DNA of 64,000 nt from Novosphingobium sp. (GCA_041909515.1 JAYRDH010000008.1:905-64904), one strand, 5' to 3'. Counted from the first letter of the stretch, positions 1-64,000 are shown. Notes: a model not told the origin generated them from the sequence alone. Numbers and translations are program-made.

Positions 1-1
1 C

Positions 2-1039
2 GATGGCCACGCGGACTTGTCCTACGTCTATGCCGTGGCGCAGGAAATCGGCGAGAACCTGAAGCAGCCGGCGGTGATCGTCACCAAGTCGACCGTCCCG
101 GTCGGCACCGGCGACGAGGTGGAGCGCATCCTGGCGCAGGCCAACCCCGGCGTGCAGTTCGCGGTGGCTTCCAACCCGGAATTCCTGCGCGAGGGCGCGG
201 CGATCAGCGACTTCAAGCGCCCTGACCGGATCGTCGTCGGCACCGAGGACGACTGGGCGCGGGGGGTGATGAACGAGGTCTATCGCCCGCTGTTCCTGAA
301 CAAGGCGCCGATCCTGTTCACCTCGCGCCGCTCGTCCGAGTTGATCAAGTATGCCGCCAACGCGTTCCTGGCGGTGAAGATCACCTTCATCAACGAAATG
401 GCCGACTTGTGCGAAAAGGTCGGCGCGAACGTGCAGGACGTATCGCGCGGAATCGGAATGGACGGGCGGATCGGGTCCAAGTTCCTCCACGCCGGGCCGG
501 GCTATGGCGGATCGTGCTTCCCCAAGGATACGCTGGCCCTGCTCAAGACCGCAGAAGACTATGAGGCGCCGACCCGGATCGTCGAGGCAGTGGTCAAGGT
601 CAACGATGCCCGCAAGCGCGCGATGGGCCGCAAGGTGATTGACGCGTTGGGCGGCATGGATGCCGCGCGCGGCAAGCAGGTCGCGCTGCTGGGCCTGACC
701 TTCAAGCCGAACACGGACGACATGCGCGATGCGCCGTCGATCGCCATCGCGCTGGCGCTGGACGATGCCGGGGTCAGGGTCACCGCCTATGACCCCGAAG
801 GTATGAGCCATGCCGCGCCGCTGATGGCCAACGTGGCAATGAAGGACAGCGCCTATGCCGCGATCGAGGGCGCCGACGCGGTAGTCATCGTCACCGAATG
901 GGATGCCTTCCGCGCGCTGGACCTGGACCGGGTGAAGAAGCTGGCCAAGGCCCCGGTGCTGGTCGATCTGCGCAACGTCTATGACCCGGCGGAAGTGCGC
1001 GCCAAGGGCTTTCACTACACCAGCATCGGTCGGCCGTAA
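2..1039 (+). CDS. ugd: UDP-glucose 6-dehydrogenase (5' end lies before the window)
   Basis: SNPEFLREGAAISDF, KYAANAFLA, GYGGSCFPKD (catalytic Cys) and GLTFKPNTDDMRD motifs; frame is open from position 2. Confidence 0.97.
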   Translation, partial: DGHADLSYVYAVAQEIGENLKQPAVIVTKSTVPVGTGDEVERILAQANPGVQFAVASNPEFLREGAAISDFKRPDRIVVGTEDDWARGVMNEVYRPLFLNKAPILFTSRRSSELIKYAANAFLAVKITFINEMADLCEKVGANVQDVSRGIGMDGRIGSKFLHAGPGYGGSCFPKDTLALLKTAEDYEAPTRIVEAVVKVNDARKRAMGRKVIDALGGMDAARGKQVALLGLTFKPNTDDMRDAPSIAIALALDDAGVRVTAYDPEGMSHAAPLMANVAMKDSAYAAIEGADAVVIVTEWDAFRALDLDRVKKLAKAPVLVDLRNVYDPAEVRAKGFHYTSIGRP

Positions 1040-1041
1040 GA

Positions 1042-1200
1042 CCCTGATCCTCCCCGTTTTTGCCGCATGGCACAAATGGGGAGGTGGATCGCCGCAGGCG
1101 AGCCGGAGGGGTAATGGCGCGCGAGCAAGAGCCCCTCCGTCATTTGCTCCGCAAATGCCACCTCCCCATTTGTGCTGCGCAAAAACGGGGAGGGTCAGGG
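1042..1200. repeat. Palindromic intergenic element A (~159 bp, nested inverted repeats)
   Basis: Left end ccctgatcctccccgtttttg (1042-1062) pairs with right end caaaaacggggagggtcaggg (1180-1200); internal cacaaatggggaggtgg / ccacctccccatttgtg; same arms recur at 6797-6969. Confidence 0.85.
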
Positions 1201-1214
1201 GTGAATTCAAATTG

Positions 1215-1620
<406 letters not shown>

Positions 1621-1624
1621 ATCC

Positions 1625-2326
1625 CTATCTAGTCTTTCCCGTGTCGCGATCCAACAACAATCCGAACAGGATCGCCGAACATTCGCCATCGACCACCCCG
1701 TCGATCTTGTGCGGGCGCCAGCGCCGCTGAAATGCGCGGCACGCGGCGGCGGTATCCGAGATGTCATAGCCGAACCGTTCCAGCGCCAGAAAGAACGCGC
1801 CGTCGTTTTCATACGGGCTGGGCACCAGCAGGCGCGGACGGCGCAGCGCCAACCGATGCGCGGCCAGCAGGTCCCAGTCGAACAACTCGCCAGGATCCTC
1901 CTTGCGCGCCGGCGCAATGTCGGAATGACCAACCACGTTGGCGCGCGGGATGTCGTGACGCTGGACCATGTCGGAGAGCAGCGGCAGCAGCGCGGCCATT
2001 TGCGCGTCGGGAAACGGGCGATAGCCGAATTCATGCCCCGGATTAACCAGTTCGATCCCGATGCTGGCCGAATTGACATCGGTGATCCCGCGCCAGAACG
2101 ATTTGCCCGCGTGCCAGGCGCGCCGCTCCTCGCGCACCAGGCGGTGGACGGTGCCGTCCTCCTCGATGCAGTAATGCGCCGATACCTCGGCGGCGGGGTC
2201 GCACAGCCGCTCCAGCGCGGCTTCGGCGGTTTCCATGCCGGTATAGTGCAGCACCACCATCGAGATCGGCAGCAGCCGCTCGTTCCAGTTGGGCGATGGC
2301 GTTTCGCTGTGGATCAGTTCCGACAT
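1625..2326 (-). CDS. N-acetylmuramoyl-L-alanine amidase (Amidase_2, AmpD/AmiD-like) with C-terminal PG-binding segment
   Basis: VVLHYT, VSAHY, AWHAG, NSASIGIE, VVGHSDIAPARKEDPG motifs. Confidence 0.93.
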   Translation of the reverse strand: MSELIHSETPSPNWNERLLPISMVVLHYTGMETAEAALERLCDPAAEVSAHYCIEEDGTVHRLVREERRAWHAGKSFWRGITDVNSASIGIELVNPGHEFGYRPFPDAQMAALLPLLSDMVQRHDIPRANVVGHSDIAPARKEDPGELFDWDLLAAHRLALRRPRLLVPSPYENDGAFFLALERFGYDISDTAAACRAFQRRWRPHKIDGVVDGECSAILFGLLLDRDTGKTR

Positions 2327-2338
2327 GGCCGCGCGACC

Positions 2339-2980
2339 TTATGCTTCGGGCAGCACCGCCCCCATGACCAGCGCTTCATCACTGAGCGCGAACTGCACGC
2401 CGCCACCGTGCTTGCTGGCCAGTTGGTGGATCATCCAGGCCGGTGCGGTGCGGCTGGTCAACCCATCGGGGCTAAGCGAACCATCCAGCGCCTTGCCGAT
2501 TTCGGGATCGAAGGCAATCCGGGCCCCCGCTGCGCGAACCACGATCTCGCTTGCCCCGTCGCGGCTTTCCGCACCGATGTCCAGCGTGCCGCCGCGCACC
2601 AGCGCGTCCATGCCGATCATCGACAGGTTGAGCAGCACCTTGACCGCAGGCTTGGGCAGGGTCGCCGTGCCCAGCGCCCAATTGACCGAAATGCGCGCGT
2701 TGTTGCTGACCAGCGCATCGACCAGCGCGCGCGGCTCATCGATCAGGACCGAATCGCCAAAGCCACCCGCTGCGCCGAACGCCAGACGGAAGAACTTCAG
2801 CTTGTCAGCGCTGGTCTTGGCGCTCTGTTCCAGCAATTCCATGCAGCGCTTGCGCATTTCCGGGTCTCTTTCCTCGGCCAGCAGCTCCAACCCGTTGTTG
2901 AGCGCGCCGACCGGGCTAAGCAGATCGTGGCACAGGCGCGAACACAGCAGGGCGGCAAGGTCGAGCGTGGAATTGGTCAT
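2339..2980 (-). CDS. chpT: Histidine phosphotransferase ChpT
   Basis: LAALLCSRLCHDLLSPVGALNNGLELL and KLKFFRLAFGAAGG signatures; start set at MTNSTL (2980). Confidence 0.93.
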   Translation of the reverse strand: MTNSTLDLAALLCSRLCHDLLSPVGALNNGLELLAEERDPEMRKRCMELLEQSAKTSADKLKFFRLAFGAAGGFGDSVLIDEPRALVDALVSNNARISVNWALGTATLPKPAVKVLLNLSMIGMDALVRGGTLDIGAESRDGASEIVVRAAGARIAFDPEIGKALDGSLSPDGLTSRTAPAWMIHQLASKHGGGVQFALSDEALVMGAVLPEA

Positions 2981-3023
2981 GGGTGGGCAGGCTTCCGCGG
3001 CAATAGATGTGGTTTGCGCCCTC

Positions 3024-3422
3024 TTACCCTGCCGCGACTCGCAGGGGAAGCGGTTCAAAACCGCCGGGTTCATCGCGCCACAGAGATACCTCCAGATTGG
3101 CGATAATCGCCCAGACCCGCCCATCCCCGCTGGCCGCCGCGCGGTCGGTCACGGATGGTTCGGCCCGGCCGGTGGGATGCGAATGGTAATAGCCCAGCAC
3201 TGCCGGTCCCCCGACCCGCGCGGCGCGGTGCGCGGCGATCAACGCGGCGGGATCGATTTCGAAATGGCGGTCGGGCCGGGGATGGACGTTCGCGGTCGGC
3301 ACCGCCGCCAGAATTTCCCCGTCATCCAGCCCCAGAAGCAGCCCGCAGCACTCCTGCGGGTGGGCGCGTGTCGCTTCTTCCAGCAGTGTGGCCAAAACGC
3401 CACTTGTCACCGTGATTGCCAT
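3024..3422 (-). CDS. Mov34/MPN/JAB (M67) metallo-isopeptidase family protein
   Basis: ECCGLLLG plus an intact JAMM motif HSHPTGRAEPSVTD (HxH-x7-S-x2-D). Confidence 0.9.
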   Translation of the reverse strand: MAITVTSGVLATLLEEATRAHPQECCGLLLGLDDGEILAAVPTANVHPRPDRHFEIDPAALIAAHRAARVGGPAVLGYYHSHPTGRAEPSVTDRAAASGDGRVWAIIANLEVSLWRDEPGGFEPLPLRVAAG

Positions 3423-3438
3423 CCCCAAGTTCCTAGCA

Positions 3439-4389
3439 ATGATTGAGGGGGATTCCATCATTTCCGGCGTGATCGCCAGTGGCGGCCAGCGGCTTGACAA
3501 GGCGCTGGCCGATGCCAGCGGGCTGTCGCGCGAGCGGGTCAAGGCGCTGCTGGGCGAAGGCCGCATCGCACTGGCCGGGAAGACCGCGACATCGGGTTCG
3601 GCCAAACCGGCCGAGGGCACCCCGTTCACCATCACCGTCCCCGCCGCGATTCCGGCCGAGGCGCAGGCGCAGGACATCGCGCTGACCATTGCGTACGAAG
3701 ACGAATTCCTGATCGTCGTGGACAAGCCCGCCGGACTGGTCGTCCACCCCGCCGCCGGAAACCTGGACGGCACGCTGGTCAACGCGCTGCTGCACCATTG
3801 CCGGGGGCAGCTCTCCGGCATCGGCGGGGTCGCCCGCCCCGGCATCGTCCACCGGATCGACAAGGATACCTCCGGCCTGCTGGTCGTCGCCAAGACCGAC
3901 GCCGCGCACGAAGGGCTGGCCGCGCAGTTCGCCGACCATTCGATCGAGCGGGCTTATCTGGCGATTGTCGGCGGGTTGCCCACGCCCGTCTCCGGCACGA
4001 TTCGCGGGGCGATTGCCCGGTCCAGCCACGACCGCAAGAAAATGGCGCTGGTCGAAGACGGGCGCGGGAAACACGCCGTCACCCATTACAAGTTGCTTGA
4101 ACGCCTGGACTCCGCCGCGCTGGTCGAATGTCGGCTGGAAACCGGACGAACCCACCAGGTGCGCGTTCACATGGCGTCAATCGGTCACCCGCTATTGGGT
4201 GATCCGGTTTATGGACGCACACCTTCACGGCTTCGGCCGCTGCTTAACCAGCTTCACTTTCACCGACAGGCCCTGCACGCCGCCGTGCTGGGCTTCATCC
4301 ATCCCGTCACGGGGGCCGCGATTCGCCTTGAAAGCACGCTGCCCGCCGACATGGCGGAACTGTTGGTCGAATTGAGGGCACCAAGCTGA
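3439..4389 (+). CDS. rluD: RluA-family 23S rRNA pseudouridine synthase RluD
   Basis: N-terminal S4-like RLDKAL...SRERVKALL, VDKPAGLVVHP, GIVHRIDKDTSG (catalytic Asp), LETGRTHQVRVH. Confidence 0.93.
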   Translation: MIEGDSIISGVIASGGQRLDKALADASGLSRERVKALLGEGRIALAGKTATSGSAKPAEGTPFTITVPAAIPAEAQAQDIALTIAYEDEFLIVVDKPAGLVVHPAAGNLDGTLVNALLHHCRGQLSGIGGVARPGIVHRIDKDTSGLLVVAKTDAAHEGLAAQFADHSIERAYLAIVGGLPTPVSGTIRGAIARSSHDRKKMALVEDGRGKHAVTHYKLLERLDSAALVECRLETGRTHQVRVHMASIGHPLLGDPVYGRTPSRLRPLLNQLHFHRQALHAAVLGFIHPVTGAAIRLESTLPADMAELLVELRAPS

Positions 4390-4480
4390 CGCATTGGTGT
4401 AGATAGAAAGCCTGTGTGGCCACCGCCGGGGGATGCCTCTAAAGGGTCCTGCAATGGGTGGGCCGACGTTGAAAGGACGA

Positions 4481-5410
4481 ATGAGTCTTATGCCCGAACG
4501 CAATCGCAATCTGCCCGCCAGCAGCGGCGCCACGATGCCCAGCCTGGGCGGAGAGCAGAGCCTCAACCGCTATCTGACCGAGATCAAGAAGTTCCCGGTG
4601 CTGACGGCCGAGCAGGAATACATGCTCGCCAAGCGCTATGCCGAACATCAGGACCCCGAAGCGGCAGCCCAGCTGGTGACCAGCCACCTGCGGCTCGTGG
4701 CGAAGATCGCCATGGGCTATCGCGGCTATGGCCTGCCGGTGTCGGAACTGATTTCCGAAGGCAACATCGGCCTGATGCAGGGCGTCAAGAAATTCGAACC
4801 CGATCGGGGCTTCCGCCTGGCGACTTACGCGATGTGGTGGATCAAGGCGTCGATGCAGGAATTCATCCTGCGCAGCTGGTCCCTCGTCAAGATGGGCACC
4901 ACTGCCGCGCAGAAGAAGCTGTTCTTCAACTTGCGCCGGATGAAGAAGAACCTCGACGCCTATGAGGATTCCGATCTTCACCCCGATGACGTGAAGACCA
5001 TCGCGACCAAGCTGGGCGTGTCGGAAACCGAAGTCGTCAACATGAACCGCCGCATGATGATGGGCGGCGATGCCAGCCTCAATGTCTCCTTCAACGAGGA
5101 AGGCGAAGGCCAGTGGCAGGACATGTTGCAGGACGACCGTCCGCTGCAGGACGAAATGGTCGCCGAAGGACAGGAAGCGGGCATGCGCCACGCCCTGCTG
5201 GTCGAAGCCATGGCCAGCCTGAACGAGCGTGAGCGCCACATCCTGACCCAGCGCCGCCTGATCGACGAACCGCAGACGCTGGAAGAACTGAGCCAGGAAT
5301 ACAACGTCAGCCGCGAACGCGTCCGCCAGATCGAAGTGCGCGCTTTTGAAAAGCTGCAGAAGGCCATGCTGCGCATCGCGGACGACCGCCGCCTGCTGCC
5401 CGCCGCTTGA
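4481..5410 (+). CDS. rpoH: RNA polymerase sigma-32 factor
   Basis: ELISEGNIGLMQGVKKFEPDRGFRLATYAMWWIKA and RpoH box TTAAQKKLFFNLRR; GAAAGGA RBS before ATG 4481. Confidence 0.96.
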   Translation: MSLMPERNRNLPASSGATMPSLGGEQSLNRYLTEIKKFPVLTAEQEYMLAKRYAEHQDPEAAAQLVTSHLRLVAKIAMGYRGYGLPVSELISEGNIGLMQGVKKFEPDRGFRLATYAMWWIKASMQEFILRSWSLVKMGTTAAQKKLFFNLRRMKKNLDAYEDSDLHPDDVKTIATKLGVSETEVVNMNRRMMMGGDASLNVSFNEEGEGQWQDMLQDDRPLQDEMVAEGQEAGMRHALLVEAMASLNERERHILTQRRLIDEPQTLEELSQEYNVSRERVRQIEVRAFEKLQKAMLRIADDRRLLPAA

Positions 5411-5528
5411 TACGGATATACCCGCCGGACCCGACCGGGTCTGGCGGGCATGGCGCGTTCCGCAATTGAGCATTCCAGAATCGTATTCTAACACCGATCG
5501 CTCCACTCCCCAGGAAAGCCGTTCATTC

Positions 5529-6056
5529 GTGGAAGACCAGATCGCCAGCCCCGCCCCCATCGCCGACGCGCGCGCTGCGCGCGACCCCCTGCGTGAAGGG
5601 CGCACCAGCCGATCCGACAACATCAAGCTGGCCGGGCTGGAAGGGATCGTCGGCCTGCACCTGGGGATCGGCCATTCGCTGCTGGTGCAGCGGCTGGACC
5701 CCAAGCTGAAGGCGCTGGGGCTGACGGCCAAGCAGGTCACGATCATGTGGCTGGTGGAGGCAAACCCCACCATCACCCAGATCGAGATCGGCCGGTTCCT
5801 GGCGATCGAGCGCTCCACCATTCACCAGTTCACCCGCAGCCTGGTGAAGAACGGGATGATCGAGGTGGTGCAGAGCGAAACGGACGGCCGCTCCAGCCGG
5901 ATCGAACTGACCGCCAAGGGGCGTGACAGCCTGGCCCGCGCGCGCAAGGTAATCATCGCCCACGAAGCGGAAAACACCGCACAGCTCACCCCCATCGAAC
6001 GCCGCCTGCTGCTGGACCTGCTGTTCAAGCTGGGCGGGGCAATGACCTCTGGCTAG
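5529..6056 (+). CDS. MarR-family transcriptional regulator (CouR/FerC-like pattern)
   Basis: GLTAKQVTIMWLV..NP..TQIEIGRFLAIERSTI..LVKNGMI..DGRSSRIELTAKG winged helix; GTG start after CAGGAAAG. Confidence 0.85.
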   Translation: MEDQIASPAPIADARAARDPLREGRTSRSDNIKLAGLEGIVGLHLGIGHSLLVQRLDPKLKALGLTAKQVTIMWLVEANPTITQIEIGRFLAIERSTIHQFTRSLVKNGMIEVVQSETDGRSSRIELTAKGRDSLARARKVIIAHEAENTAQLTPIERRLLLDLLFKLGGAMTSG

Positions 6057-6108
6057 GCCGGGAATGCTGCGCTTGTTCAAGCCGTCGCGGCCCCGTGGCG
6101 ATTCCGGC

Positions 6109-6789
6109 ATGGCCTATCGCCTGGGCTGGATCCTGGGCCGCGCGATCATCTGGTTCCTGGCCATCAGCGTCGGCCTGACCGTGATCTACAAATGGGTGCC
6201 GGTGCCGATCACCGTGACCATGATCGCGGACCCCAACGGCTTTACCAAGGACTGGGAACCGCTCAGCCGGATTGACCGCAACATGGTGGCCGCCGTGATC
6301 GCGGGCGAGGACGCCAAGTTCTGTTCACATAACGGCTTCGATGCCGAAGCGATCGAACAGGCGATGGAGCGCAACGCCAAGGGCGGCCGCCTGCGCGGCG
6401 GGTCCACCATCAGCCAGCAGACCGCCAAGAACGTGTTCCTGTGGCAGGGTACCGGCTGGACGCGCTATGCCCGCAAGGGGCTGGAAGTGTGGTTCACCTT
6501 CCTGATCGAGCATATCTGGGGCAAGCGCCGGATCATGGAAGTGTACCTCAACGTCGCGGAAACCGGGATCGGCACGTACGGCGTCGAAGCCGGGGCGCAG
6601 CGCTATTACAACAAAAGCGCCGCGCGCCTCAGCCGGGTCGAGGCCGCCCGTATCGCCGCCGCCCTGCCCGCGCCCAAGCGCCGCGCGGTCACCGGCGCCA
6701 CCGGCTTCACCCGCCGCCACGGCAATGCGATTGCCGCGCGCAGCAGCGTGGTCCGCAACGAAGCGCTGGACGCCTGCGTTTACGAATAA
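6109..6789 (+). CDS. mtgA: Monofunctional biosynthetic peptidoglycan transglycosylase
   Basis: GT51 motifs GEDAKFCSHNGFD, RGGSTISQQTAKN, RKGLE, EVYLN; N-terminal TM helix; alternative start 6064. Confidence 0.95.
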   Translation: MAYRLGWILGRAIIWFLAISVGLTVIYKWVPVPITVTMIADPNGFTKDWEPLSRIDRNMVAAVIAGEDAKFCSHNGFDAEAIEQAMERNAKGGRLRGGSTISQQTAKNVFLWQGTGWTRYARKGLEVWFTFLIEHIWGKRRIMEVYLNVAETGIGTYGVEAGAQRYYNKSAARLSRVEAARIAAALPAPKRRAVTGATGFTRRHGNAIAARSSVVRNEALDACVYE

Positions 6790-6796
6790 CGTAAAA

Positions 6797-6969
6797 TCCT
6801 CCCCATTTTTGCTGCAAACACAAATGGAGAGGGGGACCATCCCGCAGGGATGGTGGAGAGGATGCGGCTCTGGCCCTGCCCTGCCCGCGTTGGCCTGAAC
6901 CGCACTTGCGCCTCAGTCGGCGGCTTTGCCGCTGCCACCTCCCCATTTGGCTGCGCAAAACGGAGAGGA
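6797..6969. repeat. Palindromic intergenic element B (same family as A)
   Basis: tcctccccatttttgc...cacaaatggagagg on the left and gccacctccccatttgg-ctgcgcaaaacggagagga on the right, near-identical to element A arms; internal ggaccatcccgcagggatggtgg hairpin. Confidence 0.85.
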
Positions 6970-7045
6970 GCCTGCTGCCCAGCTTCACCCGGTCGCCGCT
7001 CAGCCTGAGCTTGTCGAAGGCCCTTCCATCAAGCCGCCAGCGCCC

Positions 7046-7080
7046 AAACAAAAAGGGGCGGCACCGCAGTGCCACCCCTT
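7046..7080 (-). terminator. Rho-independent terminator after the TonB-dependent receptor
   Basis: Stem ggggcggcac / gtgccacccc with cgca loop; minus-strand TTTTTGTTT tail. Confidence 0.75.
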
Positions 7081-7110
7081 CGTGTTGGGTTGGTTCCGGT
7101 CCCGGTGGGA

Positions 7111-9822
7111 TCAGAACTTGAACACCACCGTGCCGCTGATCGTGCGCGGCGCGCCGATCTGGACGAAGTTCGGCGAACCATAGGACGACACGCCCGTGGT
7201 GCGGTTGAAGGTGTTCGACTGCACCAGACCGCCGCCAAAGCCACCGACATAGAGGCTGTTGGTCAGGTTGTAGACGTTGAACTGGAGATAGGTCTGGTCG
7301 TTCAGGCCCAGCATTTCCAGGCTGAGGCGCGCGTCCAGGTTGACCAGCCAGTAAGCCGGCGCGGTGGCGCCATAGATCTTGCCGGTGGCGGCAGTCTGCG
7401 CGGCGGTCAGCGCCGGGGTCGCACCCGTGCTGGTCTTGGCGCCCAGCGGCACGAACGAGCCCTGGAAAGTGGCTTCGTTGGTGTCGTAGACATAACGCTC
7501 ACCCGTGCGCTTCGCCGTCAGGCCCACTTCCAGCGGGCCAAGCTTGCCACGGATGGTGCCGCCCCAGCTGTACTTCGGCGCACCCGCTTCCCGCTTGCCG
7601 GCAGTCGGCGCATAGATCGGGGTGCCATCGGCGTTTTCGCCGACCACGATGTTGTCGCGGATTTCCGACTTCATCACGCTGCCGAACGCATAGAGCGTCA
7701 GGTAGTCAGCCGGCTGGTAGGCGACATAGCCGTCCACGCCATACTTCTTCACGTTACCCAGGTTGCGGTACACGTTCTGGTCCAGCACCGGATCATAGGC
7801 GCTGGCAAGACGGTTGCGGAACTGGTTGTAATAGCCGGAGATCGAGGCCTGGACCTTGCCCGAACGGTAACGCAGGCCCAGGTCGAAGTTGTCGGTCGTT
7901 TCCGGCTTCGGCTTGGTCCCGGCAGTGCCCGGCGCGAAGTAGAACGCGTTGTACAGGCTGTCCGTGCCCGGAACCGACAGCCCCTGCGAGAAGTTCGCGA
8001 AGACGCTGACGTTGTCGATCACGTTATAGGTGAAGCCGACGTTCGGCAGGACCTTGTTGAAGTTGAACACGCGCTGCTGCGGACCCGAACGCGTCGGATT
8101 CAGCGTGGCATAGGCCGAATTCAGCGCGCTGTTGGTGCCGAAGCAGTCCACGAAGCCGCCCGCCGAGGTGGTGAAGCAGTTCTGGGTCAGGTCACGGCGG
8201 AAGAACGGCGCGCGGACACCGGCCGTCACGGTCAGACGGCTGTCCAGGAACTCACCGCGATATTCGCCCGACACCTGGTGCAGCACGGCATAGGACAGGC
8301 GGTCACGCTTTTGCAGGATCGTGCCGGTGGCGTCCTTCAGCCCTTCGTTCACCGGGAAGACGTCCAGCGGCTCACCGGTATAGGCCAGGCCGCCCACTTC
8401 GCCCGTCTGGCGGTGACGTGCACGGTCAAACGTGTAGGTCAGACGCAGCGTGTTGGATTCATCCATTTCATACCGCAGACCGGCGATCGCGCCGATGCGG
8501 TGCGTCTGCGTCTGGCTTGGTGCCATCAGCGTCACGCCCGCGCGGTTTACTGCGCGCTCTGCAGTAGTGGTGTTCGCACAACCACCACTCGAAGTCTGGA
8601 TACAGGTGTCCAGCACATCACCATCACCATTCAGATCCCGGCCAAACCAGTACTGGCCTCCAACAAAGCCGGTATAAGCAACACCGCCGCTCAGATAAGA
8701 ACCTTCGCGACCGGTCACGGTGCCGCCGCCATTGGCCTTGACGTACTGATAGCTCGGCTCGACGTTGAGAGTCAGGCTGTCAGCCAGCGTCAGGCGCAGC
8801 TGGGCGCGAACGTTGCCGGTGTTCGACGGGTTGTACCGGCGGTCGAATTCGGTGCCGCAGGTGCTCGCCGTATCAGCCGTGCCATTGACCCCAGCCGGGA
8901 TCATGCAGGGATAGTTGATCTTGTACTGGCGCTCCTCCGTGGTGATCGGGAAGCGGTTGCTCGAATCCGAACCGGCAACGCGCGGCGCCGAGTTGGTCAG
9001 GCTCTGCGTCAGGTCGGTGCGCAGCGGCAGCGAACCGAAGAAGTTGTTGCGGTTCTGGTTGTAGTGGCCCGACAGCGAGAAGAAGTCATCGCCGCCCAGC
9101 GGCTGATAGATCTTCGCGTTGAACTGCTGCTTGTCGACCTTGCCATAGTTGTTGAACGGATTGTCGTTCGTCGCGCGGCTGGCCGACACGAACGCGCGCA
9201 GGCCGCTTTCGGTCAGATCGCCGGTTTCAACCTTCACGAACAGGCGCATGAAGTCATATTCACCCGCCGAACCCGACAGCATGATGCCCATGTCGTGGTC
9301 GGGCTTCTTCGAGCGCAGGTTGACGGTGCCGCCAACTGCCGACGCGGTCGGGCTGTCGACGTCGGTGGTGCCGAGGTTGACGTTGACCTGCTCGATCAGT
9401 TCCGGATCGATCTGCTGGTTCGAATAGATCGCATAGTTGCCCGAATCGTTCAGCGGCACGCCGTCGAAGGTCAGGCTGATGCGGTCGGACGAGAAGCCGC
9501 GGATCGAGAGCGTACCACCCGACGAACCATAGGCATCGTTGTTCTGGAAGCTGACGCCGGGGATCTGGTTGATCGTGTCGAGGATCGTCTGGCCGGGGTT
9601 CTGGCGCTGGATGTTCTCAGCGGTCAGGACGGCCTTGGCCTTCGACGTGTCGGGAGCCGAAACCCCGCCCACTTCCTGGGTGCCGCTGCGGGTCCCGGTG
9701 ACGATGATTTCCTTTTCGAAATCGACCGAACCGACCGACTGGGCAAACGCCGGGGTGGCAAGAGCGGCAACACCGATGGCGAGGCCACTGGTGGCTGCGG
9801 TCAGGGCAGAGTTGAGGCGCAT
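7111..9822 (-). CDS. TonB-dependent outer membrane receptor
   Basis: Signal peptide, TonB-box-like EIIVTGTR, plug motif LSIRGFSSDRISLTFDGVPLN, barrel motifs FNVYNLTN and terminal Phe (VVFKF); start set at MRLNSA. Confidence 0.96.
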   Translation of the reverse strand: MRLNSALTAATSGLAIGVAALATPAFAQSVGSVDFEKEIIVTGTRSGTQEVGGVSAPDTSKAKAVLTAENIQRQNPGQTILDTINQIPGVSFQNNDAYGSSGGTLSIRGFSSDRISLTFDGVPLNDSGNYAIYSNQQIDPELIEQVNVNLGTTDVDSPTASAVGGTVNLRSKKPDHDMGIMLSGSAGEYDFMRLFVKVETGDLTESGLRAFVSASRATNDNPFNNYGKVDKQQFNAKIYQPLGGDDFFSLSGHYNQNRNNFFGSLPLRTDLTQSLTNSAPRVAGSDSSNRFPITTEERQYKINYPCMIPAGVNGTADTASTCGTEFDRRYNPSNTGNVRAQLRLTLADSLTLNVEPSYQYVKANGGGTVTGREGSYLSGGVAYTGFVGGQYWFGRDLNGDGDVLDTCIQTSSGGCANTTTAERAVNRAGVTLMAPSQTQTHRIGAIAGLRYEMDESNTLRLTYTFDRARHRQTGEVGGLAYTGEPLDVFPVNEGLKDATGTILQKRDRLSYAVLHQVSGEYRGEFLDSRLTVTAGVRAPFFRRDLTQNCFTTSAGGFVDCFGTNSALNSAYATLNPTRSGPQQRVFNFNKVLPNVGFTYNVIDNVSVFANFSQGLSVPGTDSLYNAFYFAPGTAGTKPKPETTDNFDLGLRYRSGKVQASISGYYNQFRNRLASAYDPVLDQNVYRNLGNVKKYGVDGYVAYQPADYLTLYAFGSVMKSEIRDNIVVGENADGTPIYAPTAGKREAGAPKYSWGGTIRGKLGPLEVGLTAKRTGERYVYDTNEATFQGSFVPLGAKTSTGATPALTAAQTAATGKIYGATAPAYWLVNLDARLSLEMLGLNDQTYLQFNVYNLTNSLYVGGFGGGLVQSNTFNRTTGVSSYGSPNFVQIGAPRTISGTVVFKF

Positions 9823-9943
9823 GGCGAAGTAAATCCCTGTTATGGAACACTGAAACTGGCAGGACAGCCGCACGGCGAATCGCCGTTCAGCGCGGACTGG
9901 CGACGCTCTTACAAGCGTAGCGGGGCGGCTAGACACCCCAATT

Positions 9944-9959
9944 GTTACAGGTTTGTGAC
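9944..9959 (-). promoter_or_regulatory. Pho-box-like direct repeat upstream of the TonB-dependent receptor
   Basis: Minus strand GTCAC-AAACCT-GTAAC, half-sites 11 bp apart, as in the PhoB consensus CTGTCAT-A(A/T)A(A/T)-CTGT(C/A)A(C/T). Confidence 0.5.
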
Positions 9960-10150
9960 CGCAACCGGGGCGATTTCGCAGCCGATTCCGCGATTATGGA
10001 ATGACGTTTCGATACGCCCCGCAAACGCGTAATTTTGATGCGCGCAAACACCTCAACTCGTTCTTTTTTGCCGGGTCGGGATGGTTACACTCGCGACGAT
10101 TCTTGCTGCACTGCGGCATTTGTGCAACGCTGGCCGCGAAAGGGCGGATT

Positions 10151-11116
10151 TTGGGCGCAAACCACCTCCATCACGGGCATGACCACGGGCACGGGCACGA
10201 CCATTCGCATGGGCATGGGCATGGGCATCACCACCACCCCGCGCCCGGCGCGCACGGGGCGGCCTTTGCCATCGCGGTCACGCTCAATGCCGCATTCGTG
10301 GTGGCAGAGGTTATCGCGGGGTACCTCAGCGGATCGACCGCGCTGCTGGCGGATGCGGGGCACAACCTGGGTGACGTGCTGTCGCTGCTGCTGGCCTGGG
10401 GGGCCAGCGCGCTGGCGGCGCGGCCCGCCTCGGATCGGTACACCTACGGGTTCAAGAACAGCTCGATCCTGGCGGCCATCGCCAATGCCGCGCTGCTGTG
10501 GTTCGCGCTGGGGGCGGTGCTGGTGGAAACGCTGCGCCGCCTGTTCGATCCGCAGCCCGTGCAAGGCGGGATGATGATGATCGTCGCCGCGGTGGGCATC
10601 GCGATCAACCTGGGATCGGCGCTGCTGTTCATGCGCGGCAGCAAGGGCGACCTCAACTTGCGCGCCGCGTTCCTGCACCTGATGGCGGACGCGGTGGTGT
10701 CGGCCAGCGTGGTCTTCGCCGGGCTGGCCATCCTGCTGACTGGCCTGACCTGGATCGACCCGGTCGCCAGCCTGATCATCACCGTCGGGCTGGGCTGGGG
10801 CAGCTGGGACCTGCTGCGCGACGCGATCCGCATGGGCCTGCTGGCCGTGCCGCGCCACATCGATGACGGCGCGGTCCGCACGTTCCTTCGTTCGCGCCCC
10901 GGCGTGGCCGCCGTCCATGATCTGCACATCTGGCCGATGAGCACGACCGAAACCGCGCTGACCGCGCACCTGGTGATGCCCGGCGGCCATCCCGGCGATG
11001 CCTTCCTGCGCGAACTGGGTGAAGTGCTGGCGCGCGACCACCGGATCGACCACGCCACGGTGCAGATCGAGCACAATGCAGACGATTGCAGATTGATCCG
11101 TCACCTCCCACATTAG
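10151..11116 (+). CDS. Cation diffusion facilitator (CzcD/ZitB-like) with His-rich N-terminus
   Basis: ALLADAGHNLGD, NLRAAFLHLMAD, VHDLHIWPMSTT, HATVQIE; probable TTG start followed by HLHHGHDHGHGHDHSHGHGHGHHHH. Confidence 0.93.
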   Translation: MGANHLHHGHDHGHGHDHSHGHGHGHHHHPAPGAHGAAFAIAVTLNAAFVVAEVIAGYLSGSTALLADAGHNLGDVLSLLLAWGASALAARPASDRYTYGFKNSSILAAIANAALLWFALGAVLVETLRRLFDPQPVQGGMMMIVAAVGIAINLGSALLFMRGSKGDLNLRAAFLHLMADAVVSASVVFAGLAILLTGLTWIDPVASLIITVGLGWGSWDLLRDAIRMGLLAVPRHIDDGAVRTFLRSRPGVAAVHDLHIWPMSTTETALTAHLVMPGGHPGDAFLRELGEVLARDHRIDHATVQIEHNADDCRLIRHLPH

Positions 11117-11139
11117 CGGGCAGGTTGCACAAGGATCAC

Positions 11140-11628
11140 ATGATGCGTTCAAAATTGTGGCTGGCCGCTGGACTGGCCGTTTCCGCCCTCACCGCCCCGG
11201 CGCTGGCCCAGGATGACCAGAAACCGCTGTTTCAGGAACGCTATACCCAGTTGCGCGGCGCGTTGCAGGCGGGTGACGTGGCCGGGGCCAGGGCGATTCT
11301 GGCGCCGGGGTACGAGCTGACCGACATTCGCGGCGAAGTGCAGAACGCCGATGCCATGCTGGAACGCGCCGGCCGGATGCCGGCGGGCGCAGCGCGCAAG
11401 GTCGCCACCGAAGTGCTGGCGGTGTCCGTCAACGGCCCGCTCGCCACCGTGGAGCAAAAGCTCAACGCCGGGATGACCCGCCCCGGCAGCGATGCGACGA
11501 TGGAACTGGAAGTCACCTCCACCGACACCTGGGTGCGGCAGGGCGAAACCTGGCTGCTGTGGCGCAGCAAGCAGACCGAAATGGTCGTGAAGCGCGACGG
11601 CGAAGTGCTGTTCAGCCAGAAAAACTGA
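11140..11628 (+). CDS. Secreted NTF2-like/DUF4440 (SnoaL-like) protein
   Basis: Signal peptide ending PALA-QD; pattern ILAPGYELTDIRG...TDTWVRQGETW; AAGGA RBS. Confidence 0.7.
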   Translation: MMRSKLWLAAGLAVSALTAPALAQDDQKPLFQERYTQLRGALQAGDVAGARAILAPGYELTDIRGEVQNADAMLERAGRMPAGAARKVATEVLAVSVNGPLATVEQKLNAGMTRPGSDATMELEVTSTDTWVRQGETWLLWRSKQTEMVVKRDGEVLFSQKN

Positions 11629-11685
11629 ACCCCACGCCGGACGGGCGCGGGGTCAGCGGAATTGACGGTAAGGGTCGAGGCGGCG

Positions 11686-12942
<1,257 letters not shown>

Positions 12943-13115
12943 GCGCTTTCCTAATGCCCCTTGTCCGCAAGGGACTCGCCGGGAGTGTAACCCGGCCCGT
13001 TCAATTATCAATCCTGCGCCATAGCGCGTGTCATATTGCCGTCACCTGAAGCGGCAGGGTGGACGAATCCTTACCCGGCCTGGGGCCTTACCCCGCCGCA
13101 TCAGGCGCGGAAACC

Positions 13116-13808
13116 TTATTCCGGCGCGCCGCCCGTACCGGACTGGACGCCCACGGCATCGCTGTCAGGGCGGGCTTCGAACACCTTGTCGACCAGGCCG
13201 AAATCCATCGCTTCCTTCGCGTCGAGCCAGTTGTCGCGGTCCACCGCGGCTTCGATCTCTTCCAGCGGCTTGCCGGTATACTTGGCGTAGAGCTCGTTCA
13301 GGCGCTTGCGCAGACGCAGGATCTCACGCGCCTGGATTTCGATGTCGCTGGCCATGCCGCGCGCACCGCCCGACGGCTGGTGGATCATGATCCGCGCCTG
13401 CGGCAGCGCGATGCGCATGCCCGGTTCACCCGCCGCGAGCAGGAAGCTGCCCATCGAGCAGGCCTGGCCGATGCACACGGTCGACACGCGCGGGCGGATG
13501 TACTGCATCGTGTCATGGATCGCGAGGCCCGCCGTGACGACGCCGCCCGGCGAGTTGATGTACATCGAGATGTCCTTGCTCGGATTTTCCGATTCCAGGA
13601 ACAGCAGCTGCGCGACGATGACCGAGGCCATGTGATCCTCGACCTCGCCGGTCACGAAGATGATCCGTTCGCGCAGCAGGCGCGAATAGATGTCGAAGCT
13701 GCGTTCGCCGCGGCTGGACTGTTCCACCACCATCGGGATGAGCGCGCCGGTGACGGGGTCGCGGGTGAACTTGCCTTGGGCGCTGGACGAACCGAACAGA
13801 TCGATCAT
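13116..13808 (-). CDS. clpP: ATP-dependent Clp protease proteolytic subunit
   Basis: [29 protein letters not shown] (catalytic Ser), MIHQPSGG. Confidence 0.99.
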
Positions 13809-13834
13809 GGGTTTCCTCGTTGATTGGCCCGCCT

Positions 13835-13863
13835 ATGTCGGCCCTGTCGCGCCGATGTTCAAG
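13835..13863 (-). promoter_or_regulatory. Candidate sigma-32 promoter of clpP
   Basis: Minus strand CTTGAA-N16-CCGACAT, similar to alphaproteobacterial RpoH promoters, 27 nt upstream of the clpP start. Confidence 0.55.
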
Positions 13864-13953
13864 AGCGTTAACCCACTGCCCGCCCGTGTCGGGATGCGTT
13901 TTCCGCCGCGCCGTGCAAGGAAATGTTGCAGGATTGGTGGTATTCCCGCCGTC

Positions 13954-15516
13954 ATGCCTGCCCCCCGCCCTTTTCACTGGCCCGCGCTGCGCAGCGGTGC
14001 GCCGCTCGATTCCCGCGCGGAACCGCTGGCCAGCGCGGCGCTGGCCTGGCTGGTCGCAGCCGGTTTCATGGCCGCGCTGACGTGGGTCTGTCTGGTGCGG
14101 GGGCCGTGGTACGATGAATTCTACACCTGGTATGTCACCCGTCCGGACCGCGGGTTTGGCGAAAGCCTGCGCGGCAGCTGGCTGGCTGACAATCACCCGC
14201 CGCTCTACTACGCGCTGACCTGGCCACTGCGCCAACTGGGCGGCACAATCGAAACCCAACGACTGGCCAGCCTGGGCGTGGCGGCGGCGGCACTATGCGG
14301 GGCCTGGACGCTGCTGCGCGGGCGGCCCCGGTTGTGGCTGCTGGGCGCGGCGTTCCTGCTGATGCTGGTGGGCCACGAGGCCGCCCTGCGCGCGGGGAGC
14401 GAGCTGCGCTCCTATTTCCTGTCCTACGCCGCCTGCGCGGTGCTGGTGCTGGCGCTGGTCACGGGCTGGCTGGAACAGGGGCTGCCGCGCGGGACGCAGC
14501 GGATCGTGCTGTGGGCGGCCATGGGCATCGCGTTCAACACCCACGTCGCCACCAGCCTGATCGCGGGCGCGCTGGTGCTGCCGTTCCTGCTGGCGGCATG
14601 GCTGCGCGGGAACCGTCCGCTCGCCTGGGCGCTGGCCCTGCCCGCGCTGGTCGCCGGGTCGGTGCTGCTGGCCATCAGCGCGCTGCAAATCCCGCAATGG
14701 CACCGGCAGACCGCGCAGTTCTGGATTCCGGCTGGCTTCGACGCGGCGCGCTGGTCGTTTGAATATGCCTTGCGGCGCACGTTGGTGTCCAACTGGGCAC
14801 TGACGCTGGCTGGGACGGCAGGCGGGGTGATGCTACTGATCGGAGCAGTACGCGCCCGCCGACTGGATTCCCGGACCGAAGCATGGCTGCTGCTGGCGGC
14901 AGGCGCCATGCTGGCGGGTACCATCCTGCTGGGATTGCACATGCTGCGGCCCATCGTGATCGAACGCTACCTGATCGGGCTGGTTCCGGCCTTTGCGATG
15001 CTGCTGGCGCTGGGTTTTGCCCGCCTGAGGGACTGGCTGCCGCCGCGCGTGGCCGTGCTGCTACTGGTGCTGGCGGCGCTGATGGCGGGGTTTAGCATCG
15101 CCGATTCCGCCGCCCGCGCCGCCGCCCGGCAAAGCTGGTCCGGCACCGCCGCGCTGATTGCGCGGGTCCAGCACGCCTGCCCCGCCACCGCCGTCCACAT
15201 CGATCCCGATCACTGGAATGCCTGGACGATGTCGTTCCCCCCGGCCGACAACCGCCCGGCCTTCTTCGCCGCCTATGCCCTGATGGCGCAGCGCGGCGGC
15301 TTCACGTTGGAACCGCTCACCTCGCGCCGGATGCCCGCTGATTGCCCCACCCTGTTCTGGGCGGAGCATGACACCCTGCGCAGCTTCGATCCCGCCCGGA
15401 TTACCGCGCACCTGCGCGCGCAGGGCTTTGCGATGGACGGGGTGTGGCAGTACCGGATCGATCACGGCTGGGTCGCGTCCAATCGCCCGCTCGACAGCGC
15501 GCTGACGGCAAACTAG
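13954..15516 (+). CDS. Polytopic GT-C-fold glycosyltransferase (PMT_2/ArnT/GT39-like)
   Basis: N-terminal loop GPWYDEFYT, DNHPPLYY, ELRSY, then many TM helices and a C-terminal soluble domain. Confidence 0.75.
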   Translation: MPAPRPFHWPALRSGAPLDSRAEPLASAALAWLVAAGFMAALTWVCLVRGPWYDEFYTWYVTRPDRGFGESLRGSWLADNHPPLYYALTWPLRQLGGTIETQRLASLGVAAAALCGAWTLLRGRPRLWLLGAAFLLMLVGHEAALRAGSELRSYFLSYAACAVLVLALVTGWLEQGLPRGTQRIVLWAAMGIAFNTHVATSLIAGALVLPFLLAAWLRGNRPLAWALALPALVAGSVLLAISALQIPQWHRQTAQFWIPAGFDAARWSFEYALRRTLVSNWALTLAGTAGGVMLLIGAVRARRLDSRTEAWLLLAAGAMLAGTILLGLHMLRPIVIERYLIGLVPAFAMLLALGFARLRDWLPPRVAVLLLVLAALMAGFSIADSAARAAARQSWSGTAALIARVQHACPATAVHIDPDHWNAWTMSFPPADNRPAFFAAYALMAQRGGFTLEPLTSRRMPADCPTLFWAEHDTLRSFDPARITAHLRAQGFAMDGVWQYRIDHGWVASNRPLDSALTAN

Positions 15517-15543
15517 CCTGCTCCCCAAATCAGGGGTTTGTTG

Positions 15544-17040
15544 ATGCGTTACCATGTCTTGCCGTTGATCGCCGCGCTGGCTGGCTGCGCTTCGCTGCCG
15601 GTCGTGCCGCAGGCCGACTTGTCCACGCCGACCGGGCAGGTTTCCGCCTACCTCCAGCGGATCGAGGCGGTAGACGATGCCGGGCCAACCATCGGCGCGG
15701 TCATCGCGATCAATCCCGATGCGCTGAAGCAGGCACAGATCGCGCAAGGGATGGCCGGGCCGCTGGCGGGCAAGGCCGTGCTGATCAAGGACAACATCGA
15801 AACCGCCGATCCCATGCCGACGACCGCCGGATCGCTGGCGCTGAAGGACAACATGACCGGCCGTGACGCGCCGCTGGTCGCCCGGCTGCGGGAAAAGGGC
15901 GTGGTCGTTCTGGGCAAGACCAACTTGTCCGAATGGGCCAACATCCGCTCCCCCAATTCGCAATCGGGGTGGAGCGCGACTGGCGGGCAGACCCGCAATC
16001 CCCACGCGATTGATCGCAACCCCTGCGGATCATCCAGCGGCAGCGGCGCCGCGATTGCGGCGGGCATGGCATGGGCGGCGATCGGCACGGAAACCGACGG
16101 GTCGATCACCTGCCCCGCCAGCGTCAACGGCATCGTCGGGTTCAAGCCGACCGTGGGCCTGATCAGCCGCACCCACATCGTGCCGATCAGCCACAGCCAG
16201 GACACGCCGGGACCGATGACCGCGACGGTCAAGGACGCCGCCTTGCTGACCAGCGCGATGGCGGGATCGGACCCGCTTGACCCCGCCACGGCCCGCGCCG
16301 ACCTTCACGCGGGCGACTTTGCCGCCGGGATCGACAGCGCCAGTCTGGCGGGTGTGCGGATCGGGGTGCTGCGCAAACAGGCCGGGCAAGACGCGCGGGT
16401 GCTGGCGGTATTCGATACTGCGCTGGCGGATCTGAAGGCCGCCGGGGCCGTGCTGGTCGACGTGCCGTTCGATTGGGATAACGCCCTGTTCCGCGACGAA
16501 GGGCTGGTGCTCTATTACGAACTCAAGCACGACCTGACCGCCTATCTTGCCGGACTGCCAGGCAACCCGCCGGTGCGCAGTCTGGCCGATGTGATCGCCT
16601 TCAACACCGCCAATGCCGCCACCGAGCTGCGCTGGTTCGGGCAGGAAACGTTTGAGCGGGCGGACAAGCTGACTGACCGCGCCGCTTACGAAAAGGCCCG
16701 CGAAAATTCGCTGCGGCTGGCGGGCCGGGACGGGATCGACAAGCTGCTGGCCGCACACAACGTGACGCTGCTGATTGCCCCGACCGAAGGCCCGGCCTGG
16801 CCGATCGACTACGTCACCCGCGCCAGTGCCCTGCCGGGCATCGGTGCGGGCTCGCTGGCCGCGGTCGCGGGCTATCCGCACCTCTCGGTGCCGATGGGGG
16901 CCGTTGAAGGCATGCCGGTGGGCCTGTCGATCATGGGCGCGCAGTGGCAGGACCGCGCCGTGCTCCACGCCGGCGCCGCCTATGAACGCGCCCGCACCGC
17001 CGCGATTCCGGTTGCCCAGCTCAAACGGTGGGGCGAATGA
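15544..17040 (+). CDS. Amidase-signature family lipoprotein
   Basis: Lipobox LAGC; LIKDNI, GKTNLSEWAN, GSSSGSGAA, GTETDGSI (Ser-cisSer-Lys triad). Confidence 0.93.
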   Translation: MRYHVLPLIAALAGCASLPVVPQADLSTPTGQVSAYLQRIEAVDDAGPTIGAVIAINPDALKQAQIAQGMAGPLAGKAVLIKDNIETADPMPTTAGSLALKDNMTGRDAPLVARLREKGVVVLGKTNLSEWANIRSPNSQSGWSATGGQTRNPHAIDRNPCGSSSGSGAAIAAGMAWAAIGTETDGSITCPASVNGIVGFKPTVGLISRTHIVPISHSQDTPGPMTATVKDAALLTSAMAGSDPLDPATARADLHAGDFAAGIDSASLAGVRIGVLRKQAGQDARVLAVFDTALADLKAAGAVLVDVPFDWDNALFRDEGLVLYYELKHDLTAYLAGLPGNPPVRSLADVIAFNTANAATELRWFGQETFERADKLTDRAAYEKARENSLRLAGRDGIDKLLAAHNVTLLIAPTEGPAWPIDYVTRASALPGIGAGSLAAVAGYPHLSVPMGAVEGMPVGLSIMGAQWQDRAVLHAGAAYERARTAAIPVAQLKRWGE

Positions 17041-17624
17041 GCGCGATGCAGATTCCCGCCGGCACGGTTCTGTTCCGCCCGGATGCCGAATGCACCGGGT
17101 TCGTGGTGGTTCATGGCGGCTCGGTCAAAGTCTCGCTCACCGCCGAAAATGGCCGTGAAATCGTGCTCTACCGCGTCCGTCCGGGCGGAATCTGCCTGCA
17201 AACCTTTGGCTGCCTGGTCAACGGCAGCCGCTATTCGGCCGAAGGCGTGGCCGAAACCGATCTGGAACTGGAAGTGATCCCGGTCGGCGAATTCCGCCGC
17301 CGCGTGGCAGAGGACACCGCCTTTCGCGAACAGCTGTTCTCCGCCGTCGCGGCCCGCTTTGCCGATCTGGAACGACTGGTAGAGGACGTCGCCTTGTCCA
17401 GCGTGGCCGAACGCCTCGCCCGTGCATTGCTGCGGCTGGCGGGGGACGGGGCGATGATTGATGCCACCCACGAATCACTGGCGACCGAGATTGGATCGGC
17501 CCGCGCGGTGGTCAGCCGCCAGTTGGGCGCGTTCCAGCGCGATGGGCTGATCGAGATCACCCGTGGCCACATCACCCTGCGCAACCGCGCCGACCTGCAG
17601 GTGCTGGCCCATTTGGCCGAATGA
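17037..17624 (+). CDS. Crp/Fnr-family transcriptional regulator
   Basis: cNMP-like beta barrel (GSVKV...GREIVLYRV.PGGICLQTFGCL) and HTH THESLATEIGSARAVVSRQL; ATGA overlap with the amidase stop. Confidence 0.92.
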   Translation: MSAMQIPAGTVLFRPDAECTGFVVVHGGSVKVSLTAENGREIVLYRVRPGGICLQTFGCLVNGSRYSAEGVAETDLELEVIPVGEFRRRVAEDTAFREQLFSAVAARFADLERLVEDVALSSVAERLARALLRLAGDGAMIDATHESLATEIGSARAVVSRQLGAFQRDGLIEITRGHITLRNRADLQVLAHLAE

Positions 17625-17658
17625 AATAATTCCGCCTGTAGAAATATTTTCGCGCTGT

Positions 17659-17671
17659 GTGACTATGTCAC
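17659..17671. promoter_or_regulatory. Perfect palindrome GTGAC-TAT-GTCAC, candidate operator of the adjacent Crp/Fnr regulator
   Basis: Exact inverted repeat between the regulator stop and the DUF2892 start. Confidence 0.5.
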
Positions 17672-17732
17672 CGACGCATACCGCCCGCGCGTGCCATACC
17701 TTGTATGTCGCAATTCAAGAGGGGTAGGTTTA

Positions 17733-17918
17733 ATGGCTCGCAACGAAGGCTCGCTCGACCGCGCAGTGCGGATTTTCCTCGGCATTTTCCTGATCGGTAT
17801 GGCGCTGTCCGGCGTCACCGCGTGGGGCTGGATCGGCGTGGTCCCGCTGCTGACCGGTCTGGTTGGCGTGTGCCCGGCCTATTCGATCTTCGGGATCAAC
17901 ACCTGCAAGGTTCGCTGA
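17733..17918 (+). CDS. DUF2892 (YgaP-like) small membrane protein
   Basis: NEGSLDRAVRIFLG...WGWIGVVPLLTGLVGVCPAYSIFGINTC; AGGGG RBS. Confidence 0.9.
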   Translation: MARNEGSLDRAVRIFLGIFLIGMALSGVTAWGWIGVVPLLTGLVGVCPAYSIFGINTCKVR

Positions 17919-17948
17919 TCCGGAGGAAATTACCTGGGTCGCACCGGT

Positions 17949-17998
17949 AAAGCAGAACGGCCTGGCGCAGGATAACCCGCACCAGGCCGTTCTTTGTT
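17949..17998. terminator. Probable bidirectional terminator between DUF2892 and tig
   Basis: agaacggcctgg / ccaggccgttct stem with A-rich and T-rich flanks, between convergent genes. Confidence 0.7.
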
Positions 17999-18022
17999 GC
18001 GTTGGGCCGGACGGCCCGAAGC

Positions 18023-19570
18023 TTACTTCTTCGGCGCAGCCTTCTTGGCCGGAGCCTTCTTGGCCGGAGCGGCCTCAGCGTCGCCTTCAGCCTTGGCAGC
18101 AGCCTTCTTCGGCGCGGCCTTCTTGGCGGGCTTGGCTTCTTCGGCCGCGTCCTCAGCCGGAGCGGCTTCGGCTTCAGCCTTGTCGGCCTTCTTCTTGGCC
18201 GGGGCCTTCTTCGCGGGCTTGGCCGGAGCGGCAGCAGCGCCTTCCTCGGCTTCGATCGCGGCCTGCAGTTCCTCGCGGGTCACTTCACGCTCGGTCACTT
18301 CGGCCTTGTCGAACAGGAAGTCGACGACCTTGTCTTCATAGAGCGGTGCGCGCAGCTGGGCGGCGGCGAGCGGGTCCTGCTGGATGTATTCGACGAAGCG
18401 CTGACGATCTTCCGGGCGATACTGCTGCGCGGCCTGCGCCAGCAGCATCTGCATTTCCTGCGCGGTCACTTCCACGCCGTTGGCCTGGCCGATTTCCGAC
18501 AGGAGCAGGCCCAGGCGGACGCGGCGCACGGCGATGGCGCGGTAATCGTCCTTCTCGGCTTCGATTTCCTTCAGCGCGGTTTCGGTGTCTTCCTCGTTCT
18601 GCGCTTCCTGCAGCAACTGTTGCCAGATCTGGCCGAATTCGGCTTCGACCATGCTGGGCGGAACTTCGAAGTCATGGCCAGCCGCCAGCACGTCAAGCAG
18701 CTGGCGCTTCATCTGGGTACGGGTCAGGCCGGCAGTTTCCTGCTCCAGCTGGCCGCGCAGCAGGCCCTTGAGCTGCTCCATGCTTTCCAGGCCAAGGTTC
18801 TTGGCGAATTCGTCGTCCAGCTGGGCTTCGCCGGCAACCTTCACCGCCTTCACGGTGATGTCGAAGGTGGCGTCCTTGCCCTTCAGGTTTTCAGCCGGAT
18901 AGTCAGCCGGGAAAGTCACGGTGATGACCTTTTCCTCACCGGCCTTCACGCCGACCAGCTGTTCTTCGAAGCCGGGGATGAAGCGGCCAGCGCCCAGTTC
19001 CAGCGCGGTGTCCTGCGCCGAACCGCCTTCGAATTCCACGCCGTCGAGCTTGCCGACGAAGTCGATCACGACCTGGTCGCCGTTCGCGGCCTTCTTGCCC
19101 TTCTTGGCATCGACGAAGTTCTTCATGCCCGAAGCAAGGCGTTCCAGCTGTTCGTCCACTTCGGCGTCAGCCACGGCGACGGTCAGCTTTTCCAGCTTCA
19201 GCCCGTCGAGCGACGGCGCTTCGATCGTCGGCAGCACTTCCAGGCTGACGGTCAGCTCGGCGTCCTTGCCTTCCTCATAGCCTTCACCCAGCGCGACCTG
19301 CGGCTGGGTGGCCGGGCGCAGCTTGTGATCGGCGACCAGCTTGTCCATCGCGTCGCGGATCGAGGTGTTCAGCGCTTCCTGGTGGATCGCCGGGCCGTGC
19401 ATCTTCTTGACCAGATTCGCCGGCACCTTGCCGGGGCGGAAACCGGGCATGCGCACTTGCGGAGCGATCTTGGTCACTTCGCCTTCGATCATGGCGGCAA
19501 TGCTGCCAGCCGGGATCGTAACCGTGTAGGCGCGCTTCAAACCCTCGTTGGTGGTCTCGACAATCTGCAT
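18023..19570 (-). CDS. tig: Trigger factor with long Ala/Lys/Pro-rich C-terminal tail
   Basis: MPGFRPGKVP signature, FKBP domain (IDFVG...FEGG...FIPGFEEQL), RRVRLGLLL; tail AKKAPAKK repeats. Confidence 0.97.
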   Translation of the reverse strand: MQIVETTNEGLKRAYTVTIPAGSIAAMIEGEVTKIAPQVRMPGFRPGKVPANLVKKMHGPAIHQEALNTSIRDAMDKLVADHKLRPATQPQVALGEGYEEGKDAELTVSLEVLPTIEAPSLDGLKLEKLTVAVADAEVDEQLERLASGMKNFVDAKKGKKAANGDQVVIDFVGKLDGVEFEGGSAQDTALELGAGRFIPGFEEQLVGVKAGEEKVITVTFPADYPAENLKGKDATFDITVKAVKVAGEAQLDDEFAKNLGLESMEQLKGLLRGQLEQETAGLTRTQMKRQLLDVLAAGHDFEVPPSMVEAEFGQIWQQLLQEAQNEEDTETALKEIEAEKDDYRAIAVRRVRLGLLLSEIGQANGVEVTAQEMQMLLAQAAQQYRPEDRQRFVEYIQQDPLAAAQLRAPLYEDKVVDFLFDKAEVTEREVTREELQAAIEAEEGAAAAPAKPAKKAPAKKKADKAEAEAAPAEDAAEEAKPAKKAAPKKAAAKAEGDAEAAPAKKAPAKKAAPKK

Positions 19571-19624
19571 GACAATAGAAGCCTTCTCAATCACATCCGT
19601 CCCGCCGGGATTGGCCGGGTGAAC

Positions 19625-19709
19625 TGGTGCGGGCGAAGGGACTCGAACCCCCACATCTTACGATACTGGTACCTAAAACCAGCGCGTCTACCAGTTCCGC
19701 CACGCCCGC
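19625..19709 (-). tRNA. tRNA-Leu (anticodon TAG)
   Basis: GCGGGCGTGGCGGAACTGGTAGACGCG-CTGGT-TTTAGGT-ACCAG, long variable arm, GTTCGAGTCC, encoded CCA; 85 nt. Confidence 0.97.
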
Positions 19710-19816
19710 AGCCGACGAGAGCCCAAAACACCAGCCGCACGGATACGGCAGGAAAATCCGGAATCAAGCGCCGCCCCTTAGTGGCAAGGTGACCAAAGGG
19801 CAAGCGCGCAAGGCGC

Positions 19817-21703
19817 CTATCGCGACAGCCCGGCTACAAGAGCCGCCCGCTGCCACAGCGACAGCCGCGCGGCTGTCCCGCCGTGGGCCAGTGGCACCGG
19901 GCATTCCAGGCAATAGGCCTGCGCCCCGCGCCCCCCCAGCAACCGGGTCAGCTGCCCGGCCGCGCGGGCGAACTGAAGCTGCTGGCGCTCTGCCGCCAGC
20001 CCCGCGAAATCGCGGGCCAGACCGCGCGCATCGGCTTCGTCCTCGCCCCCGCCCAGCCGTTCCAGCAGGGAGGCATAAGGGTTGCCCTCGGTCCCATAGT
20101 GCCTGGTATGCCATTCGGTCAGCTTCGCCTGGCCGGCCACCCACGCCGCCGCATCGTCCAGCCCGCCAAAGGCATCGACCAGCCCGTTCTGGCGCGCGGT
20201 GCCGCCATCCCACACCCGGCCCTGCGCCAGCGCATCGACCTGTTCCACGCTCTTGCCGCGCGCCTTGCCGACCAGAGTGAGGAAGCGGGTATAGTTGCTC
20301 TCGATATTGGCCTGGAGCATCTGGTCCACTTCCGGCGTCAGGCCAGACAGCAGGTCCGGCTGGCCGGACAGCGGCGTGGTCCGCACGCCGTCACCCTTGA
20401 CGCCATAGTCCGCCAGCGCCCGCTCGAACGTCGGCAGGATCGCGAAGATGCCGATGGAGCCCGTGATCGTGCCCGGTTCGGCAAACACGCGCTGCGCCGG
20501 GGTCGACACCCAGTAGCCGCCGCTGGCCGCGACATTGACCATCGACACCGCCACCGGCTTGCCCTTGGCCTTGAAACGCTCGACCGCCGTGCGGATCTGT
20601 TCGGAAGCGAGGACCGATCCGCCCGGCGAATCGACTCGCAGCACCAGTCCGGCCGGATCGTCCGCCGCCGCTTCGTCAATCAGCGCCGCGATGCGCTCAC
20701 CGCCCGCCGTGCCGGGGCCGGCGTCGCCATCGACGATCTCGCCCGCCACGGTAACCACGGCCACGGCCTTGCCCTTGTCCTCCACCGGGTGCGCCGCCAG
20801 CAGCGCCGCAGGCCGGGTGTGGGCATATGCGCCGGGCAACTCGTCCAGCGGATCCTTGCCCGCAATTTCGCGGACGCGCTCACCAAAGGCCACGGCATCG
20901 CCCAGCTTGTCGACCAGTCCTGCGGCCAGCGCAGCCTTGGCCGCATCGCCGCCCGATGCCTTCATCCAGCCGACCGGATCGGCCGTGACCCGCGCGATGT
21001 CGGCCTTGGGCCGGGCCTTCTTCACGTCGGCCTGCCAGGCCTCCCAGATCGCGGCATAGATCGCGCGGCGCGCCGCTTTCGACGGTTCAGAGGCGCTGCC
21101 CAGCAGGTACGGTTCAACCGCGTCCTTGAACGTGCCGACGCGATAGACGTGGGTGTTGATCTTCAGCTTTTCGAGCAGCGGGCCGAAGTAGAGGTTGTTG
21201 CCCCCCGGCCCCATCACGAACGCGCCGCCCAGCGGATCGACCCATACCTCGCTGGCGTGGGCGGCCAGCATCACGCCATCGTCGGTATAGCCCACTGCCC
21301 AGGCCAGCACCGGCTTCTTGGCGGCGCGCACGCTGTCCAGCGCCTCGCCCAGTTCCTGCATATGGATCAAGCCGCCGCCGGAAAAGCCCGACAAGTCCAG
21401 CACCACCGCCTTGATCCGGTCATCCGTGGCCGCCAGCCGGATCGCCCGGACCAGATCGCGCGCGCGGTATTCCTTGATCGGCGCTTCGCTGGCCAGCAAC
21501 GTTTCGAACGGGTCCTGGACGCTGGGTTCTTCCACCACCACGCCATCCAGGTCGAGCAGTAAGGCCCCTTCCTGCACCCGCCCGGCGCTGGGCCGCGCGG
21601 TCAGCGCGCCATAGAGCGCGAAGAAAAACAGCAGCATCAGCAACAGGACCAGCGCGTCCTTGATCGCGACAAGCAGGTGCCACACCTTGCGGGCGAAAAC
21701 CAT
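19817..21703 (-). CDS. sppA: Signal peptide peptidase SppA (protease IV, 67K type)
   Basis: N-terminal TM, two S49 domains, [38 protein letters not shown]. Confidence 0.95.
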
Positions 21704-21848
21704 CCGGGTTCCTTGGGTTTGCGTTTCGCCTGCCATAGCAGTCATGCGCGCGATGGCGAGTCCGGCATCGACCAAGCGCAATTGTCCACCGGCAAAGGGA
21801 GATCGGCGCTTGAGCCGGACGGCAGGTAAGTCTAAGGCACCGTCTTCA

Positions 21849-22841
21849 ATGACATCGCCAGATCCCAGCCGTTCGGACCGCTACCCAGCCGGTTCCGCCG
21901 CCTTCCCGCACCGCGACCTGACGGGGCTGGCAGGACTCGCCCCGTGGGAGATCCTCTATCTGCTCGACGAAGCGCAGCAGTGGGTCGAGCTCAACCGCCA
22001 GTCGCACAAACGGGTGGACCGGCTGAAGGGGCTGACAATCATCAACGCCTTTTTCGAAAACTCCACCCGCACGCTGCTGTCGTTCGAGATCGCGGGCAAG
22101 CGGCTGGGTGCCGACGTGGTCAACATGCATGCCGCGCAGTCCAGCGTGAAAAAGGGCGAAACGCTGATCGACACGGCGATGACGCTGAACGCGATGCATG
22201 CTGATGCCATCGTGATCCGGCACCAGTCATCGGGCGCGGTGCGGCTGATCGCGGACAAGGTCGATTGCCCGGTCCTCAACGCTGGCGATGGCCAGCATGA
22301 ACACCCGACGCAAGGCTTGCTGGATGCGCTGACCATCCGCACCGAAAAGGGCGAGATCGCGGGGCTGAAGATCGTGATCTGCGGCGACATCCTGCACAGC
22401 CGGGTGGCGCGATCGAACATTCATTGCCTGACCACGCTGGGTGCCGATGTGCGCGTCTGCGCCCCGCCCGCGCTGATGCCCGCCGACATCGAGGCGCTGA
22501 AAGTGACCCCCTATCACGATTTCGACGCCGCGCTGGCAGGGGCCGACGTGGTGATGATGCTGCGCCTGCAACAGGAACGGATGGAGGGGCAGTTCATCCC
22601 CTCCCCCCGCGAATACCGCCACCTCTACGGCCTCTCGCTCGACCGGCTGGCCAAGGCCAAGCCCGACGCGATGGTCATGCACCCCGGCCCGATGAACCGC
22701 GGGATCGAGATTGACAGCACGGTGGCCGATCTGGCCGGCCGTTCGCACATTACCCGGCAGGTCGAAATGGGGGTTGCCATCCGGATGGCCTGCCTGGACG
22801 TGCTGACCCGCAAGGCGCGCGGGCTGGAGGGCTGGGCATGA
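21849..22841 (+). CDS. pyrB: Aspartate carbamoyltransferase catalytic subunit
   Basis: [51 protein letters not shown]. Confidence 0.98.
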
Positions 22842-24070
22842 GCACGCCGAACCCCATCACGTTCACCAACGGCCGGATTGTTTCGGCCAGCGGCGAACCG
22901 GCCCCCGGTGCGCTGCGCTGTGCGGACGGGCGGATCGCGGCGCTGGGCGACATTACGCCCGAACCCGGCGATACCGTAATCGACGCGCGCGGCGCGCTGA
23001 TCGCGCCGGGGCTGGTCGATCTGGGCGTGTTCGCCATCGACAAGCCCGCGTTCCACTTTGGCGGGATCACCCGCGCCGCCTTGATGCCGGACCAGAACCC
23101 GCCGCTCGACCGGCCCTCGACTGTCCGCTACGCCGCGCAATCGGGCAAGCCGGACCTGTGGGTTCACCCGCTGGCCGCCGCGACGCGCGGACTGGACGGG
23201 CGCGAACTCGCCGAGCTCGCACTGATGCGCGAGGCCGGGGCCAGAGCCGTGGCGACCGGGCGGCGCTGGGTCGCGGATTCGGGCACGATGCACCGGCTGC
23301 TGTCCTATTGCGCGATGCTGGGGCTGACCGTGATTGCCCATGCCGAGGACGGCGGCCTGACCGGCAATGCCGTCGCGACGGCCGGCGAAATGGCCACCCG
23401 GCTGGGCCTGCCCTCCGCCCCGGCAGAGGCCGAGGCGCTGGCCATCGCCCGCGACCTGACGCTGGCGGAAATGACCGGCGCACGGCTGCATTTCCGGCAG
23501 ATTACCACCGCGCGGGGCCTGGCGCTGATCCGCGCTGCCAAGGCGCGCGGACTGGCGGTGACGGCGGGCGTCACCCCGGCCTACTTCATGCTGTCCGACG
23601 TTGCTATCGGCGATTTCCGCACCTTCACCCGCCTGTCCCCGCCGCTGCGGAGCGAGGCGGACCGGCAGGCGGTGCGCGCCGCGCTGGCCGATGGCACGAT
23701 CGACGTGATCGCATCGGGCCACGATCCGCGCGGACCGGAAGACAAGCGCCTGCCCTTTGCCGATGCCGAACCCGGCATGGCGGGGGCGGAAACGCTGTTG
23801 CCGCTGACGCTGGGGCTGGTCCGCGACGGCGTGATCGACCTGGCCCGCGCCTTTGCGCTGATCGCCAGCAACCCGGCGCGGCTGCTGGGTGTCAACGCCG
23901 GGCAACTGGTCGTCGGGGCCGAGGCGGACATCGCGCTGATCGATGCAGACCGTCCGTGGGTGGTTGATTCGGACAAGATGGCGGCGGCGGCCGGCAACAC
24001 CCCGTTTGACAAGCAGGGCGTGCAGGGCCGCGTCACGGCGCTGTTCAAGGGTGGCAATTCGGTCGGTTAA
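22838..24070 (+). CDS. pyrC: Dihydroorotase-like protein, probably catalytically inactive PyrC'
   Basis: Amidohydrolase fold ([27 protein letters not shown]) but lacks the HxH and catalytic Asp motifs; ATGA overlap with pyrB. Confidence 0.85.
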
Positions 24071-24107
24071 GGGTCCGTCGGTTAAGGGCCGCCGGTCAGC
24101 TGCAACG

Positions 24108-24140
24108 CAGAACCCCCGCCGCAGCGCGACGGGGGTTCTG
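24108..24140. terminator. Hairpin between convergent pyrC' and TPR/SPOR genes
   Basis: cagaacccccg / cgggggttctg 11-bp perfect stem; no clear U-tract. Confidence 0.55.
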
Positions 24141-24162
24141 GTATCAATCCGGCATGATCCGA

Positions 24163-25614
24163 TCAGTGGCGGCGCGCCATCGCCGGGCCACCGGGGTTGC
24201 GCGCGGGAGCCGCTGCCGGAGCAGCCTTCTTCGGCGCCGGCTTGGCGCGGGCCAGCATTGGCGCGGCGGCCTTGCCAGCCGCAGCCGGGCGGGTCGAATA
24301 AGCAAAGCACACCCCGCCGCGCGACTTGACGGCGGAGCACATGGTCCGCGCGCCGCCGGCATCCAGCCCGGCCGCCGCCACGCGCCAGTAATCGCGGCCA
24401 TTCACCTTGGCGGGAGTGATGACCATGCGGAAGTTCTTCAACTGCGGGTTCTTGGCGGCATAGATGCCCCAGGCCCGCCGGGCGCCCTGCGGGCTCTTGA
24501 AGCTGCCCAGCTGGATCGCGTGCGCGCCATTGGCCGCAGCAGCAACCCGGTAGGCCGGAGCAGCCTTGGCCGCCGCCACCGTGCGCGGCGCGGCCTTGGG
24601 CTGGTAACGGCTCGGCAGGGCCTGCACGATCGGCTGCGAGACAAAGGTTACGCCAGACTGCTGCGCCACGACCGGTGCGGCCGCAACCGGAACAGCATAA
24701 GCCGGGGCCTCAACCACCGGCGCGGCAACCACCGGCGCATAACTGGCCAGGTCAGCAGCAGCCGCGGGTGCGGCATCCGCTACCGGCGGCAGTTCGACCG
24801 GCGCGGCATAGGCCGGAGCCGGGGCGGCGGCCACCAGCGGCGCGGCACTGCGTTCGGCGGCAAGTTGCTCGGCACCGGCGCTGTTGACCAGCGCCAGCGC
24901 GGTCGGCTGGCCCGGATCGGCGCGCAGCGGCGCATTCAGCAGCCCGGCAATGCGCAGCTTGTGATCTTCGGGCTTGGCCTTCATCGCCCAGTCCGAAATG
25001 CGCGCGTCGATCAGGTTGGCGGGTACGTCCTGCGCCACCATCGTGCGCGCTTCGCGCCAGCGCCCGTCCAGCGCATAGGCATAGGCCAGGTTCTGGCGCA
25101 GCTTGACGGTGTTTTCCCCGCCGCGCAGCGCATCGGCCAGAACGGCCACGCCCCGGCTCGTTTCCCCCGCCAGCGCCAAAGCCAGGCCCAGGTCGCTGGC
25201 CGGAATGGCATCGCGCCAGTCATCCAGGATCGCCACGGCGGCGCGGTGGTCGCCAGCGGCAATGGTCGCCAGCGACAGCGCCAGCGCAGTCTTCCCGCTG
25301 TTGTCGCCCAGCTTCATCGCGTCATCCAGCGTGGTCACCGCCGAATCGAACCGGCCGGCGCGCAAATAGGCCTGCCCCAGCAGCGCGCGATAGGACGGCT
25401 CGCGCGGGTTGCCCGCTACTGCGGCCTCGGCCAGGGTAATCGCCTTGTCGATCTGTCCCTTGCCCAGCGCCAGCTGCGCGGCGGCCAGCGACTTGTCCGG
25501 GCTGGGCTTGGCCACCACGGCGCCGGAGAACGACCCGCTGGCGATGGCGATCGCGGCGACGGCCCCGACGATCCCCAGCGGCAGAGCGGTGCGACGGATG
25601 CGGTTGGCAGGCAT
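24163..25614 (-). CDS. Exported TPR-repeat + SPOR-domain protein
   Basis: N-terminal hydrophobic segment; TPR-like helices (YRALLGQAYLRAGRF, LRQNLAYAYALDGRW); Ala/Pro linker; SPOR motif HAIQLGSFKS...WRVAAAG...MC...GGVCF. Confidence 0.85.
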   Translation of the reverse strand: MPANRIRRTALPLGIVGAVAAIAIASGSFSGAVVAKPSPDKSLAAAQLALGKGQIDKAITLAEAAVAGNPREPSYRALLGQAYLRAGRFDSAVTTLDDAMKLGDNSGKTALALSLATIAAGDHRAAVAILDDWRDAIPASDLGLALALAGETSRGVAVLADALRGGENTVKLRQNLAYAYALDGRWREARTMVAQDVPANLIDARISDWAMKAKPEDHKLRIAGLLNAPLRADPGQPTALALVNSAGAEQLAAERSAAPLVAAAPAPAYAAPVELPPVADAAPAAAADLASYAPVVAAPVVEAPAYAVPVAAAPVVAQQSGVTFVSQPIVQALPSRYQPKAAPRTVAAAKAAPAYRVAAAANGAHAIQLGSFKSPQGARRAWGIYAAKNPQLKNFRMVITPAKVNGRDYWRVAAAGLDAGGARTMCSAVKSRGGVCFAYSTRPAAAGKAAAPMLARAKPAPKKAAPAAAPARNPGGPAMARRH

Positions 25615-25642
25615 GGGAAGGTCCCCTTTCGTCCAGAATGCG

Positions 25643-26167
25643 TTAGCGGCGCTGTTGCTTGGCCAGTTGGGCGGCCAGCGCGGAAATGTCGGGCAACTCG
25701 GCCAGCAGACGGTCAAGCGCTTCGGTAACCAGTTGCTGCGCGCTGCGGTTGCGGACCGTGCAGGCCAGCCGCAGCTTGAGATGGCGTTCGGCATCGACCC
25801 GCAGCGTAAACGCCGCACGGCGCCCGTCGGCCAGCGCGGACCGGCGCGGTTTGGCCACCCGCCGCGAAACCTCGCGCTGCTGGCGGACCACTTCGGGCAC
25901 CACCGGTGCGGGAATTGGCGTTTCGGGCACGATGGCCACCACTTCAGCCATGACCGGCGGTTCCGCCAGAGCCAGAGCCGGAACCGGAGCCGCTTCGGGC
26001 GCATGCGGCACGTCATGCCCCATGTCATTCCAGCCCAGATCGTCCAGTTGCCGGGCCACCGCGTCCTGGGTCAGCGGGCCAAGCTGCGGGCGCATCGCCG
26101 GGCGGGCCGCGCCCTTGCGGGCCAGCAGGCTGGGGCTGAGCGAGGCAAAGGGTTTCGGTTCGGACAT
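25643..26167 (-). CDS. Hypothetical protein with C-terminal ribbon-helix-helix-like domain (candidate ParA partner)
   Basis: Basic N-terminus FASLSPSLLARKGAARPAMR, Pro/Ala linker, RRAAFTLRVDAERHLKLRLAC...SAQQLVTEALDRLL; GGGAG RBS directly after parA. Confidence 0.7.
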   Translation of the reverse strand: MSEPKPFASLSPSLLARKGAARPAMRPQLGPLTQDAVARQLDDLGWNDMGHDVPHAPEAAPVPALALAEPPVMAEVVAIVPETPIPAPVVPEVVRQQREVSRRVAKPRRSALADGRRAAFTLRVDAERHLKLRLACTVRNRSAQQLVTEALDRLLAELPDISALAAQLAKQQRR

Positions 26168-26184
26168 GCCCCCCGGCACTCCCT

Positions 26185-26904
26185 TCACGAACCGGCCACG
26201 CGGCGGCCGAAGCCACCGGCGGGACGATGCGTACCCGGAACCATCGACACGCTGGTCGGCGCGGCGAAGACGGTGCGGCGGAAATTCTTTTCCAGGCGGT
26301 CGGAGATATAGCTCCACAGCGCGGTCACCTCGGCGGCGCTGCGGCCGTTGGGATCGACTTCCATCACGGTGCGGCCATCGATCATCGACGCGGCAAAGTC
26401 GGTGCGGTGGTGCAGCGTAACCGGCGCCACGGTGCCATGCTGCGATAGCGCGACAGCGGCTTCGGAGGTGATCTTGGCCTTGGGCGTCGCGGCGTTGACG
26501 ACGAAGATCAGCGGCTTGCCCGCGCGTTCGCACAGATCGACGGTCGCGCCGACGGCGCGCAGGTCGTGCGGGCTGGGGCGGGTCGGCACGACAATCAGTT
26601 CCGCGACCGAAATCACGCTCTGAATTGCCATCGTGATCGCGGGTGGCGTGTCGATCACGGCCAGCTTGAAGCCCTGCTGGCGCAGCACGGCAAGGTCAGC
26701 CGCGAGTCGCGCCACGGTGGTCTGGGCAAAGGCGGGATATTCCGCCTCGCGTTCGTTCCACCAGTCGGCCAGCGAGCCTTGCGGATCGATGTCGATCAGG
26801 ACAACCGGCCCGGCGCCAGCGCGCTGAGCCTGCACGGCGAGGTGTCCGGACAAGGTCGTCTTGCCCGATCCGCCCTTTTGCGATGCCAATGCGAGTACGC
26901 GCAA
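26185..26904 (-). CDS. Orphan ParA/MinD-family ATPase
   Basis: Deviant Walker A QKGGSGKTT, DIDPQGS, IDTPP, PTRPSPHDL; TTG start (alternative 26910). Confidence 0.93.
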   Translation of the reverse strand: MRVLALASQKGGSGKTTLSGHLAVQAQRAGAGPVVLIDIDPQGSLADWWNEREAEYPAFAQTTVARLAADLAVLRQQGFKLAVIDTPPAITMAIQSVISVAELIVVPTRPSPHDLRAVGATVDLCERAGKPLIFVVNAATPKAKITSEAAVALSQHGTVAPVTLHHRTDFAASMIDGRTVMEVDPNGRSAAEVTALWSYISDRLEKNFRRTVFAAPTSVSMVPGTHRPAGGFGRRVAGS

Positions 26905-26968
26905 AACCAAATCCCCCTAGACTGCGGCAATTCCAATTCGACTTGCCGAGAGGGATCGCAGAACGTTC

Positions 26969-27120
26969 CTAATTTAGGGTTAACATCGCCGCACCCGCAG
27001 CGCGAAGATGTTCAGGCGCAACAATAAAACCCCTGTTAACCCGCACTTCACTATGCCAGTTAACCCTGATGACAGGCAGAGCGTGGCACTTGGTCCGCTC
27101 TGCGCGGCAACACAGGTTAA
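26969..27120. promoter_or_regulatory. Cluster of CtrA-like boxes in the divergent parA / Sel1-SPOR promoter region
   Basis: CTAA-N7-TTAAC (26969-26984), TAAA-N7-TTAAC (27025-27040), GTTAA-N7-TTCA (27035-27050), plus GTTAA half-sites at 27059 and 27116; consensus is TTAA-N7-TTAAC. Confidence 0.65.
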
Positions 27121-27162
27121 GCGCCAATGCCCGCCGCGGGCACCAGATACGGGGATTCCGGC

Positions 27163-28236
27163 ATGAACCGCACGATCGCATGGGCTGTGCTGCTCGCCGC
27201 TGGCGGGGTGATTCTTTCGCCCGCCGCGCTGGCCGATACCAAGGCCGGGGTCGATGCCTGGACACGCGGCGATTTCGCCACGGCCGTCAGGGAATGGCAG
27301 GATGGCGCCGCGCGCGACGATGCCGACGCGCAGTTCAACCTGGGCCAGGCCTATAAACTGGGCCGTGGCGTGAAGCAGGATCTGGCGCAGGCAGAGGACT
27401 ATTTCAGCAAGGCCGCTGCCGCCGGGCATATGCAGGCCTCCGACAATTATGGCCTGCTGCTGTTCCAGCGGGGAGAGCGCAAGCAGGCCCTGCCCTTTAT
27501 CCGGGCGGCGGCGGACCGGGGCGATCCGCGCTCACAATACCTGCTCGGCATCGCGCACTTCAATGGCGACATCGTGCCCAAGGACTGGATTCGCGCCTAT
27601 GCGCTGGTCAGTCTGGCGCAGCAATCCGGGCTGGAACAGGCGCGCACCGCGCTGATCCAGATGGATCGACACGTCCCGCTGGAGCAGCGCCAGCAGGCCA
27701 CGATCCTGTCGGCCGAACTGCAAAGCCAGGCCGATGCCACCCGCGCGCGCCAGCTGGCAGCGGCAGACCTTGGCAACACGCTGCCTGCGGCCGCCGACGC
27801 GCCTTCGCCCGTACCAGGGCGGGCCGCCGCGACCAATGCCGTGGCGGATGCGGCCAGCGTTGCCGGCGCCGACAGCCCCGCCACCGCCGGTGCGGACTAT
27901 GCCCGCCCCGCAGCCGCGCCCGCCGTGGCGACGGTCCGCCCGGTTGCGGCAAAACCCACCGCCCCCAGGCCCGCGCCCGCGCGGCCCGCTGCCACAGCCA
28001 CAACCGGCGGGCCGTGGCGCGTCCAGCTTGGCGCATTCGGCGTGGCCGCCAATGCCGATGCCCTGTGGGCGCGCCTGCGCCCGCGGCCCGAACTGGCCGG
28101 GCATCCGCGCATCAACGTCACTGCCGGGGCCGTGACCAAGCTGCAGGCTGGCGGCTTCGCCAGCGAAGCCGATGCCCGCGCGGCCTGCGTAAAACTGGTC
28201 GCGGGCGGATTTACCTGCATTCCCGCGCGGAACTGA
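27163..28236 (+). CDS. Exported Sel1-repeat + SPOR-domain protein
   Basis: Signal peptide ALA-DT; Sel1 repeats (DADAQFNLGQAYKLGRGVKQDLAQA, DPRSQYLLGIAHFNGD..PKDWIRAY); SPOR motif WRVQLGAFG...AC..L...GFTC. Confidence 0.9.
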   Translation: MNRTIAWAVLLAAGGVILSPAALADTKAGVDAWTRGDFATAVREWQDGAARDDADAQFNLGQAYKLGRGVKQDLAQAEDYFSKAAAAGHMQASDNYGLLLFQRGERKQALPFIRAAADRGDPRSQYLLGIAHFNGDIVPKDWIRAYALVSLAQQSGLEQARTALIQMDRHVPLEQRQQATILSAELQSQADATRARQLAAADLGNTLPAAADAPSPVPGRAAATNAVADAASVAGADSPATAGADYARPAAAPAVATVRPVAAKPTAPRPAPARPAATATTGGPWRVQLGAFGVAANADALWARLRPRPELAGHPRINVTAGAVTKLQAGGFASEADARAACVKLVAGGFTCIPARN

Positions 28237-28297
28237 CGGCCCGGAACTGACGGCCCGGAACTGGCGGCCCGGAACTGGCGGCCCGGAACTGGCGGTC
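28228..28297 (+). repeat. Tandem repeat, 5 x 14 bp cggaactg(a/g)cgg(c/t)c
   Basis: Units at 28228, 28242, 28256, 28270, 28284; the first unit contains the stop codon of the Sel1/SPOR gene. Confidence 0.95.
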
Positions 28298-28306
28298 GAT
28301 TGCTAT

Positions 28307-28321
28307 TGCGATCAATTCGCA
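28307..28321. promoter_or_regulatory. Fur-alpha/iron-response-like box upstream of bfd-bfr
   Basis: TGCGA-TCAAT-TCGCA inverted repeat 32 nt before the bfd ATG. Confidence 0.65.
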
Positions 28322-28353
28322 TTATATAGATGCGACTCCACGGGAGAGCCGCG

Positions 28354-28548
28354 ATGTACATCTGCGTCTGCAATGCCATTCGTGACACCGACCTGCGCCA
28401 GGCCGCACGCCGGCATCCGGGTGATGCCGATGCGGTCTATGCCTGCCTGGGCAAGACCCCGCAGTGCGGCCAATGCCTGGACGACGCCGCTGAAATCCTG
28501 ATCGAGGAGCGCGAACGCGCAGCGTGCGGCCAACTCGCCCACGCTTGA
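28354..28548 (+). CDS. bfd: Bacterioferritin-associated ferredoxin
   Basis: MYICVCNAI...PQCGQC; directly upstream of bfr. Confidence 0.92.
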   Translation: MYICVCNAIRDTDLRQAARRHPGDADAVYACLGKTPQCGQCLDDAAEILIEERERAACGQLAHA

Positions 28549-28614
28549 TCCGCCCCTTGTCCTCCCCGCTTTGCGGGACCATACTGGGCCACCAGCCGCG
28601 CACAGGAGCTTGCC

Positions 28615-29094
28615 ATGAAGGGTGACCCGAAAGTCATCGAATTCCTCAACAAGGCGCTGCAGAACGAGCTGACCGCCGTCAACCAGTACTGGCTGCACTA
28701 TCGCATGCTCGACAACTGGGGCGTGACGAAGCTCGCCGCGCACGAGCGCCACGAATCGATCGACGAGATGAAGCACGCCGACCAGCTGGCGGCGCGCATC
28801 CTGTTTCTGGGCGGGTTGCCCAATTTCCAGTCGATGGGGCGGCTGCGGATTGGTGAGACGGTCGAAGAAATCCTGAAGGCCGACCTGGCGCTGGAACACG
28901 ATGCCCTGCCCCTGCTGCAAGCGGCGATCGCCCATTGCGAGGCGGTGCGCGACTATGTCAGCCGCGACCTGTTCGGCGCGATCCTCGCCAGCGAGGAAGA
29001 GCACGTCGACATGCTGGAAACCCAGTTCGAGATGATCGAGCGGATGGGCCTGCAGAACTACATCCAGCTCAACAGCGCCCCGCCGGAGGACTGA
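28615..29094 (+). CDS. bfr: Bacterioferritin
   Basis: MKGDPKVIEFLN, ELTAVNQYWLH, ESIDEMKHAD, EEEHVD. Confidence 0.98.
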   Translation: MKGDPKVIEFLNKALQNELTAVNQYWLHYRMLDNWGVTKLAAHERHESIDEMKHADQLAARILFLGGLPNFQSMGRLRIGETVEEILKADLALEHDALPLLQAAIAHCEAVRDYVSRDLFGAILASEEEHVDMLETQFEMIERMGLQNYIQLNSAPPED

Positions 29095-29100
29095 TCCCGC

Positions 29101-30489
29101 CTACTTCTTGGTGGCGTAGGGGTTCTTCGCGGTGCGCAAGGTCAACCGCACCGGTACAGCATCAAACCCCAGCTCGCGGCGGATGCCGTTCACCAGATAG
29201 CGCTGATAGCTGGTCGGCAACTCGTCCAGCCGGGTGCCGAACAGCACGAAGCCGGGCGGGCGGGTCTTGGCCTGGGTGATATAGCGCAGCTTGATCCGCT
29301 TGCCGCCGGGCGCGGGCGGCGGGTTCTTGGCCAGTGCATCGTCGAACCAGCGATTGAGCGCCGAGGTCGGCACGCGCTTTGACCAGGCGGCGCGCAAATC
29401 GAACGCGGCCTTGATCAACTCGTCCAGCCCCTTGCCGGTCCGGGCCGAAACCGCCAGCAGCGGCAGGCCTTTGACCTGTGCCAGACCTTCGTCCAGCGCG
29501 GCGCGCACGCCGTTGTACAGGCCCGATGCCCCTTCGGCGACGTCCCACTTGTTGATCGCGATGATCAGCGCGCGGCCTTCCTCCAGCACCATCGAGGCGA
29601 TCTTCAGGTCCTGATGCTCCAGCCCGCGCGTGGCATCCAGCAGCAGCACGACCACTTCGGCAAAATCGATCGCGTGGCGCGCATCGGCCACGGCCATCTT
29701 TTCCAGCTTGTCGATCACTTGCGCCTTCTTGCGCATCCCCGCCGTGTCGATCAGCCGAACCGGGCGTCCCTCACCCGTTGCCGGATCGGTCCAGGTCCAA
29801 TCAACCGCGATCGAATCGCGCGTGATCCCGGCTTCTGGCCCGGTCAGCAGCCGGTCCTCGCGCAGCATGGCGTTGATCAGGGTGGACTTGCCCGCGTTCG
29901 GCCGTCCGACAATCGCCAGCTTGAGCGGCGTGGACAGATCATGCTCTTCGCCGTCCCCGTCCGTTTCGAACGGCTCGAATTCGGGCTGCTTGTCATCCAG
30001 GTGCGGCAACAGCGCTTCGAACAGGTCGGCCATGCCTTGCCCGTGTTCGGCCGACAGCGGCACCGGATCGCCAAAGCCCAGGGCATAGGATTCGAACAGG
30101 CCATGGTCGCCCGCCTTGCCCTCGGCCTTGTTGGCGACCACCACGATCGGCACGGTGGACTGGTGCAGGTAACGGGCGATTTCCTCGTCCAGCGGGGTCA
30201 GCCCGGCGCGCGCGTCGATCACGAACAGCGCAACGTCCGCCCCCTGCAAGGCCGCCTCGGTCTGCTGGCGCATCCGGCCCGGCAGGCTGGCTTCGTCCTC
30301 GTCCTCCCAGCCGGCGGTGTCGACGATGGTGAAATCGAGGCCCAGCAAGTGCGCCTCGCCAAAGCGGCGATCGCGGGTTACCCCCGGCTGATCGTCCACC
30401 AGGGCGAGTTTCTTGCCCACGAGGCGGTTGAACAGCGTGGATTTGCCCACATTCGGGCGACCTATAATGATAACTTGGGGCAATGCCAT
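29101..30489 (-). CDS. der: Ribosome biogenesis GTPase Der (EngA)
   Basis: Two GTPase domains (GRPNVGKST, DTAG, NKAE; GRPNAGKST, DTAG, NKWD) plus KH-like C-terminus. Confidence 0.98.
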   Translation of the reverse strand: MALPQVIIIGRPNVGKSTLFNRLVGKKLALVDDQPGVTRDRRFGEAHLLGLDFTIVDTAGWEDEDEASLPGRMRQQTEAALQGADVALFVIDARAGLTPLDEEIARYLHQSTVPIVVVANKAEGKAGDHGLFESYALGFGDPVPLSAEHGQGMADLFEALLPHLDDKQPEFEPFETDGDGEEHDLSTPLKLAIVGRPNAGKSTLINAMLREDRLLTGPEAGITRDSIAVDWTWTDPATGEGRPVRLIDTAGMRKKAQVIDKLEKMAVADARHAIDFAEVVVLLLDATRGLEHQDLKIASMVLEEGRALIIAINKWDVAEGASGLYNGVRAALDEGLAQVKGLPLLAVSARTGKGLDELIKAAFDLRAAWSKRVPTSALNRWFDDALAKNPPPAPGGKRIKLRYITQAKTRPPGFVLFGTRLDELPTSYQRYLVNGIRRELGFDAVPVRLTLRTAKNPYATKK

Positions 30490-30613
30490 GCGTCGCACCT
30501 GACCGCACCGGCAGCAATTTGCAAGGATTTGCAGCACCGGCGGCAAAAGGTTGCCGCTTTGTTTACCAAACCCCGCAGGTTGCCCCTAACCTTGTCCTGC
30601 CATTACCGTTGGC

Positions 30614-31231
30614 ATGACGGGAAGATTTCTGCTTGCGACCGGACTGGCCATAACCGCGCTGTCAGCGCCGGTTTCCGCCGTATCGGTCGGGTTCGATGAC
30701 AGCCGGATCGTGTCAGGCGGCGGCAGCAGCCAGTTGCCGCCTTACCTGCAATGTGTGCCTTATGCGCGGCAGGTATCGGGGATCATGATTTTCGGCGATG
30801 CGCACACCTGGTGGGACCAGGCCGAGGGCCGCTATGCCCGCGGTTACCGACCAAAAGTCGGCGCGGTCATGGCGTTTCGCCCCCACGGCAATTCGCGCCT
30901 GGGCCATGTCGCCGCCGTCAGCAAGATCGTCGATTCGCGCGCCGTGCTGATCCGGCACGCCAACTGGAGCCCGATCAACGGGCGGCGCGGGCAGATCGAA
31001 AACGATGTGAAAGTGGTGGACGTATCGCCCGATAACGACTGGTCCGCCGTGCGCGTCTGGTACGCGCCGCTGGGCCAGCTGGGCGGCACGCACTGGCCGG
31101 TCGAAGGGTTCATCTATCCGGGCAAGGCGAAAAAGTCCGACCGCCTGCCCGTGCGCAACGTGACGATTGCCGCCGCCCCGCGCAGCAGCGATCCGATTGC
31201 GGACATCATCCGCCAGAAACTGGGTTTCTGA
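30614..31231 (+). CDS. Exported CHAP-domain protein (peptidoglycan hydrolase family)
   Basis: Signal peptide; LQCVPYAR (catalytic Cys), GHVAAV (His), HANW. Confidence 0.9.
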   Translation: MTGRFLLATGLAITALSAPVSAVSVGFDDSRIVSGGGSSQLPPYLQCVPYARQVSGIMIFGDAHTWWDQAEGRYARGYRPKVGAVMAFRPHGNSRLGHVAAVSKIVDSRAVLIRHANWSPINGRRGQIENDVKVVDVSPDNDWSAVRVWYAPLGQLGGTHWPVEGFIYPGKAKKSDRLPVRNVTIAAAPRSSDPIADIIRQKLGF

Positions 31232-31277
31232 GGTCCCGCCGGGCGGACCCGGCGGGAGAAATCAGTCCATCAGGCCA

Positions 31278-31589
31278 TCAGGCCTTGGCGACAGGGGCGC
31301 CTTCGCCCAGGTCTTCGTACCAGGCTTCGACCGGGCCGGTCAGCTTGATGGTCAGCGGCTGGCCCTTGCGGTCCATCGTCTTGCCCGCCTGCACCCGCAC
31401 CCAGCCTTCGGAAATGCAATATTCCTCGACATTGGTGCGCACCACGCCCTTGAAGCGGATGCCGATGCCGCGCTGCAGCTTGTCAGCATCGAAAAATTCG
31501 CTGCGCGGGTTGATCGCCAGGCGGTCGGGCGGAACATCGGGACCGGTGGATGCGGCCGGTGCTTCAGGGGGAGTGGTTTCTTCAGTCAT
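31278..31589 (-). CDS. DUF3297-family small protein
   Basis: PPDRLAINPRS...GIGIRFKG..RTNVEEYCISEGWVRV...KLTGPVEAW. Confidence 0.8.
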   Translation of the reverse strand: MTEETTPPEAPAASTGPDVPPDRLAINPRSEFFDADKLQRGIGIRFKGVVRTNVEEYCISEGWVRVQAGKTMDRKGQPLTIKLTGPVEAWYEDLGEGAPVAKA

Positions 31590-31667
31590 GAAAAGCGCCT
31601 CTAGATGTTGATCGGCGCTTGTCAATTCGCGCGCGCCTGTCTAAGGGCGCGCTTCGCGATCGGAAGT

Positions 31668-31742
31668 GGGCGCGTAGCTCAGTGGTAGAGCACACCCTTC
31701 ACACGGGTGGGGTCGCAGGTTCAATCCCTGCCGCGCCCACCA
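31668..31742 (+). tRNA. tRNA-Val (anticodon CAC)
   Basis: GGGCGCGTAGCTCAGTGGTAGAGCA-CACCC-TTCACAC-GGGTG...GGTTCAATCC, encoded CCA; 75 nt. Confidence 0.97.
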
Positions 31743-31798
31743 CTTCCTTCTCCCTCACATGGTTGAAACCCGGCCCCCAAGCGGGCATAGGCCGCGCC

Positions 31799-33076
31799 AT
31801 GCATGATATTCGCCAGATCCGGGACAATCCCGCCGCTTTTGACGCCGCCCTCGCCCGCCGTGGGGTAGAACCGGTTTCGGCTGACATTCTGGCGCTTGAT
31901 ACCCAGCGCCGCGCGGTCGCCACGCAGATGCAGGAGGCGCAAAGCCGCCGCAACGACGCCTCCAAGGCAATCGGCGCCGCGATGGGGCGCGGTGACAGGG
32001 ACGAGGCGGAACGGCTGAAGGCCGAAGTCGCCGCGCTGAAGGACACCCTGCCCGCACTGGAAGCCGATGACCGCGATCTGCTGGCCCGGCTGAACGACGC
32101 GCTGGCACGCCACCCCAACCTGCCCGACGCGGCAGTGCCGGATGGCGAGGATGAGACGCAGAACGTCGAAGTCAGCCGCTGGGGCACCCCGCGCGAGTTT
32201 GACTTCACCCCGCAGGAACACGCCGACATCGGCCCGGCGCTGGGGCTGGATTTTGAAACGGGCGCGAAGATTTCGGGCGCACGTTTTACCTTCCTGCGCG
32301 GGCAGATGGCGCGGTTGCAGCGCGCGCTGGGCCAGTTCATGCTGGATCACCAGACGGCCACCAACGGCTTCACCGAATGCGCCACGCCGCTGCTGGTCAA
32401 GGACGATGCGGTGTTCGGCACCGGCCAACTGCCCAAGTTTGCCGAAGACCTGTTCCAGACCACCGATGGCCGCTGGCTGATCCCGACTGCCGAGGTCTCC
32501 CTCACCAATTCGGTGCGCGAGCAGATCATGGCCGAAGCGGAGCTGCCGCTGCGGCTGACCGCGCTCACCCCCTGCTTCCGCAGCGAAGCAGGGGCGGCGG
32601 GCAAGGATACGCGCGGCTATATCCGCCAGCACCAGTTCGAGAAGGTCGAGTTGGTCACCATCTGCAGGCCGGACGACAGCGCCGCCGAGCATGAGCGAAT
32701 GACGGCGGCGGCCGAATCGATCCTGAAGGCGTTGGACCTGCCCTATCGCAAGGTCATCCTCTGTGCGGGCGACATGGGCTTTACCGCCCGCAAGACCTAT
32801 GACCTCGAAGTCTGGCTGCCGGGGCAAGGCGCCTACCGCGAGATTTCGAGCATTTCCAACTGCGGCGATTTTCAGGCGCGGCGGATGAACGCGCGCTATC
32901 GTCCCGACGGCGCGAAGGGGACGGAATTCGTCCACACGCTCAACGGATCGGGCCTCGCCGTGGGCCGCACGCTGGTGGCGGTGCTGGAAAACTATCAGAA
33001 CGCCGACGGATCGGTCACCGTCCCCGCCGCGCTGCGCCCCTACATGGGCGGGATCGACAAGCTGGAGCCGGCCTGA
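31799..33076 (+). CDS. serS: Seryl-tRNA synthetase
   Basis: N-terminal coiled coil, [55 protein letters not shown]. Confidence 0.99.
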
Positions 33077-33837
33077 TGCGCATTCTGCTCACCAACGACG
33101 ACGGCATCTTCGCCCCCGGCCTGACTGTGCTGGAGCGGATCGCGGCGCGCTTTTCGGACGACATCTGGATCTGCGCCCCGGCCGAGGAACAGTCCGGCGC
33201 GGGCCATTCGCTGACCCTGTCGCGCCCGGTGCGGCTGCGCCAACACGATGCGCGGCGCTTTTCCGTATCCGGCACGCCGACCGATTCGGTGATGATGGCG
33301 CTGCGCGAGGTCATGCCCGGCGCGCCCGACCTGATCCTGTCCGGTGTCAATCGCGGCGCCAATCTGGGCGATGACGTGACCTATTCCGGCACCGTTTCCG
33401 CCGCGATCGAAGGCGCGCTGGCAGGCATCCGCTCGATCGCGTTGAGCCAGGTCTATGCCCAGGAAGGCATGGGTGACACCGTCCCCTTCGCCGCTGCCGA
33501 GGCATGGGGCGAGAAGGTGATCGAACCGCTGCTGGGCGTGCCCTTTGCCGAACGCACGTTGGTCAATGTCAACTTCCCGGCCATCGCCCCGGAAGAAGTC
33601 AAGGGCATTCGCGTGGTTCGGCAGGGATTTCATGACTATGCGCGCGGATCGGTGGTTGAAGGAACCGATCCAAGGGGATACCGTTACTTCTGGTTCGGGC
33701 TGCACGGGATTGAACACACCCCCGGTCACGCCACTGACCTTGAAGCAATTCAGGATGGCTATGTGTCCGTGACCCCGCTGCAACTCGACCTGACGCACGA
33801 CGCATCGCTGGCCGCAATGGCAGAGCGGTTCGCCTGA
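33076..33837 (+). CDS. surE: 5'/3'-nucleotidase SurE
   Basis: ILLTNDDGI, QSGAGHS, GTPTDSV, SGVNRGANLG, YSGTV. Confidence 0.98.
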   Translation: MRILLTNDDGIFAPGLTVLERIAARFSDDIWICAPAEEQSGAGHSLTLSRPVRLRQHDARRFSVSGTPTDSVMMALREVMPGAPDLILSGVNRGANLGDDVTYSGTVSAAIEGALAGIRSIALSQVYAQEGMGDTVPFAAAEAWGEKVIEPLLGVPFAERTLVNVNFPAIAPEEVKGIRVVRQGFHDYARGSVVEGTDPRGYRYFWFGLHGIEHTPGHATDLEAIQDGYVSVTPLQLDLTHDASLAAMAERFA

Positions 33838-34694
33838 TGCGCCGCGCGGCGCTCCTCGCCGGGGTCGTCGCGCTGTGGCTGGGCGCGCCGGTGGCCGCGC
33901 AATCCTCTGCGGAAGGCCGGGCCGACGATCTGAAGACCGTGACCGAATACGTGGTGAAGCCCGGTGAAACGCTGGGCGGCATTGCCAACCGGGTGGAAGT
34001 GCCGCGCCTGCTGATTATCGAGGCGAACGGGCTGAAGGCGCCCTATCTGGTGCGCGCCGGGCAAAAGCTGGTGATCCCGCGCCGCCGCACCCACACGGTG
34101 AAGGACGGCGAAACCGGGTTTGGCATTGCGCTGGATTACGGCGTGCCATGGTCGACTATCGCGGCGGCCAACAGCCTTGATCCCAAGGCCCCGGTCAAGG
34201 CCGGGCAAAAGCTGGCGATCCCGACGCTGGCCAAGGGCGTCCCCACCCCCGCCCCGACGGCCAGCACCGTCGCCGCGCCCGAACCTGCCGCCAAGCTGCC
34301 GCCCGATACCAAGGCCCCGCGCTTCGTCTGGCCCCACGCGGGCAAAGTCCGGCGCGACTTTGCCCCGCGCGGCAAGTCCGGCTGGCACGACGGGATCGAC
34401 CTCACCGCCCGCAAGGGCGATGCCGTGCGCGCCGCCGCTGCGGGCAAGGTGATCTTTGCCGGGCAGGGGCCAAAGGAATACGGGCTGACAGTGATCGTCC
34501 ACCACACCGGCCGCTGGACCACCACCTATTCCTTTCTGGACAAGGTGACGGTGAAGGATGGCGAGACGGTGAAGCAGGGCGAACGGATCGGCCTGGCCGG
34601 GGACACGGGCCTCGCCACCTCCCCGCAGGTTCACTTCGAAGTGCGCCGCAACCGCGCAGCGCTGGACCCGGTGGACTATCTGCCCGCGCGATGA
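33837..34694 (+). CDS. Exported 2xLysM + M23/LytM protein (NlpD/DipM-like)
   Basis: Signal peptide, LysM repeats YVVKPGETLGGIA and HTVKDGETGFGIA, M23 domain HDGIDL...PQVHFEVR. Confidence 0.92.
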   Translation: MRRAALLAGVVALWLGAPVAAQSSAEGRADDLKTVTEYVVKPGETLGGIANRVEVPRLLIIEANGLKAPYLVRAGQKLVIPRRRTHTVKDGETGFGIALDYGVPWSTIAAANSLDPKAPVKAGQKLAIPTLAKGVPTPAPTASTVAAPEPAAKLPPDTKAPRFVWPHAGKVRRDFAPRGKSGWHDGIDLTARKGDAVRAAAAGKVIFAGQGPKEYGLTVIVHHTGRWTTTYSFLDKVTVKDGETVKQGERIGLAGDTGLATSPQVHFEVRRNRAALDPVDYLPAR

Positions 34695-35719
34695 GCCGCC
34701 GCCCGCGTGTCACTCCGTTCCGCCCGCTGCGGCGGCAGATCCGGATGCCGGTCTGGGCCGATGCCGGTCTGCGGCTGGCGGCGGCGTTCGGCCTCGTGTT
34801 CCTGGTGGTGATGATCCACTGGCTGGACCGTGATGGCCTGAAAGACGGATACGATGGCCACATCACGTTCCTGGATGTCGTCTATTTCACGATGATTTCC
34901 ATCACCACTACCGGCTTTGGCGATATTGCCCCGGTCAGCGACCGCGCCCGCCTGATCGAGGCGGTGATTGTCACCCCGATCCGGCTGGCGGTGCTCTTCA
35001 TCTTCGTCGGCACGGCCTATAACTTCATCATCAAGCGCACCTGGGAGAATTGGCGAATGCGGCGGATTCAGGAGCGGCTGACCGGCCATGTCGTGGTGCT
35101 GGGCTTTGGCATCAGCGGATCGCAGGCCGTGGGCGAGCTGATCGAGCGCGGGACCGATCCCGGCACGATCGTCGTGATGGACGGCAGCGCGGAACGCCTG
35201 GCCGAAGCCGAAGCGATGGGCTGCAACGTGATCCAGGACGACGCCAGCCGCGACGAAGCGCTGAAAGCCGTGCGGATTGACCGCGCCGGCTCTGTGCTGG
35301 TGTCCGCCGGGCGCGACGATACCTCGATCCTGATCGTGCTGACGGTGCGCCACCTGGCCCCCAATGTCCCGATCAGCGTGGTCGTGCGCAACGAGGATAA
35401 CGAGATCCTGGCCCGGCAGGCCGGGGCCGACAACGTGATCAACCCGGTGCGCTTTACCGGGCTGCTGCTGGCCGGATCGGCACGGGGCAGCCACGTGGCG
35501 GATTATCTGGCCGACCTGGCAACCGCTTCGGGCAATGTGCAACTGGTGGAGCGCCCCGCCCTGCCGGAAGAAATCGGCCGGGGGCTGAATGATCTGCCGC
35601 ATTCGGTGCGCGGCCTGCGGATCAATCGCGGCGGGCGCGAAATCGGCTTCTGGGAAGCGGACGCCAGCCGGATCGAGGCGGGCGACGTGATCGTGGCGGT
35701 GGTGCCGACGGCGGGCTGA
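34691..35719 (+). CDS. Two-TM potassium channel with RCK (TrkA_N) domain
   Basis: YFTMISITTTGFGDIAP selectivity filter; HVVVLGFGISG Rossmann motif. Confidence 0.92.
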   Translation: MSRRPRVTPFRPLRRQIRMPVWADAGLRLAAAFGLVFLVVMIHWLDRDGLKDGYDGHITFLDVVYFTMISITTTGFGDIAPVSDRARLIEAVIVTPIRLAVLFIFVGTAYNFIIKRTWENWRMRRIQERLTGHVVVLGFGISGSQAVGELIERGTDPGTIVVMDGSAERLAEAEAMGCNVIQDDASRDEALKAVRIDRAGSVLVSAGRDDTSILIVLTVRHLAPNVPISVVVRNEDNEILARQAGADNVINPVRFTGLLLAGSARGSHVADYLADLATASGNVQLVERPALPEEIGRGLNDLPHSVRGLRINRGGREIGFWEADASRIEAGDVIVAVVPTAG

Positions 35720-35725
35720 CCCGCC

Positions 35726-36070
35726 CTACCCCAGCAGGAAGAACACGCCGCCCATCGCCAGATAGGCCAGCAAAAACGCCCCGCTGTCCTTCACCGTCTC
35801 CGCGCGCGGCGCGCCAGTGCGGGACTGGCTGATCCATAGCGCCGGGATCACGAAGGCCAGTGCCAGCCCGCCCGACTGCATGAAGTACAGCCACGGCTTG
35901 ACCGCCAGCGTCTCTGGCCCGATCCGGGCGAGCGCGTGGCCCAGCATCCCGGCGGACACCAGCATCCCGGCCACGGCAACCACCGGCGCGCTCCCGCGCC
36001 GCAGGGCGAGGACCAGACCTGCGGCAATCAAGGCCGCCGCCGCCACGCCCAGCCAGTTCATCGGACCCAT
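35726..36070 (-). CDS. Small integral membrane protein (DUF1761-like)
   Basis: [10 protein letters not shown] start, four hydrophobic segments, [13 protein letters not shown] end. Confidence 0.55.
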
Positions 36071-36140
36071 TACGTCTGCTCCCGTGCCGTCAAACCACAA
36101 CAGTAGCGAACCGCCCGCAATCCGTGTAGGGGCCGCGCCC

Positions 36141-37514
36141 ATGGCAATCGAGATTCCTGAAGCCCGTAAAGTTGGCATGGTCAGCCTGGGCTGTCCCAAG
36201 GCGCTGGTCGACAGCGAACGCATCCTCACCCGGCTGCGCGCCGATGGCTATGCCATGAGCGCGGACTATGCCGGGGCCGACGTCGTGCTGGTCAACACTT
36301 GCGGGTTCCTCGATTCCGCCAAAGAGGAAAGCCTGGCCGCGATTGGCGAGGCGATTGCCGAAAACGGCCGCGTGATCGTGACCGGGTGCATGGGCAGCGA
36401 AGCGGAGTTGATCCGCGCGAAGTTCCCCGATGTGCTGGCCGTCACCGGCGCGCACCAGTATGAAGCCGTGGTCGAGGCCGTGCACGAAGCCGCGCCGCCC
36501 AGCCAAGGCCCGTTCGTCGACCTGATCCCGCAGCCGTCAGACACGGACATCAAGCTGACCCCGCGCCATTACAGCTATCTGAAGATTTCCGAGGGCTGCA
36601 ACCACGCCTGCGCGTTCTGCATCATCCCGCAGCTGCGCGGCAAGCTGGCCAGCCGCCGGATCGACGCGGTGCTGCGCGAAGCGGAAAAGCTGGTTGCGGC
36701 GGGCACCAAGGAACTGCTGGTGATCAGCCAGGACACCTCGGCCTATGGCGTCGATGTGCGGCACGAGGAACGGACATGGAAAGGCCGCCAGGTCCGCACC
36801 CACATGACCGACCTCGCCCGCGAGCTCGGCCAGTTGCGCACGCCCGAAGGCCACGCGCCGTGGGTGCGGCTGCACTATGTCTATCCCTATCCCCACGTCG
36901 ACGCGGTGATCCCGTTGATGGCAGAGGGGCTGATCACGCCCTATCTGGACATTCCGTTCCAGCACGCCGCACCCAGCGTGCTGAAGGCCATGAAGCGCCC
37001 CGCAAACGAGGCGAAGGTACTCGAACGCCTGAAATCGTGGCGCGCAATTTGCCCGGACATTACCATCCGCTCCAGCTTCGTGGTCGGCTTCCCCGGCGAG
37101 ACGGAGGAGGATTTCCAGTACCTGCTCGACTGGCTGGACGAGGCCCAGCTGGACCGCGTCGGCGGTTTCCGGTTCGAACCCGTCGCGGGCGCTGCCGCCA
37201 ACGATCTGCCGAACCCGGTGCCCGAAGCGGTCAAGGAAGAGCGTTACCAGCGCCTGATGGAAAAGACCGCCGCGATCAGCGCCGCCAAGCTCGCCGCCAA
37301 GGTGGGCCGCACACTGCCCGTCATCATCGACGAAGTGGGCGAACCGGACGAGGACGGCGACATCGGCGCGACCGGGCGGTCACAGGCCGATGCCCCGGAA
37401 ATCGACGGCGCGGTGTACTTGCGCAACGTGCCCGCCAGCCTGAAGGCGGGCGACATCGTGCAGGTCGAGATCGAGGACGCCGACGCGCACGACCTGTTCG
37501 GGGTGATTGCCTGA
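36141..37514 (+). CDS. rimO: Ribosomal protein S12 methylthiotransferase RimO
   Basis: [18 protein letters not shown], radical [14 protein letters not shown]-terminal [12 protein letters not shown]. Confidence 0.97.
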
Positions 37515-37542
37515 GCGGCGGGGCGCGGATTGCGCCCCGCCT

Positions 37543-38541
37543 TCAGAACATCTTCGTGAGCGTATAGAACACCGCGCCCACCGCCGCGCTGGCGGGGATG
37601 GTGATGAACCACGCGGTCACCACGCGGCCCGCCACGCCCCAGCGCACCGCGCTGGCCTTGCGCGCGGCACCGGTACCGATGACCGAACCGGTGATGGCGT
37701 GGGTGGTCGATACCGGAATGCCCATCGCACTGGCCCCGAACACCACGATCGAACCCGCCGTCGAAGCACTGAACCCGGTGTGGTGGTTCAGCTTGGTCAG
37801 CTTGGTACCCATCGTCTTGATGATCTTCCACCCGCCCGACATCGTGCCCAGCGCGATTGCCGCATAGCAGGAAATCACGACCCATTCGGGCACGTGGAAT
37901 TCACCGTTCAGGTGGCCGGTGGAATAGAGCAGGACGGTGATGATCCCCATCGTCTTTTGCGCATCATTGCCGCCGTGGCTGATCGAATAGGCGGCCGAAC
38001 TGACCAGGTGGAGCGATTTGAACACCCCTTCGGCCCGGCGCGGCTGGAAGCCCTTGAACAGCCAGCTGGTCAGCAGCACCATGCCCATGGCCAGCACGAA
38101 CCCGATCACCGGTGACAGGAAGATCGCGATCACGGTTTTGGACGTGCCCGCACTTTCAACCACGCCGAACCCGCCATGGGCAATGCCCGCCCCCAGCAAC
38201 CCGCCGATCAGCGCGTGGCTGGACGATGACGGGATGCCCTTGATCCAGGTGACGACGTTCCAGAACATCGCTCCGATCAGCGCGCCGAACACCACCGCCG
38301 GGGTCACCGCATCCTTGTCGATGATCCCCTTGCCCACGGTTTCGGCCACGTGCAGCCCGACCAGCCAATAGGCCGCGAAGTTCCCGAACGCAGCGAACAG
38401 CACCGCCACGACCGGAGACAGCAACCGCGTGGACACCACGGTCGCGATGGAATTGGCCGCATCGTGCAGCCCGTTCAGAAAGTCGAATGCCAGCGCGATG
38501 GCGATCAGGCCGACGAGCAGCGGAAAGGCAAGCTCATGCAT
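37543..38541 (-). CDS. pit: Inorganic phosphate transporter, PiT family
   Basis: NGLHDAANSIAT and HGGNDAQKTMG signatures; GIPSSSSHA; PVSTTH. Confidence 0.96.
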   Translation of the reverse strand: MHELAFPLLVGLIAIALAFDFLNGLHDAANSIATVVSTRLLSPVVAVLFAAFGNFAAYWLVGLHVAETVGKGIIDKDAVTPAVVFGALIGAMFWNVVTWIKGIPSSSSHALIGGLLGAGIAHGGFGVVESAGTSKTVIAIFLSPVIGFVLAMGMVLLTSWLFKGFQPRRAEGVFKSLHLVSSAAYSISHGGNDAQKTMGIITVLLYSTGHLNGEFHVPEWVVISCYAAIALGTMSGGWKIIKTMGTKLTKLNHHTGFSASTAGSIVVFGASAMGIPVSTTHAITGSVIGTGAARKASAVRWGVAGRVVTAWFITIPASAAVGAVFYTLTKMF

Positions 38542-38566
38542 TGCCGGTATCCTTTGTCAGGCGCCC

Positions 38567-39214
38567 TCAGGCGTGGTCGATCACCAGGCTGTCGATTTCG
38601 TTCGCCACGTCCTCGAACGCGTCGGCGATGCGTTCCAGCCGCTTGTACAGCTCACGCGTGACCACGAAGGCGATCGGATCGGGATTGACCTTTTGCGCCT
38701 GAAACGCGGTCTTCATCCCGCTGTCGTGCAGGCCGTCAACCTGCCCTTCCAGCTGGACGATCCGGCCGGTCAGTTCATGCAGGCGGTGGCCGTTGCGCTC
38801 CACATCGCGCAGCAGTGGCACGGCTTCGGCGATCAGGCGGCTGGCATCCAGCGTCAGCTGCGCGATTTCCTTCATCGCGGGATCGAACTCGGTCACTTCG
38901 AACAATTCGATGGCCGAAGATGCCGCGTTCATTTCGTCGATGGTGTCATCCATCGCGCCGCTCAGCGCGGTGATCGCGCCGCGATCGAACGGGGTCAGGA
39001 AAGTCTGGCGGACTTCGTGCAGGGTCTGGCGGATCACTTCGTCCGCCGCATGTTCAAAATCATGGATCGCGCGCAAATGCGTGCTGCGATCCCCTTCGCC
39101 ATGAGTCAATTGCACCAGTGCTTCCGCCGCGCCGACCATGCTGGCCGCATGACGTTCGAACAACACGAAAAAGTCGCCAGACTTGGGCAGCAGGCGTTGA
39201 AACCAACCGAACAT
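38567..39214 (-). CDS. DUF47/PhoU-like Pit accessory protein (Pap)
   Basis: EHAADE...TFLTPFDRGAI...DDTID, EGQVD, D.FEDVANEI; upstream of pit. Confidence 0.92.
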   Translation of the reverse strand: MFGWFQRLLPKSGDFFVLFERHAASMVGAAEALVQLTHGEGDRSTHLRAIHDFEHAADEVIRQTLHEVRQTFLTPFDRGAITALSGAMDDTIDEMNAASSAIELFEVTEFDPAMKEIAQLTLDASRLIAEAVPLLRDVERNGHRLHELTGRIVQLEGQVDGLHDSGMKTAFQAQKVNPDPIAFVVTRELYKRLERIADAFEDVANEIDSLVIDHA

Positions 39215-39236
39215 TGCAGGTGTTCCCCCTCAGGAA

Positions 39237-39254
39237 TGTGACGGGCCTATGACA
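39237..39254 (-). promoter_or_regulatory. Pho box directly upstream of pap-pit
   Basis: Minus strand TGTCAT-AGGCC-CGTCACA; GTCAT and GTCAC 11 bp apart. Confidence 0.7.
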
Positions 39255-39332
39255 CTGAAATAGCAGATTCGACAGCACTAATCGCGCGTGCCCACAATTG
39301 CCGGGCCGCAGGTTTGCCCCTAGCCTGGGGCC

Positions 39333-40736
39333 ATGCTTCGCCTGACCATTGCTTTCGCTGCCCTGTGCCTGCCCGCCCTGGCTGCCGCTCAGCCCCTTAC
39401 CCCGGCGGAACGGGGCGCCATTGATCGCGCCGTAACCGGCACCTTGCGCGAAACGCGGGTGCCGTCGGCGCAGGTTGCCGTCGTGCGCGATGGCCAGCTG
39501 GTATTCCAGGGCGCGTGGGGCAAAGCGGCAGAGACGATCCCGCAGGCCCGGCCCGACCTGCCGTACCAGATCGCGTCCAATTCCAAGCAGTTCATCGCCG
39601 CACTGCTGCTGCTGCTGGAAAACGACGGCAAGCTGGGGCTGGATGATGTGGTGGCGCGCTGGCTGCCGGACGTTTCCGGGGCGGAGCGGATCACGCTGCG
39701 CCAACTTCTGTCGCATACGTCGGGCCTGCCCGATTACTGGCCGCACGACTTTGCCTTTGCCGCGACGGCAGAGCCGGTGACGCCTGACCAGATCATTGCC
39801 AGCTGGGGCCGCCAGCCGCTGGAATTCGAACCCGGCACGCGCTGGGAATATTCCAACACCGGCTATGTCGTTGCCGCCCGGATTGCCGAAATCGCGGGCG
39901 GTGCGCCGCTGTGGCAGCAACTGGACCAGCGCCTGTTCACCCCGCTGGGGATCAGGCCGTTGCCACTGGATGACACCAACACTGCCGGGTTTCCGCAAGG
40001 CTATCACCGCTATGCCAGTGGCCCGGTCCGCCCGGCCCGGCCAACCGCGCACGGCTGGCTGTGGGCGGCGGGCGAACTGTCGATGACCGCCGCCGACCTT
40101 GCCCGCTGGAACATCGCCCGGATAAACCGCGAAGTCCTGCCGCCGGAAGACTGGGAGCAGATGGAAACCCCTGTGCAACTGGCCGATGGGTCGCGCACCA
40201 CCTATGGCCTGGGCGTATCCCGGCGCAGCACGGGCGGGCGCACCCGGATCGACCATGGCGGCGAATCGGTCGGGTTCCTGTCGCAGAACGCCGTGTGGCT
40301 GGATCAGCGCACCGCCGTCACCGTGCTGACCAACGCCGATTATGGCGGTGCGGAAAACACCCTCACCAACCGGATCGCCGCCATCGTCCTGCCCAAGCTG
40401 CCCCCGGTTCCGGCGCGCGTGGCGGATACGGGCGGGCGGGTGAGCGAGATCCGGCACGTGCTGGCGGCGCTGGCTGGCGGCAGCATCGATCCGGCGCGCT
40501 TTACCCCCAACGCGCAGTATTACTTCAGCCCCGGTGCACTGGCCGATTACCGCACCAGCCTGTCGCCGCTGGGCGCGCCGCTGTCGATCACCAGCACCCG
40601 CTCTCCTTGGCTACGCGGCGGGTTTGTCGGCCGGGCCTATAGCGTGCGGTACAAGGGCCAGCGCTTTCGCCTGTCGACATATGCCGAACCGGGCGAGAAT
40701 GGCCGGTGGGAACAGTTCATTCTCTACGCGGATTAA
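39333..40736 (+). CDS. Exported serine hydrolase, beta-lactamase/PBP-like family, with C-terminal extension
   Basis: Signal peptide; SxxK (ASNSK), YSN (WEYSNTGY), HGG. Confidence 0.9.
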   Translation: MLRLTIAFAALCLPALAAAQPLTPAERGAIDRAVTGTLRETRVPSAQVAVVRDGQLVFQGAWGKAAETIPQARPDLPYQIASNSKQFIAALLLLLENDGKLGLDDVVARWLPDVSGAERITLRQLLSHTSGLPDYWPHDFAFAATAEPVTPDQIIASWGRQPLEFEPGTRWEYSNTGYVVAARIAEIAGGAPLWQQLDQRLFTPLGIRPLPLDDTNTAGFPQGYHRYASGPVRPARPTAHGWLWAAGELSMTAADLARWNIARINREVLPPEDWEQMETPVQLADGSRTTYGLGVSRRSTGGRTRIDHGGESVGFLSQNAVWLDQRTAVTVLTNADYGGAENTLTNRIAAIVLPKLPPVPARVADTGGRVSEIRHVLAALAGGSIDPARFTPNAQYYFSPGALADYRTSLSPLGAPLSITSTRSPWLRGGFVGRAYSVRYKGQRFRLSTYAEPGENGRWEQFILYAD

Positions 40737-41707
40737 AGCCAGCCGATCCGCCTGAACCGCACATAGAGCCCGCCGCAGACGGCGAAGATCAGGCCCAGCA
40801 CGGCGGGATAGCCCCAGCGTTCGCGCAGTTCGGGCATATAGTCAAAGTTCATGCCGTAAATGCCGGCAATCGCGGTCGGCACGGCCAGAATTGCGGCCCA
40901 GGCGGCCAGTTGCCGGGTCATCTGGCCCTGCCGGTGCTGTTCCAGCAGGCTGGCGGTTTCGACGATGCTGGCCAGCGTTTCCATCAGGCCCACCATCCGC
41001 CGCAAATTGCGCCGGACATGATCCTGCACGTCGCGGAACCAGACGCGCGCCGCGGGATCAATCACCGGCAATTCGACCGTGGCCAGCCGTTCGCTCATTT
41101 CCTCCATCGGCCCGACGACCCGCTGGAACCGGCGCAGTTGCCGGCGCAGGCGGAAGATGCGGCGGATCGTGGATGGTTCGGGGAACGTGTCGATCGCCCG
41201 CTCCTCCATGTCCTGCACGGCGCCTTCCAGCTGCTCCATGATCGGCTGATAGCCATCGACGATGTAGTCGAGGATCGCGTGCGCGACATAGTCCGGTCCT
41301 TCGGCCAGCCGCTGCGCATCCGCTTCCAGCCGGGCGCGCAGCGCGGTGTGGGATCGGGTCGATCCGAACCGCACCGTCACCAGGAAGTCCGGCCCCAGGA
41401 ACAGCGCGGTCTGGCCAAAGCCGATCTTCTCCCCCTCCTCGATCATCGCGGTGCGCGCGATGATGAACAGGGTCTGCCCATAGGCTTCGACCTTGGGCAG
41501 CTGCATCGGGTTCAGGGCATCCTCCACCGCCAGCGGGTGCAGGCCGAACTGGCGGCGGGCCAGTTCCATCTCCGCCTCATCCGGTTCGGCCAGGCCGACC
41601 CAGTCGAACGCGCGGGCGGGCACCTTGCCGCGCGGCCGGCCGGTCAGCGCCAGGGCGGTTTCAACCGGCTGACCGGCGGCATAGCGGCGGGCTGCGATGA
41701 TTGCCAT
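40733..41707 (-). CDS. corA: CorA-family Mg2+/Co2+ transporter
   Basis: FGLHPLAVEDA, YGMNFDYMPEL, two C-terminal TM helices. Confidence 0.93.
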   Translation of the reverse strand: MAIIAARRYAAGQPVETALALTGRPRGKVPARAFDWVGLAEPDEAEMELARRQFGLHPLAVEDALNPMQLPKVEAYGQTLFIIARTAMIEEGEKIGFGQTALFLGPDFLVTVRFGSTRSHTALRARLEADAQRLAEGPDYVAHAILDYIVDGYQPIMEQLEGAVQDMEERAIDTFPEPSTIRRIFRLRRQLRRFQRVVGPMEEMSERLATVELPVIDPAARVWFRDVQDHVRRNLRRMVGLMETLASIVETASLLEQHRQGQMTRQLAAWAAILAVPTAIAGIYGMNFDYMPELRERWGYPAVLGLIFAVCGGLYVRFRRIGWL

Positions 41708-41813
41708 TGCATCGCAGTGCCAAACCCGCATGATGCTGGCAATCCCGCGCGTCTTGCGATACGTACGGCAATGAAACTTACAACAATGTCAATTTACCGG
41801 GGAGAGCCGGACC

Positions 41814-43322
41814 ATGAACGCCCTTACGCCCATCGAGGCCACTACAACGACCGAGGAATGCCTTGACGTCCTGATCGTCGGCGCCGGGATTTCCGGCATC
41901 GGCATGGCCGTCCACTTGCGCAAGGATTGCCCGAACAAGAGCTTTGCGATCCTCGACCGGCGCGAGCAGCTGGGTGGCACGTGGGACCTGTTCCGTTATC
42001 CCGGCATCCGGTCGGACAGCGACATGCACACGCTAGGTTTTGCCTTTGCCCCGTGGAAGCATGAAAAGTCGATCGCCGACGGCCCCGCGATCCTCGACTA
42101 CCTGAACGACATCACCGCCGAATACGATCTGCGCCCCCACATGCGCTTTGGCCAGAAAGTGATCGCGGCCGACTGGGACAGCGATACCGCCCGCTGGACC
42201 GTGACAACCGAAGCCGCCGACGGCACGATGAGCCGCGTCCAGGGCCGGTTCCTGTTCCTGGGGTCGGGCTATTACGATTACGACGATCCCTATGACGCCG
42301 GCTTCAAGGGGCGCGAGGATTTCAAGGGCCAGATCATCCACCCTCAGTTCTGGCCGAAGGATTTCGACTATACCGGCAAGAAGGTCGTCGTGATCGGATC
42401 GGGCGCCACTGCCGTGACCATCGTGCCGTCGATGGCGCATGGCGGCGCAGGCCATGTCACCATGCTGCAACGCACCCCCACGTGGATGGCCAGCCGCCCC
42501 GCGCGCGACGGGATTGCCAATACCCTGCGCAAGTTCCTGCCGGAAAAGGTCGCCTATACGCTGACCCGCGCCAAGAACATCTTCCTGCAGGACCTGATGT
42601 TCAAACGCGCCCGCAACGCGCCGGAAAAGGTCAAGGAATTCCTGACCAATCAGGTGAAGCAGAACCTGGGTGACAATTACGATCCACAGGCCTTCACCCC
42701 GCCCTATGATCCGTGGGATCAGCGCCTGTGCCTGGTGCCTGACGCCGATTTCTTCACCGCGATCAATCAGGGCAAGGCCTCGGTCGTGACCGACCATGTC
42801 GAATGCTTCGACGAAACCGGGATCAAGCTGAAATCGGGCAAGCATCTGGACGCCGACGTGATCGTCACCGCAACGGGCCTGAAAATGGTGTTCGCGGGCA
42901 AGATCGCGTGCAGCGTCGATGGCCAGCCGATCGATTTTTCAAACACGTTCTATTACCGCAACTGCATGTTCTCCAACGTGCCGAACATGGCCGGGGCGTT
43001 CGGCTATCTCAACGCGTCGTGGACGCTGCGGGTGGACATCATCGGCGATTACCTGACCCGGTTGCTGAACGCGATGGACGCCAACAAGGTGCAGATCGCT
43101 GTCCCCGCCCTGCCCGACGACCAGCGCCCGGATGAGGACGACGTGTTCGATTTCTCGTCCGGCTATATCCAGCGGGCCAAGCACATCATGCCGCGCAACG
43201 CGCCAACGCTGCCCTGGCGGCTCAATCAGGAATACCGCAAGGACAAGCAGGACATGCGCCACGCCCCGATCGACGATGGCGTAATGCAGTTCCGCCGGGT
43301 CCGCGCAAAAGTTGATGCATAA
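41814..43322 (+). CDS. Baeyer-Villiger-type flavin monooxygenase (EthA/AlmA-like)
   Basis: GAGISG, GGTWDLFRYPGIRSDSD, FKGQIIHPQFW fingerprint, GSGATA. Confidence 0.93.
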   Translation: MNALTPIEATTTTEECLDVLIVGAGISGIGMAVHLRKDCPNKSFAILDRREQLGGTWDLFRYPGIRSDSDMHTLGFAFAPWKHEKSIADGPAILDYLNDITAEYDLRPHMRFGQKVIAADWDSDTARWTVTTEAADGTMSRVQGRFLFLGSGYYDYDDPYDAGFKGREDFKGQIIHPQFWPKDFDYTGKKVVVIGSGATAVTIVPSMAHGGAGHVTMLQRTPTWMASRPARDGIANTLRKFLPEKVAYTLTRAKNIFLQDLMFKRARNAPEKVKEFLTNQVKQNLGDNYDPQAFTPPYDPWDQRLCLVPDADFFTAINQGKASVVTDHVECFDETGIKLKSGKHLDADVIVTATGLKMVFAGKIACSVDGQPIDFSNTFYYRNCMFSNVPNMAGAFGYLNASWTLRVDIIGDYLTRLLNAMDANKVQIAVPALPDDQRPDEDDVFDFSSGYIQRAKHIMPRNAPTLPWRLNQEYRKDKQDMRHAPIDDGVMQFRRVRAKVDA

Positions 43323-43376
43323 GTTAGCCGAAAGGACCCTTGCGTAATGGCGCGGTTGCCGTAACGCTTGGGGCCT

Positions 43377-44138
43377 ATGGCTGAAACCGCACGCATCTGG
43401 ACCGCCGCCCTGCTTGTCATCGGGGACGAGATTCTTTCTGGCCGCACGCAGGACAAGAACGTGGCGCAAGTCGCTACCTGGCTCAATGTGCAGGGCATCC
43501 GCCTGCGCGAAGTGCGCGTGGTGGCCGATGACATGGACGCCATTGTCGAGGCGGTGAACACCCTGCGCGCGCGCAACGATTACCTGTTCACCACCGGCGG
43601 AATCGGCCCGACCCACGATGACATCACCGTGGACGCCATCGCGCAGGCGCTGGGCGTGGACGTGGTGATTCACCCCGATGCCCGCGCCATTCTGGAAGGA
43701 TACTACGCCACGCGCGGCGGGTTGAACGAGGCACGGCTGCGCATGGCCCGCGTGCCGGATGGCGCCAGCCTGATTCCCAACCGGATGTCCGGCGCACCAG
43801 GCATCCAGCACGGCAATATCTTCATCATGGCGGGCGTACCCAGCATCACTGCCGGGATGCTCGATGCCCTTACCGGCACGCTCGAAGGCGGCCTGCCCGT
43901 CCTCTCCACCACGGTTGGCTGCTGGGTCGCCGAAAGCGAGATCGCCGATCTGCTGCGCGAGACGGAGCGGCTCCACGACGATTGCCAGATCGGCAGCTAT
44001 CCGTTCTTCCGCGATGGCCGCGTCGGCGCGAACTTCGTGATCCGTTCCACCAGTGCGGCCATCCTCGAAGACGTCAGCACCGCCCTTGCCACGGGCCTGA
44101 CTGCACTGGGCCGGGAAGCGGTCGCGGGTGGCATCTAG
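43377..44138 (+). CDS. Molybdopterin-binding-domain protein (CinA N-terminal / FAD synthase-like)
   Basis: LVIGDEILSGRTQDKN, TTGGIGPTHDDIT, MAGVP, IGSYP; no CinA C-terminal deamidase domain. Confidence 0.9.
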   Translation: MAETARIWTAALLVIGDEILSGRTQDKNVAQVATWLNVQGIRLREVRVVADDMDAIVEAVNTLRARNDYLFTTGGIGPTHDDITVDAIAQALGVDVVIHPDARAILEGYYATRGGLNEARLRMARVPDGASLIPNRMSGAPGIQHGNIFIMAGVPSITAGMLDALTGTLEGGLPVLSTTVGCWVAESEIADLLRETERLHDDCQIGSYPFFRDGRVGANFVIRSTSAAILEDVSTALATGLTALGREAVAGGI

Positions 44139-44676
44139 GGCGGTTCCGGGTCTGGCCGCACTGGTGCTTGGCGCTTGCGCCGCACCGCAGCCGGACCTGC
44201 TGGACCAGTTCGAGGCAACCCTCGCCGCGCAGGACAGTGCCACCGCCGCGTTGGGTACGTGGTGCGCCGCGCGCGGTATCGCCGCACCGCCCCGCATCAG
44301 CGCCGAGGTGCTGCCCGGCGGAATGCGGTCCGATCCGCACGACCTTTCCGCCCTGCTGCAACTGACCGCCCCGCCCGGTTATCGCCATGTCCGGCTGACC
44401 TGCGGGGGCCGCGTGCTGTCGGAAGCCCACAACTGGTATGTGCCGCAGCGCCTGAGCCCGGCGATGAACGCCGCGCTCGCCGCCAGCGATGTGCCATTCG
44501 GCAAAGTCGCCGCACCGCTGCGCTATAGCCGTCAGCGGTTGTCCAGCCAGCGCGGGGCCGGGCCGGGCTGCCCGGCCGACACGATCCTGACCCACCGCGC
44601 ATTGCTGCGTCTGCCCGATGGCGCGCCGCTGGCGCTGGTCACGGAATGCTATACCCCCGCCAACCTGCGACGCTGA
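44128..44676 (+). CDS. Putative lipoprotein with chorismate-lyase/UTRA-like fold
   Basis: Lipobox-like LVLGAC; SAT..L, RHVRL.CG..LSEA.NW, PFGK, LVTECY pattern; GTG start overlapping the upstream stop. Confidence 0.6.
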   Translation: MASRAVPGLAALVLGACAAPQPDLLDQFEATLAAQDSATAALGTWCAARGIAAPPRISAEVLPGGMRSDPHDLSALLQLTAPPGYRHVRLTCGGRVLSEAHNWYVPQRLSPAMNAALAASDVPFGKVAAPLRYSRQRLSSQRGAGPGCPADTILTHRALLRLPDGAPLALVTECYTPANLRR

Positions 44677-44773
44677 TGCGCTCCCACCCCGCTCAGGCTG
44701 AGCGGACTTCGGGGACGGTCGAAGCAGTGTCTTGCGATATCCGCGTTGGCCCGCGCCTCAGCCACCCGTCCAC

Positions 44774-44813
44774 AAACGAAAGGGCCGGGAAGGTTTCCCC
44801 TCCCGGCCCGTTC
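44774..44813 (-). terminator. Terminator after rplA
   Basis: gggccggga / tcccggccc stem; minus-strand TTTCGTTT tail. Confidence 0.7.
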
Positions 44814-44834
44814 AGTGCGCGTGTCGCGGCTGGA

Positions 44835-45536
44835 TCAGGCGCCCGGCACTTCGGTCAGGTCAACCTTGATGCCCGGACCCATCGACGAGGACAGGCCGAT
44901 CTTGCGAACGTACTTGCCCTTCGAACCCGACGGCTTCGCCTTGACGATCGCGTCGACGAACGCGTCGAAGTTGGCCTTCAGCTGTTCGTTGGTGAACGAC
45001 AGCTTGCCCAGACCGCCATGGATGATCCCGGCCTTTTCGACGCGGAATTCCACCTGGCCGCTCTTGGCCGCCTTGACGGCGTCGGCGACGTTCGGGGTGA
45101 CGGTGCCCAGCTTCGGGTTCGGCATCAGGCCCTTGGGCCCCAGCACCTTGCCGAGACGGCCGACGACACCCATCATGTCCGGCGTAGCGATCACGCGGCC
45201 ATAATCGAGGTTACCGGCCTGCATATCTTCCAGCAGGTCTTCGGCGCCAACCTTGTCCGCACCAGCGGCCAGAGCGGCTTCAGCCTTGTCGCCGCGTGCG
45301 AACACGGCAACCTTGACGTCCTTGCCGGTGCCCGAAGGCAGCACGACCATGCCGCGCACCATCTGGTCGGCGTGACGCGGATCAACGCCCAGGTTCAGCG
45401 AGACTTCCAGGCTCTCGTCGAACTTGGCGCTCTTGAGGTCCTTCAGCAGCTGGATGGCTTCATCGACGCCATAGAGCTTCTGATTGTCGCCCAGCTTTTC
45501 AACGAGGGCCTTCTGCTTCTTGGTCTGCTTGGCCAT
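44835..45536 (-). CDS. rplA: 50S ribosomal protein L1
   Basis: [45 protein letters not shown]. Confidence 0.99.
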
Positions 45537-45540
45537 GTTC

Positions 45541-45972
45541 TCAGCCCTCCACAACCTGGAGGCCCATCGCGCGAGCGGAGCCTTCGATGATCTTGGTGGC
45601 GGCTTCAATGTCGTTGGCATTGAGGTCAGCCATCTTGGTCTGGGCGATTTCCGCCAGCTGCGAACGCTTGATCGTTCCCGCGCTGACCTTGCCCGGCTCC
45701 TTCGAACCCGACTTCAGGCCAGCGGCCTTCTTGATCAGGAACGAGGCCGGCGGCGTCTTGGTTACGAAGCTGAACGAGCGGTCCGCATAGACGGTGATCA
45801 CCGTCGGGATCGGCATGCCCTTTTCCAGTTCCTGCGTCGCGGCGTTGAACGCCTTGCAGAATTCCATGATGTTGACGCCGCGCTGACCCAGCGCCGGACC
45901 GATCGGCGGCGAGGGGGTGGCGCTGCCAGCTGCGACCTGCAGCTTGATATAGCCTTCAATTTTCTTGGCCAT
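45541..45972 (-). CDS. rplK: 50S ribosomal protein L11
   Basis: [41 protein letters not shown]. Confidence 0.99.
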
Positions 45973-46060
45973 GGGTGGCCTCCTTTCTTCCTGTTGGACC
46001 GGCTGGCCGGCCCGCAGAGTGAGCGGTCAAACGGTGGCCCGAAGGCCCCCTTCCGCACGG
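45973..46060 (-). promoter_or_regulatory. Probable structured rplK-rplA leader (candidate L1 autoregulation site)
   Basis: Positional; hairpins ggcc-ttcg-ggcc and gccggccagccgg before the AGGAGG RBS; L1-binding consensus not verified. Confidence 0.35.
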
Positions 46061-46145
46061 AATCGCCCCGGCAAGGCCGGAACGAAGCGGCGCGCGTAGG
46101 CGAATACGCGCGCCTTTGCAACTGCCGGGTTGCCCCGGCAGGTGG

Positions 46146-46682
46146 TTACTTGGACAGTTCGACCTGTTCGAAGTCGAGTTCGACCGGCGTGGCGCGCCCG
46201 AAGATAGAGACCGACACTTTGACCCGGTTCTTGTCGAAGTCGAGTTCCTCGACCACGCCGGTGAAGCTGTTGAACGGCCCGTCCAGCACCTTGACCGAAT
46301 CCCCGATCTCGTAATCGACGCTGACGTGCTTCTTCGGTTCGGCCGCGGCGGCATCGCGCGCGCCGAAATAGCGGGCGGCTTCGCGGTCGGTGATCGCCTG
46401 CGGCTTGCCGTTCGGCCCCAGGAACCCGGTGACCTTGGCGGTGTTCTTGACGAGGTGATAGACGTCGTCGTTCAGGGTCAGCTTGGCCAGCACATAGCCG
46501 GGCATGGTCTTGCGTTCGACCTGGACCTTCTTGCCGCGCTTCACTTCGGTCGCGGTTTCGGACGGAACCTCGACCGCTTCGACCAGCGCTTCAAGGCCCA
46601 GGCGCTCCGCCTCGGCCAGGATCGAATCGCGGACCTTGTTCTCGAAGCCCGAATAGGCGTGGATGATATACCAGCGAGCCAT
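46146..46682 (-). CDS. nusG: Transcription termination/antitermination factor NusG
   Basis: MARWYIIHAYSGFE, PGYVL, VTGFLG, KOW GPFNSFTG, VSIFGRATPVEL. Confidence 0.99.
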   Translation of the reverse strand: MARWYIIHAYSGFENKVRDSILAEAERLGLEALVEAVEVPSETATEVKRGKKVQVERKTMPGYVLAKLTLNDDVYHLVKNTAKVTGFLGPNGKPQAITDREAARYFGARDAAAAEPKKHVSVDYEIGDSVKVLDGPFNSFTGVVEELDFDKNRVKVSVSIFGRATPVELDFEQVELSK

Positions 46683-46704
46683 GTGTCTCTCGTAACTTTC
46701 GAAA

Positions 46705-46899
46705 TCAGGCCAACGACAGCAGCCAGCGCACGATCGCGCCGAACAGCGAGTCCACGCCAAGGAAGAAGACGGCGAGGATCACCATCAGGATGCCCACGAA
46801 GATCGCGGTGGTGACGGTTTCCTGCCGCGTCGGCCAGACGACCTTGCGGGCTTCCGCCTGAACCTGACGCATGAATTCGCCGGGATTGAACTTGGCCAT
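46705..46899 (-). CDS. secE: Preprotein translocase subunit SecE
   Basis: EARKVVWPTRQET plus a single TM helix; upstream of nusG. Confidence 0.96.
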   Translation of the reverse strand: MAKFNPGEFMRQVQAEARKVVWPTRQETVTTAIFVGILMVILAVFFLGVDSLFGAIVRWLLSLA

Positions 46900-47032
46900 G
46901 GCAACTCAGCCCGTGCTGTTGAACGAAAAAACTAAAACCGTCCGCCGCGCCGGGAACAGCACCGCCCCGGCGCCCTCAGGAAGGGCTGCCGGGGTGGTGA
47001 ATGTTCTCCGATGTCGGAAGACACTCGCGCAC

Positions 47033-48535
47033 TTAGCTACCGCGCGGCGGTTTTGCAAGCTTGGCCAGGAAGGTGCCTTGCGCACGTTTCACGATGACCG
47101 CGCCCTTGGGCAGGCTGACCGGGTCATCCCGCCCGATGTACCACAGCCAGTCCGCCTCATGCGCGGGGCCATACTTGGCCAGTTCGATCGGCCGCCCCGG
47201 AAACCGCAGCAGGCGGTGATAAGGGTCGCGGTAAAAGGGGCCGCCCTGCTTGATGGTGATCATATGCACCTTGGGCAGCGCGAAATTGGAATTGTTCAGC
47301 GCATCCAGCCGGACGATCGACCAGGCGCCGACGTGCTCCTGCGGGTTATAGCCCCACTCGCTGCGCTCGGTCACGACCAGGCTGGCCACTTTCGCGCCGC
47401 GCGGCAGATCCTCGATCATGGTCAGCAGCCGCGCGGTGTGCTGCGATTCGCGGTACCAGTCCGCCGTGGTCAGCCCCAGCCGCCCCAGGAACAGCAGCGG
47501 CGCCAGCAGCAGCAGCCAGCGCGGCGTGCGCCAGGCCAGCGCCAGACAGCCGACCATCAGCCCGGTATAGATCATCCGCGCGTCGACCAGGTCGCCGCCG
47601 AAGATATGGCGCGGCATCACCACCGCCAGCCCCAGCATCGCCACGGCCGCCCACCCCAGCCGCCCGTCCAGCCGCCGGAAACACAGCGACAGGAACAGGA
47701 CCGCGCCGATCAGGATCGCGCTGGCATAGTCCAGCCACTCGATCTGATCCTTCATCGCCTGCTTCCAGATCGTCCATTTATAGGTCAGCGCGTTGGTGCC
47801 ATAGGACGCCAGTTCCTTGGTCCCTTCCCCCGCGAACAGCGTGGTCAGGAACGGCGCCATCAGCGGCCATGGGGCCAGGAAGGGGCGCCAGCTCTTTTCG
47901 CGGTGCCATTCGTACCCGAACACCATCACGCCCAGCGCGCCCCAGCCCGACACGTGGCACAGCCACACGCCCAGCCCGATCGGCACGAACAGCGGCTCGC
48001 GCCAGCGCTTGCCTTCCAGCCGCACCCACAGCGCGAATGCGAACAGCGCGCCGGCCAGCGACAGACCGAAGTTGAGGAAGCCCAGCAGCATCGCCGGGGA
48101 CCAGACAAAGCACAGCGCCAGCATCGTTCCCACGCCGATCCGCCGCCGCAGCGTCCATTCAACCGCGATGATGCCAAGGCCCGTGGACAGCACCGTCAGC
48201 CCGGCCACGACCCGCCCCGCCGCCTCGATCCCGAACAGCTTGGCGAACGGCCAGATCAGCAGGTCCGCCCCCAGATTGCCCATCAGGTGCCACTGGAAGC
48301 CGTAGTATTCCTTCAGGAACGGGCTTTCCGCCCGGTCGAGCATGATGTGGTAGCGCGCCAGGTGCGCGGCATAGTCCACCATCTGCGGATAACGCGCCAC
48401 CAGCACCGGCAGGCAGGCCAGCACTGCCAGCGCAATGGCGAACCACAGGCTTTGCCGCGGGGAAAATTCACCCGTCCACCACGACCGGCTGCCGCCCCCC
48501 GTACTGAACTGCTCGGAAGGAGGTTCGGCGGACAT
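47033..48535 (-). CDS. Polytopic membrane protein, probable GT-C-fold glycosyltransferase
   Basis: TM1 followed by the loop YPQMVDYAAHLARY, about 10-11 TM helices (GFLNF, LCHVSG) and a C-terminal soluble domain. Confidence 0.6.
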   Translation of the reverse strand: MSAEPPSEQFSTGGGSRSWWTGEFSPRQSLWFAIALAVLACLPVLVARYPQMVDYAAHLARYHIMLDRAESPFLKEYYGFQWHLMGNLGADLLIWPFAKLFGIEAAGRVVAGLTVLSTGLGIIAVEWTLRRRIGVGTMLALCFVWSPAMLLGFLNFGLSLAGALFAFALWVRLEGKRWREPLFVPIGLGVWLCHVSGWGALGVMVFGYEWHREKSWRPFLAPWPLMAPFLTTLFAGEGTKELASYGTNALTYKWTIWKQAMKDQIEWLDYASAILIGAVLFLSLCFRRLDGRLGWAAVAMLGLAVVMPRHIFGGDLVDARMIYTGLMVGCLALAWRTPRWLLLLAPLLFLGRLGLTTADWYRESQHTARLLTMIEDLPRGAKVASLVVTERSEWGYNPQEHVGAWSIVRLDALNNSNFALPKVHMITIKQGGPFYRDPYHRLLRFPGRPIELAKYGPAHEADWLWYIGRDDPVSLPKGAVIVKRAQGTFLAKLAKPPRGS

Positions 48536-48568
48536 CGGCTCAAATCTGGCTGGGGGGATGGACAGCGC

Positions 48569-48644
48569 TGGCAGGAGTGGCAGGATTCGAACCCGCGGCC
48601 CTCGGTTTTGGAGACCGATGCTCTACCAACTGAGCTACACTCCT
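48569..48644 (-). tRNA. tRNA-Trp (anticodon CCA)
   Basis: AGGAGTGTAGCTCAGTTGGTAGAGCA-TCGGT-CTCCAAA-ACCGA...GGTTCGAATCC, encoded CCA; 76 nt. Confidence 0.97.
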
Positions 48645-48742
48645 GCAGGCGGAAGCGGCCACTATACCGAGTTTTCGCCGATGGCAAGGCGCGCCGCGCA
48701 TTTATTCTCCCGGTCCGCCACCGGCTCTGCTAATCTGCCGCC

Positions 48743-49522
48743 GTGCACGCCCCCGCAACCCCGCCACCGCTCGACCCGGACCTGCTGATGCTGGCCTATC
48801 GCAGCGGCGTGTTCCCGATGTCCGACGCGCGCGACGATCCGAACGTGTTCTGGGTGGAGCCGCGCCACCGCGCGATCCTGCCGCTGGACGGGCTGAAAGT
48901 GTCACGTACGCTGGCCCGCACGTTGCGCCGGGGCAAGTTCCGCGTGACCTGCAACGCCGCCTTTGCCGAGGTCATGGCCGGATGCGCCGCCCCCCGGCGC
49001 GAGACGGACGATACCTGGATCAGCGGACGGATCACCGCCAGCTACCTGCTGCTGCACCAGCTGGGACACGCCCATTCGATCGAATGCTGGCAAGGCGATG
49101 AACTGGTCGGCGGGCTATACGGCGTGGGGTTTGACCGGGTGTTCTGCGGCGAATCGATGTTCAGCCGCGTACCGGACGCCTCCAAGGTCGCGCTGTGCTG
49201 GCTGGTCGCGGCGCTGCGCCATGCGAATGCCACGCTGCTGGACTGCCAGTTCATGACCGAACACCTCGCCTCACTGGGCGCGGTTGAAATCAGCCAGGCG
49301 GAGTATCTGGTGCGGCTGCGCGCGGCTCAGAGCGCGACGGACGGCGCGGGGGCGGCGGCGCTGGGCGATGGCGTGGGCGACGGGCTGGCCGACGGCTTGG
49401 GCGTCGGCGCGGGCGTGGCGCTGCCCGATGGCTTTGCCGCGCTGCTGGCAGCGGCGGCGGCGGCGGGATCTTCCTCCTCGCCGGGGAACTTCATCGCGCA
49501 GTCCTTGACCCAGACGTCATAG
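48743..49522 (+). CDS. aat: Leucyl/phenylalanyl-tRNA--protein transferase
   Basis: LLMLAYRSGVFPM, HSIECW...LVGGLYGV, FCGESMFS, DASKVAL, DCQFMTEHLASLGA; about 65-aa extra tail. Confidence 0.95.
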   Translation: MHAPATPPPLDPDLLMLAYRSGVFPMSDARDDPNVFWVEPRHRAILPLDGLKVSRTLARTLRRGKFRVTCNAAFAEVMAGCAAPRRETDDTWISGRITASYLLLHQLGHAHSIECWQGDELVGGLYGVGFDRVFCGESMFSRVPDASKVALCWLVAALRHANATLLDCQFMTEHLASLGAVEISQAEYLVRLRAAQSATDGAGAAALGDGVGDGLADGLGVGAGVALPDGFAALLAAAAAAGSSSSPGNFIAQSLTQTS

Positions 49523-49956
49523 ACGGGGTGCTCCACCACGTTGAGCGAGGGTGAGTTCTTGAACAGCCAGCCGGAGAAAACCTTGCGCCATTGCAGCGCC
49601 TGATCGGCCGCGGCGCGTTCCTCGATGAAGACCTGCACGAAGGCGCCGGTTTCGGGCGGGCTTTCCCACGGCAGGGTCCGCTCGCAACTGGCCAGACGGA
49701 CGATCACGTTGCCCACGCGGCGCGATTCGCCCGGCTTCATCACCAGGTCCTGAGTCAGGTTGTTGCGCTTGTTGAGCAGGCCGATGGTCGCCACCCGGTC
49801 TTTCACCGGGGTGCCATATTCGCTTTCCACCACCGGCGCGGCGGCCTGATCAGCCACGGCCTTGGGAATGTCGGTGGGGGCAGGCTGCGCATCGTCGCTA
49901 CCGCCCGAACAGGCGGCCAGCAAAAGCAATCCGACAGGGGCCAGCGCCCGCTTCAC
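49327..49956 (-). CDS. DUF2155-family lipoprotein
   Basis: Lipobox LLAAC; GLLNKR, CERT.PWE, FSGW.F..SPSLNVVEHPVYDVWVKDC; Pro/Ser/Ala tail. Confidence 0.85.
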   Translation of the reverse strand: MKRALAPVGLLLLAACSGGSDDAQPAPTDIPKAVADQAAAPVVESEYGTPVKDRVATIGLLNKRNNLTQDLVMKPGESRRVGNVIVRLASCERTLPWESPPETGAFVQVFIEERAAADQALQWRKVFSGWLFKNSPSLNVVEHPVYDVWVKDCAMKFPGEEEDPAAAAAASSAAKPSGSATPAPTPKPSASPSPTPSPSAAAPAPSVAL

Positions 49957-49959
49957 GCC

Positions 49960-50373
49960 TCAGGCGTCCGGGGTCCAGGCTTCGTAGTCGCCAGTTGCCG
50001 CCGCGCGCTTGCCGCCGCGCTCCAGCGCGCCTTGCGGGCGATAAGCGGCCTGCGTGCCGGTGGCGTTGGGGGTGAAATCAGCCTCCCAGATGCGCGGCGG
50101 GGGCAGAAAGCTTTCCGGCACGCCATCATAGCTGCCGTGCAGCCAGCCGTGCCATTCGGCCGGAACCCGGCTGGCGTCGTTGGCGCCGTTGTAGATCACC
50201 CAGCGGCGCTCGCTGCCGCCGAACGGCTGGCCCGCCGCGCGGCGCTTCTTGGCGCGGTAATACTTGTTACCCTGCGCGTCGGTGCCAACGTGTTCGCCGG
50301 TGAACGCGCTGTTGAGCATGGTGCCAATGGTGGCGCCGTCCCACCAGGTGAAGATCTTGCCGAGGATTCCCAT
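49960..50373 (-). CDS. NADH:ubiquinone oxidoreductase accessory subunit NDUFA12-like
   Basis: GEHVGTDAQGNKYY, RRWVIYNG, SRVPAEWHGWLH, NATGT..AYRP, YEAWTP. Confidence 0.93.
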   Translation of the reverse strand: MGILGKIFTWWDGATIGTMLNSAFTGEHVGTDAQGNKYYRAKKRRAAGQPFGGSERRWVIYNGANDASRVPAEWHGWLHGSYDGVPESFLPPPRIWEADFTPNATGTQAAYRPQGALERGGKRAAATGDYEAWTPDA

Positions 50374-50441
50374 GCGCGCCGCCTAGCCCAATTGCAGCGC
50401 GGGGGAAAGGGGCCGGTGCAGGCTTTTCCGCGCCCGGTACA

Positions 50442-50927
50442 TTACCAGCTGACCTTGTCGCCCGGCTTCAGCCCCAGCTGCGCCGCACGGCCCCCGTTGA
50501 GTTCCAGCACCGCGATCACCAGCCCGACCGAGCGCAGCGGGCTTTCATCATACGGCACGGCATTGGCGGCGATATTGCTGATCCGCCCGTCGACGCCGAC
50601 GAAAATCAGGTCGAGCGGGATCACCGTGTTGCGCATCCAGAAACTGGCGCCGCGCGGCGGGTTCATCGGGAACAGCATCCCTTCATCCGCGCCCATGGCG
50701 GTGCGGAACATCAGCCCGCGCGCCTGTTCCTGCCCCGTGCGGGCCAGTTCGACGCGAAAGGCATGGACCTTGTCACCACTGGTGACGGTCAACGGCACCA
50801 CCGCCAGCCCCGACACCGGGTGCACCGAGGGCGCGGCCTGAGTCGATCCCGGCGCGGCTTCCGAGGCGTTGGGCGAACAGGCCGCCAATGCCAGAATTGT
50901 CGCCGCGATCAGACACTTGCGCATCAT
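50442..50927 (-). CDS. DUF192-family lipoprotein
   Basis: Lipobox LAAC; VELA...QARGLMFR, GMLF, FWMRNTVIPLDLIF, VLELNGG. Confidence 0.92.
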   Translation of the reverse strand: MMRKCLIAATILALAACSPNASEAAPGSTQAAPSVHPVSGLAVVPLTVTSGDKVHAFRVELARTGQEQARGLMFRTAMGADEGMLFPMNPPRGASFWMRNTVIPLDLIFVGVDGRISNIAANAVPYDESPLRSVGLVIAVLELNGGRAAQLGLKPGDKVSW

Positions 50928-51469
50928 TCTTCCCCATCCAGTTCCGCTGCCCAGCGTTCGGCTGCCGCGATGCTGGGGGCATTCACCAATTCGCGCGCGC
51001 TGTCCAGCGGGTGCCCGGCGCGCAGCATCGCGGCCAGCTGCTTTTCCCGAACCGCCCGGTCGGCGCCGTCCGGCCCGAACGGCCCGATCCGCCGCTTGCG
51101 GGCCAGCGCCAGCGCGGCGCGGCGCTGTTCGGCCGGGGCAGCGCGCACTTCGGCCCGCACATCTTCGGCAATGCCGGCCGCGTCCAGCGCCTGCCCGATC
51201 CGCCGCACGCCATAGCCGCGCCGCAGCAGGCTGCCGGTGCGGGCGCGGGCGAACACGGCATCGTCGATATAGCCCGCCGCCACGAACCGCGCGACGATCT
51301 CTGCCACAGGTGCCGCGCCCTCCCCGTCCCAACCGCGCTCGCGCAGTTTGCGGCGCAAGTAACCGTCCAGTTTCGCGGCGCTGGTGGCAAAGCGCGCGAC
51401 ATAGGCCAGCGCCAGTTCTTCCAGCCGGGGGGCGTCAAGTGGCCGGGGATTGCGACGGGTCTGGGTCAT
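50924..51469 (-). CDS. recX: Regulatory protein RecX
   Basis: ALAYVARFATS...YLRRKL, YIDDAVFAR...LLRRGYG.RRI, R.LAAMLRAGH. Confidence 0.88.
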   Translation of the reverse strand: MTQTRRNPRPLDAPRLEELALAYVARFATSAAKLDGYLRRKLRERGWDGEGAAPVAEIVARFVAAGYIDDAVFARARTGSLLRRGYGVRRIGQALDAAGIAEDVRAEVRAAPAEQRRAALALARKRRIGPFGPDGADRAVREKQLAAMLRAGHPLDSARELVNAPSIAAAERWAAELDGEE

Positions 51470-51609
51470 GGTTGGCCTTATTCGTGCCATAGTATGCGGC
51501 AAATGGGGAGGCTGGACCGCGAAGTTTGAGGGTTTCGCGCAGGACTTGAACATGGGAGCGATGCTGAAATGCAGCACAAATCCCTGAAAAACAAACGGGT
51601 TAACGCACG

Positions 51610-53370
51610 ATGATTGATGCCGCCACAACCGTGACGAGTGCATCCGGCCAACTGGTCCCCACCCCGAACGAGGACGATCATCCGCGCCGGTTCGCGGATT
51701 TTTCCACGTTTGGCGAGGCGCTGGACTATGCCGCGCAGGGCAAGCGCGGGTTCAATTTCCACGATCCGCGCGGCAATCTGGCCCGCGTTTATCCTTTCAG
51801 CGAATTGCGCAGCGACGCACTGGTCATGGCCCGCCGCCTGATCGCGCACGGCGTTCGCAAGCATGACCGCATTGCCATGGTCGCCGAAACCGGGCCGGAA
51901 TTCGCCGCATTGTTTTGCGGCGCGATCTATGCCGGGGCCTGGCCGGTGCCGCTGCCGCTGCCGACCAGCTTTGGCGGCAAGGAAAGCTATATCGATCAGC
52001 TGGCGGTGCAGCTGCAAAGCAGCGATCCCTCGATCCTGTTCTACCCCGCCGAAATCGCCGAAATGGCCGGGGCCGCCGCAGCCCGTCAGGGGTGTGAAGG
52101 GATTGCCTGGCAGGACTTCGCCGATGCCCCCGCGCCGGACTGCGAACTGCCCATCGCGCACCCGGATGACATCTGCTATCTGCAATATTCCAGCGGATCG
52201 ACCCGGTTCCCGCATGGCGTGGCGGTGACCCACGCATCCCTGCTCAACAACCTGGCCGGGCACAGCCACGGGATGAAGATCCAGCAGTCCGACCGCTGCG
52301 TCAGCTGGCTGCCGTGGTATCACGACATGGGGCTGGTCGGCTGCTTCCTGTCGCTGATCGCCAACCAGATTTCCGCCGACTACCTCAAGACCGAGGATTT
52401 CGCCCGCCGTCCGCTGGCCTGGCTCGACATGATCAGCCGCAATCCCGGCACCTCGTGCAGCTATTCGCCCACGTTCGGCTATGACATCTGCGCGCGCCGC
52501 ATTTCCAGCCAGAGCAATGTCGCCGAACGGTTTGACCTGTCGCGCTGGCGGATCGCCGGCAACGGCGCGGACATGATCCGCCCCGACGTGATGCAAAGCT
52601 TCGTCAACGCCTTTGCTGGCGCCGGGTTCAAGGCCAGCGCCTTCCTGCCCAGCTATGGCCTGGCCGAGGCGACGCTGGCGGTCACGATCATGCCGCCGGG
52701 CGAAGGCATCCGCGTCGAGCTGGTCGAGGAAGAGCGCCTGTCCGGTAGCCCGCGCGATCTGTCGCGCCCGGCCCGCTATCGCGCCATCGTCAACTGCGGC
52801 AAAGCGGTCAAGGACATGGACCTCGCCATTCGCGGCGAGCACGGCGAAAGCCTGCCCGATCATCACATCGGTAAGGTGTGGTGCAAGGGGCCGTCGGTGA
52901 TGCATTCCTACTTCCGTGATCCGGAAAGCACCGCCGAATGTCTGGTCGATGGCTGGCTGGATACCGGCGACATGGGCTACATGGTCGATGGCTACCTGTT
53001 CATCGTCGGCCGGGCGAAGGACATGATCATCATCAACGGCAAAAACCACTGGCCGCAGGACATCGAATGGGCAGTGGAACAGCTGCCCGGCTTCCATCAG
53101 GGCGATATTGCCGCATTCTCGGTTGAGAATGACAGCGGTGAGGAAGTGCCCGCCGTGCTGGTCCACTGCCGGGTCAGCGATCCGGAAGAGCGAGTGAAGC
53201 TGCACAGCCAGATCCGCGACAAGGTCCGTTCGATCACCGGCATGAACTGCGTGGTCGAACTGGTCCCGCCGCGCACCTTGCCGCGCACATCGTCGGGCAA
53301 GCTCAGCCGCGCCAAGGCCAAGAAGCTGTACCTGTCGGGCGAGATCGCGCCGTTCGATCTGGCCGCCTGA
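51610..53370 (+). CDS. Stand-alone fatty acyl-AMP ligase (FAAL)
   Basis: YLQYSSGSTRFPHGV, SWLPWYHDMGLVG, SYGLAEATL followed by a FAAL-type insertion, DTGDMG, GRAKD, RTSSGK. Confidence 0.92.
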   Translation: MIDAATTVTSASGQLVPTPNEDDHPRRFADFSTFGEALDYAAQGKRGFNFHDPRGNLARVYPFSELRSDALVMARRLIAHGVRKHDRIAMVAETGPEFAALFCGAIYAGAWPVPLPLPTSFGGKESYIDQLAVQLQSSDPSILFYPAEIAEMAGAAAARQGCEGIAWQDFADAPAPDCELPIAHPDDICYLQYSSGSTRFPHGVAVTHASLLNNLAGHSHGMKIQQSDRCVSWLPWYHDMGLVGCFLSLIANQISADYLKTEDFARRPLAWLDMISRNPGTSCSYSPTFGYDICARRISSQSNVAERFDLSRWRIAGNGADMIRPDVMQSFVNAFAGAGFKASAFLPSYGLAEATLAVTIMPPGEGIRVELVEEERLSGSPRDLSRPARYRAIVNCGKAVKDMDLAIRGEHGESLPDHHIGKVWCKGPSVMHSYFRDPESTAECLVDGWLDTGDMGYMVDGYLFIVGRAKDMIIINGKNHWPQDIEWAVEQLPGFHQGDIAAFSVENDSGEEVPAVLVHCRVSDPEERVKLHSQIRDKVRSITGMNCVVELVPPRTLPRTSSGKLSRAKAKKLYLSGEIAPFDLAA

Positions 53371-53508
53371 GCGCGGGCAGCCCCAACCTATCCGCATGGG
53401 CGGCAGGCTTCACGGCTTGCCGCCCGTGTCTTATCCCGCTAATACAGCTTGCACTGGCGCGCGTGGCACCCCATGTTGCGGCAAGAACCTGATTACCGGG
53501 AAGAACCA

Positions 53509-54714
53509 ATGGCCACCACGCCCACTGCGACCGAGACCCCCACGATCACGCTGACCCCGCCCGATCCGGTGCCAGTGGTCGCGCCCGAACAGGCCGTCGG
53601 GCTGGTGCCCGTTGCGCCGGAAGCGAAATCGAAGCTGGACGCCAAGGTCGAGGCATTCATTGCCGATCTGGTCGCGTCGGATGCCAATTCGCCCGAATTC
53701 GGCCAGAAGGTCGATCAGATCACCAACATGGGCCGCAAGGAAATCATGGCGGCGGCGGGCATGTCGAACCGCTTTCTCGACCGCCCGGTCCGCGCGATGG
53801 ACAAGGACAACGGCGTGGGCGCCGACCTGGCCGAGCTGCGCCGCACGGTCGAGGAGCTTGATCCCGGCCGCAAGGGCAAGCTTTCTTCGGGGCGCAAGAT
53901 CCTGGGCATCATCCCGTTCGGCAACAGCCTGAAGAAGTATTTCGACAGCTACCAGTCCAGCCAGGGCCACATTCAGGCGATCCTCGCGCGGCTCTCGTCC
54001 GGCAAGGACGAGCTGCTGATGGACAACGCCGCGATCGACGTCGAACGGCAGAAGCTGTGGGAAGCGATGGGCGCGCTGGAGCAGATGATCCACATCAGCC
54101 GCAGCCTTGACCAGCGGCTGGAGGACAAGGCCGCCGATCTGGATGCGACCGACCCGGCCAAAGCCAAGGCGATCCGCGAAACCGCGCTGTTCTATGTCCG
54201 CCAGCGCACGCAGGACCTGCTGACGCAGATGGCGGTGACGGTGCAGGGCTATCTCGCGCTCGATCTGGTCAAGAAGAACAACGTCGAACTGGTCAAGGGC
54301 GTGGACCGCGCCAGCACCACCACCGTCGGCGCGCTGCGCACGGCGGTGACCGTGGCGCAGGCGATGACCAACCAGCGGCTGGTGCTGCAACAGATCACGG
54401 CGCTGAATGAAACCACCGCCAACATCATCGATTCCACCGGCACGCTGCTGCGCGACCAGACCGGCAAGATCCACGAACAGGCTGCGTCCAGCACGATCCC
54501 GCTGGAAACGCTGCAACGCGCGTTCCAGAATATCTATGACACGATGGACAACATCGACACCTTCAAGCTGAAGGCGCTGGATTCGATGAAGCAGACGGTC
54601 ACCACGCTGACCAGCGAAGTCGAAAAGTCCAAGGGTTACATCGCCCGCGCCGAAGGGGCCGCACAGGCCGCCAAGAGCGCGGACAAGCCCAGCCTGCTGA
54701 GCCTGGAGGGCTGA
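53509..54714 (+). CDS. TelA/KlaA toxic anion resistance family protein
   Basis: Long helical protein, YFDSYQSSQ, ELLMDNAAI, LFYVRQRTQDL, QGYLALDLVKKNN..L..GVDRA.TTTV.ALRTAV. Confidence 0.88.
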   Translation: MATTPTATETPTITLTPPDPVPVVAPEQAVGLVPVAPEAKSKLDAKVEAFIADLVASDANSPEFGQKVDQITNMGRKEIMAAAGMSNRFLDRPVRAMDKDNGVGADLAELRRTVEELDPGRKGKLSSGRKILGIIPFGNSLKKYFDSYQSSQGHIQAILARLSSGKDELLMDNAAIDVERQKLWEAMGALEQMIHISRSLDQRLEDKAADLDATDPAKAKAIRETALFYVRQRTQDLLTQMAVTVQGYLALDLVKKNNVELVKGVDRASTTTVGALRTAVTVAQAMTNQRLVLQQITALNETTANIIDSTGTLLRDQTGKIHEQAASSTIPLETLQRAFQNIYDTMDNIDTFKLKALDSMKQTVTTLTSEVEKSKGYIARAEGAAQAAKSADKPSLLSLEG

Positions 54715-54715
54715 C

Positions 54716-55459
54716 TTGGCCGGGGAAGCCAAAAATTCTGACCTGATCCTGCGCCAGGCGCGCGCGTCGCTGGTCAACCAGCGCGCGGGCGGACGGCGCG
54801 CCGGGTCGATCGGCCAGCGCTCGGCCGCGCTGAAGCGCGAATACCGCCTGCGCAAGCTGATCCGCACCGGCATCGCGGTAACCGGCATCATCTTCGCGGC
54901 CATGGTCGCCGGGCTGGTGATCGACGGGATCGGCGTGGTCGGCGTGATCGTCACCGCGCTGGCAATCTTCACGGCCATTGCGCTGTTCAGCACGTTTCCC
55001 AAACTGAAAGTGCCGGAAATGCGCGACTTGACCGGGGGCGACGTGAAGTCGCTGGTCGGCCGCACGGAACTGTGGCTGGAAAGCCAGCGCCCCGCCCTGC
55101 CCGCCCCCGCGGTGCAGCTGGTTGACCAGATCGGCGTCCAGCTGGATGCGCTGGGCCTGCAACTGGACGGGCTGGATGATCGCCAGCCCGCCGCCGTCGA
55201 AGTGCGCAAGCTGGTGGGTGAACACTTGCCGGGCCTCGTCAATACCTACACCAGCATCCCGCGCCACTTGCGCACCGAACCGCGCGCGGGACGCACCCCG
55301 GATGAGCAGCTGACCGACAGCCTGGGCAAGATCAGCGTCGAGATCGACAGCGTGACCCGCCAGCTGGCCAGCGGTGCGCTGGACAACCTAGCGATCCAGA
55401 CCCGCTATCTTGATTACAAGTACGGCGCGGCGCTGGACGAACCTGAAAAGAACCCCTGA
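54716..55459 (+). CDS. Two-TM membrane protein with helical C-domain (XpaC-like TelA partner)
   Basis: TTG start 1 nt after the telA stop; two TM helices; EVRKLVGEHLPGLV..Y..IP; LAIQTRYL. Confidence 0.65.
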   Translation: MAGEAKNSDLILRQARASLVNQRAGGRRAGSIGQRSAALKREYRLRKLIRTGIAVTGIIFAAMVAGLVIDGIGVVGVIVTALAIFTAIALFSTFPKLKVPEMRDLTGGDVKSLVGRTELWLESQRPALPAPAVQLVDQIGVQLDALGLQLDGLDDRQPAAVEVRKLVGEHLPGLVNTYTSIPRHLRTEPRAGRTPDEQLTDSLGKISVEIDSVTRQLASGALDNLAIQTRYLDYKYGAALDEPEKNP

Positions 55460-55752
55460 TGCGCCTGACCGTTCCCCACACTCTGGGCCGCGAGGCCGCC
55501 GTGGCCCGCATCCGCGCCCGCGAACACGAAATCGCCGACATTCTGCCCAGCATGGCAACCGTCACCACCGCGTGGTCCGGGGACGATCGGCTGGACCTGC
55601 GGGTCGAGGTCATGGGCAAGACCATCCACGGCGCGGTTGAAGTGGGCGACGCCAGCGTCAGTTTTGACTTCGACCTGCCTGCCGCACTGTCTTTCGCCGA
55701 ACCGATGATCCGCGCGGCAGTGGAGCCGAGAGCGCAGAAGCTGCTGGCTTGA
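55459..55752 (+). CDS. Polyhydroxyalkanoic acid system (PHA_gran_rgn) family protein
   Basis: VPHTLGREAAVARI, W.GDD, G.V.V....V..DFDLP pattern; TGATG overlap with the upstream gene. Confidence 0.7.
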   Translation: MRLTVPHTLGREAAVARIRAREHEIADILPSMATVTTAWSGDDRLDLRVEVMGKTIHGAVEVGDASVSFDFDLPAALSFAEPMIRAAVEPRAQKLLA

Positions 55753-55892
55753 TTCCTCCCCCTTGGGGGAGGGAACCATGCGCAGCATGGTGGAGGGGCA
55801 CAGGCGGTTAAGCGCGCCCCGGCGATAAATTGTTCGCTGGCACCGGCCCCTCCACCACCTGCGGTGGTCCCCCTCCCCTTTTCGGGGAGGAA
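55753..55892. repeat. Palindromic intergenic element C
   Basis: ttcctccccc...gggaaccatgcgcagcatggtggagggg on the left and cccctccaccacc...ggtggtccccctcccc...ggggaggaa on the right; shares the GCAG-loop hairpin with A and B. Confidence 0.85.
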
Positions 55893-55893
55893 G

Positions 55894-56334
55894 TCAGATG
55901 TCGCGTTCCAGCTCCAGCAGGCTGCGCGGGATGCGCAATTGCGCGGAGGCCACGCGGGTTTCGGCCAGAAACAGCATCAGCGCCCACATCAGCAGGCTGA
56001 TCGCGATCAGGAACAGCCCCGCCGCCGCCACTTGCAGGCGAACCGCGACGAATTCTTCCAGAAACAACACCGCCACCGTTACCCCGATGGTCAGGCCGCT
56101 CAGCACCAGCAGGAAGATCGCGCGGGTGATCAAGAGGATGCGCTGGGCGATGGCGCGCATTTCGATCACCACGGCGTCATGATCCGCCCCGCTGGTCGCG
56201 GTGTGCCGGTCCTGCAACTGGCGCGACCGGTCCACCACGCGGCCCAGCCGGGTCGAGAGCAGGTTCATGATGTTGGCAATCGCCACCAGCACGAAAACCG
56301 GGGCGAGTGCGAGCTGGATGGTCTGGGCAATCAT
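55894..56334 (-). CDS. DUF2721-family membrane protein
   Basis: IQLALAPVFVL, RLGRVVDRSR, three hydrophobic helices, FLAETRVA. Confidence 0.85.
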   Translation of the reverse strand: MIAQTIQLALAPVFVLVAIANIMNLLSTRLGRVVDRSRQLQDRHTATSGADHDAVVIEMRAIAQRILLITRAIFLLVLSGLTIGVTVAVLFLEEFVAVRLQVAAAGLFLIAISLLMWALMLFLAETRVASAQLRIPRSLLELERDI

Positions 56335-56366
56335 GCTGTCAATCTAGCGTTGGCGCTCGATCAGCA

Positions 56367-56500
56367 CCACCCCCAACCCCCTCCTCTGAAGAGGAGGGGG
56401 CTTAGCAGGGGCGGCTAACCACTCCTCAGCTTCAGAAGGACGGGCTTTGACAAGGGCGGCTTGCTCCCCCTCCTCTTCAGAGGAGGGGGTTGGGGGGTGG
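56367..56500. repeat. Palindromic intergenic element D
   Basis: ccacccccaaccccctcctctgaagaggaggggg and ccccctcctcttcagaggagggggttggggggtgg form a long terminal inverted repeat; each arm is also a hairpin. Confidence 0.9.
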
Positions 56501-56510
56501 TCAATCCCGC

Positions 56511-58439
<1,929 letters not shown>

Positions 58440-58510
58440 GGTGGTCCTCTCTCGGATTCGGGCTTTTGCCCAGTTAGGAACCGGACGGCGTGCCCGTCAA
58501 TCGCGCGCCG

Positions 58511-59227
58511 TCATTCATACCAGCGTTGCCGCCAGCCATATGTGGACGCAACAGGGTTGCCCTGCACATCGGTCGCGGGCTTGAAGCGGAAACGTTGCAT
58601 GGCCAGCGTGCAGGTGATGGCATTGGCCTGCGCATCCTTGCTGGGGCGGACGATCCGGCAGGCGGTGGGCTTGCCCTCGGCGCTGACGGTGATGGCGACG
58701 ATGACGTAATCGTCCTTGCGCAGTTCACGCGTGTCACGGGGGTAATCCTTGGCGGAATTGATCGCGCCCGCGATCTTCTCGACCTTGCGGGTGAGGCCCC
58801 CACCCGAACCATTGCCGCCCGTGCCGCTGCCGGTGCCACTGCCCTGTCCGCCCGCGCCGGTCCCTGCCCCGGCGTCCTTCGCGCCCGATGCATTGGCGCT
58901 GCCGGTGCTGGCAGCCTTGGGCGCGGGGGCCTTGGCGAGGTCTACTTTAGGCTTGTCCGCCTTCACCTCGCGCGCGACGGCCTTCTTGCCCGCTTCGGCG
59001 GCGGCTCCGGCGCGTTCTGGCTCCTTGCTGGGTTCAGGTGCTGGCGGCGGGGTAACGACCGTGACCGAGAAGGTGGAGAGTACCGTCTTGGCCACTTGCG
59101 CGGTGAAATCGGGCGCAAAGGCGCGGATCAGGCCCAGCAGCGCCGCCACGTGCAGCAGCGCCACCAGCACGATCACGCCCAGCCGCGTACCGCGCGGGGC
59201 GGACAAGTCCGCAGGTTCCTCACTCAT
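58511..59227 (-). CDS. TonB-like energy transducer (TM, Pro/Ala/Gly linker, TonB C-domain)
   Basis: N-terminal TM with His (ALLHVAALL), YPRD...V.VAITVSAEG...C, RFRFKPA.D..G.PV. Confidence 0.85.
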   Translation of the reverse strand: MSEEPADLSAPRGTRLGVIVLVALLHVAALLGLIRAFAPDFTAQVAKTVLSTFSVTVVTPPPAPEPSKEPERAGAAAEAGKKAVAREVKADKPKVDLAKAPAPKAASTGSANASGAKDAGAGTGAGGQGSGTGSGTGGNGSGGGLTRKVEKIAGAINSAKDYPRDTRELRKDDYVIVAITVSAEGKPTACRIVRPSKDAQANAITCTLAMQRFRFKPATDVQGNPVASTYGWRQRWYE

Positions 59228-59230
59228 CGT

Positions 59231-60841
59231 TCAGTGGCGCCCCTTGTGGTGCTTGTCGGCCCGGAACTGGGTGTAACTGTCCAGCACCTTGCGCATCGCC
59301 TCGACGGCTTTCTGCCGTTCGCGCTCATCATCGATTTTCGAAAGCTCGCGCTTCAGGCCGGTGACGAATTCGGCATAGCTGTTCTGCCAGTCGCGCCCCA
59401 GTGCCTGGGTCAGATCGGTGCGACCGGTCTTCGTGCGCCGGGCCGGGGCGGCGGGCGGCAGGGCATAGCTTTCACCGATTTCCGGGGTGACGATCGTGCC
59501 GCCCAACTCGCGCGACTGGGCGAGCTGCCGCAGTTTCTCCAGCGCGTTCTGTTCGCCGTGGACCAGGAACAGGCTGCCCGCAATCGGCGCGCGGGCGGTG
59601 ATCCAGTCCAGCAACTCGCCCTGATCGGCATGGGCGGAATAGCTGTCGATCCGGCGGATCGTGGCGCGGACCATCACGTCCTCGCCCGAAATGCGCACGC
59701 GCCCCGCTCCTTCCAGGATCACCCGGCCCAGCGATCCTTCGGCCTGATAGCCGACGAACAGCACCGTCGCCTCGCGCTTGTGCAGGTTGTGGACCAGATG
59801 GTGGCGGATGCGCCCGGCCTCGCACATGCCGGATGCCGCCATGATGATCGCGCCCGATACGGAATTGAGCCGGATCGATTCGGCCACGCTGTCCACAAAG
59901 TGAAAGCCCGGCTGCTTGAAGGTCTGTTCGCCGCTGAAATCCTGCAATTCCGCTGCGTGCTTTTCAAACACGCGCGTCGCCTGACTGGCGAGCGGGCTGT
60001 CGATGAACACCGGCACGTTGGGAATCGCGCCGCCGTGCATCAGTTCCGCGATGTCCAGCAGCAGTTCCTGCGTGCGCTCAAGCGCGAACGTCGGGATCAC
60101 CAGATTGCCGCCCCGCGCCAGTGCGCCGCGGATTTCCGCTTCCAGCACCTTGCGCCGCCCCGCAATCGTCATCGGTTCGCGCGCGCGGTCGCCATAGGTG
60201 CTTTCGCAAAGCACGTGGTCGAACCCGGACGGGCCTTCGGGATCGGCGTGGAACGCCTTGTTATCCGGCCCCAGATCGCCCGAACACAGCACCCGCACCC
60301 CGCCCGCTTCCAGCTCGACCGAAGCGGAGCCCAGGATATGCCCCGCGTTCCACAGCCGCGCCCGGATGCCGGGGACCGGCTCGAACCATTCTTCCAGTTC
60401 CACCGGACTGGCCTGTCCCCACGCCGCGATGGCGTCAGCTTCGGTATAGAGCGGGTCGAACGGGTCTTCGCCCGCGCGGTCGCGGCGGCGGTTGCGCCGC
60501 GCGGTGTCGGCCTCCTGGATGCGGCCCGCGTCGGCCAGCATGTATTCCAGCAGGTCGGCGGTCGGCTGGGTACACCAGATCTTGCCGGTGAACCCTTCTG
60601 CCACCAGCCGGGGCAGCAGCCCGGAATGGTCGATATGGGCGTGGGTCAGGATCACCGCATCGACTTTGGCCGGGTTGAACCCGAACGCCCCCGCGTTCAG
60701 TCCCTCCAGCGTGCGCGACCCTTGGAACAGCCCGCAATCGACCAGAATGCGCCGGTCGCCCAGCGTGAATTCATGGCAGGAACCGGTCACGGTGCGCGCG
60801 GCCCCGTGCAGCGTCAGGGTCAGATCCTTGGTCATTTCCAC
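59231..60841 (-). CDS. MBL-fold beta-CASP ribonuclease (COG1236-type)
   Basis: GAARTVTGSC, DCGLFQG, THAHIDHSG, AGHILGS, ESTYGDR, YSAHAD. Confidence 0.93.
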   Translation of the reverse strand: MEMTKDLTLTLHGAARTVTGSCHEFTLGDRRILVDCGLFQGSRTLEGLNAGAFGFNPAKVDAVILTHAHIDHSGLLPRLVAEGFTGKIWCTQPTADLLEYMLADAGRIQEADTARRNRRRDRAGEDPFDPLYTEADAIAAWGQASPVELEEWFEPVPGIRARLWNAGHILGSASVELEAGGVRVLCSGDLGPDNKAFHADPEGPSGFDHVLCESTYGDRAREPMTIAGRRKVLEAEIRGALARGGNLVIPTFALERTQELLLDIAELMHGGAIPNVPVFIDSPLASQATRVFEKHAAELQDFSGEQTFKQPGFHFVDSVAESIRLNSVSGAIIMAASGMCEAGRIRHHLVHNLHKREATVLFVGYQAEGSLGRVILEGAGRVRISGEDVMVRATIRRIDSYSAHADQGELLDWITARAPIAGSLFLVHGEQNALEKLRQLAQSRELGGTIVTPEIGESYALPPAAPARRTKTGRTDLTQALGRDWQNSYAEFVTGLKRELSKIDDERERQKAVEAMRKVLDSYTQFRADKHHKGRH

Positions 60842-60882
60842 AGACTGCCCCCGTTACCCGCCGGGGGCAAGCCCGCAGCCGG

Positions 60883-61518
60883 TCAGGCGGCGCGCAGGCC
60901 CGATACGGCCTTGGCCCCGCGATCCTGCGCGGACAGTCCGTCGAACACCGCGTCGATGATCCGGGCCAGCTTGTCGGTCGTCAGCCGGGGCATGATCAGT
61001 TCCATCGTGCCGATGTTGACGTAAACGTTGACCATCTGGTTCACCAGACTGAGCGCCTCGTCCACGGACAGCCCGGCGAAATAGCCCTCGCCCATCGCCT
61101 CGCCGATGATCTCGGCCAGGTAATGATCGCCCAGGTCGACATAGCTGCGGATCAACTCGAAGTGTTCCTTGCCCATTTCCACGTGCAGGGCGAAGGCGAC
61201 GGGGTCTTGCTCCCACTCCGCCCGCATCAGCGCAAAGCGGCGGGCGAAGAATTCGTACATCTTGCGGCGCGGCGGCAGATCGCTGCCGACCACCTGCTCC
61301 ATGATGTCCAGCATCGGCTGGAACCAGCGCCCGGCCACCGCCTCGATCAGGGCCTCCTTGCTGTCGAAATAGCGATAGAGGTTGGCGGGCGACATGTTGG
61401 CCCGCGCGGCCACTTCGGCCACGGTCAACGCGCTCGATCCACGCTCGTCAATCAGGCCGATGACCAGATCGATCAGCTGCTCCCGCCCGGCTTCGATATC
61501 GCTCTGCGGACGCGCCAT
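60883..61518 (-). CDS. TetR/AcrR-family transcriptional regulator
   Basis: HTH LTVAEVAARANMSPANLYRYFDSKEAL. Confidence 0.93.
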   Translation of the reverse strand: MARPQSDIEAGREQLIDLVIGLIDERGSSALTVAEVAARANMSPANLYRYFDSKEALIEAVAGRWFQPMLDIMEQVVGSDLPPRRKMYEFFARRFALMRAEWEQDPVAFALHVEMGKEHFELIRSYVDLGDHYLAEIIGEAMGEGYFAGLSVDEALSLVNQMVNVYVNIGTMELIMPRLTTDKLARIIDAVFDGLSAQDRGAKAVSGLRAA

Positions 61519-61652
61519 TGATCCAACTCCCCGAAGGCCTATGGGGTAAATATAAATGCATGGCGCGGGAATTCAAGAAACTGTCTTATTCGCACAATAC
61601 GCACGGCTGCCGCCCCATTGCCCCGCGCCCCGGCCCGACCTAGGAACGCTGC

Positions 61653-63404
61653 ATGTTCGAATCCCTCCCCCGCCGCCGCCGTCTTGCCCGTCTGCTCCCC
61701 ATCCTGCTGCTGCCTGCGCTGGCGGCATGCGGCGCGCAGGGGCGCGTCGCGTCGAGCGCCCCCGCCGCTGCGCCGGTCACGGTGGGGATCATCGCGCTGA
61801 ACGATTTTCATGGCGCGCTGGAGCCGCCCCGCACGGCGGTTGCCGCGCCCGATGGCAAAGGCGGCACCGTGCAGGTTCCCGCTGGCGGCGCGGCCTGGCT
61901 GGCCAGCGCGGTGGACAGCGTGCGCGGCCAGTACGCCCACAGCCTGACAGTGGCGGCAGGCGACCTGACCAGCGCATCGCAACTGGCATCGTCGATCTAT
62001 CTGGATGAACCGGCGGTCGGCGCGATGAACCGCATCGGACTGGATTTCAACGCGGTCGGCAATCACGAATTCGATCGTGGACGGCAGGAATTGCTGCGTC
62101 TTCAAAATGGGGGCTGCGAACAGTTGACCGCGCGCGCGCCATGCCAGGTCGAACCGTTCAAGGGCGCCCGCTATCAGTATCTCGCCGCCAGCACGCTGAC
62201 CGAAACCGGCCAGACCCTGTTCCCCGCCAGCGCGATCCGCAGCTTCGGCACCGGCAAGACGCAAGTGAAGATCGGTGTGATCGGCCTGACGCTGAAGGAA
62301 ACGCCTGATCTGGTTTCCCCCGGCGGCGTCAAGGGGCTGACCTTCGCGGACGAGGCAGACAGCATCAACGCACTGGTGCCCGGCCTGAAAGCCCAGGGCG
62401 CGGCGGCCATCGTGGTGATGATCCACCAGGGCGGCGGACAGGACCCCGCCGCAGACCCCAGCGGCTGCGAAGGGTTCAACGGCGCGATCCGCCCGATCCT
62501 GGACCGGATGGACACGCGGGTTGACGTGGTGGTGTCCGGCCACACGCACCGCAGCTATGTCTGCGATTATGGCCGCTACAACCCGGACCGGCCGTTCCTG
62601 CTGACCAGTGCCGGTTCGGCCGGAACACTGGTGACCGACATCGCACTCGACATCGATCCCGCCACACAGAAGGTCGTGGCCCGGCGCGCCCGCAACGTCA
62701 TCGTGCAGAGCGCACCCTTCACCGGCAGCCGGGGCGCGGTGGCCAATACCGATGCCTATCCGCGCTTTGCCCCCCGCGCCGATGTGGCTGCCTATGTCCA
62801 GACGTATGTCGATGCGGCGCAAGTCTTTTCCCGGCGCACCGTCGGGCAGGTGGCCGGGCCGGTCAGCGGGCGGGCGATGGGCTATCTGATCGCCGACGCC
62901 CAACTGGCCGCCACCCGCGCGGCAGGCGCCCAGATCGCCTTTACCAACCCGTTCGGCGTGCGCGCCAGCCTGATCCCCGCCCCGGACGGCAGCCTGACCT
63001 TTGGCGATCTTTATGCCGTGCAGCCGTTCAACAACACGCTGGTGACGCAAACGATGACCGGTGCACAGTTGAAAGCCGTGCTGGAACAGGGTTTCGACAG
63101 CAATGGCCCGGAACAGGTGCTGGCCCCGTCCGCCGGGTTCACGTTCCACTATGACCGGCGGCGGCCGATGGGCGACCGGATCGTGGCGATGGCGCTGGAC
63201 GGTGCGCCGATCGATCTGGCAGCCAGCTACCGCGTGACCACCAACAGCTTTCTGGCGGGCGGCGGTGACACGTTCACCGGCTTTGCCGCACAGCGCGACG
63301 CGGTGATCGGCATCAGCGACCTGGAAGCGACCGAGGCCTGGGTCAAGGCTCTGCCCGCCCGCGCCGTGCCCGCTGCCGACCGGACGTTCGACGCCGACCG
63401 CTGA
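61653..63404 (+). CDS. 5'-nucleotidase / UDP-sugar hydrolase lipoprotein
   Basis: Lipobox LAAC; NDFHG, AAGD, GNHEFD, SGHTH; C-terminal NPFGVRA, QPFNN, NSFLAGGGD. Confidence 0.93.
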   Translation: MFESLPRRRRLARLLPILLLPALAACGAQGRVASSAPAAAPVTVGIIALNDFHGALEPPRTAVAAPDGKGGTVQVPAGGAAWLASAVDSVRGQYAHSLTVAAGDLTSASQLASSIYLDEPAVGAMNRIGLDFNAVGNHEFDRGRQELLRLQNGGCEQLTARAPCQVEPFKGARYQYLAASTLTETGQTLFPASAIRSFGTGKTQVKIGVIGLTLKETPDLVSPGGVKGLTFADEADSINALVPGLKAQGAAAIVVMIHQGGGQDPAADPSGCEGFNGAIRPILDRMDTRVDVVVSGHTHRSYVCDYGRYNPDRPFLLTSAGSAGTLVTDIALDIDPATQKVVARRARNVIVQSAPFTGSRGAVANTDAYPRFAPRADVAAYVQTYVDAAQVFSRRTVGQVAGPVSGRAMGYLIADAQLAATRAAGAQIAFTNPFGVRASLIPAPDGSLTFGDLYAVQPFNNTLVTQTMTGAQLKAVLEQGFDSNGPEQVLAPSAGFTFHYDRRRPMGDRIVAMALDGAPIDLAASYRVTTNSFLAGGGDTFTGFAAQRDAVIGISDLEATEAWVKALPARAVPAADRTFDADR

Positions 63405-63694
63405 TCCGGCTCAGGACGTCTGGCGCGCCACCGCCAGCCCGCAGGCAACGAACCCCTGCGGGTCGCTATTTTGGCGTGTGCGGCGCGAACGGAAAGTCGG
63501 CAGATCGCGGCGCGCTTGCAACGGGCGGACAAACGACTCGCATTTCGGCGCGAAACCGGCTAGGCGCCGTTCGCACTTGCGGCATAAATGGTCATTCGTG
63601 AAAGTTCAGGCCAATTGCCGTGCAAGGCTGTATACCAATCCCATTGGACAGCTTCCTGACTTATGCGGGCCATGCCCGCTGACTTGCGAGATAT

Positions 63695-64000
63695 ATGACT
63701 TTTAACGGAATTCCCGACGCCCTGAGCCAGGCATTGACCGGCCATGGCTATACCGCCCTGACCCCCGTCCAGTCGGCGGTAATCGAAGACGAAGCGCGCG
63801 GACGCGATCTGGTGGTGTCTGCCCAGACCGGTTCGGGCAAGACGGTGGCCTTTGGCATCGCCATGGCGGACGAATTGCTGGCCGAAGGCGGCGTGCTGCC
63901 CCCCGCTGGCGCGCCGCTGGCGCTGGTGATCGCCCCGACGCGCGAACTGGCCCTGCAGGTCGCGCGCGAACTGGACTGGCTCTATGCCGGGACCGGGGCC
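63695..64000 (+). CDS. DEAD-box RNA helicase (runs off the window end; absent from the ORF track)
   Basis: Q-motif GYTALTPVQ, AQTGSGKT, motif Ia IAPTRELALQV. Confidence 0.93.
   Translation, partial: MTFNGIPDALSQALTGHGYTALTPVQSAVIEDEARGRDLVVSAQTGSGKTVAFGIAMADELLAEGGVLPPAGAPLALVIAPTRELALQVARELDWLYAGTGA

Follow-up and report, generated by a model that had tools for sequence, protein, structure and literature searches.

A ParF-like ATPase and an RHH partner encoded beside SPOR proteins point to a possible link between chromosome and division septum in Sphingomonadales

The operon described here, together with fused partner proteins found in a related ParA clade, points to a connection, so far unstudied, between the chromosome and the septum of the dividing cell. 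The window, that is, the whole 64,000-nucleotide stretch of Novosphingobium sp. DNA that was analysed, encodes a ParA ATPase and a small partner protein. Judged by their sequences, these two are a ParF/ParG-like type Ib cassette that has turned into a vertically inherited chromosomal operon. The best explanation, to which we give about an even chance of being right as a whole, is that this cassette was domesticated in the ancestor of the Sphingomonadales, is linked to SPOR proteins, and coordinates the nucleoid with the septum. The genes concerned are the following.

26185-26910, minus strand: ParA ATPase gene, TTG start, 241 aa, deviant Walker A motif SQKGGSGKTT
25643-26167, minus strand: partner gene, 174 aa, N-terminus MSEPKPFASLSPSLLARKGAARPAMR
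24163-25614, minus strand: TPR-SPOR gene, third gene of the operon, 483 aa, predicted to be exported
27163-28236, plus strand: Sel1-SPOR gene, divergent from the operon, 357 aa, predicted to be exported

An earlier sequence-only reading had described these four genes, and all of them were found at the positions given there; what it had observed proved right wherever it was checked. Its description of a tightly spaced minus-strand run also agrees with the coordinates and with the RBS-like words. The intergenic gaps are 17 nt between parA and the partner gene (26168-26184) and 28 nt between the partner and TPR-SPOR genes (25615-25642), purine-rich RBS-like words (GAAGGGAG and GAAAGGGGA) lie upstream of the ATGs, and no terminator-like site was found between the three operon genes. 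The locus is flanked by housekeeping genes and has a normal GC content, and neither mobile-element genes nor a compositional anomaly were found around the ParA pair. It is chromosomal and vertically inherited, and the genome has its canonical parAB at another place. The window was said to lack a parB, and indeed the only ParB_N match of the genome is located on another contig (C19), where it adjoins the canonical parA.

The ATPase has ParA/MinD-type domains according to Pfam, and all of its catalytic motifs, Walker A' and Walker B among them, are invariant in an alignment of 17 sequences with a mean column identity of 61 %. The nearest PDB entries are those of TP228 ParF (4dzz and 5u1g, E ~4e-15). 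The protein aligns with residues 2-197 of 4dzz, is small (241 aa), contains KGGSGKT and has no N-terminal HTH. Its gene is separate from parB and is accompanied by that of a dedicated adaptor, and by these sequence comparisons the protein is a ParF-like ParA, distinct from the canonical parAB of the same genome. The designation as an orphan ATPase with a deviant Walker A motif can be retained. The NF041546 'ParA family partition ATPase' equivalog was considered as a more specific assignment and rejected, as the window ParA reaches 164.5 bits against a cut-off of 180.

The window ParA is single-copy in 58 of the 81 Sphingomonadaceae genera, with identities of 75-96 %. In all 26 genera compared, its conservation exceeds that of the canonical ParA (median identity 87.5 % versus 72 %), the margin being 8-19 identity points. 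The ParAs of the SPOR module form one clade (support 96/88), and all of them carry a motif in the C-terminal tail:

26200-26211, minus strand: FGRR motif of the ParA C-terminal tail (…GGFGRRVAGS)

The same motif is found in the majority of those chromosomal ParAs of alphaproteobacteria that are paired with an RHH protein, and it is missing in plasmid ParAs and in ParAs that have a TM-SPOR partner.

From its N- to its C-terminus, the partner has a conserved peptide, a disordered linker and an RHH domain, an architecture that had been read from the sequence. Two parts of it can be located.

26090-26146, minus strand: N-terminal peptide, residues 8-26, ASLSPSLLARKGAARPAMR, putative ParA-docking/activating peptide
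25688-25819, minus strand: RHH domain, residues ~117-160, AAFTLRVDAERHLKLRLACTVRNRSAQQLVTEALDRLL, from profile, AF2 and Foldseek

More than 7995 proteins belong to the family, every one annotated as 'hypothetical' and without a Pfam domain. While the single-sequence Pfam match to RHH is weak (E=0.01), the family profile matches no structures but those of RHH proteins, namely 2kel (E=1.5e-4) and ParG 1p94 (E=1.1e-3), and further CopG, PutA and omega. In the AF2 model, residues ~117-160 have pLDDT values of 85-95 and the remainder is disordered, and the best Foldseek match of this model is ParG. Profile and model together confirm the C-terminus as a ParG-like RHH domain, with DNA binding predicted from the fold.

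In the N-terminal peptide, L10, L14, A16, K18, G19, A21 and P23 are invariant in the alignment, plasmid partners included. Matches to a motif back-translated from the peptide numbered 38, compared to 13 for a reversed control, and came from 35 of 401 alphaproteobacterial genomes; of the 30 matches that were fetched, 28 immediately follow the gene of a ParA orthologue. From the precedents of ParG and ParB, we infer that the peptide would stimulate the ATPase activity of ParA.

The type Ib design that the sequence-only reading had recognised in the pair is well reflected in its relatives, as ParF and ParG are the nearest structures and the plasmid partners are alike. About 480 plasmids carry ParAs that are 50-65 % identical to that of the window. 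At the three plasmid loci that were opened, rep genes lie close to the ParA gene, and the gene after it encodes a small partner with the same architecture; tblastn of the window partner against plasmids gave no match. Since these plasmid relatives have the same two-gene design, the pair appears to be a domesticated type Ib cassette. The type Ib trait of segregating its own replicon (a plasmid) is not found here, the locus being chromosomal and vertically inherited in a genome that has a canonical parAB. No conserved centromere-like iterons were found near the locus, and the only nearby repeat array, of 14-nt units at 28228-28295, is strain-specific.

The TPR-SPOR protein combines TPR with a SPOR domain of 27.4 bits in Pfam, while the Sel1-SPOR protein has Sel1 at 47.8 bits and SPOR at 52.8 bits, the SPOR cut-off being 21 in both cases. 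Both N-termini are hydrophobic signal-like segments, which is consistent with the export that had been suggested for the two proteins, and a lipobox cysteine was not found in the TPR-SPOR protein of this genome. FtsN was considered as an identity and rejected (29.6 bits against a cut-off of 300 for the Caulobacter-type equivalog NF050813; signal peptides and repeat domains). Five SPOR genes are present in the genome and two of these flank the ParA pair, which indicates that the association is more than chance. It is important to note that both SPOR proteins, with their signal peptides, would be periplasmic, so that ParA and its partner cannot touch them directly here.

Independent support for a link from ParA to the septal wall is added by the sequences of a separate ParA clade, in which the gene directly after parA encodes the same N-peptide, an acidic linker, an Arg-flanked TM and a SPOR domain. 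Such fused TM-SPOR partners, which have no DNA-binding domain, were seen in G041, in G171/P0127, in two Parvibaculaceae genomes and in P0219, where the gene overlaps its parA by 4 nt.

As to the conservation of the neighbourhood, the partner gene is located immediately upstream of the TPR-SPOR gene in 57 of the 58 ParA-positive Sphingomonadaceae genera. Over the 81 genera, the counts of ParA against TPR-SPOR are 57/1/10/13 (Fisher p=4e-8), with adjacency in 57/57. All 20 order-level loci retain the four-gene module, families whose rpoN/lptA/ptsN-side flanks differ included, and the Sel1-SPOR gene adjoins parA in all of these loci and in two further families. The genes had been proposed to belong together, and this adjacency across the order shows that they do co-occur. 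The independent genomic contexts that back the module are effectively two only. Within the Sphingomonadaceae, synteny is as strong for the pyrB/pyrC' and bfr/der flanks as for the SPOR genes, and since the pyrB/pyrC' flanks are equally conserved, adjacency in this family is weak evidence when taken alone.

The pair is absent from 28 % of the genera (58/81 retain it). At least 10 genera have the pair deleted with TPR-SPOR kept, and usually also Sel1-SPOR, and one genus has the pair with the SPOR genes absent. The repeated loss of the pair with retention of the SPOR genes indicates that the SPOR link is facultative, and the loss in 28 % of the genera that the pair is an accessory, non-essential refinement of the SPOR locus, not a requirement. 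Furthermore, the suggested restriction to sphingomonads does not hold: ParA/partner pairs occur class-wide, and for most of the alphaproteobacterial ParA/RHH pairs a SPOR neighbour is lacking within 8 kb. The suggested link to septal peptidoglycan fares better in part: the TM-SPOR fusions speak for it, while the dispensability of the pair, the periplasmic nature of the SPOR proteins and the weak adjacency evidence within the family speak against it. A literature search turned up no description of this ParA-partner-SPOR system, in agreement with the earlier statement that it had not, to that reader's knowledge, been characterised.

The promoter region between the divergent genes contains three conserved elements.

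26969-26983, minus strand: TTAA-N7-TTAG box, TTAACCCTAAATTAG, CtrA-like with one mismatch, from a footprint over 99 loci
26952-26963, minus strand: TTCTGCGATCCC element just downstream of the box, conserved
27035-27050, minus strand: second upstream element, conserved, TGAA-N7-TTAAC here and …GTTAGCAAAG in most relatives

The TTCTGCGATCCC element may be the promoter core. Four TTAAC words are found within ~140 bp (26977-27114), the joint second among such clusters genome-wide; TTAAC is scarce in this genome, and another dense cluster is located upstream of ctrA. The genome has no perfect TTAA-N7-TTAA site, the frequency of TTAA-N7-TTAG genome-wide equals chance, and a CtrA reading of the conserved box from its sequence is a weak one. 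The box persists in loci that have no ParA, and it is therefore not only an RHH operator.

A mechanism can be formulated on the basis of these observations. By analogy with ParF, ParA-ATP dimers would coat the nucleoid, and the partner dimer would bind DNA via its modelled RHH fold. The N-terminal peptide (…LLARKG.A.P, with a Lys/Arg finger) would, as for ParG and ParB, dock on ParA and trigger ATP hydrolysis, and the resulting depletion gradient of ParA would determine where along the nucleoid the partner-bound locus or complex lies. The pair would be co-transcribed with the TPR-SPOR protein, a putative binder of septal peptidoglycan, and would have a cell-cycle-type promoter region in common with Sel1-SPOR. 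The output would be nucleoid-septum coordination, either by positioning or clearing DNA at the constricting septum, or by placing or timing the septum with respect to the nucleoid; it is the co-expression with SPOR proteins and the TM-SPOR-anchored peptide of the sister clade that lead to this proposal. A tentative reading, about which we are rather doubtful, is that of an unrecognised ParA-family system coupling nucleoid to septum, in which the docking peptide reads or resets the ParA gradient. It is possible, with the same reserve, that the carrier of the peptide in such a coupling is, in Sphingomonadales, a chromosome-bound RHH protein made together with SPOR proteins and, in Parvibaculaceae and others, a membrane protein that its SPOR domain fixes to denuded septal glycan. 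If true, alphaproteobacteria would have a new mechanism that either clears the closing septum of DNA or sets the place or timing of septation.

Another option considered was that the pair positions some other cargo or chromosomal locus, as is presumably the case for most of its class-level homologues, and merely landed in the SPOR neighbourhood, with which it was inherited. Such hitch-hiking would agree with the lack of a SPOR neighbour in most ParA/RHH pairs of alphaproteobacteria, with the equally kept pyrB/pyrC' synteny, with the separate occurrence of pair and SPOR genes, and with the periplasmic nature of the latter. However, the operon is tight and has no internal terminator, the module is preserved in two different flank contexts, and the independent fusion of docking peptide, TM and SPOR in another ParA clade is hard to put down to chance, so that we consider this option unlikely.

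We have also considered a transcriptional device without any positioning, in which the RHH partner, with ParA as co-regulator, controls TPR-SPOR and Sel1-SPOR from their common intergenic region. Type Ib partners such as ParG and omega are autorepressors, the pair sits between the common promoter region and the SPOR gene, and in G451, which has lost parA and the N-peptide, an in-frame RHH-only remnant overlaps the TPR-SPOR start. This scenario is nevertheless quite improbable, since a simple repressor does not need the extreme purifying selection seen on the ATPase motifs and the docking peptide, the upstream box survives in loci without any RHH, and the fused TM-SPOR partners contain no DNA-binding domain. 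Finally, the pair could be what is left of an integrated plasmid or ICE, either decaying or selfish and without a function in the cell. Although its closest non-orthologous relatives are plasmid partition genes and it is lost in 28 % of the genera, such a relic is hardly credible, since the pair is vertically inherited, remains intact as a single copy in 58 genera, exceeds canonical ParA in conservation, and has no mobile-element genes or compositional anomaly nearby.

The preferred explanation, a domesticated type Ib cassette, is closest to the TP228 ParF-ParG system. Both have a small ParA without N-terminal HTH, the order parA then partner, and an RHH-dimer partner with a flexible N-terminal tail, which in the window system would act on the ATPase, and no solved structures are nearer than those of ParF and ParG. 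In contrast to TP228, the window system is chromosomal, single-copy and vertically inherited, adjacent centromere repeats were not found, the partner is 2-3 times longer with extra conserved linker motifs, the ParA has the FGRR tail, and a SPOR gene is co-transcribed with the pair. The plasmid NF041546 systems (for example those of Xanthomonas pXCV19, Comamonas pZM22-2 and small E. coli plasmids) have a ParA of 55-65 % identity and partners in which an L..L(I/V)A.KG.A.P peptide is joined by a P/A-rich linker to a C-terminal RHH, but are located near rep genes and have palindromic operators of their own (GCACGCATGCGTGC) and no TTAAC words.

McdAB of carboxysomes, PomXYZ, ParC-ParP, PpfA-TlpT and MipZ likewise involve an extra ParA-family ATPase apart from parAB, and in such orphan ParA/MinD systems an adaptor with a short activating peptide is encoded beside its presumed functional context. 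Here, however, the adaptor is an RHH DNA-binding protein or, in the sister clade, a bitopic SPOR protein, and the window ParA is homologous to plasmid type Ib ParAs instead. To our knowledge, SPOR or septal peptidoglycan is involved in none of the known orphan systems. As to the SPOR proteins, those of the window are secreted proteins with TPR or Sel1 repeats and in this differ from FtsN, DamX and DedD. The fused partners (P0127, P0219, Parvibaculaceae) share with FtsN, DamX and DedD the N-in topology, a cytoplasmic tail, one TM, and a Pro-rich linker followed by a C-terminal SPOR domain, but their tail bears the ParA-docking peptide in place of an FtsA-binding motif.

The four-gene arrangement proposed by the sequence-only reading was borne out exactly by ORF listing and translation, and its ATPase, TPR, Sel1 and SPOR domain calls were confirmed by Pfam and NCBIfam:

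26185-26910, minus strand: orphan ParA ATPase with TTG start, 241 aa and the motif SQKGGSGKTT (ORF listing and translation)
25643-26167, minus strand: partner of 174 aa with N-terminus MSEPKPFASLSPSLLARKGAARPAMR (ORF listing and translation)
24163-25614, minus strand: TPR-SPOR protein (ORF listing and translation; TPR and SPOR by Pfam/NCBIfam)
27163-28236, plus strand, divergent: Sel1-SPOR protein (ORF listing and translation; Sel1 and SPOR by Pfam/NCBIfam)

The 17- and 28-nt gaps were both measured as described, with a purine-rich RBS at each, and no terminator-like sites were found between the three minus-strand genes. The canonical parA-parB of the genome lies on another contig, which means that the orphan ParA is an additional one. 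Two of the five SPOR genes present genome-wide flank the ParA/partner pair. Both SPOR proteins are periplasmic in the Novosphingobium genome, and any coupling to ParA must therefore be indirect. The module adjoins a pyrC-like gene (window 22838-24070), translationally coupled to pyrB via an ATGA overlap at 22838-22841. A distant family (locus L069, genome G082) shows the pyrB-pyrC'-module synteny again, and there parA comes directly after pyrC'.

Among solved structures, those closest to the ATPase are TP228 ParF/ParA. The RHH domain of the partner gives a weak match in a single-sequence search, while a 14-sequence family profile matches RHH structures only, with TP228 ParG ranking second. In the AF2 model, residues of about 117-160 form a confident strand-helix-helix and the remainder is disordered; the top fold match is ParG. 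Because of the RHH-only profile matches, the model and the fold match, we regard the predicted RHH domain as solid at the family level.

A tblastn search of 72,556 plasmids yielded ca 480 records of ParA relatives at 50-65 % identity, in hosts that include Xanthomonas, Comamonas, E. coli, Methylomonas and others. Three plasmid loci were examined; each has a rep gene near parA and, next after parA, a gene for an 84-114-aa 'hypothetical' protein of the same design as the partner, with an N-terminal L..L(I/V)A.KG.A.P peptide, a linker rich in Pro and Ala and an RHH at the C-terminus. The partner itself gave no tblastn match among the plasmids, and the plasmid partners came to light only when the gene that follows parA was read. 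Residues L10, L14, A16, K18, G19, A21 and P23 of the docking peptide are invariant from the plasmids through Novosphingobium. This shared design and the invariant residues argue that the pair is by descent a type Ib partition cassette, and the ParF/ParG-like design recognised from the sequence alone is thus upheld by the nearest structures, the partner architecture and the plasmid homologues. The ParA scores 164.5 bits against NCBIfam NF041546, just under the 180-bit cut-off, and the pair is not assigned to that functional family, since it is not plasmid-borne. In the public records seen, members of the partner family are annotated as 'hypothetical' and rarely as 'HicB-like'.

Some variation on this pair was observed. 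One alphaproteobacterial genome carries two ParA paralogues on one strand, separated by ca 900 nt (L077; G183:C39, 7178-9891), and another, G230, has three ParA copies, each on a separate small contig. At two loci, L203 (G329) and L181 (G407), the partner keeps the docking peptide with a different C-terminus, which in L203 resembles an HTH/AlpA-type segment instead of an RHH. The docking peptide thus appears to be a portable module.

The closest genome is that of N. arvoryzae, with a 99 % identical ParA, and the genus is Novosphingobium. A GTDB genome search for related loci returned Sphingomonadaceae only, at 88-99 % identity. In a survey of 81 Sphingomonadaceae genomes from 80 genera, each at least 95 % complete, exactly one ParA orthologue is present in 58, with identities of 75-96 %. 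Where both proteins could be compared (26 genera), the orphan ParA exceeds the canonical one in conservation by 8-19 identity points, the medians being 87.5 % and 72 %, respectively. The nucleotide-binding motifs are all invariant in the class-wide ParA alignment. The partner evolves much faster (30-65 % identity), with the exception of the docking peptide and the RHH. Strong purifying selection on the system is evident.

More local features are lineage-specific. A GFGRR C-terminal tail (26200-26211) is found in chromosomal alphaproteobacterial ParAs with RHH partners and is absent from plasmid ParAs and from those with TM-SPOR partners. The linker motifs DDLGWNDMGHD and VPEVVRQQ (25990-26041 and about 25880-25903) are conserved and restricted to Sphingomonadaceae; in their place, the partners of other families have a CxC motif directly after the RHH. 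A fixed placement relative to ori or ter was rejected, as in complete genomes the distance to the canonical parAB varies between 10 % and 47 % of chromosome length.

The sequence-only reading had named synteny and co-occurrence of the four genes among its checks, and across the order the genes do occur together and side by side. The module Sel1-SPOR, divergent from parA-partner-TPR-SPOR, was found in all 20 order-level loci examined, nine of which belong to other families of the order and have flanks of the lptA/rpoN/hpf/ptsN type rather than pyrB/pyrC'/bfr/der. It also occurs in two families beyond the order. In the Sphingomonadaceae survey, the co-occurrence of ParA and TPR-SPOR (57/1/10/13 for both, ParA only, TPR-SPOR only and neither) has a Fisher p of 4e-8, uncorrected for phylogeny, and in 57 of the 57 co-occurring cases the TPR-SPOR gene is the next but one from parA on the same strand. 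The ParAs of SPOR modules form a single clade in an 89-sequence ML tree (96/88 support). Co-occurrence is not strict, as TPR-SPOR persists without ParA in ten genomes and one genome, G500, has the pair without SPOR genes.

A different ParA clade (88/90 support), intermixed with RHH-partner lineages, contains ParAs with TM-SPOR partners. Here, parA is followed immediately by a gene whose product carries that same docking peptide (LTASLLARKGEARP, LNTSLLAQKGEASP, LTSDLLVRKGEATP, LSSTLLARKGGASP) and after it, in this order, an acidic linker, a transmembrane helix flanked by Arg, a Pro-rich linker and, at the C-terminus, SPOR. An RHH gene is absent from these operons, and so is the FGRR tail from their ParAs. 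The fusion was found in G041, in G171 (protein P0127), in two Parvibaculaceae genomes and in protein P0219, the gene of which overlaps parA by 4 nt; both Parvibaculaceae proteins are named by NCBI only as 'SPOR domain-containing protein'. A HMMER search with P0127 against 1.84 billion representatives returned mostly generic SPOR proteins, P0219 being the sole further fusion in the best 150, and a word-index search that took residues 1-45 of a fused partner as its query retrieved that query only. On the ENA metagenome contig with P0127 (L210), the ParA and TM-SPOR pair is divergent from a type II secretion/type IV pilus-like cluster with a secretin, a GspK-like protein, a prepilin peptidase and a GspE-type ATPase. 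Since the docking peptide is fused to a SPOR module, a Rosetta-stone-type argument indicates that the ParA-SPOR association is probably functional and arose at least twice independently.

By analogy with ParF/ParG and ParABS biology, ParA-ATP would reside on the nucleoid, where the Lys/Arg finger of the docking peptide would trigger its hydrolysis, and the resulting ParA depletion gradient would position whatever carries the peptide. In Sphingomonadales the carrier may be an RHH-bound chromosomal site or complex, co-expressed with the septal SPOR proteins, and in Parvibaculaceae and others it may be the septum itself. The output would be a nucleoid coordinated with the constricting septum. We give this overall reading, a type Ib-derived ParA system with such a coordinating role, about an even chance of being correct.

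It is important to point out that the adjacency can also be read as inherited synteny around a ParA with an unrelated cargo. In Sphingomonadaceae, the conservation of the SPOR genes is matched by that of the pyrB/pyrC' flank, and adjacency in this family is therefore mostly inherited synteny; only about two independent contexts stand behind the four-gene module. At the class level, the 8 kb around most ParA/RHH pairs contain no SPOR gene, and one genus, G500, has the pair without SPOR genes. ParA is missing in 23 of the 81 surveyed genomes (28 %). The TPR-SPOR gene is missing too in 13 of these, among them the deepest-branching members as judged by canonical ParA identity, and is kept at the same pyrC'-proximal site in the other ten. 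In five of the ten the Sel1-SPOR gene is its direct divergent neighbour, meaning that parA and partner were cleanly excised. In G451 (L213, 4762-5110, minus strand) parA and the N-terminal half of the partner are lost, and an in-frame RHH-only remnant overlaps the TPR-SPOR start codon. The repeated losses, the independence of pair and SPOR genes and the periplasmic location of the SPOR proteins mean that the system is an accessory, dispensable layer. With the recurrence of the module under other flanks and the peptide-SPOR fusions on the opposite side, an unrelated cargo is unlikely, though its share of the probability is appreciable. That the locus is a relic, as its losses might suggest, is hardly credible for a single-copy ATPase more conserved than the canonical ParA.

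A mainly regulatory RHH/ParA device would act from the promoter region. A footprint of 99 parA-upstream regions gave the conserved element cGTTAACcCAAAATTAGG..TCTGCGAtccc, that is, TTAA-N7-TTAG (window 26969-26983), and a second conserved element further upstream. TTAAC words are rare in the genome (ca 400 in total), and the parA upstream region is joint second among their densest clusters genome-wide. Five loci without parA and the N-terminal part of the partner still have the box, the partner being entirely gone in four of them; the box is thus not merely the operator of the partner. The non-alphaproteobacterial (gamma/beta) plasmid homologues have other, unrelated palindromes. The TTAAC words as sole RHH operator or centromere were rejected on these two grounds, and a mainly regulatory device is in our judgement improbable. 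The persistence of the box and the unrelated plasmid palindromes favour, on thin evidence, a chromosomally encoded factor such as CtrA as acting there, CtrA itself being only plausible. A classical CtrA full-site regulon gained no support, since the genome contains no perfect full site and has the TTAG variant no more often than expected by chance. The CenR motif, TGA-N8-TGA (PMC9275681), does not fit the box, and CenR was rejected as its factor.

Other TTAAC clusters lie directly upstream of ctrA (C24:10887-10977; ctrA at 10987-11682), consistent with CtrA autoregulation, and upstream of two other genes, one PilZ-like (C10:13533) and one TonB-like (C3:70947). Among the tandem repeats of the window, the one at 28228-28295 (14-nt unit CGGAACTGGCGGCC x 4.9, 98 % identity) scores highest; it runs from the last Sel1-SPOR codons into the spacer ahead of a bfd-like ORF. 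It was rejected as a centromere, because neither N. arvoryzae nor any of the other loci retrieved contains it, and it is thus strain-specific. The Cys-rich ORF at 28355-28549 (MYICVCNAIRD…CGQCL…) resembles Bfd, the ferredoxin associated with bacterioferritin, and bfr itself follows downstream (28615-29094). Ahead of the Cys-rich ORF (region 28300-28614), the AT-rich palindromic sequence ATTGCGATCAATTCGCAT may be an iron-regulator box.

Returning to the coordination of nucleoid and septum, ParA/MinD ATPases are general-purpose spatial organisers of bacterial cells, and newly identified cargoes, such as carboxysomes, chemoreceptor arrays and the Z-ring, have opened fields. SPOR domains recognise peptidoglycan only at the constricting septum. 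What we describe is an extra ParA that outconserves the canonical one across dozens of genera and is tied to SPOR through its operon and, independently, through protein fusion. For the coordination of chromosome clearance with septation in alphaproteobacteria without Noc/SlmA-type nucleoid occlusion, the module is a concrete candidate that lends itself to genetics: 28 % of genera are natural knock-outs, and Novosphingobium, Erythrobacter and Sphingomonas provide culturable hosts. The module is, moreover, a clear case of domestication, in which a plasmid partition cassette has come to serve the host. The earlier view that the module has not been characterised stands, in that no description of it was found in the openly accessible full-text literature searched. 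As to its kind, the system is ParA-family positioning with a type Ib architecture and not a new category.
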